DNA of 52,064 nucleotides from Clostridia bacterium (GTDB lineage: Bacteria > Bacillota > Clostridia > Christensenellales > CAG-917), in contig CAAEDU010000044.1 of the NCBI GenBank assembly GCA_900754695.1, positions 1 to 52,064 of the forward strand, in the 5' to 3' direction. Position 1 is the stretch's first letter, and each line of letters begins with the position of its first letter. The notes beneath the pieces are model-generated. The model ran no database searches. It was not told the DNA's origin and worked only from the letters and a program-made list of their open reading frames with translations. The position numbers were made by a program, and so were the translations under genes. Shown in pieces: positions 1 through 52,064 of this stretch.

Positions 1-13
1 CTCACCCAGACCA

Positions 14-50
14 GAGCGTCGCGGACTTAACTCGTCCGCGACGCTTTCTT
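14..50 (+). terminator. Rho-independent terminator of a + strand gene that ends upstream of the window
   Basis: 12-bp perfect stem AGCGTCGCGGAC / GTCCGCGACGCT (14-26, 34-45), 7-nt loop, then TTCTT. Confidence 0.6.
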
Positions 51-88
51 ATGAAATCATCGCTCACTCGTTCCGTCGCTCCGCTTAT

Positions 89-146
89 ATGCCAGACAGG
101 AATAATGCAAACCCGCCTCAGAGCAATTCTTTTCGGCGCTTTTGCG
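89..146 (+). repeat. Copy A of dispersed intergenic repeat (dyad core ATGCC-N5-GGAAT plus tail GAGCAATTNTTTTCGGCGCT)
   Basis: ATGCCAGACAGGAAT at 89-103 and GAGCAATTCTTTTCGGCGCTTTTGCG at 121-146. Gap-free alignment with copy C (39371-39428): about 40 of 58 positions identical, identical head-to-tail spacing (32 nt). Confidence 0.6.
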
Positions 147-158
147 TTGGCGTTCGCA

Positions 159-536
159 TTAAACTTTGTGAGTTTTGATCCATTCAAGGAGATCGGCATG
201 GCTCATCTCGCCCGAGGCGATGCTGAGCCCGACGGCAGCGACTTCATCGTTGGTGGCTTCGAGGCGTATCCCGTTGACTTCGAGAAAAGTGAACATAACA
301 TAGATACCTATCCTTTTGTTGCCGTCAACGAATGCATGGTTTGAAATCAGACTATAACCTATCCTTGCCGCTTTCTCCTCTTTTGTGGGATAGAGTTCCT
401 TGCCATCGAATGTAGCATAAGCGCTCTCAAGAGCGGAATCGAGCAACCCGAGATCCCTAACATCGGCGCTTCCGCCGGTCTCGGCGATCATCAACTGATG
501 CAGCAAAAGGACTTTATCTCTGCCGAATTTGATCAT
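159..536 (-). CDS. doc: Doc (death-on-curing) Fic-domain toxin
   Basis: 125 aa with Fic/Doc motif HAFVDGNKRIG. ATGA 4-nt overlap with the upstream antitoxin ORF. Confidence 0.9.
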   Translation of the reverse strand: MIKFGRDKVLLLHQLMIAETGGSADVRDLGLLDSALESAYATFDGKELYPTKEEKAARIGYSLISNHAFVDGNKRIGIYVMFTFLEVNGIRLEATNDEVAAVGLSIASGEMSHADLLEWIKTHKV

Positions 537-775
537 TTTGCGAGCTCCTCGAATGCGGGACGATAACGCTCGAGTATCCTGCGCGCCACAACATCGATCT
601 TTTCGTCGTCGGTGAGATCGAGATAGGGGCTCGAATTGATATCGAGCACAATATATTTCGGGCGGTTATTCTTGAAGATCACGGCAGCTCCCGTGGAATC
701 CGCAACGCGCGCCACTCGAGAAAAGTTTTGATTGGCATCCGTCATAGAGACTATCTGCTCGGTTCTTATCGTCAT
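533..775 (-). CDS. phd: Phd/YefM-family antitoxin
   Basis: About 80 aa with a Phd/YefM-like N-terminus (IVSMTDANQNFSRVARVA...AVIFKNNRPKYIVL). GGAGG lies 7 nt upstream of the ATG at 775; the ATG at 781 is only 1 nt from the RBS. Confidence 0.85.
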   Translation of the reverse strand: MTIRTEQIVSMTDANQNFSRVARVADSTGAAVIFKNNRPKYIVLDINSSPYLDLTDDEKIDVVARRILERYRPAFEELAK

Positions 776-793
776 ATCCATACCTCCGATAAT

Positions 794-822
794 ATTATAA
801 CCGAAAAATAGGATAAAATCAA
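794..822 (-). promoter_or_regulatory. phd-doc promoter
   Basis: Minus strand TTGATT (817-822), 17 nt spacer, TATAAT (794-799). The -10 is embedded in the 10-bp palindrome ATAATATTAT, a plausible Phd/Doc autoregulation site. Confidence 0.55.
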
Positions 823-912
823 CCTATTTTTAACAACACTCCTCTGAAGAATAATTTGTCATATAGACTGTGAGTGCGAAGGGATTTTATATTACTTGGG
901 GGCATATGCCCG

Positions 913-944
913 ACAAAAGCATAACCGCGGCATTTGCCGCGGTT
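913..944 (-). terminator. Terminator downstream of nrdB
   Basis: 9-bp stem AACCGCGGC / GCCGCGGTT (923-931, 936-944), loop of 4, followed on the minus strand by ATGCTTTTG. Confidence 0.6.
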
Positions 945-1031
945 GCACATGACTGTTACGGGCTCAAAGCCCGATGAGGACATTATTATTGCATGATCTC
1001 GAAATTGTGTCAAGCACGATGCGGGAATATC

Positions 1032-2084
1032 TCACAGGTCGTCTTCGAGGGCGCTGGACTTGGCGTAGGCGGTGGAGCGGGCTTCGAAGAAATCCGTCTT
1101 GATGAGGTTGGCGTTGGAGTATTGGCTCACCCACGCCATGGACTCGGGCTCCTTCTCGTAGCCGTCGTAGAGGTTGCCGAAACCGATGCCGTTGGAGCGC
1201 AGGTTGCCGAGATATTTGATGTAGTCCTCCACCATCTGCTCGTTGAGACCGGGGATGTCGTTGCCGATGATGTACTTGCCCCACTTGATCTCCTGCCGCA
1301 CGCCCTCGCGCATCATCTCTTTGAGCTCCTCGACGGCATCGTCGGTGAAGAGCTCGGGCTCCTCTTTCTTGAGCTCAAGGATGATGGAGCGGAAGAGCCA
1401 GAGATGGGTGTTCTCGTCGCGGTTGATGTAGCGGATCTCCTGCACGGAGCCGGGCATCTTGCCGTTCCTGCCCAGGTTGTAGAAGAACATGAAGCCGGAA
1501 TAGAAATAGATGCCTTCGAGGATGTAGTTGGCGATCATCACTTTGAGAAGGGTCTCTGCGGACCTGTCCTCGCGGAAGAGGTTGTAGATGTCGCCGATGA
1601 ACTTGTTGCGGGCGAGGAGATGCTCGTCATCCTTCCACTGATAGAGCACCTCGGTGCGCTCGTCCGGGGAGCAGATGGTGTCCAGCATATAGCCGTAGCT
1701 CTGAGAGTGGATCGCCTCCTGATAGGTCTGGATGTTGAGGCAAAGGTTGACCTCGTTGGCGGTGATATATTCACCGATGCCGGGAAGGTTTGCGGTCTGT
1801 ATGGAGTCCAGAAACACCAGGAAACTCAGCACCTTGTCATACGCCCTGCGCTCTGCGGGAGTGAGCGCCTTGCGGTAGTCCTTGATGTCTTGATTCATGT
1901 TGACTTCTTCCGGGATCCAGAAGTTGTTCATCGCCTGGCGATACCACGCGCTCGTCCAGGAATATTTGAGGTTGTTGAAGTCGTTGAGGTTGGTGGTGTT
2001 GCCGCCGATCATGCGGCGCTTGGTCACTTCGATGTCGCCGTGCTCGTTGAAGAGGGGCTTCATTTTAAGATAATGTTTTTCCAT
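1032..2084 (-). CDS. nrdB: Ribonucleoside-diphosphate reductase beta (R2) subunit, class I
   Basis: 350 aa ferritin-like R2 (FWIPEEV, ILEGIYFYSGF, NRDENTHL), acidic C-terminal tail LEDDL. The symbol assumes class Ia because the partner alpha has an ATP-cone. Confidence 0.9.
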   Translation of the reverse strand: MEKHYLKMKPLFNEHGDIEVTKRRMIGGNTTNLNDFNNLKYSWTSAWYRQAMNNFWIPEEVNMNQDIKDYRKALTPAERRAYDKVLSFLVFLDSIQTANLPGIGEYITANEVNLCLNIQTYQEAIHSQSYGYMLDTICSPDERTEVLYQWKDDEHLLARNKFIGDIYNLFREDRSAETLLKVMIANYILEGIYFYSGFMFFYNLGRNGKMPGSVQEIRYINRDENTHLWLFRSIILELKKEEPELFTDDAVEELKEMMREGVRQEIKWGKYIIGNDIPGLNEQMVEDYIKYLGNLRSNGIGFGNLYDGYEKEPESMAWVSQYSNANLIKTDFFEARSTAYAKSSALEDDL

Positions 2085-2208
2085 AATTCCTCCGAATGCT
2101 GCTTTTATATTGTTGTTTTGTGTTGTTCAACCTTACATTTTGTCGCTACACGCCTTTGTGCGCGATAGCGGCGCAGGAGCTTGCTCTCCGCGCCCGCGGC
2201 GTTCCGCG

Positions 2209-4719
2209 TCAGGACGAACAGGACTCGCACTCTTCCACTTCGAGGGACTTGGAGCGGATGTAATAGATGGTCTTGACGCCCTCCTCCCAAGCGAGGATGT
2301 AGAGGTTCAGCACCTGCCGCATCGTGAACTCGTTGGTGATGTAGAGGTTGAGAGACTGCGCCTGGTCCACATGACGCTGTCTTGCTCCCGCCGCTCTCAC
2401 CGTCCAGGTCTGGTCGATGAGGTGGGCGTTTTTGTAGAGCCAATAGGTCGCGGGAGAGAGGTCGGGCGCGACGCGCGGGATCATGGCGCCCTTCTTCTCC
2501 TCAAAGAAGAACTTCTTCATGACGGGGTCGAGACCCGCAGTCGTCCCCGCGATGATGGAAGTCGAGGAAGTCGGCGCCACGGCGATGAGATAGGAGTTGC
2601 GCATCCCCTGCTCTTTCACCTTTTCGCGGAGAGCGGTCCACCTTTCGGAGAGGTACTCGCGCTTGTCGAAATAGGCGCCCGTCTGCCAGTCCGAGCCCTC
2701 GAAGAAGAGATAGCTCCCCTTTTCCTTCGCGATGTCGCTGCTCGCCTCGATGGCGTAGTAGTTGATGTCCTCAAACACCTTGTCCGCAAAGGCGATGTGC
2801 TCCTCGCTCTCCCACTTGACGCCGTTCTTCGCGAGCATATGGTGATAGCCGGACACGCCGAGACCGATGGGGCGATACTTCTTGTTGTTGATCTTGGCGT
2901 ACTCCACGGGATAGAAATTGAGGTCGATGACGTTGTCCAGCCCGCGCACCGCCGTACGCACGATGTCTTTAAGTTCCGCCTCGTTCGTAACGCCGATGTT
3001 GCCCAGGACGAGGGATGCGAGGTTGCACACCACAAAATCGCCGGGACGGGTGACCTGCACCACCACTTCCTCACCGTTCTCGGTGACTATCTCGCGGGAG
3101 ACGAGCTCGATGGGCGACATGTTCTGCGCAATCTCCGTGCAGAGGTTGGAGCAATAGATCATGCCCTTGTGCGGGTTGGGGTTGGTGCGGTTGACGTGGT
3201 CGCGGTTGAAGCAGAAGGGAGTGCCCGTCTCCACCGCGGATTTCAGGATCAGACGCACCACTTCCTTCACGGGGATGACGCGCTTTGAGATGCGCTCGTC
3301 CTGCACGCAGTCGTAATATTTGCTCTCCCAATCCGCGCCGTAGCTGTCCTCGAGGTGATAGCCTTTGACGGTGAATATCTCGTGGGGGCACATCATATAC
3401 CACGGGGCGTTGATGTTGTCGCGGGCGAGCCGCCAGAAGAGGTCGGGATAGCACACCGCGGGGAAGACGTCGTGCGCCTTCATCCTGTCGTCGCCGTTGT
3501 TGGTGCGCAGCTGCAAAAACTCGGGCAGATCCTTGTGCCATGCGTCGAGATAGACCGCAACGGCGCCCTGACGCATGCCGAGCTGATCCACCGCGACGGC
3601 GGTGTCGTTGACGAGTTTGATCCAACGGATGACTCCGCCCGCCGCGCCCTGGAAGCCGCGTATGGGCGCGCCCGTCGCGCGTACTTTGCCGAAATAGAGA
3701 CCCATGCCGCCCCCGAACTTGCTCACTTTGGAGAAGTTGTCGATGCTGCGGTAGATGCCGTCGAGAGAATCGGGCACGGTGTCGATGAAACAGCTCGAGA
3801 GCTGATGATAGGGCTTGCGAGAGTTGGAAAGCGTTGGGGTCGCCACCGTCACTTTCAAAAGGGAAAGCATGTCGTAGAACGCCTTCACCCAGCGCATCCT
3901 GTCCTTCTCCTTCATCGCAAGGTGCATTGCGATGCCGAGGAACATCTCCTGCGGAGTCTCGAGCAGCGTGCCGTCGAAGTCGTGGATGACATAGCGTTTG
4001 AGCACGAGCTGCAAAGAGGAATAGGTGAAAAGTTTGTCACGCTCCGCGTCGATGAGACGGGCGCAGGCGTTCACTTCCTCCTCTGTGTAGTTTTCGAGGA
4101 TATATTTGCCGTAAAGACCTCGGTCGGTAAGATAGCTCAGCTTTGAGAAAAAGCCGTCTATCCCCCTCTCCTTCTCGCGCGCGGCAAGTTTGAAGTGCAT
4201 GTCCGCCATCACGAGACGCGCGGAGATGAACTCCCATTTGGGCGCTTCCTGGGTGGTGAGCTCGACGGCGGCGCGCACGAGCGCCGCATAGCGCGCGTTT
4301 TCGTCCGCTCCTTCTCTTGCGAAAGAGGCGAACTTGCCTGAAAGATACATCAGGTCATACTCTGGCTCGGTGAAGTCCGCCTGGATGCCTTTGAGCACGG
4401 CGGAGAGCTCCCTTTCAGGGAAATTTTCCGCGATCTCGGTGCGGTACGCCCTCGCCTTCGCGCGGGAGTCGCGGTAAAGGATGAAACTCTTGACTTCGTC
4501 GAAATAGCCCTTCTCCATCAGGGTCTTTTCCGCAAAGTCCTGCACCTCTTCGACGGTGGTCGGGAAGGCGGTGATCTTGGCGATGACGGCGTCCGTGAGA
4601 GCGTCGAGCTCCGCGTCCGTCACGGCATGCTCCACGCTGCGGAAAGCGGCTGCGAGAGCGTTCTTGATCTTGACGGCGTCGAACTTCTGCTTTTTGCCGT
4701 CTCTCTTGGTGATGAACAT
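2209..4719 (-). CDS. nrdA: Ribonucleoside-diphosphate reductase alpha (R1) subunit with N-terminal ATP-cone
   Basis: 836 aa. ATP-cone (ITKRDGKKQKFDAVKIKNAL), catalytic core (YCSNLCTEI, APTSSTS), C-terminal CESCSS. ATG at 4719 preceded by AGGAGGGG; the ORF-track start at 4734 is a TTG inside the RBS region. Confidence 0.93.
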   Translation of the reverse strand: MFITKRDGKKQKFDAVKIKNALAAAFRSVEHAVTDAELDALTDAVIAKITAFPTTVEEVQDFAEKTLMEKGYFDEVKSFILYRDSRAKARAYRTEIAENFPERELSAVLKGIQADFTEPEYDLMYLSGKFASFAREGADENARYAALVRAAVELTTQEAPKWEFISARLVMADMHFKLAAREKERGIDGFFSKLSYLTDRGLYGKYILENYTEEEVNACARLIDAERDKLFTYSSLQLVLKRYVIHDFDGTLLETPQEMFLGIAMHLAMKEKDRMRWVKAFYDMLSLLKVTVATPTLSNSRKPYHQLSSCFIDTVPDSLDGIYRSIDNFSKVSKFGGGMGLYFGKVRATGAPIRGFQGAAGGVIRWIKLVNDTAVAVDQLGMRQGAVAVYLDAWHKDLPEFLQLRTNNGDDRMKAHDVFPAVCYPDLFWRLARDNINAPWYMMCPHEIFTVKGYHLEDSYGADWESKYYDCVQDERISKRVIPVKEVVRLILKSAVETGTPFCFNRDHVNRTNPNPHKGMIYCSNLCTEIAQNMSPIELVSREIVTENGEEVVVQVTRPGDFVVCNLASLVLGNIGVTNEAELKDIVRTAVRGLDNVIDLNFYPVEYAKINNKKYRPIGLGVSGYHHMLAKNGVKWESEEHIAFADKVFEDINYYAIEASSDIAKEKGSYLFFEGSDWQTGAYFDKREYLSERWTALREKVKEQGMRNSYLIAVAPTSSTSIIAGTTAGLDPVMKKFFFEEKKGAMIPRVAPDLSPATYWLYKNAHLIDQTWTVRAAGARQRHVDQAQSLNLYITNEFTMRQVLNLYILAWEEGVKTIYYIRSKSLEVEECESCSS

Positions 4720-4727
4720 AGCCCCTC

Positions 4728-4776
4728 CTAACAATATATGGAAATCGTTGCGGCGTCACACCACAACATATAGCTT
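4728..4776 (-). promoter_or_regulatory. Two NrdR-box-like sites in the nrdA 5' region
   Basis: Minus strand CCATATATTGTTAG (4728-4741) and AAGCTATATGTTGTGG (4761-4776), about 33 bp centre to centre. One overlaps the predicted TSS, the other abuts the RBS. They resemble the AT-core NrdR box (acaCwAtATaTwGtgt). Confidence 0.5.
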
Positions 4777-4780
4777 TTCC

Positions 4781-4809
4781 ATTGTATCAAAGGAGCATTG
4801 TCTTGGCAA
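4781..4809 (-). promoter_or_regulatory. nrdAB promoter
   Basis: Minus strand TTGCCA (4804-4809), 17 nt, TACAAT (4781-4786). Confidence 0.65.
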
Positions 4810-5043
4810 GCGCTTTCGAGGTTTTTCCGGCGGCAAAAACACCCCTTTTTCACCCGCCGCACGCCGGCGGCGAAAAACGCCCGAAAAGCAATGCCGCAGG
4901 GCGTCCGAGGATAAATATGCAAACTCTCAAAAACCGATACTGCATGGTGTCGGAAGAGCACATCACCTGTCGGCGCCGATGTCGCACGGCGCCCGAAGCG
5001 GAAGGCAGAGAGCGCACACGGAGCGATGATAAAAAGGGAGGAC

Positions 5044-5069
5044 AAGAAAAAAGACGGGCAACGCCCGTC
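5044..5069 (-). terminator. Terminator of the ATP synthase operon
   Basis: Stem GACGGGC / GCCCGTC (5053-5059, 5063-5069), 3-nt loop, followed on the minus strand by TTTTTTCTT. Confidence 0.8.
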
Positions 5070-5106
5070 ATGTCACTTGTGCGCGGTACTGCCATTTGTG
5101 CCGCCG

Positions 5107-7797
<2,691 letters not shown>

Positions 7798-7801
<4 letters not shown>

Positions 7802-9522
7802 TTCCTCTCCGCCATGACGGCGTTCGCCGCCTTAAGGATATTCTCTTTGAGTTCGGGCGAAAGTTTGCCCGTGCCCGCGATCTCCGCCGAAAACTCGGGG
7901 TGTCTCTCCTCGAGCGCGGCGATGAGCCTCTCCGCCTCGGCGTTGATGCGGGCGGGCGGGACGCTCTCGAAGACGTGCCCGAGCGCACACACCAGCAACA
8001 GCACTTCCTGCGCCTGCGTATAGGGCTTGCATTGCGGCTGACGCAACAGTCTCATGAGCCCCTGTCCGTAGAAGAGCTGCTTGCGCGTGAGCTCGTCCAA
8101 GTCGCCCGCAAACTGCATGAAGACCTCCATCTCGCGGTATTGCGCAAGGTCGAGACGGAGGGAGCCGACCGCCTTTTTCACCGCCGGCGTCTGCGCGTTT
8201 CCGCCCACTCGGGAGACGGAAAGACCGACGTTGACGGCGGGGCGCTGTCCCTCGAAAAAGAGCTCGCTCTCGAGGAATATCTGCCCGTCCGTGATGGAGA
8301 TGACATTGGTGGGGATATAGGCGGAAACGTCGCCCGCCTGGGTCTCGACGACGGGAAGCGCGGTCATGCTGCCCCCGCCGAGCTCGTCGGAGAGGTGCGC
8401 CGCGCGCTCCAACAGTCTGGAATGCAGATAAAAGACGTCGCCGGGATAAGCCTCGCGCCCGGGAGCGCGCTCCAAAAGCAGGCTGAGGGTGCGGTACGCC
8501 ACCGCGTGTTTGCTCAGGTCGTCATAGACGATCAAGACGTCCTTGCCCGAATACATGAAATATTCCGCAAGCGCGCAGCCCGCATAGGGGGCGATATACT
8601 GCATGGGGGCGGACTCCCCCGCGCCCGCGGTGAGGATGACGGTGTAGTCGAGGACGCCGTAGCGTTTCAGCATATCCGCAAGCCGCACGACGGAGGAAGT
8701 CTTCTGCCCTATGGCGACATAGATGCAGATGACGCCCTTACCTTTCTGATTGATGATGGTGTCGAGGGCGATGGCGGTCTTGCCCGTCTGTCTGTCCCCG
8801 ATGATGAGCTCGCGCTGACCCCTGCCGATGGGGAAGAGGGCGTCCACGACGAGCAGCCCCGTCTCCATGGGCTTGTTGACGGGCTGACGGTCGACGATGC
8901 CGGGAGCGGGACACTCGATGGGACGATAGCCGTCCGCCTCGATCGCACCCTCGTCGTCCACGGGCTCGCCGAGCGCGTTGATCACTCTGCCGAGGAAACC
9001 GTCCCCTACGGGGACGCCCGCGGTCTTGCCCGTGCGGTGCACGGCGCTTCCCGCCGTGACGTCGCGGCTGTCGCCGAACATGATCACGCCCACGCTGTCC
9101 CGCCGGAGCTCCTGCACCATGCCCTTCACTCCGCACTCGAAGATGACGATCTCGCCGTAAGTGGCGTGCGCGAGCCCGTCCACTCTGGCGATGCCGTCGC
9201 CGACGGAAAGCACTCTGCCGCGCTCTTCGGAAAGCACTTCGGGCGACCACTCGTCGACCGCCTTTCGGATGAGAGGGATGACATTGCTCTCGGAAAGTGC
9301 GAGAGAGGCGAGTTTGTTTTTGAGCTGAGTCAGCCTGCCGCCCGCGCTCCAATCATAGACGTCTCCCCCGACTTCCAGCCCGAAGCCGCCGGGATAGGCG
9401 GAACTGCGCACCCATTCAAGCTCCGTATCTCCGTATTTTTCCGTGAGAAAACGCACGAAACGCGCAAATTGCGCGTCCGAGGGACGGGATTCGGAATAAA
9501 GGACCGCCTTAATCTTTGCCAT
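7798..9522 (-). CDS. atpA: F1 ATP synthase alpha subunit with N-terminal delta(OSCP) C-terminal-domain-like extension
   Basis: 574 aa from the ATG at 9522. Residues about 78-574 align with alpha (GDRQTGKT Walker A). Residues 1-73 (..AYPGGFGLEVGGDVYDWSAGGRLTQLKNKL) match the C-terminal motif of delta. No separate atpH lies between atpF and atpA. Confidence 0.9.
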
Positions 9523-10003
9523 CTTGTTTTCCTTTTTCGGCAGCGGCGAGGAATTCCTCATAAGCCGCGTCCACATCGTTTGCGGGACCGACTTTTTCGG
9601 CGATCTTGCCCACTATATCGCGGATGTCGTCGCCCGCCTTGCCGACGATGCGGTCATGTTCTTTGACTGCCGCGGCTTTCGCATCGGCGACTATCTTTTC
9701 CGCTTCCGCTTCCGCGGCCTGCATCCTTTCTTTGCGCGCGTTTTCCGCCGACAAAGCCGCCTCGTGCTTCATGGACGCGATCTCCTCCTCCGCGCGGGCG
9801 AGCTTGTCATCATACTCGCGACGGGAGTTTTCGGCATCCTCTTTGGCTTTCGCGGTGTCAGCCTCGCGCTCGGCGTAAGCGTCCTCCCTCTTCTTCATAA
9901 ACTTCTTGACAGGCTTATAAAGCAGCAGGTAAAGCCCGACGCCGAGAATGAGGAAATTGAACAGATGCAGCAGGATCTGCTGCCAATCGATGTTGAGAGG
10001 CAT
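9509..10003 (-). CDS. atpF: Fo ATP synthase b subunit
   Basis: 164 aa, one N-terminal TM helix then a long charged coiled coil. Overlaps the atpA start by 14 nt. Confidence 0.9.
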   Translation of the reverse strand: MPLNIDWQQILLHLFNFLILGVGLYLLLYKPVKKFMKKREDAYAEREADTAKAKEDAENSRREYDDKLARAEEEIASMKHEAALSAENARKERMQAAEAEAEKIVADAKAAAVKEHDRIVGKAGDDIRDIVGKIAEKVGPANDVDAAYEEFLAAAEKGKQDGKD

Positions 10004-10012
10004 ATCCGCTCC

Positions 10013-10456
10013 TTAAAGCACGAAGATGATGAGGATGGCGATGATGAGCGCGTAGATGATGGCGGTCTCGATGAAGACGAGACCGAGCATCATGCTCGAA
10101 CGCACATCGTTCTTCGCCTCGGGCTGACGGGCGATGCTCTCGTTGGACTTCGCGACGGCGATGCCCATGCCGATGGCGCCTGCCGCTGCCGCAAGACCGA
10201 CCGCGATCGCCGCAGCGAGAGCGATCATGCCCTTGTTGTCTTCCGCAGGTGCGGCGGGAGTCTCATCCTCCGCGGGCGCCTGAACGGCGTCATCCGCCTC
10301 GCCCTCCGCCTCCGTCACGACGTCGGTGCCCGCTTCGGGCTCGGCTGCCGCGACATCTCCCGTGAACGCGATGCCGAGGACGACTCCGAGGGCGGCGAGA
10401 GCCACGATGAGCATGACTGCTGCGGCAATGATCTTCAGATTGATCGCTTTTTTCAT
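10013..10456 (-). CDS. atpE: Fo ATP synthase c subunit with 76-aa N-terminal extension
   Basis: C-terminal 71 aa is a canonical c hairpin (ARQPE loop, carboxylate in VFIETAIIY). The upstream in-frame 76 aa has one TM helix plus an acidic P/A/E-rich linker. AAGAGG RBS serves the ATG at 10456, while the internal ATG at 10228 has no good RBS. Confidence 0.8.
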   Translation of the reverse strand: MKKAINLKIIAAAVMLIVALAALGVVLGIAFTGDVAAAEPEAGTDVVTEAEGEADDAVQAPAEDETPAAPAEDNKGMIALAAAIAVGLAAAAGAIGMGIAVAKSNESIARQPEAKNDVRSSMMLGLVFIETAIIYALIIAILIIFVL

Positions 10457-10457
10457 A

Positions 10458-11351
10458 TCAAACCTCTTGAACTGCGGTCTGCGCGCTGCCGTGAGAGTGA
10501 CGCGCGCGTCTGCGTTCCTTCTTTTTCTTGTGATAGGGTTCCGAGACCTCGCCGTAGAACAGCGAAGTCAGCATGACCAGGACGTAAGTCTGTATGAGTG
10601 CGTGCATGAGCGTGAACAGCACCCCGACGATGACGGGCAGCACGAAGCTCAACGCGAGATAATAATAGACGAGTTCGGTGACGAGCAGCCCGGAGAGCAT
10701 GGCTCCGAAGAGACGGAAGCTCATGGAGATGGGCAGAGAGAAATCTTTCAGAGTGCGCCCCACTCCCCTGAGACCCGCTCCCGCTATGCCGCCCGAGAGG
10801 ATGACGAAGTAGGAGAGGAAGCCGAGCGCGATGGCGGCGTTGATGTCCGCAAGCGGCGCCGGGAGAGACATCGAGTGCCCGGCGGTGGAGACTACGGGGA
10901 TGCCGACAAGCTCGAACACGGTGCCCACAAAGATATAGCACCCTGCGGCAAAGATGTACGCGCCGAGGAAGCCGTTGCGGTGGGGACTGTTGCCCTTTGC
11001 GAGCCCGTCGAAGAGCCCGACGATCGTCTCGATGAAGAGCTGGAATTTGCCGGGGACGCGCTTGAAACGCGGGATGACGAATATGCGCACAACGGCTGCA
11101 AAACCCAGCAAAAGTATGGTCACCGCAATGGCGGAAATGAGAGCGGGATTGACCTCGAGCCCAAAGAGAGAGATCTTGTTCTCGCCGTGCAGGACGGCGT
11201 CATTCATCACTTCGGAGATGTCCTCGGGGTTGGTGTAAAGGGGATCGGTAAAGACGATGCCGATGACGAGCGCGACGAAAATGACGGCTATGACGGCGAT
11301 CGCGACGATCTTTTTCTTCTTCTGCACTACGCTTTTTGTCTCTTGCGACAT
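10458..11351 (-). CDS. atpB: Fo ATP synthase a subunit
   Basis: 297 aa from the ATG at 11351 (GGAGGG RBS). Polytopic membrane protein with the conserved Arg region (SMSFRLFGAM) typical of subunit a. Confidence 0.9.
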   Translation of the reverse strand: MSQETKSVVQKKKKIVAIAVIAVIFVALVIGIVFTDPLYTNPEDISEVMNDAVLHGENKISLFGLEVNPALISAIAVTILLLGFAAVVRIFVIPRFKRVPGKFQLFIETIVGLFDGLAKGNSPHRNGFLGAYIFAAGCYIFVGTVFELVGIPVVSTAGHSMSLPAPLADINAAIALGFLSYFVILSGGIAGAGLRGVGRTLKDFSLPISMSFRLFGAMLSGLLVTELVYYYLALSFVLPVIVGVLFTLMHALIQTYVLVMLTSLFYGEVSEPYHKKKKERRRARHSHGSAQTAVQEV

Positions 11352-11375
11352 GGTCCCTCCGACTTGTCGAACACG

Positions 11376-11404
11376 ATTATATTCCCAAACGCACGGATTG
11401 GCAA
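11376..11404 (-). promoter_or_regulatory. atp operon promoter
   Basis: Minus strand TTGCCA (11399-11404), 17 nt, TATAAT (11376-11381), about 25 nt upstream of the atpB ATG. No atpI ORF. Confidence 0.65.
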
Positions 11405-11444
11405 ACGCTTGACGCACATTTCTCTCTTCTTATTCTTCTCAAAA

Positions 11445-11460
11445 AGGAATATATATTCCT
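11445..11460. repeat. 16-bp perfect palindrome AGGAATATATATTCCT
   Basis: Perfect dyad about 45 bp upstream of the atp -35; candidate operator. Confidence 0.7.
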
Positions 11461-11644
11461 TTCCGAGCCGCTGAGCAGCCCTGAATAGCGCGGAAACGCG
11501 CGTCTTTTTAGTGGTTTTCCGCCATTTTTACACATGTTGCCCCCGGATATGAAACGACCCGTTCGGCGCCGCAGATCTCCGCCCTTCGGGAACAGCAACG
11601 CTCCGCGCTCCTTAAAAAGCGGAAAATTCACTTTTTCCGCAAAG

Positions 11645-11672
11645 GAAAACCCGCCTCGAAAGGCGGGTTTTC
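11645..11672 (-). terminator. Bidirectional-type terminator after the GPH transporter gene
   Basis: GAAAACCCGCC TCGAAA GGCGGGTTTTC, flanked by A/T runs on both sides. Confidence 0.8.
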
Positions 11673-11688
11673 ATCGGACCGCAGGGGT

Positions 11689-13710
11689 CTACTCTTCTTT
11701 GTCCTCATCATCGGGAGGAGTCTCGGTGACCGTGACGGTGACCTCCTCTTCCTCGGTGCCGTCGGAGGTGACGGTGGTGTCGACGGTCTCGTCCACCGTG
11801 ACGGTGCTGCCGTCCGCGCCCTCCGCCACGAGTTTAGCCTCGTTGCGACGCTTGATCTCGGCGACTGCCTCCTGCTGCTCCTTCTCGTTGAACTTGTAGA
11901 AGAAGATGGGGACGGCGGAGAGGATGAAGCTCAGAGCCGCGACCAGCATGAGCATGATCCACATGACGTCTTTGCCGCTTGCGTCCAGCGCGCCGGGGTT
12001 GTTGGCGGTGACGCCCGCGAGATAGTAACCCATGACGCCGATGAACGCGCCGATCGCCATACCGATCTTGTTGATGAAGGTCTGCATCGCGAAGCAGATG
12101 CCTTCCGCTCTCTCGCCCGTCTTGAGCTCGAGATACTCGATGGTGTCGCCGATCATGGCGTAGGAAACGATGTTGGTGAGACCGGACGGGATGCCGGAGA
12201 CGACGATGGCAAGCAGCGCGATGACGAGAGTCGCCGTCGAGGTGTAGTTGCCTTTGTCGATCGCCATACCGACGATGAACGCGATGAGGAGAGCCACGCC
12301 GCCCGCGATATTCGTCCAGATGTAGGACTGTTTCTTGCCTATCTTCTTGGTGAGATAAGGCACCAGGAGCGAGGCGATGAGTCCGCCGGGGACGATGGCG
12401 ATGGTGACCAGAGTGTAGAGACCTTCGCCGTGCATTCCTATGAAGTTGACGCTGTCAAGGACATATTTGCAGAAGTAGAGTCCGCCCGTGTAGGTGAAGA
12501 CCATTCTCGCCGCGCCCAGGATGCCGGAGATGACGATGAGCATGAGGGGCTTGTTCTTGAACAGCAGGGAGAGGTTGTGCTTGAGAGACGGGGGTTTGAC
12601 GTTATCCAGTTCGCTCGTCCTCTCCTTCGTGAATTTGAAGCCGACGAAGAAGAGAGGCATACCGACCGCGACACAGATGATCGCCGCCACGAAGTAGATG
12701 TAGCTGAGGTCATTCTGCTTTTCGCTGAGAGTGCCGTCCAGGATCTTCTGAAGATCGTTCGCCGTCCATTCGCTCATGGGCTTGTCGTTTATCAGCTCGC
12801 CGCCTTCGCTGTCCTTGCCTTCGTAAACGGCTTTCGCCTCGAGATACGCGTTGTATACTGCGGAATCCTTGCCGAACTCTTTCAAAATGAAGTTTTCAAG
12901 CGTGCCGTAGTTTGCGGTGATGTTCGCAAACGTGCCGTCACGGTTGGCGTCAAAGTTGAGAGAAAAATCTTCGGTTTTGTCTCCGTCCTTGTCCACATCC
13001 GCAAGGTCGGGGACGATGATCTCGCCGCCCTCGCTGTCCACCGCGAACTGGATCTGGGAAACGATGCCCTGATAGGCGTTGATGTTGGTCTGCAAAGTGC
13101 CGGTCATACCGCTGGTGACCTGAGGCACCACGATGGTGACGATGCCCGCGCCCGCCGTGCACAGCAGACGCGCTATGGTCAGCAGGTTGCCGCGGCGGAA
13201 GGTGTCGTTGGACATGCGGGAGTTCAGCCCCCAGTAAGGCACGTCGCAGACGGTGTACACCATGCCCCAGATTATGTACATGACGGACATTGCCGCAAAG
13301 CCGCCGGGGTTGTTGGGGTACCACGGCAGGAAGCACAGGATGGTCACCACCGCGACGGGGATCGCCATCCATTTAAGATAAGGACGGCACTTGCCCCACG
13401 GGGTGCGCGTTCTGTCGACGATGGAGCCCATGATCGGGTCGTTCAATGCGTCGTAAATTCGCGCAAACAGCATGAGCAGCGCGACCGCCAACGCACCGTA
13501 ACCGATCGCATCCGTCATAAAGACGGTCAGATAAGAACCGATGATGGTGCAGATCAGGTTCTGACCGAAGCCGCACAGAGAGTACGCAATGCCCTCTTTC
13601 GGCTGCATTTCGCCGTCGCCGGGATAAGTGCCGAAAAGCTTGTGCCAAATGCTGCGCTTTTCGGTGCCGACCGCGACGGCGCCGTTTTCCATGGTTTTCA
13701 CATCTTCCAT
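11689..13710 (-). CDS. Glycoside-pentoside-hexuronide (GPH) family cation symporter with large loop insertion and acidic C-terminal tail
   Basis: 673 aa. GPH signature DALNDPIMGSIVDRTRTPWGKCRPY, 11-12 TM helices, about 135-aa hydrophilic insert between TM5 and TM6. Confidence 0.85.
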   Translation of the reverse strand: MEDVKTMENGAVAVGTEKRSIWHKLFGTYPGDGEMQPKEGIAYSLCGFGQNLICTIIGSYLTVFMTDAIGYGALAVALLMLFARIYDALNDPIMGSIVDRTRTPWGKCRPYLKWMAIPVAVVTILCFLPWYPNNPGGFAAMSVMYIIWGMVYTVCDVPYWGLNSRMSNDTFRRGNLLTIARLLCTAGAGIVTIVVPQVTSGMTGTLQTNINAYQGIVSQIQFAVDSEGGEIIVPDLADVDKDGDKTEDFSLNFDANRDGTFANITANYGTLENFILKEFGKDSAVYNAYLEAKAVYEGKDSEGGELINDKPMSEWTANDLQKILDGTLSEKQNDLSYIYFVAAIICVAVGMPLFFVGFKFTKERTSELDNVKPPSLKHNLSLLFKNKPLMLIVISGILGAARMVFTYTGGLYFCKYVLDSVNFIGMHGEGLYTLVTIAIVPGGLIASLLVPYLTKKIGKKQSYIWTNIAGGVALLIAFIVGMAIDKGNYTSTATLVIALLAIVVSGIPSGLTNIVSYAMIGDTIEYLELKTGERAEGICFAMQTFINKIGMAIGAFIGVMGYYLAGVTANNPGALDASGKDVMWIMLMLVAALSFILSAVPIFFYKFNEKEQQEAVAEIKRRNEAKLVAEGADGSTVTVDETVDTTVTSDGTEEEEVTVTVTETPPDDEDKEE

Positions 13711-13763
13711 AAAATACCCGCCTTACAAGTTTTTTTGACGATCTTCTCAATACGGATGAGCAT
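13698..13763 (-). CDS. Candidate 21-aa upstream ORF (MLIRIEKIVKKTCKAGILWKM) overlapping the transporter start
   Basis: GGAGGGGG lies 8 nt upstream of the ATG at 13763. The stop TGA (13698-13700) is 5 nt before the alternative transporter ATG at 13692. Confidence 0.3.
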   Translation of the reverse strand: MLIRIEKIVKKTCKAGILWKM

Positions 13764-13786
13764 ATAAATCCCCCTCCGTTAAAAGT

Positions 13787-13815
13787 ATAAAACCACATTT
13801 CCCGACATTTGTCAA
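13787..13815 (-). promoter_or_regulatory. Candidate promoter of the GPH transporter
   Basis: Minus strand TTGACA (13810-13815), 17 nt, TGgTTTTAT extended -10 (13787-13795), AT-rich UP-like tract upstream. Confidence 0.35.
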
Positions 13816-13890
13816 ACAGCGTTCCGAAAATAGCCCTCAAATTTTTAATTTTAATTTTATGTTCGCCTGTTTGCCGGCGGAGGAGAAGGG

Positions 13891-13905
13891 ATGCCGGACC
13901 GGAAT
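13891..13905 (+). repeat. Copy D of dyad motif ATGCC-N5-GGAAT
   Basis: ATGCCGGACCGGAAT, intergenic, about 75 nt upstream of the transporter -35. Confidence 0.5.
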
Positions 13906-14196
13906 ACATAAGGACAAGCGGAACAAGAACGGGACAGCGAGGATGTGTAAATAGTGGAAGGAGGAGGGATGTTCGCCATAAGTATAGAGCTTTGTATGGG
14001 CGCAACATTTTGGCAAACTTCATTGCTCTTTCAAACCATATTAAAGGGCGAAAGCGTCTTGCTACGCAAGCCGCCGAACCCTGCGGCAACAGACTTTTTG
14101 GCACATGTTTAAACAAGTATGTGTCTGGATCTGTCCTTGCGCAAAATGACTTTATGCCGCAAGGGTTCGCATCCTTTACTTCGCCTCCGCCACAAC

Positions 14197-14227
14197 AAAA
14201 AAACGCGCCCCCACGCTGTGGGTTCGC
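14197..14227 (-). terminator. Terminator downstream of tRNA-Ser
   Basis: Minus strand GCGAACCCAC agc GTGGGGGCGC (8 of 10 paired) followed by TTTTTTT. Confidence 0.6.
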
Positions 14228-14239
14228 ATTTTTCTGCTG

Positions 14240-14328
14240 TGGCGGAGGCGGAGGGATTCGAACCCCCGTGGGCTTGCACCCAAACGGTTTTCAAGACCGC
14301 CTCGTTATGACCACTTCGATACGCCTCC
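14240..14328 (-). tRNA. tRNA-Ser (anticodon UGA), CCA encoded
   Basis: Cloverleaf folded by hand: acceptor GGAGGCG/CGCCTCC, anticodon loop CTTGAAA, long variable arm, T-loop TTCGAAT. Confidence 0.9.
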
Positions 14329-14338
14329 GTATGCGGCA

Positions 14339-14367
14339 ATTATAGTGTAATGCTCGTGCATTGTCAA
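14339..14367 (-). promoter_or_regulatory. tRNA-Ser promoter
   Basis: Consensus TTGACA (14362-14367), 17 nt, TATAAT (14339-14344), 10 nt upstream of the mature 5' end. Confidence 0.75.
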
Positions 14368-14667
14368 CGGTGGGAACGGTCAAATGAAAAGGAAACATAC
14401 ACGCGCCGGCGCTTGACAAGGGATCGCCGAGGGCGATGCGGATGGCGTCAACTTATCTTGCCGCAAAGGTGCGTCGCACACATTGACAAGCGAAACAAGA
14501 GCTTTATGCTCATCATTGTAATACTCAACCCTAAGTTTCGTGCAATACAAAACCGAATATGTGACACGGATCGTGCTGCGACAGCAGGCATTTCCGAAAC
14601 ACTGTTTTAAGTGCTTTTCATCGGTTTGAAAAGAGTCAAGGTGCGAGCGGCGAGGGTCGGTGCAAGG

Positions 14668-14739
14668 TTATTTGCAGCCCGAAATGAGTGCCTTGAAGAA
14701 GTAGAAGATGACTGCGATGACAAAGAGTACGAGCGTCAT
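14668..14739 (-). CDS. Candidate 23-aa hydrophobic peptide (MTLVLFVIAVIFYFFKALISGCK)
   Basis: GGAGGG lies 6 nt upstream of the ATG; single predicted TM helix. No convincing promoter or terminator found. Confidence 0.25.
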   Translation of the reverse strand: MTLVLFVIAVIFYFFKALISGCK

Positions 14740-15121
14740 GGTGTTCCCTCCGAAACGGGGGTTTTCCCCTGTCTTCGATGTCATGTCAGCACGCTTAATG
14801 TCCCGAAAACGTTCCGCAACTCCGAAAAAACGGATTTGGATGATATTGCTTTTTTCGGGGGGGCATCGAGACAATGCCGCGGCAGAAGATCACTTGCTCA
14901 GGGGTGCAGGAATATCGCGTCCGTCGATTTTTTTGGCGAGAAAAACGTCGACAATGCCGATACCCTGCCGTATCGGCAAGGCAAACGCCTCTGTTCGAGC
15001 GGAAATCGGCGGCGCCGAACATAGTCAATATTATTACGTTCCGGCAAGCGGCAACGGGATACGGAACCGAAAGGATATCGGAGCGCGCCCCTGCTTTTCC
15101 GCGCTCTTCGCGCGCCTAATC

Positions 15122-15150
15122 TTGACGAAAAGCTATCGATATGGTATATT
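15122..15150 (+). promoter_or_regulatory. Promoter of the 15210-18834 operon
   Basis: TTGACG, 17 nt, TATATT. The 5' UTR contains the hairpin GCGGCGC gctct GCGCCGC; RBS GGGGGAGGAAG. Confidence 0.6.
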
Positions 15151-15209
15151 TTCGTTGTGCGGCGCGCTCTGCGCCGCTTGCTTCCGTTGTCACTTAAAGG
15201 GGGAGGAAG

Positions 15210-16895
15210 ATGAAAAAGATCCTAAAATGGTTTGACAAGATCATAAGGAATTTCTGGGTGCAGCTCATCGCCCTTGTCGTCGTCTCTGTCGGCATCTTTT
15301 TGCTGGGAGCGTTCATTGCCGGCGTTCCCGCCAAAGACAAGGCGTTGGAGATACTCACGGGCACGGATCTGCTCGGCGTCTTCCTTGCCGCGCTGATCTC
15401 CATCATCGTCGCCAAGGTGCTCATCCGCGTGAAGAACACGATGGAAGAGTCGCTGAAACTCGAAGACGACCATCACAAGATCATCTCGCGCTACTCAGGG
15501 CACAAGGTCATCGAAGAATATCCCGAAGAGAGCCGCTTCTCGCGTGACGGCGAACTGATGGTGATCGACTGTGTGCCCCAAAACATGCGTTGCCCGCGCA
15601 GCATGGTCAAGGACCGCTATTGCAAGGAATACAAACTTCGCGAAGAGGACATCTCGGACTATTTCGACCGTCACAGACTGCGCATCTCAGGCGTGGACGT
15701 CTTTGCCAACGTGAACGGCGACACCTCCGTCGTATTCCGCGACACCGACGTCATGCGGGAGCTGCCCGGCTTCGTGCGCGAAAATGCCGCCGCTCTCCTT
15801 GCCGCCCACGGCGGGTCCTCCATCAGCAACAACGTCACCATCCGCCTCAAAAAAGCGGGATATGACGAGCAAAAGCGCGAGCTCGTGCTCGACACCGAAC
15901 GCTCGCTGTATTTCTATATGCTGGTGACCAACCGCTGCATGGACTACTCCATCTCGGACACGATGACGCTGCGCGAAGTGTACGAGTTCAACGACAAGGT
16001 CTCTCCCCTCGAAGAGTCCAAGTTGGGCAATCAGATCGGCATCAACGGGTTGGTCTTCACCTCGGACGGCTATCTCCTCATCGAGAAGCGCGGCAAGAAA
16101 AAGACGACGTGGAAGGGCAAGTTGGCTCAGCCCATCTCCCTCGCTCTGAAGGAGAAAGACATCCTCCCGAACGGCGGGTTGATCGACGGCTCTCCCGAGG
16201 CGGCAAATGACGCATTCCGTGGGATAATCTTTCAAACTTTGCAGAAAAACTACGGGATCGACGAAAATATGATCGCAGGGATAGGGACGGACGGATCCGT
16301 CAAAAACGGTGCATTCGACCTCAAAGACAGCTTCCTCGGTCTCGCTCGCGACCTCATCGAGGGCGGCAAACCGAACATGTATTTCTACATCTCGCTCAAC
16401 GTGACCGCTGCCGAACTCAAAGCCGTCATGGAGCAAAGAGCGAAGGACGCCGCGGAAAGCGTCCCGAAGAAGCGCCGCAAGGGAAAGAGCGCAGCGCCCA
16501 TCGCCTGCCCGCAAGCGGAAGAGGATGCCGCACTCCCCCGGGAAGAGAAAGCCGGGGAGCACAAAAAGACGAAAGCCGAGCTCTTTCCCAGCCTTGAGAA
16601 GAGCAAGCTGGAGCGTGACCTTTATCTTGTAAAGTTCGACGACATCGGAGTGGACTTCGGCTATTCCGCAAAGCTCGACCCGAGGAAGACAGAGAGGGTG
16701 AGGTTCCGTTTCTACCCTTGTGTGAACAAATTCAAGGCGGCGGTGGACGGTGCGGGTTTCGCGTTGCGGCGCGCTTTCAATGTCAAGATAAAGAAAGAGT
16801 GCGGCGAAGCGCTGCTCACCTGCCTCTATTACGCCGAGGTCTGCCGCAAGAGGATATGCGGCAGGACGGGGCTTAATAAGGAGAGATCACGATGA
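15210..16895 (+). CDS. Hypothetical 2-TM membrane-anchored protein with degenerate Nudix-fold-like central region
   Basis: 561 aa. Two N-terminal TM helices (res about 15-75). LVFTSDGYLLIEKRGKKK...GGLIDGSPEAANDAFRGIIFQTLQKNYGI resembles a Nudix fold, but the REUxEE catalytic glutamates are absent. Lys/Arg-rich low-complexity insert near res 430-470. Confidence 0.7.
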   Translation: MKKILKWFDKIIRNFWVQLIALVVVSVGIFLLGAFIAGVPAKDKALEILTGTDLLGVFLAALISIIVAKVLIRVKNTMEESLKLEDDHHKIISRYSGHKVIEEYPEESRFSRDGELMVIDCVPQNMRCPRSMVKDRYCKEYKLREEDISDYFDRHRLRISGVDVFANVNGDTSVVFRDTDVMRELPGFVRENAAALLAAHGGSSISNNVTIRLKKAGYDEQKRELVLDTERSLYFYMLVTNRCMDYSISDTMTLREVYEFNDKVSPLEESKLGNQIGINGLVFTSDGYLLIEKRGKKKTTWKGKLAQPISLALKEKDILPNGGLIDGSPEAANDAFRGIIFQTLQKNYGIDENMIAGIGTDGSVKNGAFDLKDSFLGLARDLIEGGKPNMYFYISLNVTAAELKAVMEQRAKDAAESVPKKRRKGKSAAPIACPQAEEDAALPREEKAGEHKKTKAELFPSLEKSKLERDLYLVKFDDIGVDFGYSAKLDPRKTERVRFRFYPCVNKFKAAVDGAGFALRRAFNVKIKKECGEALLTCLYYAEVCRKRICGRTGLNKERSR

Positions 16896-17884
16896 AAAAG
16901 ATCGTCGCATACGGAGAGATCCTGCTCCGCCTGTCCGCGACGGCGGACACCATACGCGCGAGCCGCGCCTTCGACGCCTGCTACGGCGGGACGGAATCAA
17001 ATGTGCTCGCCTGCCTGCACGCCCTCGGACACGAGACGGAATATCTCTCCGCCCTCCCGCAAAGTCCGCTGGGGCAAGCCGCCCTCGACCATCTTAAAAG
17101 GCTCGGCGTCGGGACGTCGCACGTCGTCACGGAGGGTGACGGCATGGGGATGTACTTCACCGAAAGCGGCAACGCGAGCCGCGGCGCGAACGTCGTCTAC
17201 GCACGGAAGCATTCCGCATTTACCCGCCTCGGCGAAAATTCTTTCGACCTCGACAGCGTGTTCACGGGCGCAGACCTCTTCCATGTGAGCGGCATATCCT
17301 TCGCGCTCTCCCCTTCTTCCCGCGAGCTTGCTTTCAGACTCGTCAGAGAAGCGCGTGAGCGCCACATACCCGTGTCGTTCGACTTCAACTACCGCCCCGC
17401 CCTCTGGAGCGTTGCCGAAGCGAAACCGATGCTCAAAAGAGCGGCGAAAGAGGCGGACATCCTGCTTGCGAGCAGCCGAGACCTTGCCGCTTTCATGGAT
17501 ACGGATGAGGAGCACGCCATGGACGACTACCCCGCCTGCAAAAGGCTGGTGCTGCGAGACCGCACTGCGCTCTCCCCCACGCGCCATTCCGTGCGCATAG
17601 TCATGTTCACGCGAGGCGCCGCACGCACGGAAGTGCCGGAGTTCACCTTCCCCGTAAGCGAGAAGATAGGCGGCGGCGACGCATTCAACGGCGCATTGCT
17701 GCACTCCGTGCTGACCGGCAGGAGCGACGCGGACATCCTGCGCTTCGCGGCGGCGGCATTTGCATTGAAACACACCGTCCCGGGCGACGTGCTCGCCCTC
17801 GGCGAAAAGGAGATCTCGGACTACTCCGCCGTCCTCGCGGCGGAAACCCCCGCCTCGAAGGCGGACATCGGAGGTGAACAGTGA
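16892..17884 (+). CDS. PfkB-family sugar kinase (2-dehydro-3-deoxygluconokinase-like)
   Basis: 330 aa. N-terminal GEILLRL, PfkB signature GGGDAFNGALLH. ATGA overlap with the upstream gene. Confidence 0.85.
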   Translation: MKKIVAYGEILLRLSATADTIRASRAFDACYGGTESNVLACLHALGHETEYLSALPQSPLGQAALDHLKRLGVGTSHVVTEGDGMGMYFTESGNASRGANVVYARKHSAFTRLGENSFDLDSVFTGADLFHVSGISFALSPSSRELAFRLVREARERHIPVSFDFNYRPALWSVAEAKPMLKRAAKEADILLASSRDLAAFMDTDEEHAMDDYPACKRLVLRDRTALSPTRHSVRIVMFTRGAARTEVPEFTFPVSEKIGGGDAFNGALLHSVLTGRSDADILRFAAAAFALKHTVPGDVLALGEKEISDYSAVLAAETPASKADIGGEQ

Positions 17885-18834
17885 CCAAACCTCGCATTTT
17901 GCTCAGCATTGCAGAAACGGACGACGCATTCGCGTCCATGGTGAAAGCCCTCTCCCCGCATGCGGAAGTCATCGTTGCGGGGCTCGAGGACTACTCTCTC
18001 AAAGGCGTGGACGCCTTTGTCGGCAAAAAAACGGACGCGGCGAAACTCGCCGAGGCGGATCGCCTCAAAGCCGTGTTCGCTTACAAGACGGGCGTGGACG
18101 ACTTCCCCGTGCGCGAGCTCGGCGAGCGCGGCATACTGCTCGTCAATTCGCACGTGAACTCGCGGTATATTGCGGAATATGCCTTCGGTCTCGCCATCGC
18201 GCTCGTCAGCCGCATCGCGGAGTTCGACCGCAAGATGCGCCAGGGGGACTGGGACATCGAAGACCCCTATTGGAAGAGTTTGTTCGCGATGAAAGCGGGG
18301 CTGGTCGGCTTCGGGCACATCGGGCGGGAGCTCCACGCTCTGCTTGCCGCCAACGGCATCCCGACCATGACCATAGACCGCGGCAAGGACTATCCGGACG
18401 GAGTGGAACTTGTCCCCTCCCTCGAAGAACTCTGCCGCAAGGCGGACATCCTCTTCCTCTCCCTTCCGCGGACGAGCGCCACGAACGGGATGTTCGGCAA
18501 AGAGATCTTCTCCCTGCTCAAAGGCAAATTCATAGTCAATGTGGGAAGAAGCAACTGCATCGACGAGGGTGCGCTCTACCATGCGCTGTCAAAGGGCGGG
18601 ATGGCGGGCGCCGCCATCGACACCTGGCGCGAAAAAGCGAGAAAGCCGGGCGAAGTGCTCATCCCCTTCGACCATCCCTTCCAGGAACTCGACAACATCC
18701 TGCTCTCCTCGCACAAAGCGATGCAACTCATCGACGGGCACTCACGCTATGTCGAGGACATAACGGCGCGCGTCCTGCTTTGGCTGGACGGCAAACCGAC
18801 GGGCAACGAAGTGGACTGCTCCAAAGGCTACTGA
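17881..18834 (+). CDS. D-isomer-specific 2-hydroxyacid dehydrogenase family protein
   Basis: 317 aa. NAD fold GLVGFGHIGRE, catalytic Arg (VGRSNCID) and His (SSHKA). GTG start overlaps the kinase stop (GTGA), GGAGG 6 nt upstream. Confidence 0.85.
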   Translation: MTKPRILLSIAETDDAFASMVKALSPHAEVIVAGLEDYSLKGVDAFVGKKTDAAKLAEADRLKAVFAYKTGVDDFPVRELGERGILLVNSHVNSRYIAEYAFGLAIALVSRIAEFDRKMRQGDWDIEDPYWKSLFAMKAGLVGFGHIGRELHALLAANGIPTMTIDRGKDYPDGVELVPSLEELCRKADILFLSLPRTSATNGMFGKEIFSLLKGKFIVNVGRSNCIDEGALYHALSKGGMAGAAIDTWREKARKPGEVLIPFDHPFQELDNILLSSHKAMQLIDGHSRYVEDITARVLLWLDGKPTGNEVDCSKGY

Positions 18835-18861
18835 AATGCCGTCGGATCCGCTCCCCAAATC

Positions 18862-18888
18862 AAAACGACCGGCTGAGCCGGTCGTTTT
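18862..18888 (+). terminator. Terminator of the 15210-18834 operon
   Basis: AAAACGACCGGC tga GCCGGTCGTTTT, 12-bp stem, T-run follows. Confidence 0.85.
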
Positions 18889-19016
18889 CTTTGTGGTTTT
18901 TGAAGTGCCGGTGATGTCCGTTTGCCTGTTTATACGGCGTTCACTCCGCCGCGAACTGTCGAAAGCGGAACTTGCCACAATGCTGCGTCCGTCACCAGGC
19001 TTGAGTGTCGTCGAAG

Positions 19017-19043
19017 TCCAAAAGCGGAGCCTTAGGCTCCGCT
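19017..19043 (-). terminator. Terminator downstream of folD (end of the pur-guaB-folD operon)
   Basis: AGCGGAGCC tta GGCTCCGCT, followed on the minus strand by TTTTGG. Confidence 0.75.
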
Positions 19044-19084
19044 CTCTTCACATTATATTTTGCTTTGCGGGAAGTCCCGCATTC

Positions 19085-19942
19085 TCATTTGTCCAGCCCC
19101 TTTTGCAGGCGGTACGCCTTGACGGTGTTTTGCAGCAGCATGGTCACCGTCATGGGTCCGACGCCGCCGGGGACGGGGGTGATGTAGGAGCACTTGGGTG
19201 CGACTTCGGCGTAATCCACGTCGCCGCAGAGCTTGCCGTTTTCGTCGCGGTCCATGCCGACGTCGATGACGACTGCGCCCTCCTTCACCATGTCCGCTTT
19301 CAGGAACTTGGCTTTGCCGATGGCGACGCACACGATGTCAGCGCGGGAAGTGACCGAGCCGAGATCCTTCGTGCGGCTGTGACATATCGTGACGGTGGCG
19401 TTGCGGTCGAGGAGGAGCTGCGCGAGCGGCTTGCCGACAAGGTTGGAGCGTCCGACGACGACGGCGTTCCTGCCCTCGATGGGGATGGAATAGTGGTCGA
19501 GCAGCTTGATGACGCCGTAAGGGGTGCATGGGATGAGCTCGGGCTCGCCCGTCCACAGCTTGCCCTTCTGCACGTAATGGCACCCGTCCACGTCCTTTGC
19601 GGGGTCGATAAGGTGCAGGAGCGCCGCCTCGTCGAGATGTTTCGGGACGGGAAGCTGCAAAAGGATGCCGCTGACGGCGGGGTCTGCGTTGAGAGCATCT
19701 ATCTTCTCCGCCACTTCCTCCTGCGTCGAGTCTGCGGGCATTTTCACGAGAGTGGACGTGATGCCCACCTCCGCGCAGCCGTTGATCTTGTTGCGCACGT
19801 ACACCTGGCTTGCGGGATCGTCGCCGACGAGGATGACCGCGAGCCCGATCTTGCCGAGGGTGTCCTGCGGCAGCGCCGCGACCTGCTTCGCGATGTCTTC
19901 GCGCGTGAGTTTTGCAACGAGTTTTCCGTCTATGACCTGCAT
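19085..19942 (-). CDS. folD: Bifunctional methylenetetrahydrofolate dehydrogenase / methenyl-THF cyclohydrolase
   Basis: 285 aa, conserved YVRNK, DVDG, PGGVGPMT motifs. Confidence 0.95.
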   Translation of the reverse strand: MQVIDGKLVAKLTREDIAKQVAALPQDTLGKIGLAVILVGDDPASQVYVRNKINGCAEVGITSTLVKMPADSTQEEVAEKIDALNADPAVSGILLQLPVPKHLDEAALLHLIDPAKDVDGCHYVQKGKLWTGEPELIPCTPYGVIKLLDHYSIPIEGRNAVVVGRSNLVGKPLAQLLLDRNATVTICHSRTKDLGSVTSRADIVCVAIGKAKFLKADMVKEGAVVIDVGMDRDENGKLCGDVDYAEVAPKCSYITPVPGGVGPMTVTMLLQNTVKAYRLQKGLDK

Positions 19943-19951
19943 ATGCTCTCC

Positions 19952-21460
19952 TTATCTGCTGCTGGTGTAGCCGGTGTTCTTCTGGATGACGTCGTGCGCG
20001 CCGCCCTCGGTGATGCTGGTGGCGGAGACCACGGTCATCTTTGCGGTCTGCTGGAGCTGCTTTATGGTGATCGCGCCGCAGTTGCACATGGTGGAACGCA
20101 CCTTATAAAGGCTCTTTTCTACATTATCTTTGAGGCTGCCGGCGTAGGGGACGTAGCTGTCCACGCCCTCCTCGAAGGAAAGACCGGACTTGCCGCCGAG
20201 ATCGTAACGCTGCCAGTTGCGCGCGCGGTTGCTGCCCTCTCCCCAATACTCCTTGACATAGTTGCCGTTGATGTTGAGCTTGGCGGTGGGGCTCTCGTCG
20301 AAGCGGGCGAAATATCTGCCCAGCATGAGGAAGTCCGCGCCCATGGCGAGTGCGAGGGTCATGTGATAGTCATGCACGATGCCGCCGTCCGAGCAGATGG
20401 GGATGTAGATGCCCGTCTTCTCGTAATACTCGTTCCTGGCTTCCGCCACCTCGATGAGCGCGCTCGCCTGTCCGCGGCCGATGCCCTTCTGTTCGCGGGT
20501 GATGCAGATGGAGCCGCCGCCGATGCCCACCTTGACGAAATCCGCACCGCACTCGGCGAGGAAGAAGAAACCGTCACGGTCAACGACGTTGCCCGCGCCC
20601 ACCTTGACGCTGTCACCGTAATTGCGGCGGATGAACTCGAGAGTGCGCTTCTGCCATATGCTGTAACCCTCAGAAGAGTCGATGCACAGCACGTCCACAC
20701 CCGCGTCGATGAGTGCGGGGACGCGCTTCTCGTAGTCCAGCGTGTTGATGCCCGCGCCCACCATATACCTCTTGTGATCGTCGAGCAGTTCCAGCGGGTT
20801 CTCCTTGTGCTGAGCATAGTCCTTGCGGAAGACCATATACATCAGGTTGCCCTCGTCCGACACGATGGGGATGGAGTTGAGCTTGTGCTCCCAGATGATG
20901 TCGTTCGCCTCCGCGAGCCCCGTGGAAGCGGGCGCCGTGACCAGCTTTTCGAGCGGGGTCATGAACTCCTTGATGGGAGTCTCGGGTGCCATGCGGCTGA
21001 CGCGATAATCACGCGAAGTCACGATGCCGAGCAGCTTGCCGAAGCTGGTGCCGTCGTGCGTGACGGCGATGGTGTTGTGTCCCTTGCGGCGCACGAGTTC
21101 CAGCACGTCCGCGAGGGTGCTGTCCGGGGTGAGGTTGGAGTCCGACACCACGAAGCCCGCCTTATAGTTCTTGACGCGCCTGACCATTGCCGCCTCGTCC
21201 TCCACCGACTGCGAGCCGTAGATGAAGGAGATGCCGCCCTCACGCGCCAGAGCGATGGCGAGCGTATCGTTGCTCACCGACTGCATGATGGCGGAAACGA
21301 GAGGGATGTTGAGCGAGATGGCGGGTTCCTCTCCCCTCGCGTGTTTTACGAGCGGGGTGCGAAGGCTGACGTTCGCGGGGATGCAGTTCTCGTCCGTGTA
21401 GCCGGGGATGAGAAGATACTCGCTGAAAGTTCTTGACGGTTCTTCAAAATACTTTGCCAT
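19952..21460 (-). CDS. guaB: IMP dehydrogenase family protein with CBS pair
   Basis: 502 aa. TIM-barrel with catalytic loop [15 protein letters not shown] insert, 9 nt upstream of folD. Confidence 0.85.
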
Positions 21461-21521
21461 GGTCTTATCTCCGAAGATTTATCTTTTTTTCCTTTTGTTT
21501 TGGTTTGTGACTTCCCGCAGC

Positions 21522-24500
21522 TTAAGCGAAATATGCCGCCGCCGAGCGGAAGAGCGCCATATCGTAGTCGCCGGGGACGTTGAGGTAGAGCCCGTTGTCC
21601 ACGCGCTCGCTGTGCCCCATCTTGCCGAGCACCCTGCCGTCGGGAGACGTGATGCCCTCCACCGCCATGTCGCTGCCGTTGGGGTTGAAGGCGATGTCGT
21701 AGGTCGGCTCGCCGGAAAGATCGACGTACTGCGTCGCGATCTGCCCGTTCTTCGCGAGCCTCTCCAACCACTCGGGAGACGCCATAAACCTGCCCTCTCC
21801 GTGTGAGATCGGCACATTCACGATGTCGCCCACGCTCTTCAGGGTGAGCCAGGGAGAGAGGTCGGAGCAGACGCGCGTCCTCACGATCTTGGACTGGTGG
21901 CGCGCGATGGTGTTGTATGTGAGGGTGGGCGCGTTCTCGTCCGCGTCCACGATGTCGCCCACGGTCACGAGACCGAGCTTGATGAGCGCCTGGAAACCGT
22001 TGCAGATGCCCGCCATCAGACCGTCGCGGCGTTTGAGCAGGTCGCGCACCGCGTCCGTCACCTTGGCGCCGCGGAAGAATGAGGTGATGAACTTGCCGCT
22101 GCCGTCCGGCTCGTCGCCGCCCGAGAAACCGCCCGGGATGAAGACGATCTCTGCCTCGCGCACCTTTCTTGCGAACTCGTCTGCGGACTCCGCCACCGCC
22201 GCGGGAGTGAGATTGTTGATGACGAAGATCTCCGCGTCGATGCCCGCGCGCCTTGCCGCCTTTGCGGTGTCGTATTCGCAGTTGGTGCCGGGGAACACGG
22301 GGATGAGCATCTTGGGGGAAGCGAACTTCCTGCCGCTCTTTGCTGCCGCGCCGCCCGTATAACTCACCTTGGGGATGTCGCCGCCGCCCTGCTTTATGTT
22401 GCAGGAATAGACGCTCTCCAGCTTGTTCTCATATGCCTCGGAGAGCTCCGAAAGCGTCACGCTCTCGCCGCCGAAAACGAACGCGCGCTCCTCCGTCACC
22501 CTGCCGAGCTGCCTACCGAGCGTCACGCCCTCCGCGCACTCAATGACGAACGCGCCGTATTTATATCCGAAGACGTCTTCGAGGGTGACGCCGTCGGCAA
22601 ACCTGAAGCCGAATCCGTTGCCGAGAGCGCACTTGAACACCGCCTCCGCAACGCCGCCGTATGCGGGCGTATAAGCGGATATAACCTTGCCTTCGCGCAT
22701 GAGCGCATGCACTTTCTCCGCCGTTTGCAGGAAGCTCTCCGCCACGGGCAGACCGTCCGCGCCGTAGGCGCACTCCACGAGGCGCACCTCGCTCCCCTCG
22801 CGCTTGAACTCGGGCGAGACCGCCTCCTCGCACTTCTCCGTCGTGACGGCGAACGAGACGAGGGTCGGGGGCACGTCGATGTGCTCGAAGGTGCCGCTCA
22901 TGCTGTCCTTGCCGCCGATGGCTCCCATGCCGAGGTCACGCTGTGCACGGTACGCTCCGAGCAGCGCCGCAAGGGGCTTGCCCCAGCGCTCCGCCTTGCC
23001 CATGGGCTTCTCGAAATACTCCTGGAAAGTGAGATAAACTTCCCTTGTGCTCGCCCCCGCCGCGACCAGTTTCGCGACGCTTTCGATGACGGCGAGATAG
23101 GCGCCGTGGAAGGGGCTCTTTTCGCTGATAAAGGGGTTAAACCCCCAGGACATGAGCGAACAAGTGTCTGTTTCGCCATTTTCGACCGAGACCTTGTTGA
23201 CCATGCACTGTATGGGAGTGAGCTGATTTTTGCCGCCGAACGGCATCATCACCGTGCCCGCTCCGATGGTGCTGTCAAACCTCTCCGAAAGCCCGCGCTT
23301 GGAGCAGACGTTGAGCTCGGAGACCAGCGCTTTCATGCCCTCCGCAAAGCCTGCCGGGATGTCCTTACGGAGACTGCCCGCCTTCACCTGTTTTGCCGTG
23401 GCGTGCTTCTCCGCGCCGTTGGAATTGAGGAACTCGCGGGAGATGTCCACGATGATCTTCCCGTTCCATTGCATCCTGAGACGGGGTTCCTCGGTGACTT
23501 TCGCGACGACGGTGGCTTCGAGATTCTCGGCATTCGCGAGCGCGCGGAACTTCTCAGCGTTTTCGGGAGCGACCACCACCGCCATCCTCTCCTGCGATTC
23601 GCTGATGGCAAGCTCGGTGCCGTCCAGCCCTTCGTATTTCTTGGGCACGGCGTTGAGGTCGATGAAGAGCCCGTCCGCGAGCTCACCTATCGCAACGGAA
23701 ACGCCGCCCGCGCCGAAGTCGTTGCACCGCTTTATGAGAAGGGACGCCTCCGGGTTGCGGAAGAGACGCTGCAATTTGCGCTCCTCGGGAGCGTTGCCCT
23801 TCTGCACTTCCGCGCCGCAGGTGGAAAGGGACTCGGCGCTGTGCGCCTTTGACGAGCCCGTCGCTCCGCCGCAGCCGTCTCGTCCCGTCCTGCCGCCGAG
23901 CAGGATGACCACGTCGCCGGGGGCGGGAGTCTCTCTCACTACATTGCGCGCGGGAACGGCGCCCGTCACAGCGCCGATCTCGAGGCGCTTTGCGACATAG
24001 CCGGGGTGATATATCTCGTCCACGATGCCCGTGGCGAGCCCGATCTGGTTGCCGTAGGAGCTGTAACCGGCGGCAGCCGTGGTGACGATCTTTTTCTGCG
24101 GCAGTTTGCCGGGCAAGGTCTCCTCGATGGGAGTGAGAGGATCGCCCGCGCCCGTGACGCGCATGGCGGAATAGACGTATGCTCTCCCGGAGAGCGGGTC
24201 GCGGATGGCGCCGCCGATGCAGGTCGCCGCGCCGCCGAAAGGCTCTATCTCGGTGGGATGGTTGTGCGTCTCATTCTTGAACAGCAGCAGCCAGTCCTCA
24301 TCCTTGCCGTCGACGTCCACCTTGATCTTCACCGTGCAGGCGTTGATCTCGTCTGAGACGTCGAGGTTTTCGAGCTTGCCTTCCTTGCGCAGCATCTTCG
24401 CCGCGATGGTGGCGATGTCCATGAGGTTGACGGGTTTCTCCGTCCTGCCCAGCTTCTCGCGCACGGCAAGATAGTCCTCCCAAGCCGCCTGCACTTCCGC

Positions 24501-25217
24501 GTCCTCGAACTCCGCCTTGTCTATGGTGGTGAGGAAGGTGGTGTGACGGCAATGATCCGACCAATAGGTGTCGATCATCCTCACTTCCGTGAGAGTGGGG
24601 TCGCGGTGCTCGAAGGCGAAATAGTCGCGGCAGAACCTGACGTCGTCCGCGTCCATCGCGAGCCCGTATTTCCTCACGAATGCGGCGAGCTCGTCCTCGC
24701 CCATCTTTATGAAACCGTGCAGAGTCTCGACGTCATGCGGCGCGGGATATTCCGTTTTCAGAGTTTCGGGAAGCGCGGTGTCCGCCTCGCGGCACTCCAC
24801 GGGGTTGATGACGAATTTCTTTATCTTGCCGACATCCTCCGCCGTGAGGTCTCCGTAGAGGACGTAGAACTTCGCCGTCCTGACGACGGGCTTCTCACCC
24901 TGAGAGACAAGCTGTATGCACTGCGCCGCGGAGTCCGCGCGCTGGTCGAACTGCCCGGGGAGAGGTTCCACCCCGAAGACGGCGGCGGCGCCCTCAGTCT
25001 CTATCGCGAGGGTCACGGTATCGAGCTGCGGCTCGGAAAAAATGTTGCGCTTGGCATATTCCAAAAGCTCCCCGTCCGCGCCTTCCACGTCGTAACGGTT
25101 GACCACTCTGACGCGGGTGAGCCCCTTAATGCCGAGCATCCCGCGCGCCTCGGAAAAGAGTGCCCGCGCTTCAGCCGCGAGCGCCTCTTTCTTTTCGACG
25201 AACAATCTGTTTACCAT
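21522..25217 (-). CDS. purL: Phosphoribosylformylglycinamidine synthase, single-chain large type
   Basis: 1231 aa from the ATG at 25217 (GGAGGAG RBS). AIRS/FGAM domains plus a C-terminal glutaminase with ICNGFQAL. The 125 codons upstream in the ORF track are R/S-rich and overlap purD. Confidence 0.95.
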   Translation of the reverse strand: MVNRLFVEKKEALAAEARALFSEARGMLGIKGLTRVRVVNRYDVEGADGELLEYAKRNIFSEPQLDTVTLAIETEGAAAVFGVEPLPGQFDQRADSAAQCIQLVSQGEKPVVRTAKFYVLYGDLTAEDVGKIKKFVINPVECREADTALPETLKTEYPAPHDVETLHGFIKMGEDELAAFVRKYGLAMDADDVRFCRDYFAFEHRDPTLTEVRMIDTYWSDHCRHTTFLTTIDKAEFEDAEVQAAWEDYLAVREKLGRTEKPVNLMDIATIAAKMLRKEGKLENLDVSDEINACTVKIKVDVDGKDEDWLLLFKNETHNHPTEIEPFGGAATCIGGAIRDPLSGRAYVYSAMRVTGAGDPLTPIEETLPGKLPQKKIVTTAAAGYSSYGNQIGLATGIVDEIYHPGYVAKRLEIGAVTGAVPARNVVRETPAPGDVVILLGGRTGRDGCGGATGSSKAHSAESLSTCGAEVQKGNAPEERKLQRLFRNPEASLLIKRCNDFGAGGVSVAIGELADGLFIDLNAVPKKYEGLDGTELAISESQERMAVVVAPENAEKFRALANAENLEATVVAKVTEEPRLRMQWNGKIIVDISREFLNSNGAEKHATAKQVKAGSLRKDIPAGFAEGMKALVSELNVCSKRGLSERFDSTIGAGTVMMPFGGKNQLTPIQCMVNKVSVENGETDTCSLMSWGFNPFISEKSPFHGAYLAVIESVAKLVAAGASTREVYLTFQEYFEKPMGKAERWGKPLAALLGAYRAQRDLGMGAIGGKDSMSGTFEHIDVPPTLVSFAVTTEKCEEAVSPEFKREGSEVRLVECAYGADGLPVAESFLQTAEKVHALMREGKVISAYTPAYGGVAEAVFKCALGNGFGFRFADGVTLEDVFGYKYGAFVIECAEGVTLGRQLGRVTEERAFVFGGESVTLSELSEAYENKLESVYSCNIKQGGGDIPKVSYTGGAAAKSGRKFASPKMLIPVFPGTNCEYDTAKAARRAGIDAEIFVINNLTPAAVAESADEFARKVREAEIVFIPGGFSGGDEPDGSGKFITSFFRGAKVTDAVRDLLKRRDGLMAGICNGFQALIKLGLVTVGDIVDADENAPTLTYNTIARHQSKIVRTRVCSDLSPWLTLKSVGDIVNVPISHGEGRFMASPEWLERLAKNGQIATQYVDLSGEPTYDIAFNPNGSDMAVEGITSPDGRVLGKMGHSERVDNGLYLNVPGDYDMALFRSAAAYFA

Positions 25218-25275
25218 ATCTCCTCCGTACAGCGTTTGCACGCGAAAAGGATGTTTATCGTTTGGATCTGCGCGT

Positions 25276-26547
25276 TCAACCGCGTTTTGCGGCAAGAGCT
25301 CTCGCCCCGATGTCGTGACGGAAGAACTCGTTTGTGAAGTGCACTTTCTCTCCTTCGCGGTACGCTTTCTCCACCGCCTCGGGGAGCGTGTCCGCAACGG
25401 CGGTGACTCCGAGCACTCTGCCGCCCGCGGTGAGCAATGCGCCGTCCGAGAGCTTCGCGCCCGCGATGTAAAGCTCGGCGTCGAGCCCGCTCTCCACCGT
25501 GATCGGGAAGCCCGTCTCATACTTTTCCGGGTAGCCCGCGGACGCTTTGACCAGGCAGCAGGACGCCTTTTTCGAGAAGCGCACTTCGACATCGCTCAGG
25601 GTGCCGTCCGTGCAGGCGCGCATGACGGTGAGCAGGTCGCTTTCAAGAAGGGGCAGCACCGCCTGCGTCTCGGGGTCGCCGAAACGGCAGTTGTATTCGA
25701 TCACCTTGGGTCCGTCCGGGGTGATCATCAGCCCGAAATAGAGACAGCCGCGGAAGGTGCGCCCCTCCTCTTTCATGGCACGGACGGTGGGGAGGAATAT
25801 CTTTTCCATGCACTCCGCCGCGATCTCGTCCGTATAATAGGGGTTGGGCGCGACGACGCCCATGCCGCCCGTATTCAGCCCCTTGTCGCCGTCGATGGCG
25901 CGCTTGTGATCCATGGAAGACACCATGGGCACCACCGTCTCGCCGTCCGTAAAGGAGAGGACGGAGACTTCGGGACCGGTCAGGAACTCTTCGATGACCA
26001 CACGGCTGCCGCTCGCGCCGAACTTGCCGTCCAGCATCATGGAGCGCACGGCGGCTTTCGCCTCTTCCCTGCTCTCCGCGATGATGACGCCCTTGCCGAG
26101 TGCGAGACCGTCCGCCTTGACGACGATGTTGCCTTCGGGAAGTCCGTCTATATATCTCTCCGCCGCGCTTTCGTCCTCAAAGGTCTCATAACGCGCGGTG
26201 GGGATGCCGTACTTTTTCATGAGCGCCTTGGAAAACGCCTTGCTGCCTTCGATGATCGCGGCGTTCGCGCGGGGACCGAAACAGGGCACGCCCACTTCTT
26301 CCAGCGCGTCCACGGCGCCGAGCACGAGGGGATCGTCGGGGGTGACGACGGCGTAATCTATGCCGTTCTCTTTTGCAAACTTCGCGATGCCCTCGATGTC
26401 CTTTGCGCCGACGTTCACGCAAGTGGCGTCCGCGGCGATGCCGCCGTTGCCGGGAAGGGCGAAGATCTCCTCCGCCTCGGGGCTGCGTTTCAGGGCTTTG
26501 ATGACGGCGTGCTCTCTGCCGCCGGAACCGACCACAAGGATCTTCAT
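25276..26547 (-). CDS. purD: Phosphoribosylamine-glycine ligase
   Basis: 423 aa starting MKILVVGSGGREHA; GAGGTG RBS. Confidence 0.95.
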   Translation of the reverse strand: MKILVVGSGGREHAVIKALKRSPEAEEIFALPGNGGIAADATCVNVGAKDIEGIAKFAKENGIDYAVVTPDDPLVLGAVDALEEVGVPCFGPRANAAIIEGSKAFSKALMKKYGIPTARYETFEDESAAERYIDGLPEGNIVVKADGLALGKGVIIAESREEAKAAVRSMMLDGKFGASGSRVVIEEFLTGPEVSVLSFTDGETVVPMVSSMDHKRAIDGDKGLNTGGMGVVAPNPYYTDEIAAECMEKIFLPTVRAMKEEGRTFRGCLYFGLMITPDGPKVIEYNCRFGDPETQAVLPLLESDLLTVMRACTDGTLSDVEVRFSKKASCCLVKASAGYPEKYETGFPITVESGLDAELYIAGAKLSDGALLTAGGRVLGVTAVADTLPEAVEKAYREGEKVHFTNEFFRHDIGARALAAKRG

Positions 26548-26555
26548 TTTGCACC

Positions 26556-27737
26556 TCAATGATGGAAGAGACGCATCCCCGTGAACGCCATCGCGATGCC
26601 GAGCTTGTTGCAGGTGTAGATGACGATGTCGTCGCGCACGGAACCGCCGGGCTCCGCGACATACGACACGCCGCTCTTCCTCGCGCGGACGATGTTGTCG
26701 TCAAAGGGGAAGAATGCGTCGGAGCCGAGAGAGACGCCGGTGAGGGTGTCGAGATATGCCCTCTTTTCCTCTCTCGTGAACTCCTCGGGACGGACGGCGA
26801 AATACTTCCTCCACACGTCCTCGCCGATGACGTCCTCGCACTCATCGGAGAGATAGATGTCGATGATGTTGTTCTTTTCCGGTCTGCCCACGCCCTCGGC
26901 AAATTGCAGAGAAAGCACTTTATCGTGCTGTCTGAGGTGCCAGAGGTCGGCTTTCTGTCCGGCGAGGCGGGTGCAATGGATGCGGGACTGCTGCCCTGCG
27001 CCCACACCGATCGCCTGTCCGTCCTCGGCAAACGCCACGGAATTGGACTGCGTATATTTGAGGGTGATGAGCGCAACGATGAGGTCCGTCTCCGCGTCGT
27101 GCGGGAGGGGCTTCTCGGTGACGACGTTCTTCAGGAGTTCGCGGTCGATCCTGAAATTGTTCCTGCCCTGCTCGAAGGTCACGCCGAAGACCTGCTTGCG
27201 CTCCACAGGGTCGGGGACGTAGAGGGGGTCCACCTTCACGATGTTGTATGTGCCCTTGCGCTTGGCGGCGAGGATGTCGAGAGCCTCGGGTGTGTAGGCG
27301 GGAGCAATGATGCCGTCGGACACTTCACGCGCGATTATCTTTGCGCAGGTGGCGTCGCACTCGTCGGAAAGGGCGATCCAGTCGCCGAAAGAGGACATCC
27401 TGTCCGTGCCGCGCGCCCTTGCGTATGCGCAGGCGATCGGGCTCTCGTCCAACCCCTCGATGTCATCCACGAAGCACGCCTTTTTCAACCTGTCGCCGAG
27501 GGGTCTGCCGAGCGCCGCCGAGGTGGGGCTCACGTGCTTGAAGGAGGTGGCGCAGCACTCTCCCGTCGCCTCTTTGAGCTCCTTCACGAGCTGCCAGCTG
27601 TTGAAAGCGTCCAGGAAGTTGATATATCCGGGTCTGCCGTTCAGGATCTCCACCGGGAGTTCCCTGCCGTCGTGCATGAAGATGCGCGCGGGCTTCTGAT
27701 TGGGGTTGCAGCCGTATTTGAGCTCGAATTCCTTCAT
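26556..27737 (-). CDS. purH: AICAR formyltransferase (PurH C-terminal-type domain only, no MGS-like IMP cyclohydrolase domain)
   Basis: 393 aa beginning YGCNPNQ, SFKHVSP, typical stand-alone AICARFT length. Confidence 0.9.
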   Translation of the reverse strand: MKEFELKYGCNPNQKPARIFMHDGRELPVEILNGRPGYINFLDAFNSWQLVKELKEATGECCATSFKHVSPTSAALGRPLGDRLKKACFVDDIEGLDESPIACAYARARGTDRMSSFGDWIALSDECDATCAKIIAREVSDGIIAPAYTPEALDILAAKRKGTYNIVKVDPLYVPDPVERKQVFGVTFEQGRNNFRIDRELLKNVVTEKPLPHDAETDLIVALITLKYTQSNSVAFAEDGQAIGVGAGQQSRIHCTRLAGQKADLWHLRQHDKVLSLQFAEGVGRPEKNNIIDIYLSDECEDVIGEDVWRKYFAVRPEEFTREEKRAYLDTLTGVSLGSDAFFPFDDNIVRARKSGVSYVAEPGGSVRDDIVIYTCNKLGIAMAFTGMRLFHH

Positions 27738-28465
27738 TTTTTCTCCTCTTTAACGTGCTTGTTGAAGAGCGCCGTCTTCATTCTGAATGTTTTGAGGTCG
27801 ATGAAACCGACATAGAGCGCGATCTTGTTCGCGGCGTTCAGGCTCTCCCAGACGCCGTTTGCGAACTTCGTAATGTCGGAGCCTATCGCGACGCGCTCCG
27901 GCTCCCCGGTAAAAGTGGGGATGGGGTCACCGTCCGAGTTGTAGGTGTGGATGAAGTGTCCCAGCCCGTTCAGCGGCTCGTAGGAGAAGGTGAAGCGGTT
28001 GCACGCGCTCCCCTCCGCGTCCGCGCTCTTCAATATCGAAAGCTTATAGCGGAACTTGCTTTCAAGGTCGATGAGCCCGCTTATGCGGGGGGTGAAATTG
28101 GGCGCGTCGGGCTCGAACTCGCGTTTTTCGAGCGCGCTCTCGAAGCTGTCGCCCGCAAGCAGCGCCGCCTCGACGGTGTCAGTCTGGTCGCCGTTGGTGA
28201 CCACCCACTTGTTCCATACGCGCTTGACGGGAGAATAGATGATGAGGGAAGGATCCTCCACCTTGCTCTCGTCGTAGGGATAGATGACGAGCTCGTTCTC
28301 CTTTTCCACGAAGACGCGGTTGCGGCTGTTCTCGCTCCTGCCCATGATGAAGTAGGCAAACACGGCGTGCTTCCCGTCCGCGGACTTGCCGATGACGATG
28401 CCCCTGCCGGGATACGGATTGCCCGCAAGAAGGGCGTTTAGATCGTTGATGTCGTAGATGCTCAT
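27734..28465 (-). CDS. purO: PurO-type (archaeal-like) IMP cyclohydrolase family protein
   Basis: 243 aa with YPGRGIVIGKS...YFIMGRSENSRNR. ATGA overlap with purH. Confidence 0.75.
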   Translation of the reverse strand: MSIYDINDLNALLAGNPYPGRGIVIGKSADGKHAVFAYFIMGRSENSRNRVFVEKENELVIYPYDESKVEDPSLIIYSPVKRVWNKWVVTNGDQTDTVEAALLAGDSFESALEKREFEPDAPNFTPRISGLIDLESKFRYKLSILKSADAEGSACNRFTFSYEPLNGLGHFIHTYNSDGDPIPTFTGEPERVAIGSDITKFANGVWESLNAANKIALYVGFIDLKTFRMKTALFNKHVKEEKK

Positions 28466-28481
28466 TGTTGTCTCCTGTACA

Positions 28482-29099
28482 TTAGGCGCGTTCCGCCGCG
28501 ATCCTCTCCGCGGTGAGTTCCACCGCGCGCGGGAGCAGCTTCCACTCCGCCTCTTCCATAACTCTTCTTTGCAGCGTCTCGGGGGTGTCGCCCTCCCGGA
28601 CCGCCACTTCCTTTTGAAAAATGATCCTGCCCCCGTCGGGGATCTCGTTGACGTAGTGCACCGTAGCCCCCGTCACCTTCTCGCCCGCGGCGAGCACCGC
28701 CTCGTGCACTTTGAGCCCGTAGAACCCCTTGCCGCAGAACTTGGGGATGAGGGAGGGGTGCACGTTGATGATGCGCTCGGGATAGCGCGAAGTGAAACTC
28801 GCGGACAGTATGCTCATGAACCCCGCGAGCACGATGATCTCCGCCCCCACGCTCTCGACGGCGTCCTCGATCTTCCTCTCGAACTCCTCCTGCGAGGCGC
28901 AGTTCCTGCGTTCGGCGACGAAAGCCGCGACGCCCGCTTTCCTTGCGCGTTCGAGAGCATAAGCGTCCGCCCTCGAAGAGACCACGGCTTTCACCTCGGC
29001 GTGAGGGAGCTCTCCCCTCTTTTCCGCGTCGAGGATGGCTTGCAGATTGGTGCCGCCGCCCGAGACGAGCACGGCGACCGCGACCTTCTTCCCGCTCAT
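28482..29099 (-). CDS. purN: Phosphoribosylglycinamide formyltransferase
   Basis: 205 aa, VLVSGGGTNLQAI and INVHPSLIP motifs. Confidence 0.93.
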   Translation of the reverse strand: MSGKKVAVAVLVSGGGTNLQAILDAEKRGELPHAEVKAVVSSRADAYALERARKAGVAAFVAERRNCASQEEFERKIEDAVESVGAEIIVLAGFMSILSASFTSRYPERIINVHPSLIPKFCGKGFYGLKVHEAVLAAGEKVTGATVHYVNEIPDGGRIIFQKEVAVREGDTPETLQRRVMEEAEWKLLPRAVELTAERIAAERA

Positions 29100-30130
29100 T
29101 TGATGATGACTCCCTCTTCGGACGGGACGACCTCGCCGATGACGTAGGCGTCCTCGCCTGCCGCTCTCAGCACGGAGAGAGCCTTTTCCGCGTCCTCTGC
29201 CGCGACCACCACGCTCATGCCCACGCCCATGTTGAAGGTGTTGAACATGTCGCGCTCGGGGACGTTCCCTTCTCTTTTGATGATGTCGAAAACGGGCAGT
29301 ATGCGCAGCGCGGACTTGTCGATCTTTGCTCCGAAGCCCTTGGGGATGCTCCTCGGGATGTTCTCATAAAAGCCGCCGCCCGTGATGTGGGAGACCGCCT
29401 TCACCTTCACAGCCTCGAAGAGCGCGAGCATGGGCTTGACGTATATCTTGGTGGGGGTGAGCAGAGTCTCGCCGAGGCTCTTGCCGCCGAGTTCCGCGAC
29501 GGGCGCGGTCATATCCCTGCCCTCGAAGATCTTCCTCACCAGCGAGAAACCGTTGGAATGCACGCCGGAGGACGGCAGCGCGATGACGGCGTCCCCCGCC
29601 TTCACAGCGGAATTGTCCAGCACCTTGGCGCGGTCGACGACGCCGACTGCGAACCCCGCGAGGTCATATTCGTCCTCGGGATAGAAGCCCGGCATCTCCG
29701 CGGTCTCGCCGCCTATGAGAGCCGCTCCCGCCTGCACGCAGCCTTCCGCCACGCCCGCGACGATGGACGCGATGCGCTCCGGCACGTTCTTGCCGCACGC
29801 GATGTAATCCAGGAAAAAGAGGGGCTTCGCGCCGCAGCAGATGACGTCGTTGACGCACATTGCCACGCAGTCGATGCCGATGGTGTCATGCTTTTGCAGC
29901 ATGAAGGCGTATTTGAGCTTGGTGCCCACGCCGTCCGTGCCGCTGACGAGGACGGGACGGGTCATGCCCGTAAGGTCGAGCTCGAACAGCCCGCCGAACC
30001 CGCCGATGTCGCTCGCCGCGCCCGCCGTGACGGTGCGCGCGATGTGCTTCTTCATTAGCTCCACCGCCTTATAGCCCGCGGTGATGTCCACGCCTGCCTG
30101 TTTGTAGCTTTCGCTGAAAGATCTCTCCAT
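29096..30130 (-). CDS. purM: Phosphoribosylformylglycinamidine cyclo-ligase (AIR synthetase)
   Basis: 344 aa, YKQAGVDI, DGVGTK motifs. Confidence 0.95.
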   Translation of the reverse strand: MERSFSESYKQAGVDITAGYKAVELMKKHIARTVTAGAASDIGGFGGLFELDLTGMTRPVLVSGTDGVGTKLKYAFMLQKHDTIGIDCVAMCVNDVICCGAKPLFFLDYIACGKNVPERIASIVAGVAEGCVQAGAALIGGETAEMPGFYPEDEYDLAGFAVGVVDRAKVLDNSAVKAGDAVIALPSSGVHSNGFSLVRKIFEGRDMTAPVAELGGKSLGETLLTPTKIYVKPMLALFEAVKVKAVSHITGGGFYENIPRSIPKGFGAKIDKSALRILPVFDIIKREGNVPERDMFNTFNMGVGMSVVVAAEDAEKALSVLRAAGEDAYVIGEVVPSEEGVIIK

Positions 30131-30131
30131 A

Positions 30132-30635
30132 TCAGCCTCTCATCGCCGCGAGTTTTTCTTCAAGAGCGGCGTCCTTTGCCAGCACTTTCGCCTTGTCTGC
30201 GGCGCGCTTGGCTTTGAGTTTTTCTTTAAGTTCCGGCTCCGAGACGGCAAGGATCTCCACCGCAAGGAGACCCGCGTTCACCGCGCCGTCCACGCCCACG
30301 GTCGCGACGGGGATGCCGGGAGGCATCTGCACCGTGGAAAGCAGCGCGTCCAAGCCGTCAAGCATGCCGCCGCGCACGGGGATGCCGATGACGGGAAGCG
30401 TGGTGGAAGCCGCAATGGCGCCCGCAAGGTGCGCCGCCATGCCCGCCGCCGCGATGATGACTCCGAAACCGTTCTCCTCCGCGCTCTCCGCAAAAGCCTT
30501 CGCCTCCGCCGGCGTGCGGTGTGCGGAAAAAACGTGCGCCTCGCACTCCACTCCGAACGACTTCACCGTGTCGATGGCTTTGCCCACGACGGGAAGGTCG
30601 CTGTCGCTGCCCATGATGACCGCAATTTTCTTCAT
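30132..30635 (-). CDS. purE: N5-CAIR mutase / AIR carboxylase catalytic subunit
   Basis: 167 aa from MKKIAVIMGSDSDLPV (GGAGGAGGG RBS), AHRTP motif. About 35-aa charged C-terminal tail. Confidence 0.93.
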   Translation of the reverse strand: MKKIAVIMGSDSDLPVVGKAIDTVKSFGVECEAHVFSAHRTPAEAKAFAESAEENGFGVIIAAAGMAAHLAGAIAASTTLPVIGIPVRGGMLDGLDALLSTVQMPPGIPVATVGVDGAVNAGLLAVEILAVSEPELKEKLKAKRAADKAKVLAKDAALEEKLAAMRG

Positions 30636-30668
30636 AGATCCCTCCTCCGCATAGGTGCGGAAACTTTC

Positions 30669-30700
30669 AAAAAAGGCAGCCTGCTCACGCAAAACTGCCG
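30669..30700 (-). terminator. Candidate leader terminator (attenuator) in the purE 5' UTR
   Basis: Minus strand GGCAG-N15-CTGCC followed by TTTTTT, 33 nt before the purE ATG. The duplicated TTTTGCGT segments allow alternative pairing with ACGCAA. Confidence 0.45.
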
Positions 30701-30812
30701 AATGTCACATTGCGTACGGACGCAAAATCCCCGCGACTGCCTGCCCCCGCTGGGAGCGGGACAGTATGCATCCTCTTACGAAAACCGCGCCGTACAAAAT
30801 TTGCATGGTCTT

Positions 30813-30841
30813 ATGATACACTATCGGGCATGCGATGTCAA
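30813..30841 (-). promoter_or_regulatory. pur operon promoter
   Basis: Minus strand TTGACA (30836-30841), 17 nt, TATCAT (30813-30818); leaves a leader of about 170 nt. Confidence 0.65.
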
Positions 30842-30938
30842 AAAGTTGAATACCCTTTTTTCAGGTTTTGGGCATACATTTTGGACATATTGTATATCAC
30901 GCGCGCGAGGGCACAATATAGTGTGCCCCCGCATTACT

Positions 30939-31026
30939 CTTTTAAGTCTCGTCCATCCGCCGCACGGGCGGTGGCGCTTTTGAGTCTCGTCTCCCCGCAC
31001 TCGCCGAGACGCTTGTAAGTCTCATA
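30939..31026. repeat. Three direct repeats CTTTTAAGTCTCGTC / CTTTTGAGTCTCGTC / CTTGTAAGTCTCATA
   Basis: Copies at 30939-30953, 30977-30991, 31012-31026 (spacing 38 and 35 nt), 100-190 nt upstream of the pur promoter. Confidence 0.6.
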
Positions 31027-31065
31027 TGGGCGGAACATTTGTTCATCCGCACCGATGGTGACAGT

Positions 31066-31707
31066 TCAGTCCCTGAGTTTCACCCCGCAGGACTCGCAGA
31101 ACTTCGCTCCGTCCGTGGTCACGGGAGCGCCGCATGCGGGACAATAGCGCGGGAGAGGCGACGCCTGCTCCTTTGCCATGCTGAGAGCCGCGGCGGACGG
31201 GAGCGCGAGCGCGATGAACTCGTCATACATCTCTTTTGCCTTTTCCTCGGAAAGTGAGAGCGATGTCTTTGCCACCACTTCGCCGACTATCTCATATCCC
31301 GGGAGCGCCCCGCCCTTGAGCAGGGAGCCGACGGTGATCTTCATCGCCTCGAAGGCGGGGACGGTCTGCACCGCCGCAAGGGAAGCTATGACCGTGGCGT
31401 CCTTTGCCGCGATCCTGTCCGCGAGCGCAACGAGCTGTGAATAGCGCGCACGCATTGTGAAGAGGAAAGGCATGGTCACGGCGCACGCGCCGAACACCGC
31501 AAAGGGGATGAAGATGTATTGCATGGTCTCGTTGCCGCCCCCGCTGCCCGCAGTCGCGCTGAGGGCGATGAAAGAGATGAATGCCGCAAAGATGACCAGC
31601 ACTCCGATGATGAGCACGACCGTGAAGACGGTCTTCCTCACCCGCACGTTTCCGCATTTTGTGACTGCTCCGACGGGACCCGCCGTATTCTTGATGTTTA
31701 TCTGCAT
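31066..31707 (-). CDS. Membrane protein with C-terminal zinc-ribbon
   Basis: 213 aa, 2-3 N-terminal TM helices, C-terminal CPACG...CESCG. AAGGAGAG RBS. Confidence 0.75.
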   Translation of the reverse strand: MQINIKNTAGPVGAVTKCGNVRVRKTVFTVVLIIGVLVIFAAFISFIALSATAGSGGGNETMQYIFIPFAVFGACAVTMPFLFTMRARYSQLVALADRIAAKDATVIASLAAVQTVPAFEAMKITVGSLLKGGALPGYEIVGEVVAKTSLSLSEEKAKEMYDEFIALALPSAAALSMAKEQASPLPRYCPACGAPVTTDGAKFCESCGVKLRD

Positions 31708-31860
31708 AAGCTCTCCTTATTTTTATGTTAGCACACCGAGACGGTTTTCGCAACGCCGCGCGGAAAGAATGTCGCTCCACACCTCCCTGCTGCGCACAAA
31801 CGCCGGAAGAATTGCTCCGCGGCAGGCTTGTATTATGCCGGACTGCATAAAATGTTTCCG

Positions 31861-31889
31861 TTGCTTTTCTACTCCCTTGGTGCTATAAT
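31861..31889 (+). promoter_or_regulatory. Promoter of the XRE regulator gene (leaderless or near-leaderless transcript)
   Basis: TTGCTT, 17 nt, TATAAT. The -10 ends 9 nt before the ATG at 31899, and there is no RBS. Confidence 0.55.
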
Positions 31890-31898
31890 ACCGATGTG

Positions 31899-32132
31899 AT
31901 GTACGCCGAGGAGAACAGAAACGTCCCCATCCAGGTGGCGGCGCGCATAAAGGAACTCATGAGGGAGAACAGTCTCACTCAGGTCGCGCTCGCCGAAAAA
32001 GTGGGACTGAGGCAGAACACGATCAGCGCGTGGCTGCTCGGCAAAAAGGAGCCGAGTATCCGCAGCCTGTGGCTGCTTGCGGACTACTTCAACGTCGACA
32101 TCGACTATCTTGTGGGCAGAAAAGACTACTGA
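31899..32132 (+). CDS. XRE-family helix-turn-helix transcriptional regulator
   Basis: 77 aa, HTH_3 pattern LTQVALAEKVGLRQNTISAWLLGKKEPS. A GTG at 31896 is an alternative start. Confidence 0.85.
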   Translation: MYAEENRNVPIQVAARIKELMRENSLTQVALAEKVGLRQNTISAWLLGKKEPSIRSLWLLADYFNVDIDYLVGRKDY

Positions 32133-32166
32133 TGTATCGTTTTTGTGCGCTTATCTTCACGCACTA

Positions 32167-32195
32167 TTGCATTCTCGGACGGCAAGTAGTATAAT
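32167..32195 (+). promoter_or_regulatory. Promoter of the esterase lipoprotein gene
   Basis: TTGCAT, 17 nt, TATAAT. Confidence 0.6.
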
Positions 32196-32230
32196 TAAAC
32201 TGCTTAAGGGATCGGCGGACGGAGGCATAT

Positions 32231-33364
32231 ATGAAAAGACCGTACGTCGTTATTTTCGTTCTCATCTTAACGCTCGCTCTTACGGCGGCTCTTCTTTCCG
32301 CATGCAACGACAAGCACACCCACACGGCGGACGTCGTATGCACCGTGTCCGAGCGCGAGGTGCTTCTGACCTATTCCTGCTCCTGCGGGGCGACCGCGTC
32401 TTCCCTCACCGCCGAGTTTACGGGGCGGACGGGCGAGACCGTGACCCTGTCCCCCGACGAGGAAGGTAGGATAAACTGCTCCACACTTTCGGGAGAGTTC
32501 GACGTCGCGGTCAAGCTCGACGGCACCGTGCTCTACGAGACGGACGCCGTTTTCAAGCCCTCAGTCTATAACACCGCCGTCGCGGGATACGATTACACCG
32601 AAGGGGATGAGATAAAGCACATCACCTACTACTCTTCCGTTGCGGGTGCGGACAAGCACGCCAACGTCGTCCTGCCTCCCGACTACGACCCCGAAAAGCG
32701 CTACCCCGTGCTATACCTTCTGCACGGGCTGATGAGCGACGAATATTCCTGGCTGGACGGAGTGTACGGCTTGCCCATGGGCGCGCAGTACATCGTGCAG
32801 AACGCCTGCTATTTCGACGGCACGCCGGAGATGATCGTGGTGTGCGTCAACAGCCTCGTCAACGCCACGGAGACGGAGCCCGAATGGAGCATGCTCCCGC
32901 CCTCCGCTCCGCCCGAACTCGCTGAGACCTATGACCTCACGGGCAGGGACATCGTGGAGTGCCTCATGCCCTACGTCAACTCTCACTACTCCACCTTGAC
33001 AGGCAAGGACAACACCGCCATCGCGGGCTACTCCATGGGCGGCAGAGAGGCGATGCTCACCGCGTTCGACTATCAGGACGTCTTCGGATGGGTGGGAGCG
33101 TTCTCCTCCGCCTCTTTCGGCGAAAACGTCGTCTCATCTTCGACCTACGTCCCCGATTTCACCCTCGACGAGGGCTCGGACGGCTTCCGCTATGTGCAGA
33201 TCACGGTGGGGATGCTGGACACCCTCGCCCCCGTGAGCAGCGGCATTTGCGACAAGCTGGATGCGATCGACGTGGAATACACCTATGAGAGCGTCTTCGG
33301 GATGCACGACCCCTCCGTGTGGCGCGGCGCGCTCAAGACCTTTGTGCAGAACATTTTCAGGTGA
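32231..33364 (+). CDS. Lipoprotein, putative esterase (esterase D / CE1-like alpha/beta hydrolase)
   Basis: 377 aa. Lipobox LLSAC, YPVLYLLHG, nucleophile elbow GYSMGG. Confidence 0.8.
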   Translation: MKRPYVVIFVLILTLALTAALLSACNDKHTHTADVVCTVSEREVLLTYSCSCGATASSLTAEFTGRTGETVTLSPDEEGRINCSTLSGEFDVAVKLDGTVLYETDAVFKPSVYNTAVAGYDYTEGDEIKHITYYSSVAGADKHANVVLPPDYDPEKRYPVLYLLHGLMSDEYSWLDGVYGLPMGAQYIVQNACYFDGTPEMIVVCVNSLVNATETEPEWSMLPPSAPPELAETYDLTGRDIVECLMPYVNSHYSTLTGKDNTAIAGYSMGGREAMLTAFDYQDVFGWVGAFSSASFGENVVSSSTYVPDFTLDEGSDGFRYVQITVGMLDTLAPVSSGICDKLDAIDVEYTYESVFGMHDPSVWRGALKTFVQNIFR

Positions 33365-33403
33365 TCGCGATATTTGAAAAAGGCGCGCAAAGCGCACCGC
33401 AAA

Positions 33404-33430
33404 AGCGCGGAGCGACCCTCCGCGCTTTTA
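33404..33430 (+). terminator. Terminator of the esterase gene
   Basis: AGCGCGGAG cgacc CTCCGCGCT then TTTTA. Confidence 0.7.
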
Positions 33431-33431
33431 T

Positions 33432-33474
33432 AAACATCCTGCCCGTGCATGTTGCACGGGCAGGATGTTTTTTA
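33432..33474. terminator. Bidirectional terminator (17-bp stem)
   Basis: AACATCCTGCCCGTGCA tgt TGCACGGGCAGGATGTT flanked by A and T runs; abuts the stop of the minus-strand hydrolase gene. Confidence 0.8.
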
Positions 33475-34434
33475 ATTCCGTTCGGATAGCTTAGAAAGTT
33501 CCGTTGAGAGCACGGCGCTCCATTTTTCGGGTTCTTCGATGTCGGGGGAATGGGCGGAGTCTTCAAACCACACCCAGGTCTTGGACGGGGCTTCGAGGGC
33601 TTCGAACCATTCCTGCGCGATGGCGGACGGGGTGTTGTAGTCGTGTCTGCCCTGCGTGATGACGACGGGGACGTCGAGGCGCTTTATCGCGCTCAGCCGC
33701 TGTCCCACCACGTCGGACCACATGACGTCAGAGAGATAGGTCGCGCCCTGCGCGTATTTCACGATGTCCGCGAGGGTGTATTCCTTTGTTTTGAGGAGGG
33801 GCATCAGCAGCCCTTTGACCAGTCCCTGTTTGCCGCGGTAGATGGCGCCGCCGTAGCGGGAGAGGCAGTCGCGCTGGGTCATCATGCTCTTGTTGTCGGG
33901 ATAGACTCCGTCCACGGGCGCGCCCTTTGCGAGCGCCGCGAGCGCTTTCTTGTCCCCGCGCTTTTTTGCCTCTTCCAGGCAGAAGCGGTAGGAGCCTTCC
34001 TCATTGCGGTCGCCGTCCACGAACTGCCCTTCTCCGACATAAGCGAAAAAGAGATCGGGGCGTTTGCTCACTGCGAGCACGCCGATGATGGAGCCCCAAC
34101 TGTGCCCGACGAGAGCGATCCTGCGCACGCGGAACCGTCCCGCGAGATACTCCGCGAGAAAGAGGATGTCATCCACATATTCCGACACCTTCGGGGTGCG
34201 CTTGCGGATGGCGGGGGTGTAGCTTTTGCCGCTCCCGCGCTGATCCCAGCACACGAGGGTGAACTTCTCGGCAAGGTCGGAGTGATAGCCCAGCACGTTG
34301 TGTCTGTCGCACACACCCGGTCCGCCGTGCACGAAAAGCACGACGGGCAAGCCCTCCTTCGCCGCGCGGATGCGGATGTTCTGTCTGTCACCGTTGATCT
34401 CGATGAATTCTTCCGTGTCGATGGCGTAAGTCAT
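33472..34434 (-). CDS. Alpha/beta hydrolase, proline iminopeptidase-like (S33)
   Basis: 320 aa, HGGPG and GHSWGS motifs. Confidence 0.8.
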   Translation of the reverse strand: MTYAIDTEEFIEINGDRQNIRIRAAKEGLPVVLFVHGGPGVCDRHNVLGYHSDLAEKFTLVCWDQRGSGKSYTPAIRKRTPKVSEYVDDILFLAEYLAGRFRVRRIALVGHSWGSIIGVLAVSKRPDLFFAYVGEGQFVDGDRNEEGSYRFCLEEAKKRGDKKALAALAKGAPVDGVYPDNKSMMTQRDCLSRYGGAIYRGKQGLVKGLLMPLLKTKEYTLADIVKYAQGATYLSDVMWSDVVGQRLSAIKRLDVPVVITQGRHDYNTPSAIAQEWFEALEAPSKTWVWFEDSAHSPDIEEPEKWSAVLSTELSKLSERN

Positions 34435-35748
34435 TCAAAGCTCCTTCATCAGTCCGTCGAGGACGGATTCTATCTTCTCGTTGCGCTTGGGCGCGGGACG
34501 GGCGATGAGCCTGCCGCCCGCAACGACTGCAACGGGGTCGCGCAAAGTCTCGAGACGCTCGACGGGGTTCTCGGCAAGGATGAGGATGTCCGCGCGTTTG
34601 CCTTCTTCGAGTGAGCCCACTTTGTCGCTCTGCCCGACCGCCGCCGCGCCGCCCATCGTCGCGGCATACAGCGCCGCTTTCGCGCCGAAACCGCCCAGTT
34701 TCGCGAAATAGATCACCTCGCGCCACATCCCCGTCTGCGTAGAGAAGGGGCAGGACGCGTCCGTGCCCATCGCCACCGTGATGCCGTGGGCGTAGGCGTC
34801 GCGGACGCATTGCGTCATCGCGTCAAGCACTATGCCGGAATTGAACCTGCGCACTTCGTCGAGTTTGGTGACCTCGGGAGGGAGTTTGTAGTAGGGATAA
34901 GCGGGAGTGTAAGTCGCCACCACCGCGCCGCCGCGGGCTTTCAGGGCGGCAGCCGCCTCCTCGCTCATGTGTGCGCCGTGTTCCACGGTGTCCACGCCGT
35001 TCAACGCCGCAAGTTCCACCCCTTTCGGGCTCTGGATGTGCGCCGCCACCCTCTTGCCGAGAGCGTGCGCTTTGTCACAGGCGGCTTTGATCTGCTCCGC
35101 CGTCATCTTGACTTCGCCCGGCTCGCCCTTCTTCTTGGCGTCCGTCACGCCGCCCGTGATGCAGATCTTGATGAGGTCGGCGCCGTTCTCCGCATTCTGC
35201 GCCGCGAGCGCCGCAAATTCCTCGGGCGTGGACGCGGTGAGCGCGAATGTACCGTCCCCGTGTCCGCCGGGAGCGGTGATGGCAGGCCCCGACACGATGA
35301 GGTCAAGTCCCGCCGCCTTGCCTTTGCCCTTTTTCAGCGCGTCGCGCACCGCGATGTCCGAGCCGCGGAAATCTCCCAGTCCCCTCAGCGTGGTCACGCC
35401 GGAGTTCAGCTCCTGCACGCAGGCAGAAGAGACCAGCATTTTCAGGACTGCCATCCCGAGGGGGCTGTGCACCAGTTTCAGCACCAGCTTCTGCGCGCCG
35501 CCGCCCGAGATGACTTTGCTGGGCGCGCCCGTGCCGAAGAGGTGGGCGTGCGCGTTGACGAGACCGGGCATCGCGAATTTGCCGGACGCGTCATACACGG
35601 CATACCCCGTCCTGTCCCCGCCTGCGGGCGCGACTTTCACGATCTTGCCGTCCTCAACAAAGATGTCCGTGTTCTTTACGAGCGCGCAGTCGGACTTGAC
35701 GTCGACCAGGGTGCAGTTTGCATATACCGTCTTTAAGTTCTTTTTCAT
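34435..35748 (-). CDS. Amidohydrolase-family metal-dependent hydrolase
   Basis: 437 aa from MKKNLKTVYANC (GAGAGGAAG RBS). HxH motif VNAHAHL. Its stop is directly adjacent to the downstream start. Confidence 0.8.
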   Translation of the reverse strand: MKKNLKTVYANCTLVDVKSDCALVKNTDIFVEDGKIVKVAPAGGDRTGYAVYDASGKFAMPGLVNAHAHLFGTGAPSKVISGGGAQKLVLKLVHSPLGMAVLKMLVSSACVQELNSGVTTLRGLGDFRGSDIAVRDALKKGKGKAAGLDLIVSGPAITAPGGHGDGTFALTASTPEEFAALAAQNAENGADLIKICITGGVTDAKKKGEPGEVKMTAEQIKAACDKAHALGKRVAAHIQSPKGVELAALNGVDTVEHGAHMSEEAAAALKARGGAVVATYTPAYPYYKLPPEVTKLDEVRRFNSGIVLDAMTQCVRDAYAHGITVAMGTDASCPFSTQTGMWREVIYFAKLGGFGAKAALYAATMGGAAAVGQSDKVGSLEEGKRADILILAENPVERLETLRDPVAVVAGGRLIARPAPKRNEKIESVLDGLMKEL

Positions 35749-35812
35749 ATCTTCCTCTCGAGCGCAGGCGTCGCGGTTGTCTCCCGCGGGAACGCCCGCC
35801 GCCCTCAACTCA

Positions 35813-35840
35813 ATTATACTACAACCGCCGCCAAGCGCAA
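35813..35840 (-). promoter_or_regulatory. Promoter of the amidohydrolase-peptidase operon
   Basis: Minus strand TTGCGC, 16 nt, TATAAT. Confidence 0.5.
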
Positions 35841-35926
35841 GCATTTCAAAAAATTTGCGCCCGCGCTCCGCACACGCGAAAGTTATATTTTTTTTTATGA
35901 AATTTTCAAAGTTGAAGAGCGCGTTA

Positions 35927-35955
35927 TTGACACTTCCGCCTCCCGATGTTATAGT
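35927..35955 (+). promoter_or_regulatory. Promoter of the truncated lipoprotein paralog
   Basis: TTGACA, 17 nt, TATAGT. The 5' UTR hairpin GCAAAGGC..GCCTTTGT is followed by CTTTT. Confidence 0.6.
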
Positions 35956-36016
35956 GTCGGCGTGGGCAAAGGCTTAAGAGGGCCTTTGTCCTTTTATCAA
36001 TTTTAAGGGGGCTTAT

Positions 36017-36352
36017 ATGGCCAAAAAGAAAATCATCGCTCTGTTCGTCATGGCGGCGCTGCTCGTCACGGCGGCTCTTCCCGTGCTCGTCGCGTGCAAC
36101 GACAAAGCGGACGTCACGGGCAAAGGCGTCGAAAGACCAGAGAACATCTTCACCGACGGCATCGACACCGTGGACTCCGACAACCTCGCCGCGGGAGCGC
36201 GGAAGACTACGCAGATCATGTCGGCTCCGTCAGAGTCTGACGCACTCTCAAATGACGTTATGCGCGCACCTTCGGGTGCGCGCTTTAATTTTCGGCACCT
36301 TGTCATTCGGCTTATTATTCTTATTCCGGGCTGGCATGCCAGACCGGAATAA
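36017..36352 (+). pseudogene. Truncated paralog of the downstream discoidin/GH18 lipoprotein (5' fragment only)
   Basis: The first 75-80 aa (lipobox LVAC, ..FTDGIDTVDSDNLAAGA..) parallel residues 1-80 of the 36634 gene (..FTNDLDTVDAENLAASA..). The frame then runs into a terminator hairpin and the repeat cluster. Confidence 0.55.
36262..36292 (+). terminator. Strong terminator inside the truncated paralog reading frame
   Basis: GCGCGCACC ttcg GGTGCGCGC then TTTAATTTT. Confidence 0.8.
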
Positions 36353-36430
36353 TACGAACCGGGTTCAGCGCCGCCGATTTCCGCCTGAACCGCGTCATTC
36401 GCCTTGCCAATACTATGCCAGCCCGGAATA
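36283..36430. repeat. Cluster B: three copies of the ATGCC-N5-GGAAT dyad motif in compound palindromic arrangement
   Basis: ATTCCGGGCTGGCAT (36323-36337, inverted), ATGCCAGACCGGAAT (36336-50) and ATGCCAGCCCGGAAT (36415-29). A 16-bp inverted repeat TATTCCGGGCTGGCAT flanks 77 bp. 12-bp palindrome CTGGCATGCCAG. AATTTTCGGCAC tail-like piece at 36288-36299. Confidence 0.7.
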
Positions 36431-36563
36431 TCTCACGGCACTCTTATTCGCACGCGAGCACCCGGTGCTCCCGCTTTCTTTGGGTTTTCCCGCGAGGCGC
36501 TGCCTTCGCGCATTTGAACTACCGAATGTCTGCCCGATATATCAGAACAAAATAAAAAAAATG

Positions 36564-36593
36564 TTGAAAACACCCCCCTTCCCGTGTTATCAT
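36564..36593 (+). promoter_or_regulatory. Promoter of the GH18 lipoprotein gene
   Basis: TTGAAA, 18 nt, TATCAT, A-rich tract upstream. Confidence 0.5.
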
Positions 36594-36633
36594 AAGTTGA
36601 ACCGCCGAGGCGGTACGCTTTTGGGAGCAGTCT

Positions 36634-38337
36634 ATGAAAAAGAAAAAACCGGTCGCAATGATCGCGGCGACGCTCGTTCTCCTGCTTGTCGCGGGAGCGC
36701 TTTTTGTCGCCTGCAACAAAGATGTCGGCGTCGGTTCGATGGGCGTCGAGCCTTACCCCGACAAGTTCACCAACGACCTCGACACCGTTGACGCCGAAAA
36801 CCTCGCGGCAAGCGCGCAAAACATCACGGCATCGAGCGCGGCGGACAGCGCGGGGAACGTCGCGGACGGCGACACCTCGACGGCATGGACGGCAGAAAGC
36901 ACCACCGGACAGTATATCGAGATCACACTTCCCTCGCCTACGGAGATCAACACTGTAGTCCTGCGCGAAAACGGCAACTACATCTCCGGTTTCAGCTTCG
37001 TCACCCCCGACGAGAACGGGGAATATCCGACAGACGGCTACGGCTATTTCGAGAATTTCTTTTACCGTCAGCAGGACAGGATCGAGCGTTACCGCTACTG
37101 CACTTTCGACGCGGTGGAAGTGACCACTTTCCGCATTTATTTTAACTACGTCGACGAAGGCAAGGAACTTTCGATGTCGGAAGTCGAAATCTACAATATT
37201 GCGCCAAAAGAATACACGCAGGACTTCCGCGTGTTCAACTACTACACTCCTCAGGATCTGCAGTACATGGAGACGGCAGACCTCCTTGATGATTTCAGGC
37301 ACGACACCATCACCGACGTCATTCTCATCTCCTTCGCTTTCTGGGACGAGAACGGCGGCATCGTCTATGCCGAGGATCCGAAAAACTACGATACGTCCGA
37401 CCCGGACTACGACCGCGAGACCGATCAGTTCCGCTTCGTCGGCGAGCATCCGGACCCTGACGGCTATTATGACGAAGCGATAGACAAGGTGCTCGCAGCC
37501 GTCGACGGATATGCGGCGGAAAGCGGCAGAAAGATCAACATCTGCATCGACTTCTATCCCAAAGACACTTCAAAACACGGCTTGCCCGCAAACGAGACGG
37601 CGCTTGTGCAAAGCATAAAACAGCTCATCGCCGACGACGACCGCGTGGACGGCATCGACATCGACTGGGAATATCCGACGAGCGCATACGAGTGGAAAGT
37701 GTACGGCGATATGCTGGTGGAAGCGCGCAAAATGCTGGACGCTTCCGGCAAGGACAAGTATATCTCCCTCGCCCTTTCCGCGGGCAGCGTCACCCTCACG
37801 CAAGAGCACATCGACGCGGTGGACTTCGTGCAGATGATGGCTTACGACCGCTTCGACATCATGGACGGCAACCACTCCTCCTTCCGCAGCGGAGCGTACT
37901 CCTCCATGCGTTACTTCGTCAACATCGGCTTCAAGCCCTCGCAGCTTGTCCTGGGCATCCCCCTCTACGGCAGACCGACGAGCTGGGACACCGTGTGGAC
38001 GAACTACGGCTACGGCGACACCGTCTATTCGACGCAGGGCAAAGACCCCTACACCTATTGGGACAACATCCAATGGCTCTATTATGACGGCACCAACCTC
38101 GACGGGAGCATAAAATACGACAACGAGTTCATGCAGGTGTGGGTGAACGGCGCAGCTCTCATCGCGGACAAGACCGCCTATGTCATCGAACAGGGCTTTG
38201 CGGGGGTCATGCTCTGGCGCGAGAGCACGGACTACGCATGGGACGCCGTGGACGGCAACGGAATGCCGCTCAGCGCATTAAGATCAATCTACGACACCGC
38301 CTGCGACAGGATCGTCGGATACGGCGAAAACGCATAA
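36634..38337 (+). CDS. Lipoprotein with discoidin (F5/8 type C)-like domain and glycoside hydrolase family 18 domain
   Basis: 567 aa. Lipobox FVAC, GDTSTAWT..YIEITL discoidin-like segment, GH18 catalytic motif DGIDIDWEYP. Confidence 0.88.
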   Translation: MKKKKPVAMIAATLVLLLVAGALFVACNKDVGVGSMGVEPYPDKFTNDLDTVDAENLAASAQNITASSAADSAGNVADGDTSTAWTAESTTGQYIEITLPSPTEINTVVLRENGNYISGFSFVTPDENGEYPTDGYGYFENFFYRQQDRIERYRYCTFDAVEVTTFRIYFNYVDEGKELSMSEVEIYNIAPKEYTQDFRVFNYYTPQDLQYMETADLLDDFRHDTITDVILISFAFWDENGGIVYAEDPKNYDTSDPDYDRETDQFRFVGEHPDPDGYYDEAIDKVLAAVDGYAAESGRKINICIDFYPKDTSKHGLPANETALVQSIKQLIADDDRVDGIDIDWEYPTSAYEWKVYGDMLVEARKMLDASGKDKYISLALSAGSVTLTQEHIDAVDFVQMMAYDRFDIMDGNHSSFRSGAYSSMRYFVNIGFKPSQLVLGIPLYGRPTSWDTVWTNYGYGDTVYSTQGKDPYTYWDNIQWLYYDGTNLDGSIKYDNEFMQVWVNGAALIADKTAYVIEQGFAGVMLWRESTDYAWDAVDGNGMPLSALRSIYDTACDRIVGYGENA

Positions 38338-38353
38338 CGGGAGGTTTAACGAC

Positions 38354-39322
38354 ATGAAACGCACACTTAAAACCGCAATTATCGCAATAGTATTGCTTGC
38401 AAGCCTCCTCGCATCCCTCTTTGCGCTCACCGCATGCAACGACGTCGCGTCGAATTATGTCTCCGCAAAAGAGGCATGGGACAGCGCCGCAAACAAGATG
38501 AGCACGGACTCCGGCACCCTCACCGCCACCGTGGGCACGGGGGACGCCGCTCTGCACCTGAACCTCGACCTCACGGGCAGGCGCGTCTACATCGGCGACA
38601 CCTTCAGCATCCGCTATGAGGTGACGGTCGTCGTCCCCGACGCGGACAAGATACAGACGGAAGATTCCACCCTCGACATCGCGAACATGCTCAAAGAGGG
38701 TATCGGCATCACCCTCACCGCGGAAAAGGGAGCGGACGGCGTCATCGACTTCTCGTTGCGAGGGAGCGGGCTACTCGCCATGGTCCTCAACCTCTCCTCA
38801 TCTTTCACGGAGGAGGATATGCACACGACCATCCCCGTGCTCGACCTTGCCGCCAACACTTTCTACGACCCCGAAGGCATGAGCGCGAACGGTGAGGAGT
38901 ATATCATCCCCGGCGACAGTTCCCTCAGGTGGATCCTGGATCAGGTCGCGCCCATCCTCGCCTACGGCGCGGGATACGACATCATGCCCATGATCTACGA
39001 CTGGGTGGACTTCGGCGACGTCACGGGCACCGTCACGTTCGATGACGGCAACTTCTCGACAATGACCACCTCGCAGGACATCGCGGGATTCATGCCCATC
39101 GAGGACGCCCTCTTCCTCGTCTACAACCTCGAGTTCTTCCCCATGACGCTGAAACAGCTTTTTGATGACAAAATGGTCAGCTTCACCGTCCTGGGCAGCA
39201 CGCTCACTCTGGACCTCAGAGAAGTCATCACGGACGGGATCCGCATAGAGGGCAACGTCTCGACCGCTGCGGAATACACCATCCTCCCGGACGACGCCAC
39301 AATGGAGAGCGTCCTCGGTTGA
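38354..39322 (+). CDS. Hypothetical lipoprotein
   Basis: 322 aa, lipobox ALTAC, no recognisable domain; 16 nt downstream of the GH18 gene. Confidence 0.7.
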   Translation: MKRTLKTAIIAIVLLASLLASLFALTACNDVASNYVSAKEAWDSAANKMSTDSGTLTATVGTGDAALHLNLDLTGRRVYIGDTFSIRYEVTVVVPDADKIQTEDSTLDIANMLKEGIGITLTAEKGADGVIDFSLRGSGLLAMVLNLSSSFTEEDMHTTIPVLDLAANTFYDPEGMSANGEEYIIPGDSSLRWILDQVAPILAYGAGYDIMPMIYDWVDFGDVTGTVTFDDGNFSTMTTSQDIAGFMPIEDALFLVYNLEFFPMTLKQLFDDKMVSFTVLGSTLTLDLREVITDGIRIEGNVSTAAEYTILPDDATMESVLG

Positions 39323-39344
39323 CGGCGCCGACATCTACGGCATG

Positions 39345-39369
39345 ACCGCCCCTTCGGGGGCGGTTTTTT
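39345..39369 (+). terminator. Terminator of the GH18-lipoprotein operon
   Basis: ACCGCCCC ttcg GGGGCGGT then TTTTTT. Confidence 0.85.
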
Positions 39370-39370
39370 A

Positions 39371-39428
39371 ATGCCGCCCCGGAATGAGACGGTGCGGGAT
39401 CGGAGCAATTATTTTCGGCGCTGTTGCA
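39371..39428 (+). repeat. Copy C of dispersed intergenic repeat
   Basis: ATGCCGCCCCGGAAT at 39371-39385 and GAGCAATTATTTTCGGCGCTGTTGCA at 39403-39428. The head (CCGCCCC) can also pair with the 3' arm of the preceding terminator. Confidence 0.6.
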
Positions 39429-39538
39429 AAAACTGCGCTCCTCCTCGCCCCATCCCCTCCCCCGACTTCGCCATATTGTGCCCGAACGCGCCCGCGAACG
39501 GAACCTGTGCCCTCTCCCGCGGCGATGTTTCACTTTTG

Positions 39539-39568
39539 TTGAAACCGCGCTCCCCGCGCAGGTATAAT
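39539..39568 (+). promoter_or_regulatory. Promoter upstream of the integrase remnant
   Basis: TTGAAA, 18 nt, TATAAT. Confidence 0.5.
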
Positions 39569-39619
39569 GGAAATGTTTGCGCGATTTTCGCATTCACTAC
39601 ATCGCAAAGGAGAAAGATC

Positions 39620-40035
39620 GTGAAACAGCAAAAAAAGTTCAGCAACCATTCCATGCCCGCCCGCTGTCCTCGCAAAACACAAGGGAAATGCGTTCTCTTT
39701 GCCGACGCCGCTAAGCTGTATATCGGATATTCCAAAGCGGTCACTTCGGCGGAGACCGCCGTCAAGCGGATGCGTTTCTTCGCGCAGTTCTACAACGCCG
39801 CCTTCGCCGAGCGCAACATCGCGTCCATCTCCCTTCCGATGTCTACCGCTGGTTCGACGGCGTGATCACCGCCAAGCGCCGCGACGGCAAGGGTTGCTAC
39901 GCTCCGCGCACCCTCCGCTCCGTATGGGGACAGCTCTACACCTTCTTCTCGTGGTGCAGCACCCGCTACCCCGTCCAGAACCCGATGTACGCCATCAAAA
40001 TGCCCCGCACCCGCGCCGCGGAACGCAACATGACC
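39620..40035 (+). pseudogene. Tyrosine recombinase/integrase N-terminal fragment, frameshifted and truncated
   Basis: GTG start with AAAGGAGAAAG RBS. FADAAKLYIGYSKAV..AVKRMRFFAQFY continues in another frame as DVYRWFDGVITAKRRDG..TLRSVWGQLYTFFSWC..NPMYAIKMP (frameshift near 39835). No catalytic R-H-R-Y domain follows. Confidence 0.55.
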
Positions 40036-40182
40036 TTTCGGCACATAACGTTGCCCTGCAACCGCCGCACCGTCTTTATGTATATCCGCCTCATAAATGC
40101 GTATCTCTTTATACAACGATATTTGACTGCAGCCGCAATGCTTAGCATGTTTGTTTCTCAAATGCACGTTTCGTGATATGAC

Positions 40183-40220
40183 GATCCCCGCGCCGTACTG
40201 TTGGGACCGGCGCGGGGATC
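40183..40220. repeat. 13-bp perfect inverted repeat GATCCCCGCGCCG / CGGCGCGGGGATC
   Basis: Arms 40183-40195 and 40208-40220, 12-nt loop, no U-tract on either strand. Confidence 0.6.
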
Positions 40221-40267
40221 CCGAAAGCGAGGGAGGACGGGATCCCCCTCGCAAAACGGGGCTGTTG

Positions 40268-40672
40268 TCAAATGAGAGCGGGACACGCGGCGGCGAGCGC
40301 TTCTCCTGTCAAATCAACGCGCGCGCTTTCTCCCGCCCGCTTTTCGCGGACGCGGCGACGCTTCGCACGCTCGCGCTCCATCCTGCGTCCGTAATCCAAG
40401 CTGCGCGGGAGCACCGTGATGAGAGTGCCGCCTTCAAGCACAAAGATATACTCACGGTAAAGCACCATGTCTCTGCCCGCATATTCTTCGCACTCCGCCG
40501 CGATCTCCTTCCTGTGTCTGAGATAAGCCGCACCCGCGCCCCTGCTCTCCGCCTGCCTGACTCCGCGCGCCATCGCATCCGCGACAAACGCCGCGCGCTT
40601 GCTTTCGCTCTTCATGCCGGGCACGCGCTCCTTGATCCTCCTCTCCGCATGTTTGGTGATGATGATGTCCAT
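40268..40672 (-). CDS. Hypothetical protein, DUF4258-like (possible orphan toxin-like RNase fold)
   Basis: 134 aa from MDIIITKHAERRIKER (GGAGGAAG RBS). The HAxxRxxxR start and ..FVLEGGTLITVL core are reminiscent of DUF4258. Assignment is from memory only. Confidence 0.45.
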   Translation of the reverse strand: MDIIITKHAERRIKERVPGMKSESKRAAFVADAMARGVRQAESRGAGAAYLRHRKEIAAECEEYAGRDMVLYREYIFVLEGGTLITVLPRSLDYGRRMERERAKRRRVREKRAGESARVDLTGEALAAACPALI

Positions 40673-40883
40673 AACTTCCTCCGCAATATCGTCGTCAAAC
40701 GGGCTTCTCCCGTTTGCAAACATATTATACCGCGCGTCACGTCCCAAAAATGTCCCGCTTCTGCTTCATCGCAAAAAATCCCGCCGCTAAAAATTCACAC
40801 TTGCACGACCTTTGCAGGATCGGAACAAAGCATTCAATACATGGCCGTTTGACAAACAACATGCACCGTGTTAATATTTCAAT

Positions 40884-41042
40884 GATCCCGAACGGGGTAC
40901 TGCCATACGGTGTGCAGGCCGCTAATGCGAGGTTCCGGGTAGCGCCGGCGCGGACGATAGAAGTAAGGCATAAAGCCGGCCGTCGACCCAGGATCGACGG
41001 AGAGCACTTGAAACTCTGCTCACTTACTTTCGTCCTTTTTTT
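40884..41042 (+). ncRNA. Module 1: putative ~160-nt transcript
   Basis: Promoter TTGACA(40849-54)-17-TAATAT(40872-77). Hairpin-rich (CGTCGA ccaggat TCGACG) and ends at the T-run 41034-41042. The terminator stem is weak. Confidence 0.3.
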
Positions 41043-41270
41043 ATCTCTTTTGTTATGCCTGCGTTTGCTCACGACACAGAACCCTTCAATACATTACATC
41101 GGTTGCCCATTCTTCTATTTCAGTTTTTGCGCACTTTTATTCATGCTCATTGAATGATTTCGTACAATTTCGTACGATAAATCGCTCGGTTACAGCCTCA
41201 ACTGCTCGAGGCGTTCTGCGTATATGCACCCAAACATTGACAAAACGTCGATGAATGATATGATGAAAAT

Positions 41271-41349
41271 GCAGGCTGCGGTCAGACCGTGGCACGGTCG
41301 GGACTAGTTTACCGACCACTTCAAGTCCGATTGCGACCGGACTTTTTTT
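41271..41349 (+). ncRNA. Module 2: putative ~75-nt sRNA
   Basis: Promoter TTGACA(41237-42)-16-TATGAT(41259-64). Hairpin GGTCGG..CCGACC. Terminator AGTCCG attgcgac CGGACT + T7 (41324-41349). Confidence 0.5.
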
Positions 41350-41385
41350 GTTGACTTCTCAGTGTCATTTATCTATACTTTCCGT

Positions 41386-41485
41386 AGAGCGTTGGGCTAT
41401 GTACGAATTGAGTTTCGGGTCGCCCGTAATCAACAGCCACGGCTTTCGAGCTAGTTGTTGTCGCTCTTTTTTCTTTTGTTTTTTC
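41386..41485 (+). ncRNA. Module 3 (family F2): putative ~100-nt transcript
   Basis: Promoter TTGACT(41351-56)-17-TATACT(41374-79). Ends in a long T-rich tract at 41466-41485. Homologous to module 7. Confidence 0.35.
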
Positions 41486-41582
41486 GGCGGATCACCCGCA
41501 GCAAACACACCGTCGACACCGAAGCAGACCCGATCTTCGCAAAACGCTTGACGCGCCCGCCGAGGGTGCTTAAAATATGATT

Positions 41583-41709
41583 GATCTCGAAAGAGATCTT
41601 CCCGATCCGTTCGGGTGCGCCTCATTCGTGAGGCCTCGTTTGGGAGCCATAGCGCTCCTTGCGCAAGGAAGACTGTTCGTAAGATGTTCGCCTTGCGCTT
41701 TTCTTTTTG
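41583..41709 (+). ncRNA. Module 4 (family F1): putative ~125-nt sRNA
   Basis: Promoter TTGACG(41548-53)-17-TAAAAT(41571-76). 5' hairpin ATCTC gaaa GAGAT. Terminator GCGCAAGG..CCTTGCGC + TTTTCTTTTT. Confidence 0.5.
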
Positions 41710-41812
41710 TCTCGAATTTACAAAAAAATGAGGAACAACCACGCAGCCCCGCGTCCGATCCGACTTCTGCAAAACGCTTGACGATCCCGTAGAGAAGACT
41801 TAAAATAAAAGT

Positions 41813-41887
41813 AATCTTGAAAGAGGTTCCGATGTTGCCCGGTTTTACCGAGGCGATCACAAGAGTCCACCGGCCTCTTGTTTTTTT
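41813..41887 (+). ncRNA. Module 5 (family F1): putative ~75-nt sRNA
   Basis: Promoter TTGACG(41778-83)-17-TAAAAT(41801-06). 5' hairpin ATCTT gaaa GAGGT, UUUUA-loop hairpin. Terminator CAAGAG..CTCTTG + T7. Confidence 0.55.
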
Positions 41888-41927
41888 GCCGTTGACACAC
41901 CTACCCCGATCCGTGTATACTGTTCTT

Positions 41928-41996
41928 GGCAGTAAGCCAGATGCGCCTGATCAGCGTGTCAACCCGCGTCAGCCGAAAGGGGGCGCGGTTTTCTTT
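41928..41996 (+). ncRNA. Module 6 (family F2-like): putative ~70-nt sRNA
   Basis: Promoter TTGACA(41892-97)-18-TATACT(41916-21). GC stem CCGCG..CGCGG then TTTTCTTTTG. Confidence 0.4.
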
Positions 41997-42033
41997 TGTT
42001 GACAATTCGCCGATATCCGTATATGCTGATTTC

Positions 42034-42126
42034 GAAGAGCGTCTGCTGGTAAACGGTTCTCCGTTCCCTGTAATTAGCGACCAAAGCCTCGTGCCAGTTG
42101 CTTCCGCTCTTTTTCTTTTGCCTTTT
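42034..42126 (+). ncRNA. Module 7 (family F2): putative ~95-nt transcript
   Basis: Promoter TTGACA(41999-42004)-17-TATGCT(42022-27). T-rich end at 42109-42126. Homologous to module 3. Confidence 0.35.
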
Positions 42127-42224
42127 CAGCGGCTCACCCGCAGCAAACACACCGCCGACACCGAAGCCGACCCGATTTTCGCAAAACGCTTGACGATCCC
42201 GCCGGAAAAGCTTAAAATACAAGC

Positions 42225-42302
42225 AATCTCGAAAGAGATTTGGGGACGCCGGGTTTTACCTAGGCGGTTGCAGGAGTCCATTATTTGGGCTCTTGTTTTT
42301 TT
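42225..42302 (+). ncRNA. Module 8 (family F1): putative ~78-nt sRNA
   Basis: Promoter TTGACG(42190-95)-17-TAAAAT(42213-18). 5' hairpin ATCTC gaaa GAGAT, UUUUA-loop hairpin with bulged A. Terminator CAGGAG..CTCTTG + T7. Confidence 0.55.
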
Positions 42303-42482
42303 GCCGCATAACGAAACGACATGCCCCTCGACTCCGACGCCCTTCCAAAGCCTGCCGAGACGAACAAATCGATATCGCAACGAGGTGCGCGCTCGCGCTA
42401 CCGCCCGGTATTCGAAAGACCGGCAGAATGATCGTATAAGGCAACAGTTGACGGAATATAGAATATGGGGTACAATGTGACC

Positions 42483-42583
42483 GACAGCATGGCTCAGCCG
42501 TGTAAGCGATTTTCACTTGATGCCCATCAAATCGCATTGTCAGAATTAAGTCCTCGGCTTCTTGCCGGGGCCTTCTTTTTTTG
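42483..42583 (+). ncRNA. Module 9: putative ~100-nt sRNA
   Basis: Promoter TTGACG(42448-53)-17-TACAAT(42471-76). Long hairpin GCGATTT..AAATCGC. Terminator CCTCGGC ttctt GCCGGGG + CCTTCTTTTTTT. Confidence 0.5.
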
Positions 42584-42730
42584 TTGTCGCATCGCTCAAA
42601 CATACCCCGCCCGCAAACCGCCGAACCTGCGCGCCGATCTTTCATCTCGCTTCAGGCGGCGTTTGAACATATGTTTGCCATGACGCTCCGAGGATGGATT
42701 TCGCGCGGGTCGCTCCCCTTGAAGCTACGC

Positions 42731-42769
42731 AAAAATCCGAAGGACACCGATCTTGCGGTGTCCTTCGGA
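42731..42769 (-). terminator. Terminator of the rpsU-tRNA-Val transcript
   Basis: 14-bp stem TCCGAAGGACACCG / CGGTGTCCTTCGGA, followed on the minus strand by TTTTT. Confidence 0.85.
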
Positions 42770-42772
42770 TCT

Positions 42773-42849
42773 TGGTGGGGACAACAGGACTCGAACCTGT
42801 GACCTCTTGTATGTGAAACAAGCGCTCTAACCGACTGGGCTATGCCCCC
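42773..42849 (-). tRNA. tRNA-Val (anticodon CAC), CCA encoded
   Basis: Hand-folded cloverleaf: acceptor GGGGGCA/TGTCCCC, anticodon stem CTTGT/ACAAG with loop TTCACAT, T-loop TTCGAGT. One C-A mismatch in the D stem. Confidence 0.85.
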
Positions 42850-42876
42850 GTAAGGGAGGTGGCTCCCTTGTGTTGT

Positions 42877-43056
42877 TTAGTTTTTGTAAGCTCTCTTGCG
42901 AGCAGCCTCTGCCTTCTTCTTACGCTTGACGCTGGGCTTCTCGTAGGCTTCTCTCTTGCGGAGGTCGCCGATGATGCCGTCGCGCGCGCACTTTCTCTTG
43001 AAGCGGCGGATCGCGTTGTCCAAACTCTCGTTTTCACCGACTCTGACGGTAGACAT
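42877..43056 (-). CDS. rpsU: 30S ribosomal protein S21
   Basis: 59 aa [22 protein letters not shown].., AAGGAGGTG RBS. Confidence 0.95.
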
Positions 43057-43089
43057 CTTCTTCACCTCCTTTTGATGCAAGTGATATTT

Positions 43090-43117
43090 ATTATACACGC
43101 CCACAGGGATTTGTCAA
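43090..43117 (-). promoter_or_regulatory. rpsU promoter
   Basis: Minus strand TTGACA, 16 nt, TATAAT. Confidence 0.65.
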
Positions 43118-43152
43118 CGGATTGACGGGGCTTGCGGCGGCGAATTTCAAAA

Positions 43153-43494
43153 TTACGCCATTCTGTCGGCGAGCTGTGCCCCGCCGAGGATGTGGATGTG
43201 GAGATGCTCCACGGATTGGCAGGCGTTTTTGCCCTTGTTGGACACGAGGCGGAAGCCGTCTGCGAGCCCGAGCTCGTCCACCATTCCGGAGAGTTTTTTG
43301 AGGCAGCGACCGAGGGTCTGCGCCTGCGCGTCGGACATCTCGACTATGTTGGCGTAGTGCTCTTTGGGCAGCATGAGGAGGTGCACCGGCGCCTGAGGCG
43401 CGATGTCCTTGACGATGACCATATCCTCGTCCTCATACACTTTGACTGAAGGGATCTCCCCTCTTATGATCTTGCAGAAAACACAATCGTTCAT
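43153..43494 (-). CDS. HIT (histidine triad) family protein
   Basis: 113 aa, CVFCKI and HLHIHILGG motifs. ATG at 43494 with a GGAG RBS. Confidence 0.9.
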   Translation of the reverse strand: MNDCVFCKIIRGEIPSVKVYEDEDMVIVKDIAPQAPVHLLMLPKEHYANIVEMSDAQAQTLGRCLKKLSGMVDELGLADGFRLVSNKGKNACQSVEHLHIHILGGAQLADRMA

Positions 43495-43533
43495 GGTTGT
43501 CTCCAATGCGCTCCCGCGCGTTTTTCTCGGAAC

Positions 43534-43562
43534 ATTATATCATCATACGGGCGCGCACGCAA
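43534..43562 (-). promoter_or_regulatory. Promoter of the HIT gene
   Basis: Minus strand TTGCGT, 17 nt, TATAAT. Confidence 0.55.
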
Positions 43563-43598
43563 GCGGGCTCAGCGACAAGCGATCCGCGCCCCGTAGTC

Positions 43599-44879
43599 TC
43601 ACACTCTGACCCCGTCGCCGAAGAGCGCGGTGGGGGTGACGGACGCCACCGAATTATGCTCCCCCTGCATGGAATAGACCTTGACGTAGTTGGGGGTGTG
43701 CCCGCACCAAAGACCGTCCTCTTTTGTCTCAAAAAGCACTTCAACGGGCTTTCCGAGCTGTTTAAGTCTGAATTCGGACGAAAGCTCGTGTTTGAGCGCA
43801 GTCATTTTCTTTTGCCTTCCCGTGACAAGAGCGGCAGGCAGCACGGGGAGTTTCCCTGCGACTGTACCCTTGCGGGAGGAATAGGGAAAGACGTGCATAT
43901 CCGCAAACTTCACCTCTTTGCAAAATGCCATGCTCGTCTCGAACGCCTCATCGCTCTCCGTGGGATAGCCGACGATGACGTCGGTGGTGACGGCGGCATC
44001 CGGGAAGCGGGAGCGGATGAGCGCGACCTTTTCGGCGTACTCGCGCGTGGTGTAGTGACGGTTCATGTTTTTGAGCACTCCGTCGTCGCCGCTTTGCAGC
44101 GAGAGGTGGAAGTGGGGGCAAAAACCCTTTATCCCCGCCGCGGCGTCCAAAAACTTTTCGTCTATGACGCCCGCTTCAAGCGACCCGAGCCGTATGCGCA
44201 GCGGAGTGCTTTGCAACGCGGTGAGAAGGTCGGAAAGCGAGGTGCCGATGTCCTTGCCGTAGGCGGAGAGGTTTATGCCCGTAAGCACGACTTCCTTGCA
44301 GGAAGTCTCGGCGGTCTCGATCTCTCTCAGCACGCCGCTGAGCGAACGGGATCTGCTCCTGCCCCTGAGATAAGGCACTATACAGTAGGAACAGAAGTTG
44401 TTGCATCCGTCCTGGACTTTGATGAAGTGCCGGGTGCGCATGGTGAGAGTGCCGCGGAAGTCCTCATACTTCGTCGCGGTGTCGAAATCCGCGGTGACGA
44501 TCTTGTCGAAAAAGCCGTCATCGCTGCCCTCCCCGTACTTTTTGACGAGCTCCTCGGCGAGGGCGAGCTTGCCCTTGGTGCCCGAGATGAACTTCACTCC
44601 GTCCCTTGCGAACTGGCTGAAATTGTTCTGCGACGCGCAGCCGCAGATGTAGATCTCCGCCTCGGGATTGATCCTGAGGATGCGTGTGACGGCTTGACGG
44701 GACTTGCGTTCCGCCTCCGCGGTCACGGCGCAGGTGTTGATTATGTAGACATCGGCGCGTTCCGGCGCGTCACAGACGTTGAGACCGCCGTAATCCAGCA
44801 CGGCACGCATGGCGTCGGAATCGTATTGGTTGACTTTGCACCCGAGCGTAAGAAATGCGACGGTGGGTCTATCGGTCAT
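43599..44879 (-). CDS. mtaB: Radical-SAM methylthiotransferase, MtaB-like (t6A37 methylthiolation)
   Basis: 426 aa from MTDRPTVAFLTLGCKVNQYDS, radical SAM CSYCIVP. Gene order after rsmE as in Bacillus yqeV. Upstream ORF-track codons are R/S-rich and overlap rsmE. Confidence 0.88.
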   Translation of the reverse strand: MTDRPTVAFLTLGCKVNQYDSDAMRAVLDYGGLNVCDAPERADVYIINTCAVTAEAERKSRQAVTRILRINPEAEIYICGCASQNNFSQFARDGVKFISGTKGKLALAEELVKKYGEGSDDGFFDKIVTADFDTATKYEDFRGTLTMRTRHFIKVQDGCNNFCSYCIVPYLRGRSRSRSLSGVLREIETAETSCKEVVLTGINLSAYGKDIGTSLSDLLTALQSTPLRIRLGSLEAGVIDEKFLDAAAGIKGFCPHFHLSLQSGDDGVLKNMNRHYTTREYAEKVALIRSRFPDAAVTTDVIVGYPTESDEAFETSMAFCKEVKFADMHVFPYSSRKGTVAGKLPVLPAALVTGRQKKMTALKHELSSEFRLKQLGKPVEVLFETKEDGLWCGHTPNYVKVYSMQGEHNSVASVTPTALFGDGVRV

Positions 44880-45597
44880 GATCGAGTTCTCCCAAAGCGT
44901 TGAGCAGGAGCGCCGCTCCCACGATATCCGCGGTCTCTGCGCGGAGGATGCGTCTGCCGAGGGTGACGGGGACAGCCCCCGCCGCGCGTGCGGCTTCCGC
45001 CTCCTCGGGAGTGAAACCGCCCTCGCTGCCCACGATGAGCGCGACGTCCCGCGCCTCGCGGGAAACAACGTCCGAAAAGGTGTGTTCCCTCTCCTTCTCA
45101 TAGGCAAAGTACACGGCGTCGTGATCTTTCACCCGTGCGAGCACGTCGGCAAAAGAGACCGCCTCTTCCGCCTCGCTCAGCCACGGAGAACCGCACTGTT
45201 TGGCGGCTTCGAGCGCTATGCGGCGGGCGCGGTCGGGGTTGAACTTCTTTTCCGCGGTGTTTTGAGAGACAAAGGGCACGACGGTGTCCACACCGAGCTC
45301 CACCGCCTTTTGTACGACAATGTCCAGCTTGGCGTTTTTGAGCAGCCCCGCATACAGCGTGAGTTTCACGCGCTTGCGGTCGACCTCTCTCACGCGCTCT
45401 ACGTCGAGCACCGCTTCCCCATGGTCTACGGTGCGGATGACGCAGTCGCGTTCCGTGCCGTCGTTCGCGCACACGATGACCTTATATCCCGGCTTCATGC
45501 GGAGCACCCTGGTCATGTGCTCGAACTCGTCGCCGCGCACCGTGACTCTGCTCTCCGATATGTCCTCCGCTCTCACAAAAAAACGCCTGAGTTCCAT
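44869..45597 (-). CDS. rsmE: 16S rRNA (uracil1498-N3)-methyltransferase
   Basis: 242 aa from MELRRFFV.., RsmE PUA plus SPOUT pattern, position between prmA and mtaB. Confidence 0.88.
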   Translation of the reverse strand: MELRRFFVRAEDISESRVTVRGDEFEHMTRVLRMKPGYKVIVCANDGTERDCVIRTVDHGEAVLDVERVREVDRKRVKLTLYAGLLKNAKLDIVVQKAVELGVDTVVPFVSQNTAEKKFNPDRARRIALEAAKQCGSPWLSEAEEAVSFADVLARVKDHDAVYFAYEKEREHTFSDVVSREARDVALIVGSEGGFTPEEAEAARAAGAVPVTLGRRILRAETADIVGAALLLNALGELDHDR

Positions 45598-45598
45598 G

Positions 45599-46498
45599 TC
45601 ACCTCCCGAGGCGCAGAGCGCGCCAGTCGCCGTCCGCCCTCTCTTCGATGACGCGGAACCCGTGCGCGGCAAAGACGCCCTTCACCTCGTCGAGCCTATC
45701 CGCGATGATGCCGGACGCCACGATCTCCCCACCCCCGTTAAGATGCTCTCCGACGGAGGGCGCGAGGCGGGAAAGGATGTCCGCGGTGAGATTGGCAAGG
45801 ATGAGATCCGCCCTCTCCTTCCCTTCGATGAGGTCCGCCCTCTCTATGGTGCAGTCCACGCCGTTGAGCGCCGCATTCGCCCTCGCCGCTTCCACCGCCT
45901 GAGGGTCGATGTCGCACATATACACGGACTTCGCGCCCGTGAGCGCCGCCGCGATCCCGAGGATACCGCTGCCACAGCCCACGTCGATGACGCTCTTGCC
46001 GCGCGCGTCCGCCATCTCGAGACACATCCTCGTTGTGGCGTGCTCGCCGGTGCCGAACGCCATGCCCGGATCGAGCCGCAGGACGGTCTCGTCCTCGGCT
46101 GCGGGATAGTCTATCCAGGTGGGGACGACGGTGACGGAATGCGTGACGATGGGGTTGTAATATTTCTTCCACTCGTTCGCCCAGTCCGCCTCGTCGATGA
46201 GACGGGAGGATATCTCGCCGTATCTCACGCCGTTGCCCGCCATCGCGGAAAGGGCGCTCTCCAGCCGGGGGAGAAACTCGCGGTCGTCCTCGTCCGTCAC
46301 CGTGGAGACCTTGACCTCCTCGCCCGAGAGCAGCGCGTCGTCGTCGACATAGTCCCAGATGACGTCGCTTCTCAGCAGATCGGCAAAGTCCTGTCTGTCG
46401 GCGATGTCCACCCCTTCCGCACCCGCGTCGAACATGGCGGAAGCGACCAGGTCTGCATTGTCGTGATCGGTGATGACTGTGATAAGGTTATATCTCAT
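45599..46498 (-). CDS. prmA: Ribosomal protein L11 methyltransferase
   Basis: 299 aa, SAM motif VIDVGCGSGILGIAA, PrmA N-terminal domain. Confidence 0.92.
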   Translation of the reverse strand: MRYNLITVITDHDNADLVASAMFDAGAEGVDIADRQDFADLLRSDVIWDYVDDDALLSGEEVKVSTVTDEDDREFLPRLESALSAMAGNGVRYGEISSRLIDEADWANEWKKYYNPIVTHSVTVVPTWIDYPAAEDETVLRLDPGMAFGTGEHATTRMCLEMADARGKSVIDVGCGSGILGIAAALTGAKSVYMCDIDPQAVEAARANAALNGVDCTIERADLIEGKERADLILANLTADILSRLAPSVGEHLNGGGEIVASGIIADRLDEVKGVFAAHGFRVIEERADGDWRALRLGR

Positions 46499-46503
46499 TT
46501 CCG

Positions 46504-46545
46504 CAAAAAAAGACGGTTTATCGGCTCGTTTCAGCCGATAAACCG
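46504..46545 (-). terminator. Strong terminator after dnaJ, ending 5 nt before the prmA start codon
   Basis: 12-bp stem CGGTTTATCGGC / GCCGATAAACCG, 8-nt loop, followed on the minus strand by TCTTTTTTT. Confidence 0.85.
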
Positions 46546-46549
46546 CATT

Positions 46550-47716
46550 TTACAGTTTTTCTCTGTACTCTTTCCTCTTCGGGAACTGCTTGACTTCAAA
46601 CGCCGCGTCCAGCCTGCGCAGCAGGTCTTTCTGCTCGCGCGTGACATTCCTCGGCACCTCCACCGTCACCTTGACGAAGAGGTCGCCGTTGTCGGAGCCG
46701 CGCAGCTTTTTCACGCCGCAGCCCTTCATCTTGAACACCGTGCCGGACTGCGTCCCTTCGGGGACTTTGAGGTCCTTAGCGCCCTTCAGCGTCGGCACGG
46801 AAAGGGTGCACCCGAGCGCCGCCTCCGAGATGGTGACGGGGATCTCGAGCTGCAAGTCGCTCCCCACGCGCTTGAAAAGCTTGTGAGGTTTCACCGTGAT
46901 CTCTACGACAAGTGAGCCGCGGTCGCCGCCGTTCCTGCCCCCGTTGCCTTCGCCGGCATACGTGATGGTCTGACCGTTATCGATGCCCGCAGGCACGTTG
47001 ATGGTGATCTCACGCACACGCTCCACTCTGCCCTGACCGTTGCACGCTTTGCAGGGCTCGGTGATGACTCTGCCCGTCCCGCGGCAGGTGGGACACACGC
47101 CCGTGCTGCTGAACTGCCCGAAGGGGGTGCGCTGCACCTGGGTGACATGTCCCGATCCGTTGCAGGTGGCGCAGGTCTTGAAGGCTTTGCCGTCCTTGGC
47201 GCCCGTGCCGCCGCACGCCGAACACGACTCGACGCGGCGCACGTTGATCTTTTTCTGCACGCCGAACGCCGCCTCTTCAAAGGTGAGGGTGAGCCCGACG
47301 CGGATGTCGGAGCCCCTCTGCGGAGCGCCCGCGCGGGACTGCTGAGACCTCCCGCCTCCGAAGCCGCTGAATATGGACGAGAAGATGTCGTCCATATCGA
47401 AGCTGAACCCCTGTCCGCCATGGGTGCCGAACCCGCCGAAGCCGCCGAAACCGCCGCCTCCGCCCGCGCCGCCCATGGGACCGTTCTCGGAGCCGTAGGT
47501 GTCGTAAGCCGCGCGTTTCTGCGGGTCGGAGAGCACGTCGTAGGCATGGTTCACCTCTTTGAACTTCGCCTCGGCGTCCTTCTTTTCCGCCTCGCTCGCG
47601 CCGGCGTACATATCGGGGTGATACTTCTTGGCGAGTTTGCGGTAAGCGGATTTGAGCTCATCCGCGCTCGCGTTCTTGTCCACGCCCAATATTTCGTAAT
47701 AACTCTTGTCTGCCAT
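46550..47716 (-). CDS. dnaJ: Molecular chaperone DnaJ
   Basis: 388 aa. J domain with HPD, G/F region, four CxxCxGxG zinc motifs. Confidence 0.97.
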
Positions 47717-47803
47717 ATCCTTTCACCGCCCTCGGCGGCACAGAAGCGCGAGTGACCGCGCTTCGTCGCGCGCGTGAGGTGCGCGCCTGCCCTTCAAGCG
47801 GAC

Positions 47804-47826
47804 GCAGGGCGCGTGATGCGCCCTGC
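47804..47826 (-). other. 9-bp GC hairpin in the dnaK-dnaJ intergenic region
   Basis: GCAGGGCGC gtgat GCGCCCTGC, no U-tract. Possible processing or partial termination site. Confidence 0.35.
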
Positions 47827-47838
47827 CCGCCTCTCGTT

Positions 47839-49734
<1,896 letters not shown>

Positions 49735-49813
49735 TTATGTCTCCGCTTTCGCGGTGAACTTTCTTGTTGTCTGTTTTGCTCAAAGACGGTGTTAAGCCTG
49801 CGTTTTTGCTCGT

Positions 49814-50395
49814 TCAGCACCCGACTTTGACGCTTGCGGGGCGCAGCACCTTGCCGTTCAGCGTATAGCCTTTGGCAAGCACCGCCACCACTTTGCCTTC
49901 TTTTCCCTCCGCCTTTTCACGCTCGACGGCGGACATCTCGGCGGCGTCGAAGTCCTTCCCTTCCGCCTCGATCTCTTTGAGACCGAATGCTTCGAGGGCG
50001 TCCAGGATCTGACGCTCCATCATGTTGAACCCGGTGAGCGCGGACTCGTCCGTGATATACTTCCTTGCGAGGTCGCAGTTGTCCAGCACGGTCAGCATCT
50101 TCTCGATGACCATGGACTTCCCGAGGGCTTTCATCTCCTCCGAAAGAGCCGCATTGCGCTTGCGGTAGTTGTCGAAGTCCGCTTGCAGGCGCAGCGCCAT
50201 GTTCTTCGCGGACGCCGCCTCCGCGACGCATTGTCCCACCTTCTCCTCGAGCGCCGCGATGTATTCTTCATCGCTCATGCTCTCGCGGTCGATGACGTTC
50301 TCTTCCGCCTTTTCGGAGCTCTCCTCCGCCGCGGTCTCGGTCTTTGCGGCTGTTTCCGCCGCTTTCTTTTCTTTCTTGTCTTTCATTTCACTCAT
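49814..50395 (-). CDS. grpE: Nucleotide exchange factor GrpE
   Basis: About 193 aa with the GrpE core (LRLQADFDNYRKR). The start is ambiguous among ATG 50395, ATG 50386 and TTG 50413. Overlaps the hrcA stop. Confidence 0.9.
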   Translation of the reverse strand: MSEMKDKKEKKAAETAAKTETAAEESSEKAEENVIDRESMSDEEYIAALEEKVGQCVAEAASAKNMALRLQADFDNYRKRNAALSEEMKALGKSMVIEKMLTVLDNCDLARKYITDESALTGFNMMERQILDALEAFGLKEIEAEGKDFDAAEMSAVEREKAEGKEGKVVAVLAKGYTLNGKVLRPASVKVGC

Positions 50396-51434
50396 TGTCC
50401 TTGTCGTCGTCAAGCACCGTTCCCAGCGCCTTCTTGATGTAGTCCAGCACGCCGATGACCTTCTTGTAGTCCATGCGCTCGGGGCCTATGACCCCCGCTC
50501 TGCCCACCACCTCGTCACCCACCTTGTAGGCTGCGGTGATGATGGCGCACTTGTCAACGCCGCTGTCCTCCTTGCCTATCCTCACCGAAAACTCTATGCT
50601 GTCCTCGGGGTCGGCAAGCAGCTCGGACACGCTGTCGTGGTCGGAGATGACGGCGAGGAAGTTTTTGGCGTCCTCCACGTTGTTATACTCCGGATAGTCG
50701 AGCATCTTGAGCGCGCCCTCCACCACGACGTCGTCGCCGTGCTCCGCCATGTAGGTCTGTATGATGGCGAGCACCGCGTCGAATATGTCGCGGAAGCCGT
50801 CCGTTTCGGCGTTGAGTTCGCTGTCAAGGTCGATGCTCTCGAGCTCCCCCAGCGTCCTGCCCGCAAACACGTTGTTGAGCATCCTGGTGGCGGAGTCGAT
50901 ATACTCGTGCCTGACGCCGTCCGTGATGTCGATGGTCTTGTCGGCGATGATTCCCTCATCCGTGACGATGAGCACCAGCACCTTCCCGCCCTTCAGGGGC
51001 ACCAGCTTTATCTCATCGATGACCACGTTCACGCCGCGGTTGGAGACAAAGAATGAGGTGTAGTTGGTCACGTCGCTGATGATCTCCGCCGCGCGCTTGG
51101 AGATGTCCCGCACCTCGGAGAGCTTGTCGGCGAACCTGCTGCGGATGAACGCGGTCTCCGCGTCCGTGAGCGCTCCCGCCCCCATCGCCTCGATGTCGCC
51201 CACATAGAGCTGATAGGCGGGCTTCAAAGGCACGCGCCCCGCGGAAGTGTGCGGCTGATCCACATACCCGAGCGCCTCCAATGCGCTGAGTTCGGCGCGG
51301 ATGGTGGCGGAACTGACCTCGGGCATATACCCCTTCTGGATGTCCGAGCTGGACACCGGCTGCCCCGTGGCGATATAAAGATCCACCAAAACATGGAGAA
51401 TCTTTTTTTTCCTTTCGCTCAGTTCCTTGCTCAT
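50388..51434 (-). CDS. hrcA: Heat-inducible transcriptional repressor HrcA
   Basis: 348 aa from MSKELSERKKKILHVLVDLY, winged-helix N-terminus, GGAGG RBS. Confidence 0.93.
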   Translation of the reverse strand: MSKELSERKKKILHVLVDLYIATGQPVSSSDIQKGYMPEVSSATIRAELSALEALGYVDQPHTSAGRVPLKPAYQLYVGDIEAMGAGALTDAETAFIRSRFADKLSEVRDISKRAAEIISDVTNYTSFFVSNRGVNVVIDEIKLVPLKGGKVLVLIVTDEGIIADKTIDITDGVRHEYIDSATRMLNNVFAGRTLGELESIDLDSELNAETDGFRDIFDAVLAIIQTYMAEHGDDVVVEGALKMLDYPEYNNVEDAKNFLAVISDHDSVSELLADPEDSIEFSVRIGKEDSGVDKCAIITAAYKVGDEVVGRAGVIGPERMDYKKVIGVLDYIKKALGTVLDDDKDNE

Positions 51435-51471
51435 AGCGACCTCCGCCGATTTCCGAGGGACGTCCGGAGTG

Positions 51472-51498
51472 TTAGCACTCCACAACTCCGACTGCTAA
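51472..51498. promoter_or_regulatory. CIRCE operator
   Basis: TTAGCACTC-N9-GACTGCTAA (one mismatch to TTAGCACTC-N9-GAGTGCTAA), immediately downstream of the -10. Confidence 0.9.
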
Positions 51499-51499
51499 C

Positions 51500-51528
51500 A
51501 GTATATTTCTTAGTCTGCCAGATGTCAA
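51500..51528 (-). promoter_or_regulatory. hrcA-grpE-dnaK-dnaJ promoter
   Basis: Minus strand TTGACA (51523-28), 17 nt, TATACT (51500-05). Confidence 0.75.
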
Positions 51529-51727
51529 CGGTTTTAGTCAAAATTCGCAGAAATTTTTTTCGCATCCCGCACCCGCGACCTTGAGTAAGAACAACACCCG
51601 CGCACGACGCAGCCTTTGCGCCCGCAGGAGGGGGTCTCTTACTCCCATGTCAGGGGACGGCAGCTTGTTTTTTTCCCCGAGCACGCCGCAACCTCCGCGC
51701 GGGCGTTGCTTATTTTCGTATAACTCC

Positions 51728-51845
51728 GAAACAACCGGGGACGGGGCAAAAATGTTCAACTCGGACGAATACATTCGAGTTGAACATTTGCGCACCCATA
51801 CCCCGCAAGCGGGTACCCCTGCTTTACCCCGTCCCCGGTTGTTTC
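51728..51845. repeat. 118-nt nested perfect inverted-repeat element
   Basis: Outer 19-bp arms GAAACAACCGGGGACGGGG (51728-46) / CCCCGTCCCCGGTTGTTTC (51827-45). Inner 14-bp arms AAATGTTCAACTCG (51750-63) / CGAGTTGAACATTT (51776-89). Third small hairpin TACCC..GGGTA. Confidence 0.8.
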
Positions 51846-51944
51846 AAAATCGAGCAGGCGGCGTCGGGGTCCCCGCGGGAAAAATCTTTGTTTTTTTGCG
51901 TGGGGTAAACTTGCGTCAGCGAAAGGTTGGAATCCGCCCGCAGA

Positions 51945-51977
51945 GAACAAGGAAACCCGCTCAATTGAGCGGGTTTC
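51945..51977 (-). terminator. Hairpin downstream of tRNA-Thr
   Basis: GAAACCCGCTC aatt GAGCGGGTTTC, 11-bp stem; weak U-tract (CCTTGTTCTC). Confidence 0.55.
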
Positions 51978-51979
51978 TG

Positions 51980-52055
51980 TGGAGCTGGTGGGCGGATTCG
52001 AACCGCCGACCTATTCATTACGAGTGAATCGCTCTGCCTGCTGAGCCACACCAGC
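51980..52055 (-). tRNA. tRNA-Thr (anticodon CGU), CCA encoded
   Basis: Hand-folded cloverleaf: acceptor GCTGGTG/CACCAGC, D arm GCTC..GAGC, anticodon loop CTCGTAA, T arm GGCGG TTCGAAT CCGCC. Confidence 0.9.
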
Positions 52056-52064
52056 TTACCGTGC

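Follow-up and report, generated by a model that had tools for sequence, protein, structure and literature searches.

A protein-free stretch of 1.7 kb beside a tRNA-Val gene of this uncultured gut Clostridia bacterium appears to hold nine separate sRNA genes. They are probably carried as cargo by a decayed integrative element, at its end next to the tRNA gene, and their RNAs would act in trans, with base-pairing as the preferred mechanism (a reading to which we give a probability of about 65%). The array was analysed within the whole 52,064-nt (52 kb) stretch of DNA, here called the window, and by comparison with ~20 related contigs, which are given L numbers where they need to be told apart. 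The features of the locus, from the far end of the island to the tRNA gene, are as follows.

39620-40176, + strand: remnant of a tyrosine integrase gene (N-terminal part, frameshifted), at the far end of the decayed island.
40268-40672, - strand: gene divergent from M1, encoding a 134-aa protein whose family is uncharacterised.
40849-42583, + strand: predicted sRNA-gene array (1.7 kb) of nine modules, M1 to M9.
40849-41042, + strand: M1; promoter at 40849 (TTGACA-17-TAATAT); predicted RNA of ~157 nt with 5' hairpin, core, 3' domain and closing stem plus U-run.
41043-41236, no strand: gap A, between M1 and M2.
41237-41350, + strand: M2; promoter at 41237 (TTGACA-16-TATGAT, with TG extension); predicted RNA of ~80 nt with three hairpins; terminator at 41323-41344.
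41351-41475, + strand: M3 (family F2); promoter at 41351 (TTGACT-17-TATACT); predicted RNA of ~87 nt; closing stem AGAGCG/CGCUCU plus U-run.
41476-41708, + strand: M4 (F1 promoter, 41548-41576, TTGACG-17-TAAAAT); predicted RNA of ~124 nt; terminator at 41678-41697.
41755-41887, + strand: M5 (F1; promoter at 41778-41806, TTGACG-17-TAAAAT); predicted RNA of ~73 nt with GAAA hairpin, UUUUA hairpin and terminator.
41892-41998, + strand: M6; promoter at 41892 (TTGACA-18-TATACT); predicted RNA of ~69 nt with three hairpins, the terminator included.
41999-42119, + strand: M7 (F2); promoter at 41999 (TTGACA-17-TATGCT); predicted RNA of ~82 nt; closing stem GAAGAGCG/CGCUCUU plus U-run.
42120-42302, + strand: M8 (F1; promoter at 42190-42218, TTGACG-17-TAAAAT); conserved upstream region; predicted RNA of ~76 nt; terminator at 42270-42296.
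42307-42447, + strand: gap B, no module; decayed Phd/YefM antitoxin gene, C-terminal part.
42448-42582, + strand: M9; promoter at 42448 (TTGACG-17-TACAAT); predicted RNA of ~98 nt with two hairpins within a GACA/UGUC closure; terminator at 42552-42570.
42584-42772, no strand: array-tRNA spacer with a conserved segment of ~44 nt and an 18-bp hairpin.
42773-42849, - strand: tRNA-Val(CAC); the island is bounded by its 3' end, which serves as attachment site.

A promoter scan recovered nine sigma-70-type sites on the + strand of the array, exactly those at which an earlier note on this DNA had placed near-consensus promoters, and 10 to 11 of the 12 hexamer positions equal the consensus at these nine sites. 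Sites matching at 10 or more of 12 positions number 23 in the whole window (both strands), 9 of them inside the array and all 9 on the + strand; between positions 40000 and 43500, 12 sites were found versus 2.0 ± 1.4 in shuffled sequence. The rpsU and tRNA-Ser promoters of the window match at 12/12 positions each, so that the likening of the array promoters to them holds. In 29 orthologous module comparisons, the -35 hexamer was unchanged (0/174 positions) and the -10 hexamer had changed at 4.0% of positions, compared to 10.5% in the promoter spacer and 11.5% between the -10 hexamer and the start. In the RNA bodies, drift was 3.1% in predicted stems versus 6.9% in unpaired bases. The ~70 nt 5' of the F1 promoters are conserved beyond what UP elements need, and that region of M4 includes an A/T-rich stretch ahead of the -35 hexamer. 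The G+C content of the array is 44 to 53% versus 57 to 66% in the flanking genes.

With transcription presumed to start about 6 to 7 nt after the -10 hexamer, the T-runs of M1 to M9 lie 157, 80, 87, 124, 71, 69, 82, 74, and 98 nt downstream, respectively, in agreement with the stem and U-tract reported 70 to 160 nt past each promoter, and in every module the T-run is preceded by a hairpin or closing stem. Canonical terminators were called by the scan in M2, M4, M8, and M9, and in the L018 copy of M5; M6 ends in a GC stem with U-run. The 3' ends of M1, M3, and M7, the modules whose terminator stems had been described as weak, consist of a long-range closing stem and T-run with no canonical terminator hairpin. 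The stretch does not consist of modules throughout, as two gene remnants lie between them. In gap A, 41043-41090 is the 3'-end remnant of a convergent gene that is intact in L036 (199 aa), and a repeat search showed that 41080-41094 derives, in decayed form, from a copy of what lies upstream of the M1 promoter. In gap B, 42307-42447 matches (71% at the DNA level) an intact 80-aa gene (L024:9511-9753); the family was recognised by PhdYeFM_antitox (E = 5e-4), and a Fic/Doc gene adjoins in L033.

These two remnants, and the open reading frames (ORFs) of 120 to 205 aa that gene callers place in the array, would suit an explanation in which the region is decayed coding DNA with promoter- and terminator-like sequences arising by chance, or in which small proteins or type I toxins are the products of the modules; we regard this as most improbable. 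The array frames are open for up to 184 aa, yet they are not credible as genes, as the earlier note held: a Pfam search of the array frames gave no match, no array ORF has a credible Shine-Dalgarno sequence, no conserved small ORF has one, and the gene callers' ORFs, which are spurious, find protein-level relatives only as the same DNA in other contigs, where they lack domains. Orthologues of M4 differ by frame-breaking indels of 1 and 2 nt, which rules out coding, and on these comparisons the modules are shown to be non-coding. The enrichment of promoters is also far above chance, and their hexamers are kept while the spacers drift, so that the possibility of decayed coding DNA, raised in the earlier note against its own reading, was not borne out. 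Because all promoters lie on the + strand, convergent overlapping pairs are absent; with neither these nor a conserved small ORF with a Shine-Dalgarno sequence, a type I toxin-antitoxin identity was rejected.

Sequence families and folds point to selection on + strand RNA. In a repeat search, the F1 family announced earlier (41548, 41778, 42190) was recovered as three copies of 74 nt with 72 to 81% identity, M4 and M8 being 85% identical over 130 nt, and the F2 pair (M3 at 41351, M7 at 41999) was confirmed at a weaker level (38 nt at 74%). The paired changes described for both F1 hairpins were found again, namely AAUCUC/GAGAUU versus AAUCUU/GAGGUU around the GAAA loop (the M5 hairpin has two G-U pairs) and CGG/CCG versus GGG/CCU around the UUUUA loop. 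The M4 RNA is predicted to form four more hairpins after its 5' GAAA hairpin. Single-sequence folds were more stable than shuffles for M2 (z = -3.7), M4 (-3.8), M8 (-5.0), and M9 (-3.8), with z about -2 for M3, M5, M6, and M7 and -0.5 for M1. Consensus folds were lower in energy on the + than on the - strand for M9 (-36 versus -24 kcal/mol), M6 (-29 versus -18.5), F1 (-31 versus -13), M4 (-47 versus -42), and F2 (-12 versus -7). G-U changes that only the + strand tolerates occur in helices of M9, M6, and F1; those of M9 (U-A to U-G and U-G to C-G) are compatible with the + strand only. The first hairpin of M6 has been remodelled in sequence with pairing retained (GGCAGUAAGCC versus GGCUAGGAGCC), and the F2 closing stem covaries from AGAGCG/CGCUCU in M3 to AGGGCG/CGCCCU in L034, with the closing pair broken in one F2 copy (L026).

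M1 was found in more than 15 contigs at 86 to 98% identity, in some of them without M2 to M9, and has the paralogues M1' and M1''. In its family, 91.6% of cells were paired versus 32 to 45% with slid partners, and 8 pairs had changed on both sides versus 1 to 3. The 5' hairpin of M1 occurs in at least five distinct sequences, all of them paired (CCCGAACGGG, CCCGAAAGGG, CUCUCGAAAGAGA, UCUCAACAGAGA, and CUUCAUGAAG). Its 60-nt core (GCCGCUAAUGCGAGGUUCCGGGUAGCGCCGGCGCGGACGAUAG) is nearly invariant, and this conservation exceeds what the structure requires. Conserved promoter elements, 3' terminators, absence of coding, and covarying structure, four marks of a stand-alone sRNA gene, were found in the array. 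As the homologues come from one narrow lineage (mostly 85 to 99% identity), the comparisons are not independent, most of the covariation amounts to a few events, and a sample this small and closely related has limited statistical power. Within that lineage the comparisons show purifying selection on the promoters, the predicted structures, and the + strand orientation, and the compensatory and + strand-specific G-U changes uphold the earlier proposal that the helices are selected as + strand RNA.

The degraded mobile element inferred earlier was corroborated at both ends. Homology to related strains stops at 42772/42773, the 3' end of tRNA-Val, and the integrase remnant, with its frameshifted N-terminus and a promoter-like site ahead of it at 39539, has a weak PHROG integrase match and counterparts at the same place in relatives (Phage_integrase fragments). 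A 45-nt duplicate of the tRNA-Val end is present in L017, and in relatives the ~44-nt segment of the spacer is found again next to att remnants. The array was absent from the same site in ten related genomes and is thus not a core-genome feature. The 134-aa gene precedes the array and is conserved in all island variants (homologues at 73 to 99% identity). Its product has 45 remote relatives, no Pfam or PADLOC family, and weak PHROG matches to families of unknown function; the AF2 model has a pLDDT of 71, and a fold search with it gave no significant match, RelE/YafQ-like chains being among the top-ranked (E about 1.4 to 2). M1 and this protein as an obligate pair was an idea we dropped, since in L012 and L023 the gene is present and M1 is missing. 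An intact phd-doc operon, an addiction module, follows the array in L024 and L033. With phd-doc after and the 134-aa gene before the array in relatives, protein neighbours do exist, none of them obligatory. The tRNA-Val hotspot of relatives also contains defence candidates (HIRAN/PDC-M03B, a GajB-like helicase, and PDC-M26A).

Elements encoding a Rep protein (REP_ORF2-G2P) occupy the same hotspot in relatives, and the array and the tRNA-Val gene are convergent, with the inverted repeat at 42732-42773 (the 18-bp hairpin) placed where it could terminate both tRNA and + strand transcripts. Both observations would agree with a role at the DNA level, either as single-strand origins or priming sites of rolling-circle replication or as insulators shielding tRNA-Val from island transcription. 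Single-strand origins of rolling-circle plasmids are structured, orientation specific, and recognised by RNA polymerase, and folded single-stranded DNA likewise tolerates G-T pairs. However, nine different units far exceed the needs of an origin, the -35/-10 pairs are of the ordinary double-stranded kind with hexamers conserved and spacers not, the T-run that closes each unit is of the kind seen at intrinsic terminators, and insulation requires terminators, not promoters. The Rep elements in L017 and L004, moreover, are separate insertions, with an att duplicate between them and M1. We consider a DNA-level role very unlikely.

Module order differs between the window, L018, L024, L026, L031, and L034; M2 is present in the window only, with no copy in the relatives compared, and in L031 and L036 the promoter and hairpin of M1 are of the F1 type. 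The re-ordering took place at common promoter and terminator parts, and module copies are confined to this island family, with no further copies in the window. Comparison of these contigs shows that the modules travel with mobile-element DNA and that recombination in shared parts has led to their duplication, loss, and re-ordering and has supplied them with new promoter/5'-hairpin units. The tandem amplification proposed in the earlier note was retained only for M3-M4 versus M7-M8; taken whole, the array is a mosaic re-ordered between strains by recombination.

That the array belongs to no recognised RNA family was supported by Rfam 15, which at the gathering threshold returned tRNAs only for the window and eight related loci. 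At E ≤ 10, the best non-tRNA matches in 40600-42800 reached 18 bits against thresholds of 41 to 55, rested on the M9 terminator, and are at chance level. The array had no blastn match among GenBank phages or PLSDB plasmids, and none came from pattern scans of IMG/VR with the F1 promoter, the M1 core, M9, and M6 or of JGI metagenomes with the F1 promoter pattern; the M1 core pattern was found in two JGI metagenome contigs, and a search of GTDB species representatives via the 134-aa protein found one locus, which lacks M1. Several known classes were rejected on features of the locus. A type III (ToxIN-like) toxin-antitoxin identity was discarded, as tandem repeats and a downstream toxin gene are absent and neither PADLOC nor Pfam gives a match for the 134-aa protein. 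The window has no regularly spaced repeats as in a CRISPR array or RNA anti-CRISPR. The units have their own promoters and no ORFs, with a single inverted repeat in the region, which does not fit an integron cassette array, and there are no terminal inverted repeats or other copies in the window as for a MITE/REP-type element. Two further ideas were set aside as unsupported: tRNA-like or decoy hairpin loops (ARAGORN called no extra tRNA, and the loops vary) and a likeness between type I-F CRISPR repeats and the hairpin CUGCC..GGCAG of M1.

In the reading that we prefer, each module would be a complete transcription unit with a near-consensus housekeeping (sigma-70/SigA-type) promoter, which may often draw on an A/T-rich stretch upstream or on the T-run with which the terminator before it ends. 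The RNA would start ~7 nt past the -10 hexamer, with a hairpin at its extreme 5' end in M1 and the F1 modules and with one arm of the long-range closing stem in M9, continue into a body of one to four conserved hairpins, and end in an intrinsic terminator or a closing stem with U-run. Such RNAs would be expressed constitutively while the element is integrated and without dependence on the element's own genes, as the protein morons of prophages are, would be stable and abundant owing to 5' hairpin and terminator, and would act in trans for the element. We read the array as a recombining set of "RNA morons", that is, putative abundant, stable, trans-acting RNAs serving the element. As the last step we prefer base-pairing control of host or rival-element transcripts, with sequestration of a protein or toxin nearly as likely; if any segment makes a functional contact, the M1 core is the foremost candidate. 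Most duplexes predicted with island genes and tRNA-Val had energies that shuffled controls also reached; the lowest z (-2.9, M9 with tRNA-Val) comes from duplexes of near-full length, which are not interpretable and make this energy test of targets a weak one. No extended antisense match to the modules was found in ~500 kb of related DNA, and no conserved C-rich or anti-Shine-Dalgarno seed motif was evident by eye.

The failure to find a base-pairing target among the island genes, tRNA-Val, and ~500 kb of related DNA would also be expected if the RNAs are real and do not regulate by base-pairing, serving instead as stoichiometric decoys, sponges, or RNA antitoxins in conflicts among element, host, and other elements, where they would, for example, neutralise a nuclease or toxin or block a defence system. 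Very strong promoters and hairpins at both ends of the M1 and F1 RNAs suggest high steady-state levels; the hotspot holds defence candidates and an adjoining Phd-Doc; modules turn over fast between strains, as expected in arms races; and the M1 core is invariant beyond structural need. On the other hand, no protein accompanies the array consistently as a partner (L012 and L023 contain the 134-aa gene and lack M1, and the gene product has no PADLOC match), and the array lacks short tandem repeats like those of ToxI and, within the window, any CRISPR-like repeat. We rate a role as decoys, sponges, or antitoxins as rather unlikely. Somewhat more tentative still is the idea of a pool of exchangeable sRNA-gene cassettes among integrative elements of gut Clostridia, in which promoter/5'-hairpin units and RNA bodies would recombine freely, each strain would have its own set, and the RNAs would be weapons or immunity against competing elements, phages, and host defences.

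Several known systems resemble the predicted sRNA genes in part. Among the closest are sRNAs carried by prophages and genomic islands. The Spr RNAs belong to pathogenicity islands of Staphylococcus aureus. Further examples are the Pas sRNAs of pathogenic Escherichia coli (bioRxiv 10.64898/2026.05.13.724894) and IsrK of Gifsy-1 (PMC4825925). Like these, the modules are stand-alone promoter-RNA-terminator units, accessory cargo of integrated elements whose presence, copy number, and sequence vary by strain through horizontal gain and subsequent divergence; no sequence or Rfam relationship was seen. Those RNAs are single or paired and from Proteobacteria or Staphylococcus, whereas the array has nine head-to-tail units of at least six unrelated sequence types in uncultured Clostridia. 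Clusters of sibling sRNAs (LhrC1-4 of Listeria, PrrF1/2, OmrA/B, and Qrr) share with it short, co-oriented RNA genes that each have a promoter and an intrinsic terminator of their own, and some local duplication (here M3-M4 and M7-M8), but they are paralogues of one family with a common seed in the core genome; the array is a mosaic of unrelated bodies on a mobile element with exchangeable promoter/5'-hairpin units. Phage morons are independent promoter-gene-terminator units inserted in prophages and resemble the modules in their autonomous, transcriptionally insulated architecture, their place near the element end, their deviating G+C content, and their expression from the integrated state (predicted for the array); classical morons, however, encode proteins, while the array units are RNA-only and stacked nine deep. 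The tandem repeats of ToxI are short, identical, and cut by the ToxN encoded next to them, and RNA anti-CRISPRs mimic CRISPR repeats. Both are non-coding RNA cargo of mobile elements at conflict loci, strongly expressed (as predicted here) and acting as RNA; unlike them, the array has no tandem repeats, ToxN-like gene, or CRISPR-like hairpin families.

To our knowledge, hardly any work exists on the regulatory RNAs of gut Clostridia, since these bacteria have not been cultured, and the mobile-element sRNAs we know of are mainly single genes in Proteobacteria. The locus offers at least six new families of predicted structured RNA with clear transcription signals, among them M1 with its invariant 60-nt core and several paralogues, and shows in a natural setting how promoter, 5' stabiliser, and RNA body can be shuffled as modules. 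Its promoters and terminators may also provide compact, apparently strong parts for engineering of Clostridia. If the RNAs act in conflicts between element and host or between elements, islands can bear purely RNA cargo, which would escape protein-centred surveys of defence islands; if there is a cassette pool, it would correspond to a defence or anti-defence island made of RNA genes only.

A consensus scan of 40000-43500 found 12 promoter-like sites, against 2.0 ± 1.4 in shuffled sequence, and its list for 40849-42583 was identical to the nine plus-strand sites claimed in the earlier note for nine predicted small-RNA modules (M1 to M9, in order along the window). By the same rule, sites scoring at least 10/12 numbered 23 in the whole window on both strands, of which 9 fell inside the 1.7-kb array, all 9 on the plus strand; the yardstick promoters, those of rpsU (43117, minus strand) and tRNA-Ser (14367, minus strand), both scored 12/12. 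With the start assumed to lie 6 to 7 nt past each -10 hexamer, the distance to the T-run was 157, 80, 87, 124, 71, 69, 82, 74, and 98 nt for M1 to M9, respectively, and the next -35 hexamer abuts the T-run of the preceding terminator. The terminator scan was positive for M2, M4, M8, and M9 in the window and for M5 in a relative; M6 ends in a GC stem with an internal loop, and M1, M3, and M7, whose terminators had been described as weak, each end in a long-range closing stem with a U-run. Repeat analysis found both proposed families to be real, F1 (M4, M5, and M8, sharing a promoter type and a GAAA 5' hairpin) and F2 (M3 and M7). The A/T-rich stretch upstream of the F1 promoters may be a UP element. 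About 70 nt upstream of these promoters (41476-41547 and 42120-42189; CACCCGCAGCAAACACACCG.CGACACCGAAGC.GACCCGAT.TTCGCAAAACGC) are ~85% identical between M4 and M8, which exceeds what a UP element needs; it may be bound by a regulator or may form the tail of F2 transcripts that read through.

Substitution rates were determined over 29 orthologous module comparisons, which are not phylogenetically independent.

Table. Changed positions among orthologous modules
-35 hexamer: 0/174 (0%)
-10 hexamer: 7/174 (4.0%)
Promoter spacer: 52/496 (10.5%)
-10 to start: 20/174 (11.5%)
Predicted stems: 60/1924 (3.1%)
Unpaired positions: 80/1161 (6.9%)

Judged from sequence, these rates fit the expectation for working promoters driving structured RNAs. 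Single-sequence fold z scores against shuffles were -3.7 to -5.0 for M2, M4, M8, and M9, about -2 for M3, M5, M6, and M7, and -0.5 for M1. The consensus fold of the plus strand was better than that of the minus strand in every family tested.

Table. Consensus fold energies (kcal/mol), plus strand versus minus strand
M9: -36 versus -24
M6: -29 versus -18.5
F1: -31 versus -13
M4: -47 versus -42
F2: -12 versus -7

Individual changes fit a plus-strand RNA as well: U-A to U-G and U-G to C-G in M9, G-U to G-C in M6, and C-G to G-U in the UUUUA hairpin, where variation had been reported; the G-U pairs claimed for the GAAA hairpin were recovered as two pairs in M5 that fit the plus-strand RNA. The F2 closing stem covaries from A-U to G-C (AGAGCG/CGCUCU versus AGGGCG/CGCCCU), with a counterexample in a recombinant F2 copy of the related contig L026, which has an A·C mismatch in this stem. 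For M1, 91.6% of cells pair, versus 32 to 45% with slid partners, and 8 pairs are altered on both sides, versus 1 to 3 in the slid controls; its 5' hairpin has at least five sequence versions, every one paired, and an internal hairpin shows a G-C to A-U change. A role of the modules at the DNA level is unlikely.

Open frames in the array, whose G+C content is 44 to 53% versus 57 to 66% in the flanking genes, reach 184 amino acids (aa). None of the 10 longest matched Pfam, and no open reading frame (ORF) in the array combined a Shine-Dalgarno sequence with conservation, in agreement with the claim that no credible ORF is present. M4 orthologues are separated by 1- and 2-nt indels. Decayed coding DNA is thus an unlikely source of the modules, given the Pfam-negative frames, the M4 indels, and the conserved promoter hexamers. 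The Rfam search proposed earlier returned only tRNAs at the gathering threshold in the window and related loci, and only chance-level matches, resting on the M9 terminator, at E ≤ 10; no family was found. ARAGORN called no extra tRNA in the array. Elsewhere in the window, it called a tRNA-Glu(UUC) at 34292-34367 (minus strand), absent from Rfam at the gathering threshold and probably a false positive because it lies within a long ORF (33472-34434, minus strand). An intergenic tandem repeat (period 35, 2.3 copies, 78% matches) occupies 30939-31023.

Alignment with ten related genomes sharing the rpsU protein ends at 42772/42773, where the minus-strand tRNA-Val(CAC) gene has its 3' end, and the DNA to its left is therefore a strain-specific island. 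This break and an integrase remnant at the other end bear out the degraded mobile element that had been proposed. The island contains, besides the modules:

39620-40176, frameshifted integrase N terminus, at the far island end
40268-40672, minus strand, gene for a 134-aa protein of an uncharacterized family, adjoining the integrase remnant
41043-41090, remnant of the 3' end of a convergent gene, intact (199 aa) in the related locus L036
42307-42447, decayed Phd/YefM gene remnant, matching the 3' part of an intact 80-aa gene in the related locus L024

No Pfam or PADLOC family includes the 134-aa protein (MDIIITKHAERRIKER...), which every island variant conserves at its inner end and which has 45 remote relatives of ~90 to 185 aa in a library of 1.8 billion proteins. 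Its AF2 model comprises helices, three strands, and a long basic helix, in that order; RelE/YafQ-type toxins ranked near the top among PDB matches but were not significant (E of about 1.4 to 2).

In relatives, this site is occupied by a HIRAN protein with a GajB-like UvrD helicase, a PDC-M26A candidate, or elements with an inovirus-type Rep or a serine recombinase, and tRNA ends are duplicated; it is thus a conflict and integration hotspot, whose occupant in the window is decayed and 3.4 kb long. Across the tRNA-Val/rpsU junctions of L001 to L023, the occupant differs in almost every genome and also includes hydrolase and acetyltransferase genes, a serine recombinase with an inovirus-type Rep, a sigma-factor cluster, and a PDC-M26A candidate with DUF2357; several genomes carry tandem occupants with duplicated tRNA ends between them. 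L003 has three copies of the tRNA-Val terminator hairpin (GAAAACCCGAGGTAACACTCGGGTTTTT; 10290, 10891, and 11422, plus strand) in 1.2 kb of ORF-free DNA past the tRNA, which suggests scars of repeated integration and excision at the same site in another lineage. Just past its array, L018 has two copies, separated by 220 nt, of a sequence resembling the 3' part of another tRNA (TGGTGGAGTAAATCGACAGAAAATCGAACC...; minus-strand reading, 7780-7700 and 7560-7490); ARAGORN called no tRNA there, and the pair may represent duplicated att sites of one more element.

Homologues were reached through the 134-aa gene (L011 to L022), spurious ORFs called on the array (L024 to L034 and L037 to L039), and a scan of metagenomes with an M1-core pattern (L035 and L036); searches of phages, plasmids, and IMG/VR gave no module homologue. 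M1 was found in >15 contigs, some without M2 to M9. L018 holds M3 to M9 at 96.6% identity; L026 to L030 hold M1, an inverted paralogue (M1'), an F2 copy, M6, M7, M4, and the 3' end of M9; L024 holds an F2 copy, a new module, M6, M7, M4, M5, and M9; and L031 holds M4, M5, and M9, with an M1 body two genes further on. L033 reads tRNA-Val, doc, phd, M9, M5, and M4, with the Phd/YefM gene followed by Fic/Doc and the array upstream of this addiction operon in the same orientation. M1 bodies in L031 and L036 are headed by an F1-type promoter with a 5' hairpin of the GAAA or AACA type. Since subsets and orders differ across contigs, the repeat families stand, but the tandem amplification claimed earlier does not hold in its simple form; the array reads as a mosaic whose modules are rearranged through recombination at the promoter and terminator parts that they share. 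Two M1 paralogues were noted (L026, 12771-12313, minus strand; L018, 9250-9440, plus strand): M1' is an inverted copy with identical promoter hexamers and its own terminator, and M1'' spans ~430 nt, has a 300-nt insertion past the conserved core, and replaces part of the integrase pseudogene of L026. L036 (1-5187) has a lone M1 with an F1-type promoter, flanked by the 199-aa gene, which is lysine rich, and a phage-type DNA methyltransferase gene; a 346-aa protein has a possible P-loop-like motif (by eye), and the other proteins are without family. L036 may be the kind of element that M1 came from.

A 5'-terminal hairpin is a known transcript stabilizer in Firmicutes. Each unit would be an autonomous gene requiring no element-encoded factor; the A/T stretch upstream of F1 might serve as a UP element, and the hairpin at the extreme 5' end of M1 and F1 RNAs would stabilize the transcript, which, with the 3'-terminal hairpin, predicts stable, abundant RNAs of 70 to 160 nt. 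The 5' end of M9 is one arm of a long-range closing stem, not a terminal hairpin. Expression of the RNAs would come from the integrated element, even a decayed one, as with protein morons of prophages, except that the units here encode RNA. We favor trans-acting regulation by base pairing, by analogy, because nearly all characterized element-borne sRNAs act in this way (e.g., bioRxiv 10.64898/2026.05.13.724894; PMC4825925). Almost as likely is a role as decoy, sponge, or antitoxin, for which speak the high predicted abundance, the conflict locus, the fast turnover of modules, a 60-nt M1 core invariant beyond structural need, and the lack of a pairing target in duplex predictions against island genes and tRNA-Val and among antisense matches in ~500 kb of related DNA.

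How valuable the locus is will depend on data for expression and targets. Neither tandem sRNA genes nor stand-alone sRNA genes carried as cargo by integrated elements are new. What is unusual is that nine units stand head to tail and fall into at least six unrelated sequence types, that promoter/5'-hairpin units are swapped between RNA bodies, that the module set differs from strain to strain, and that the host belongs to an uncultured gut Clostridia lineage, with no Rfam family for any of the RNAs.
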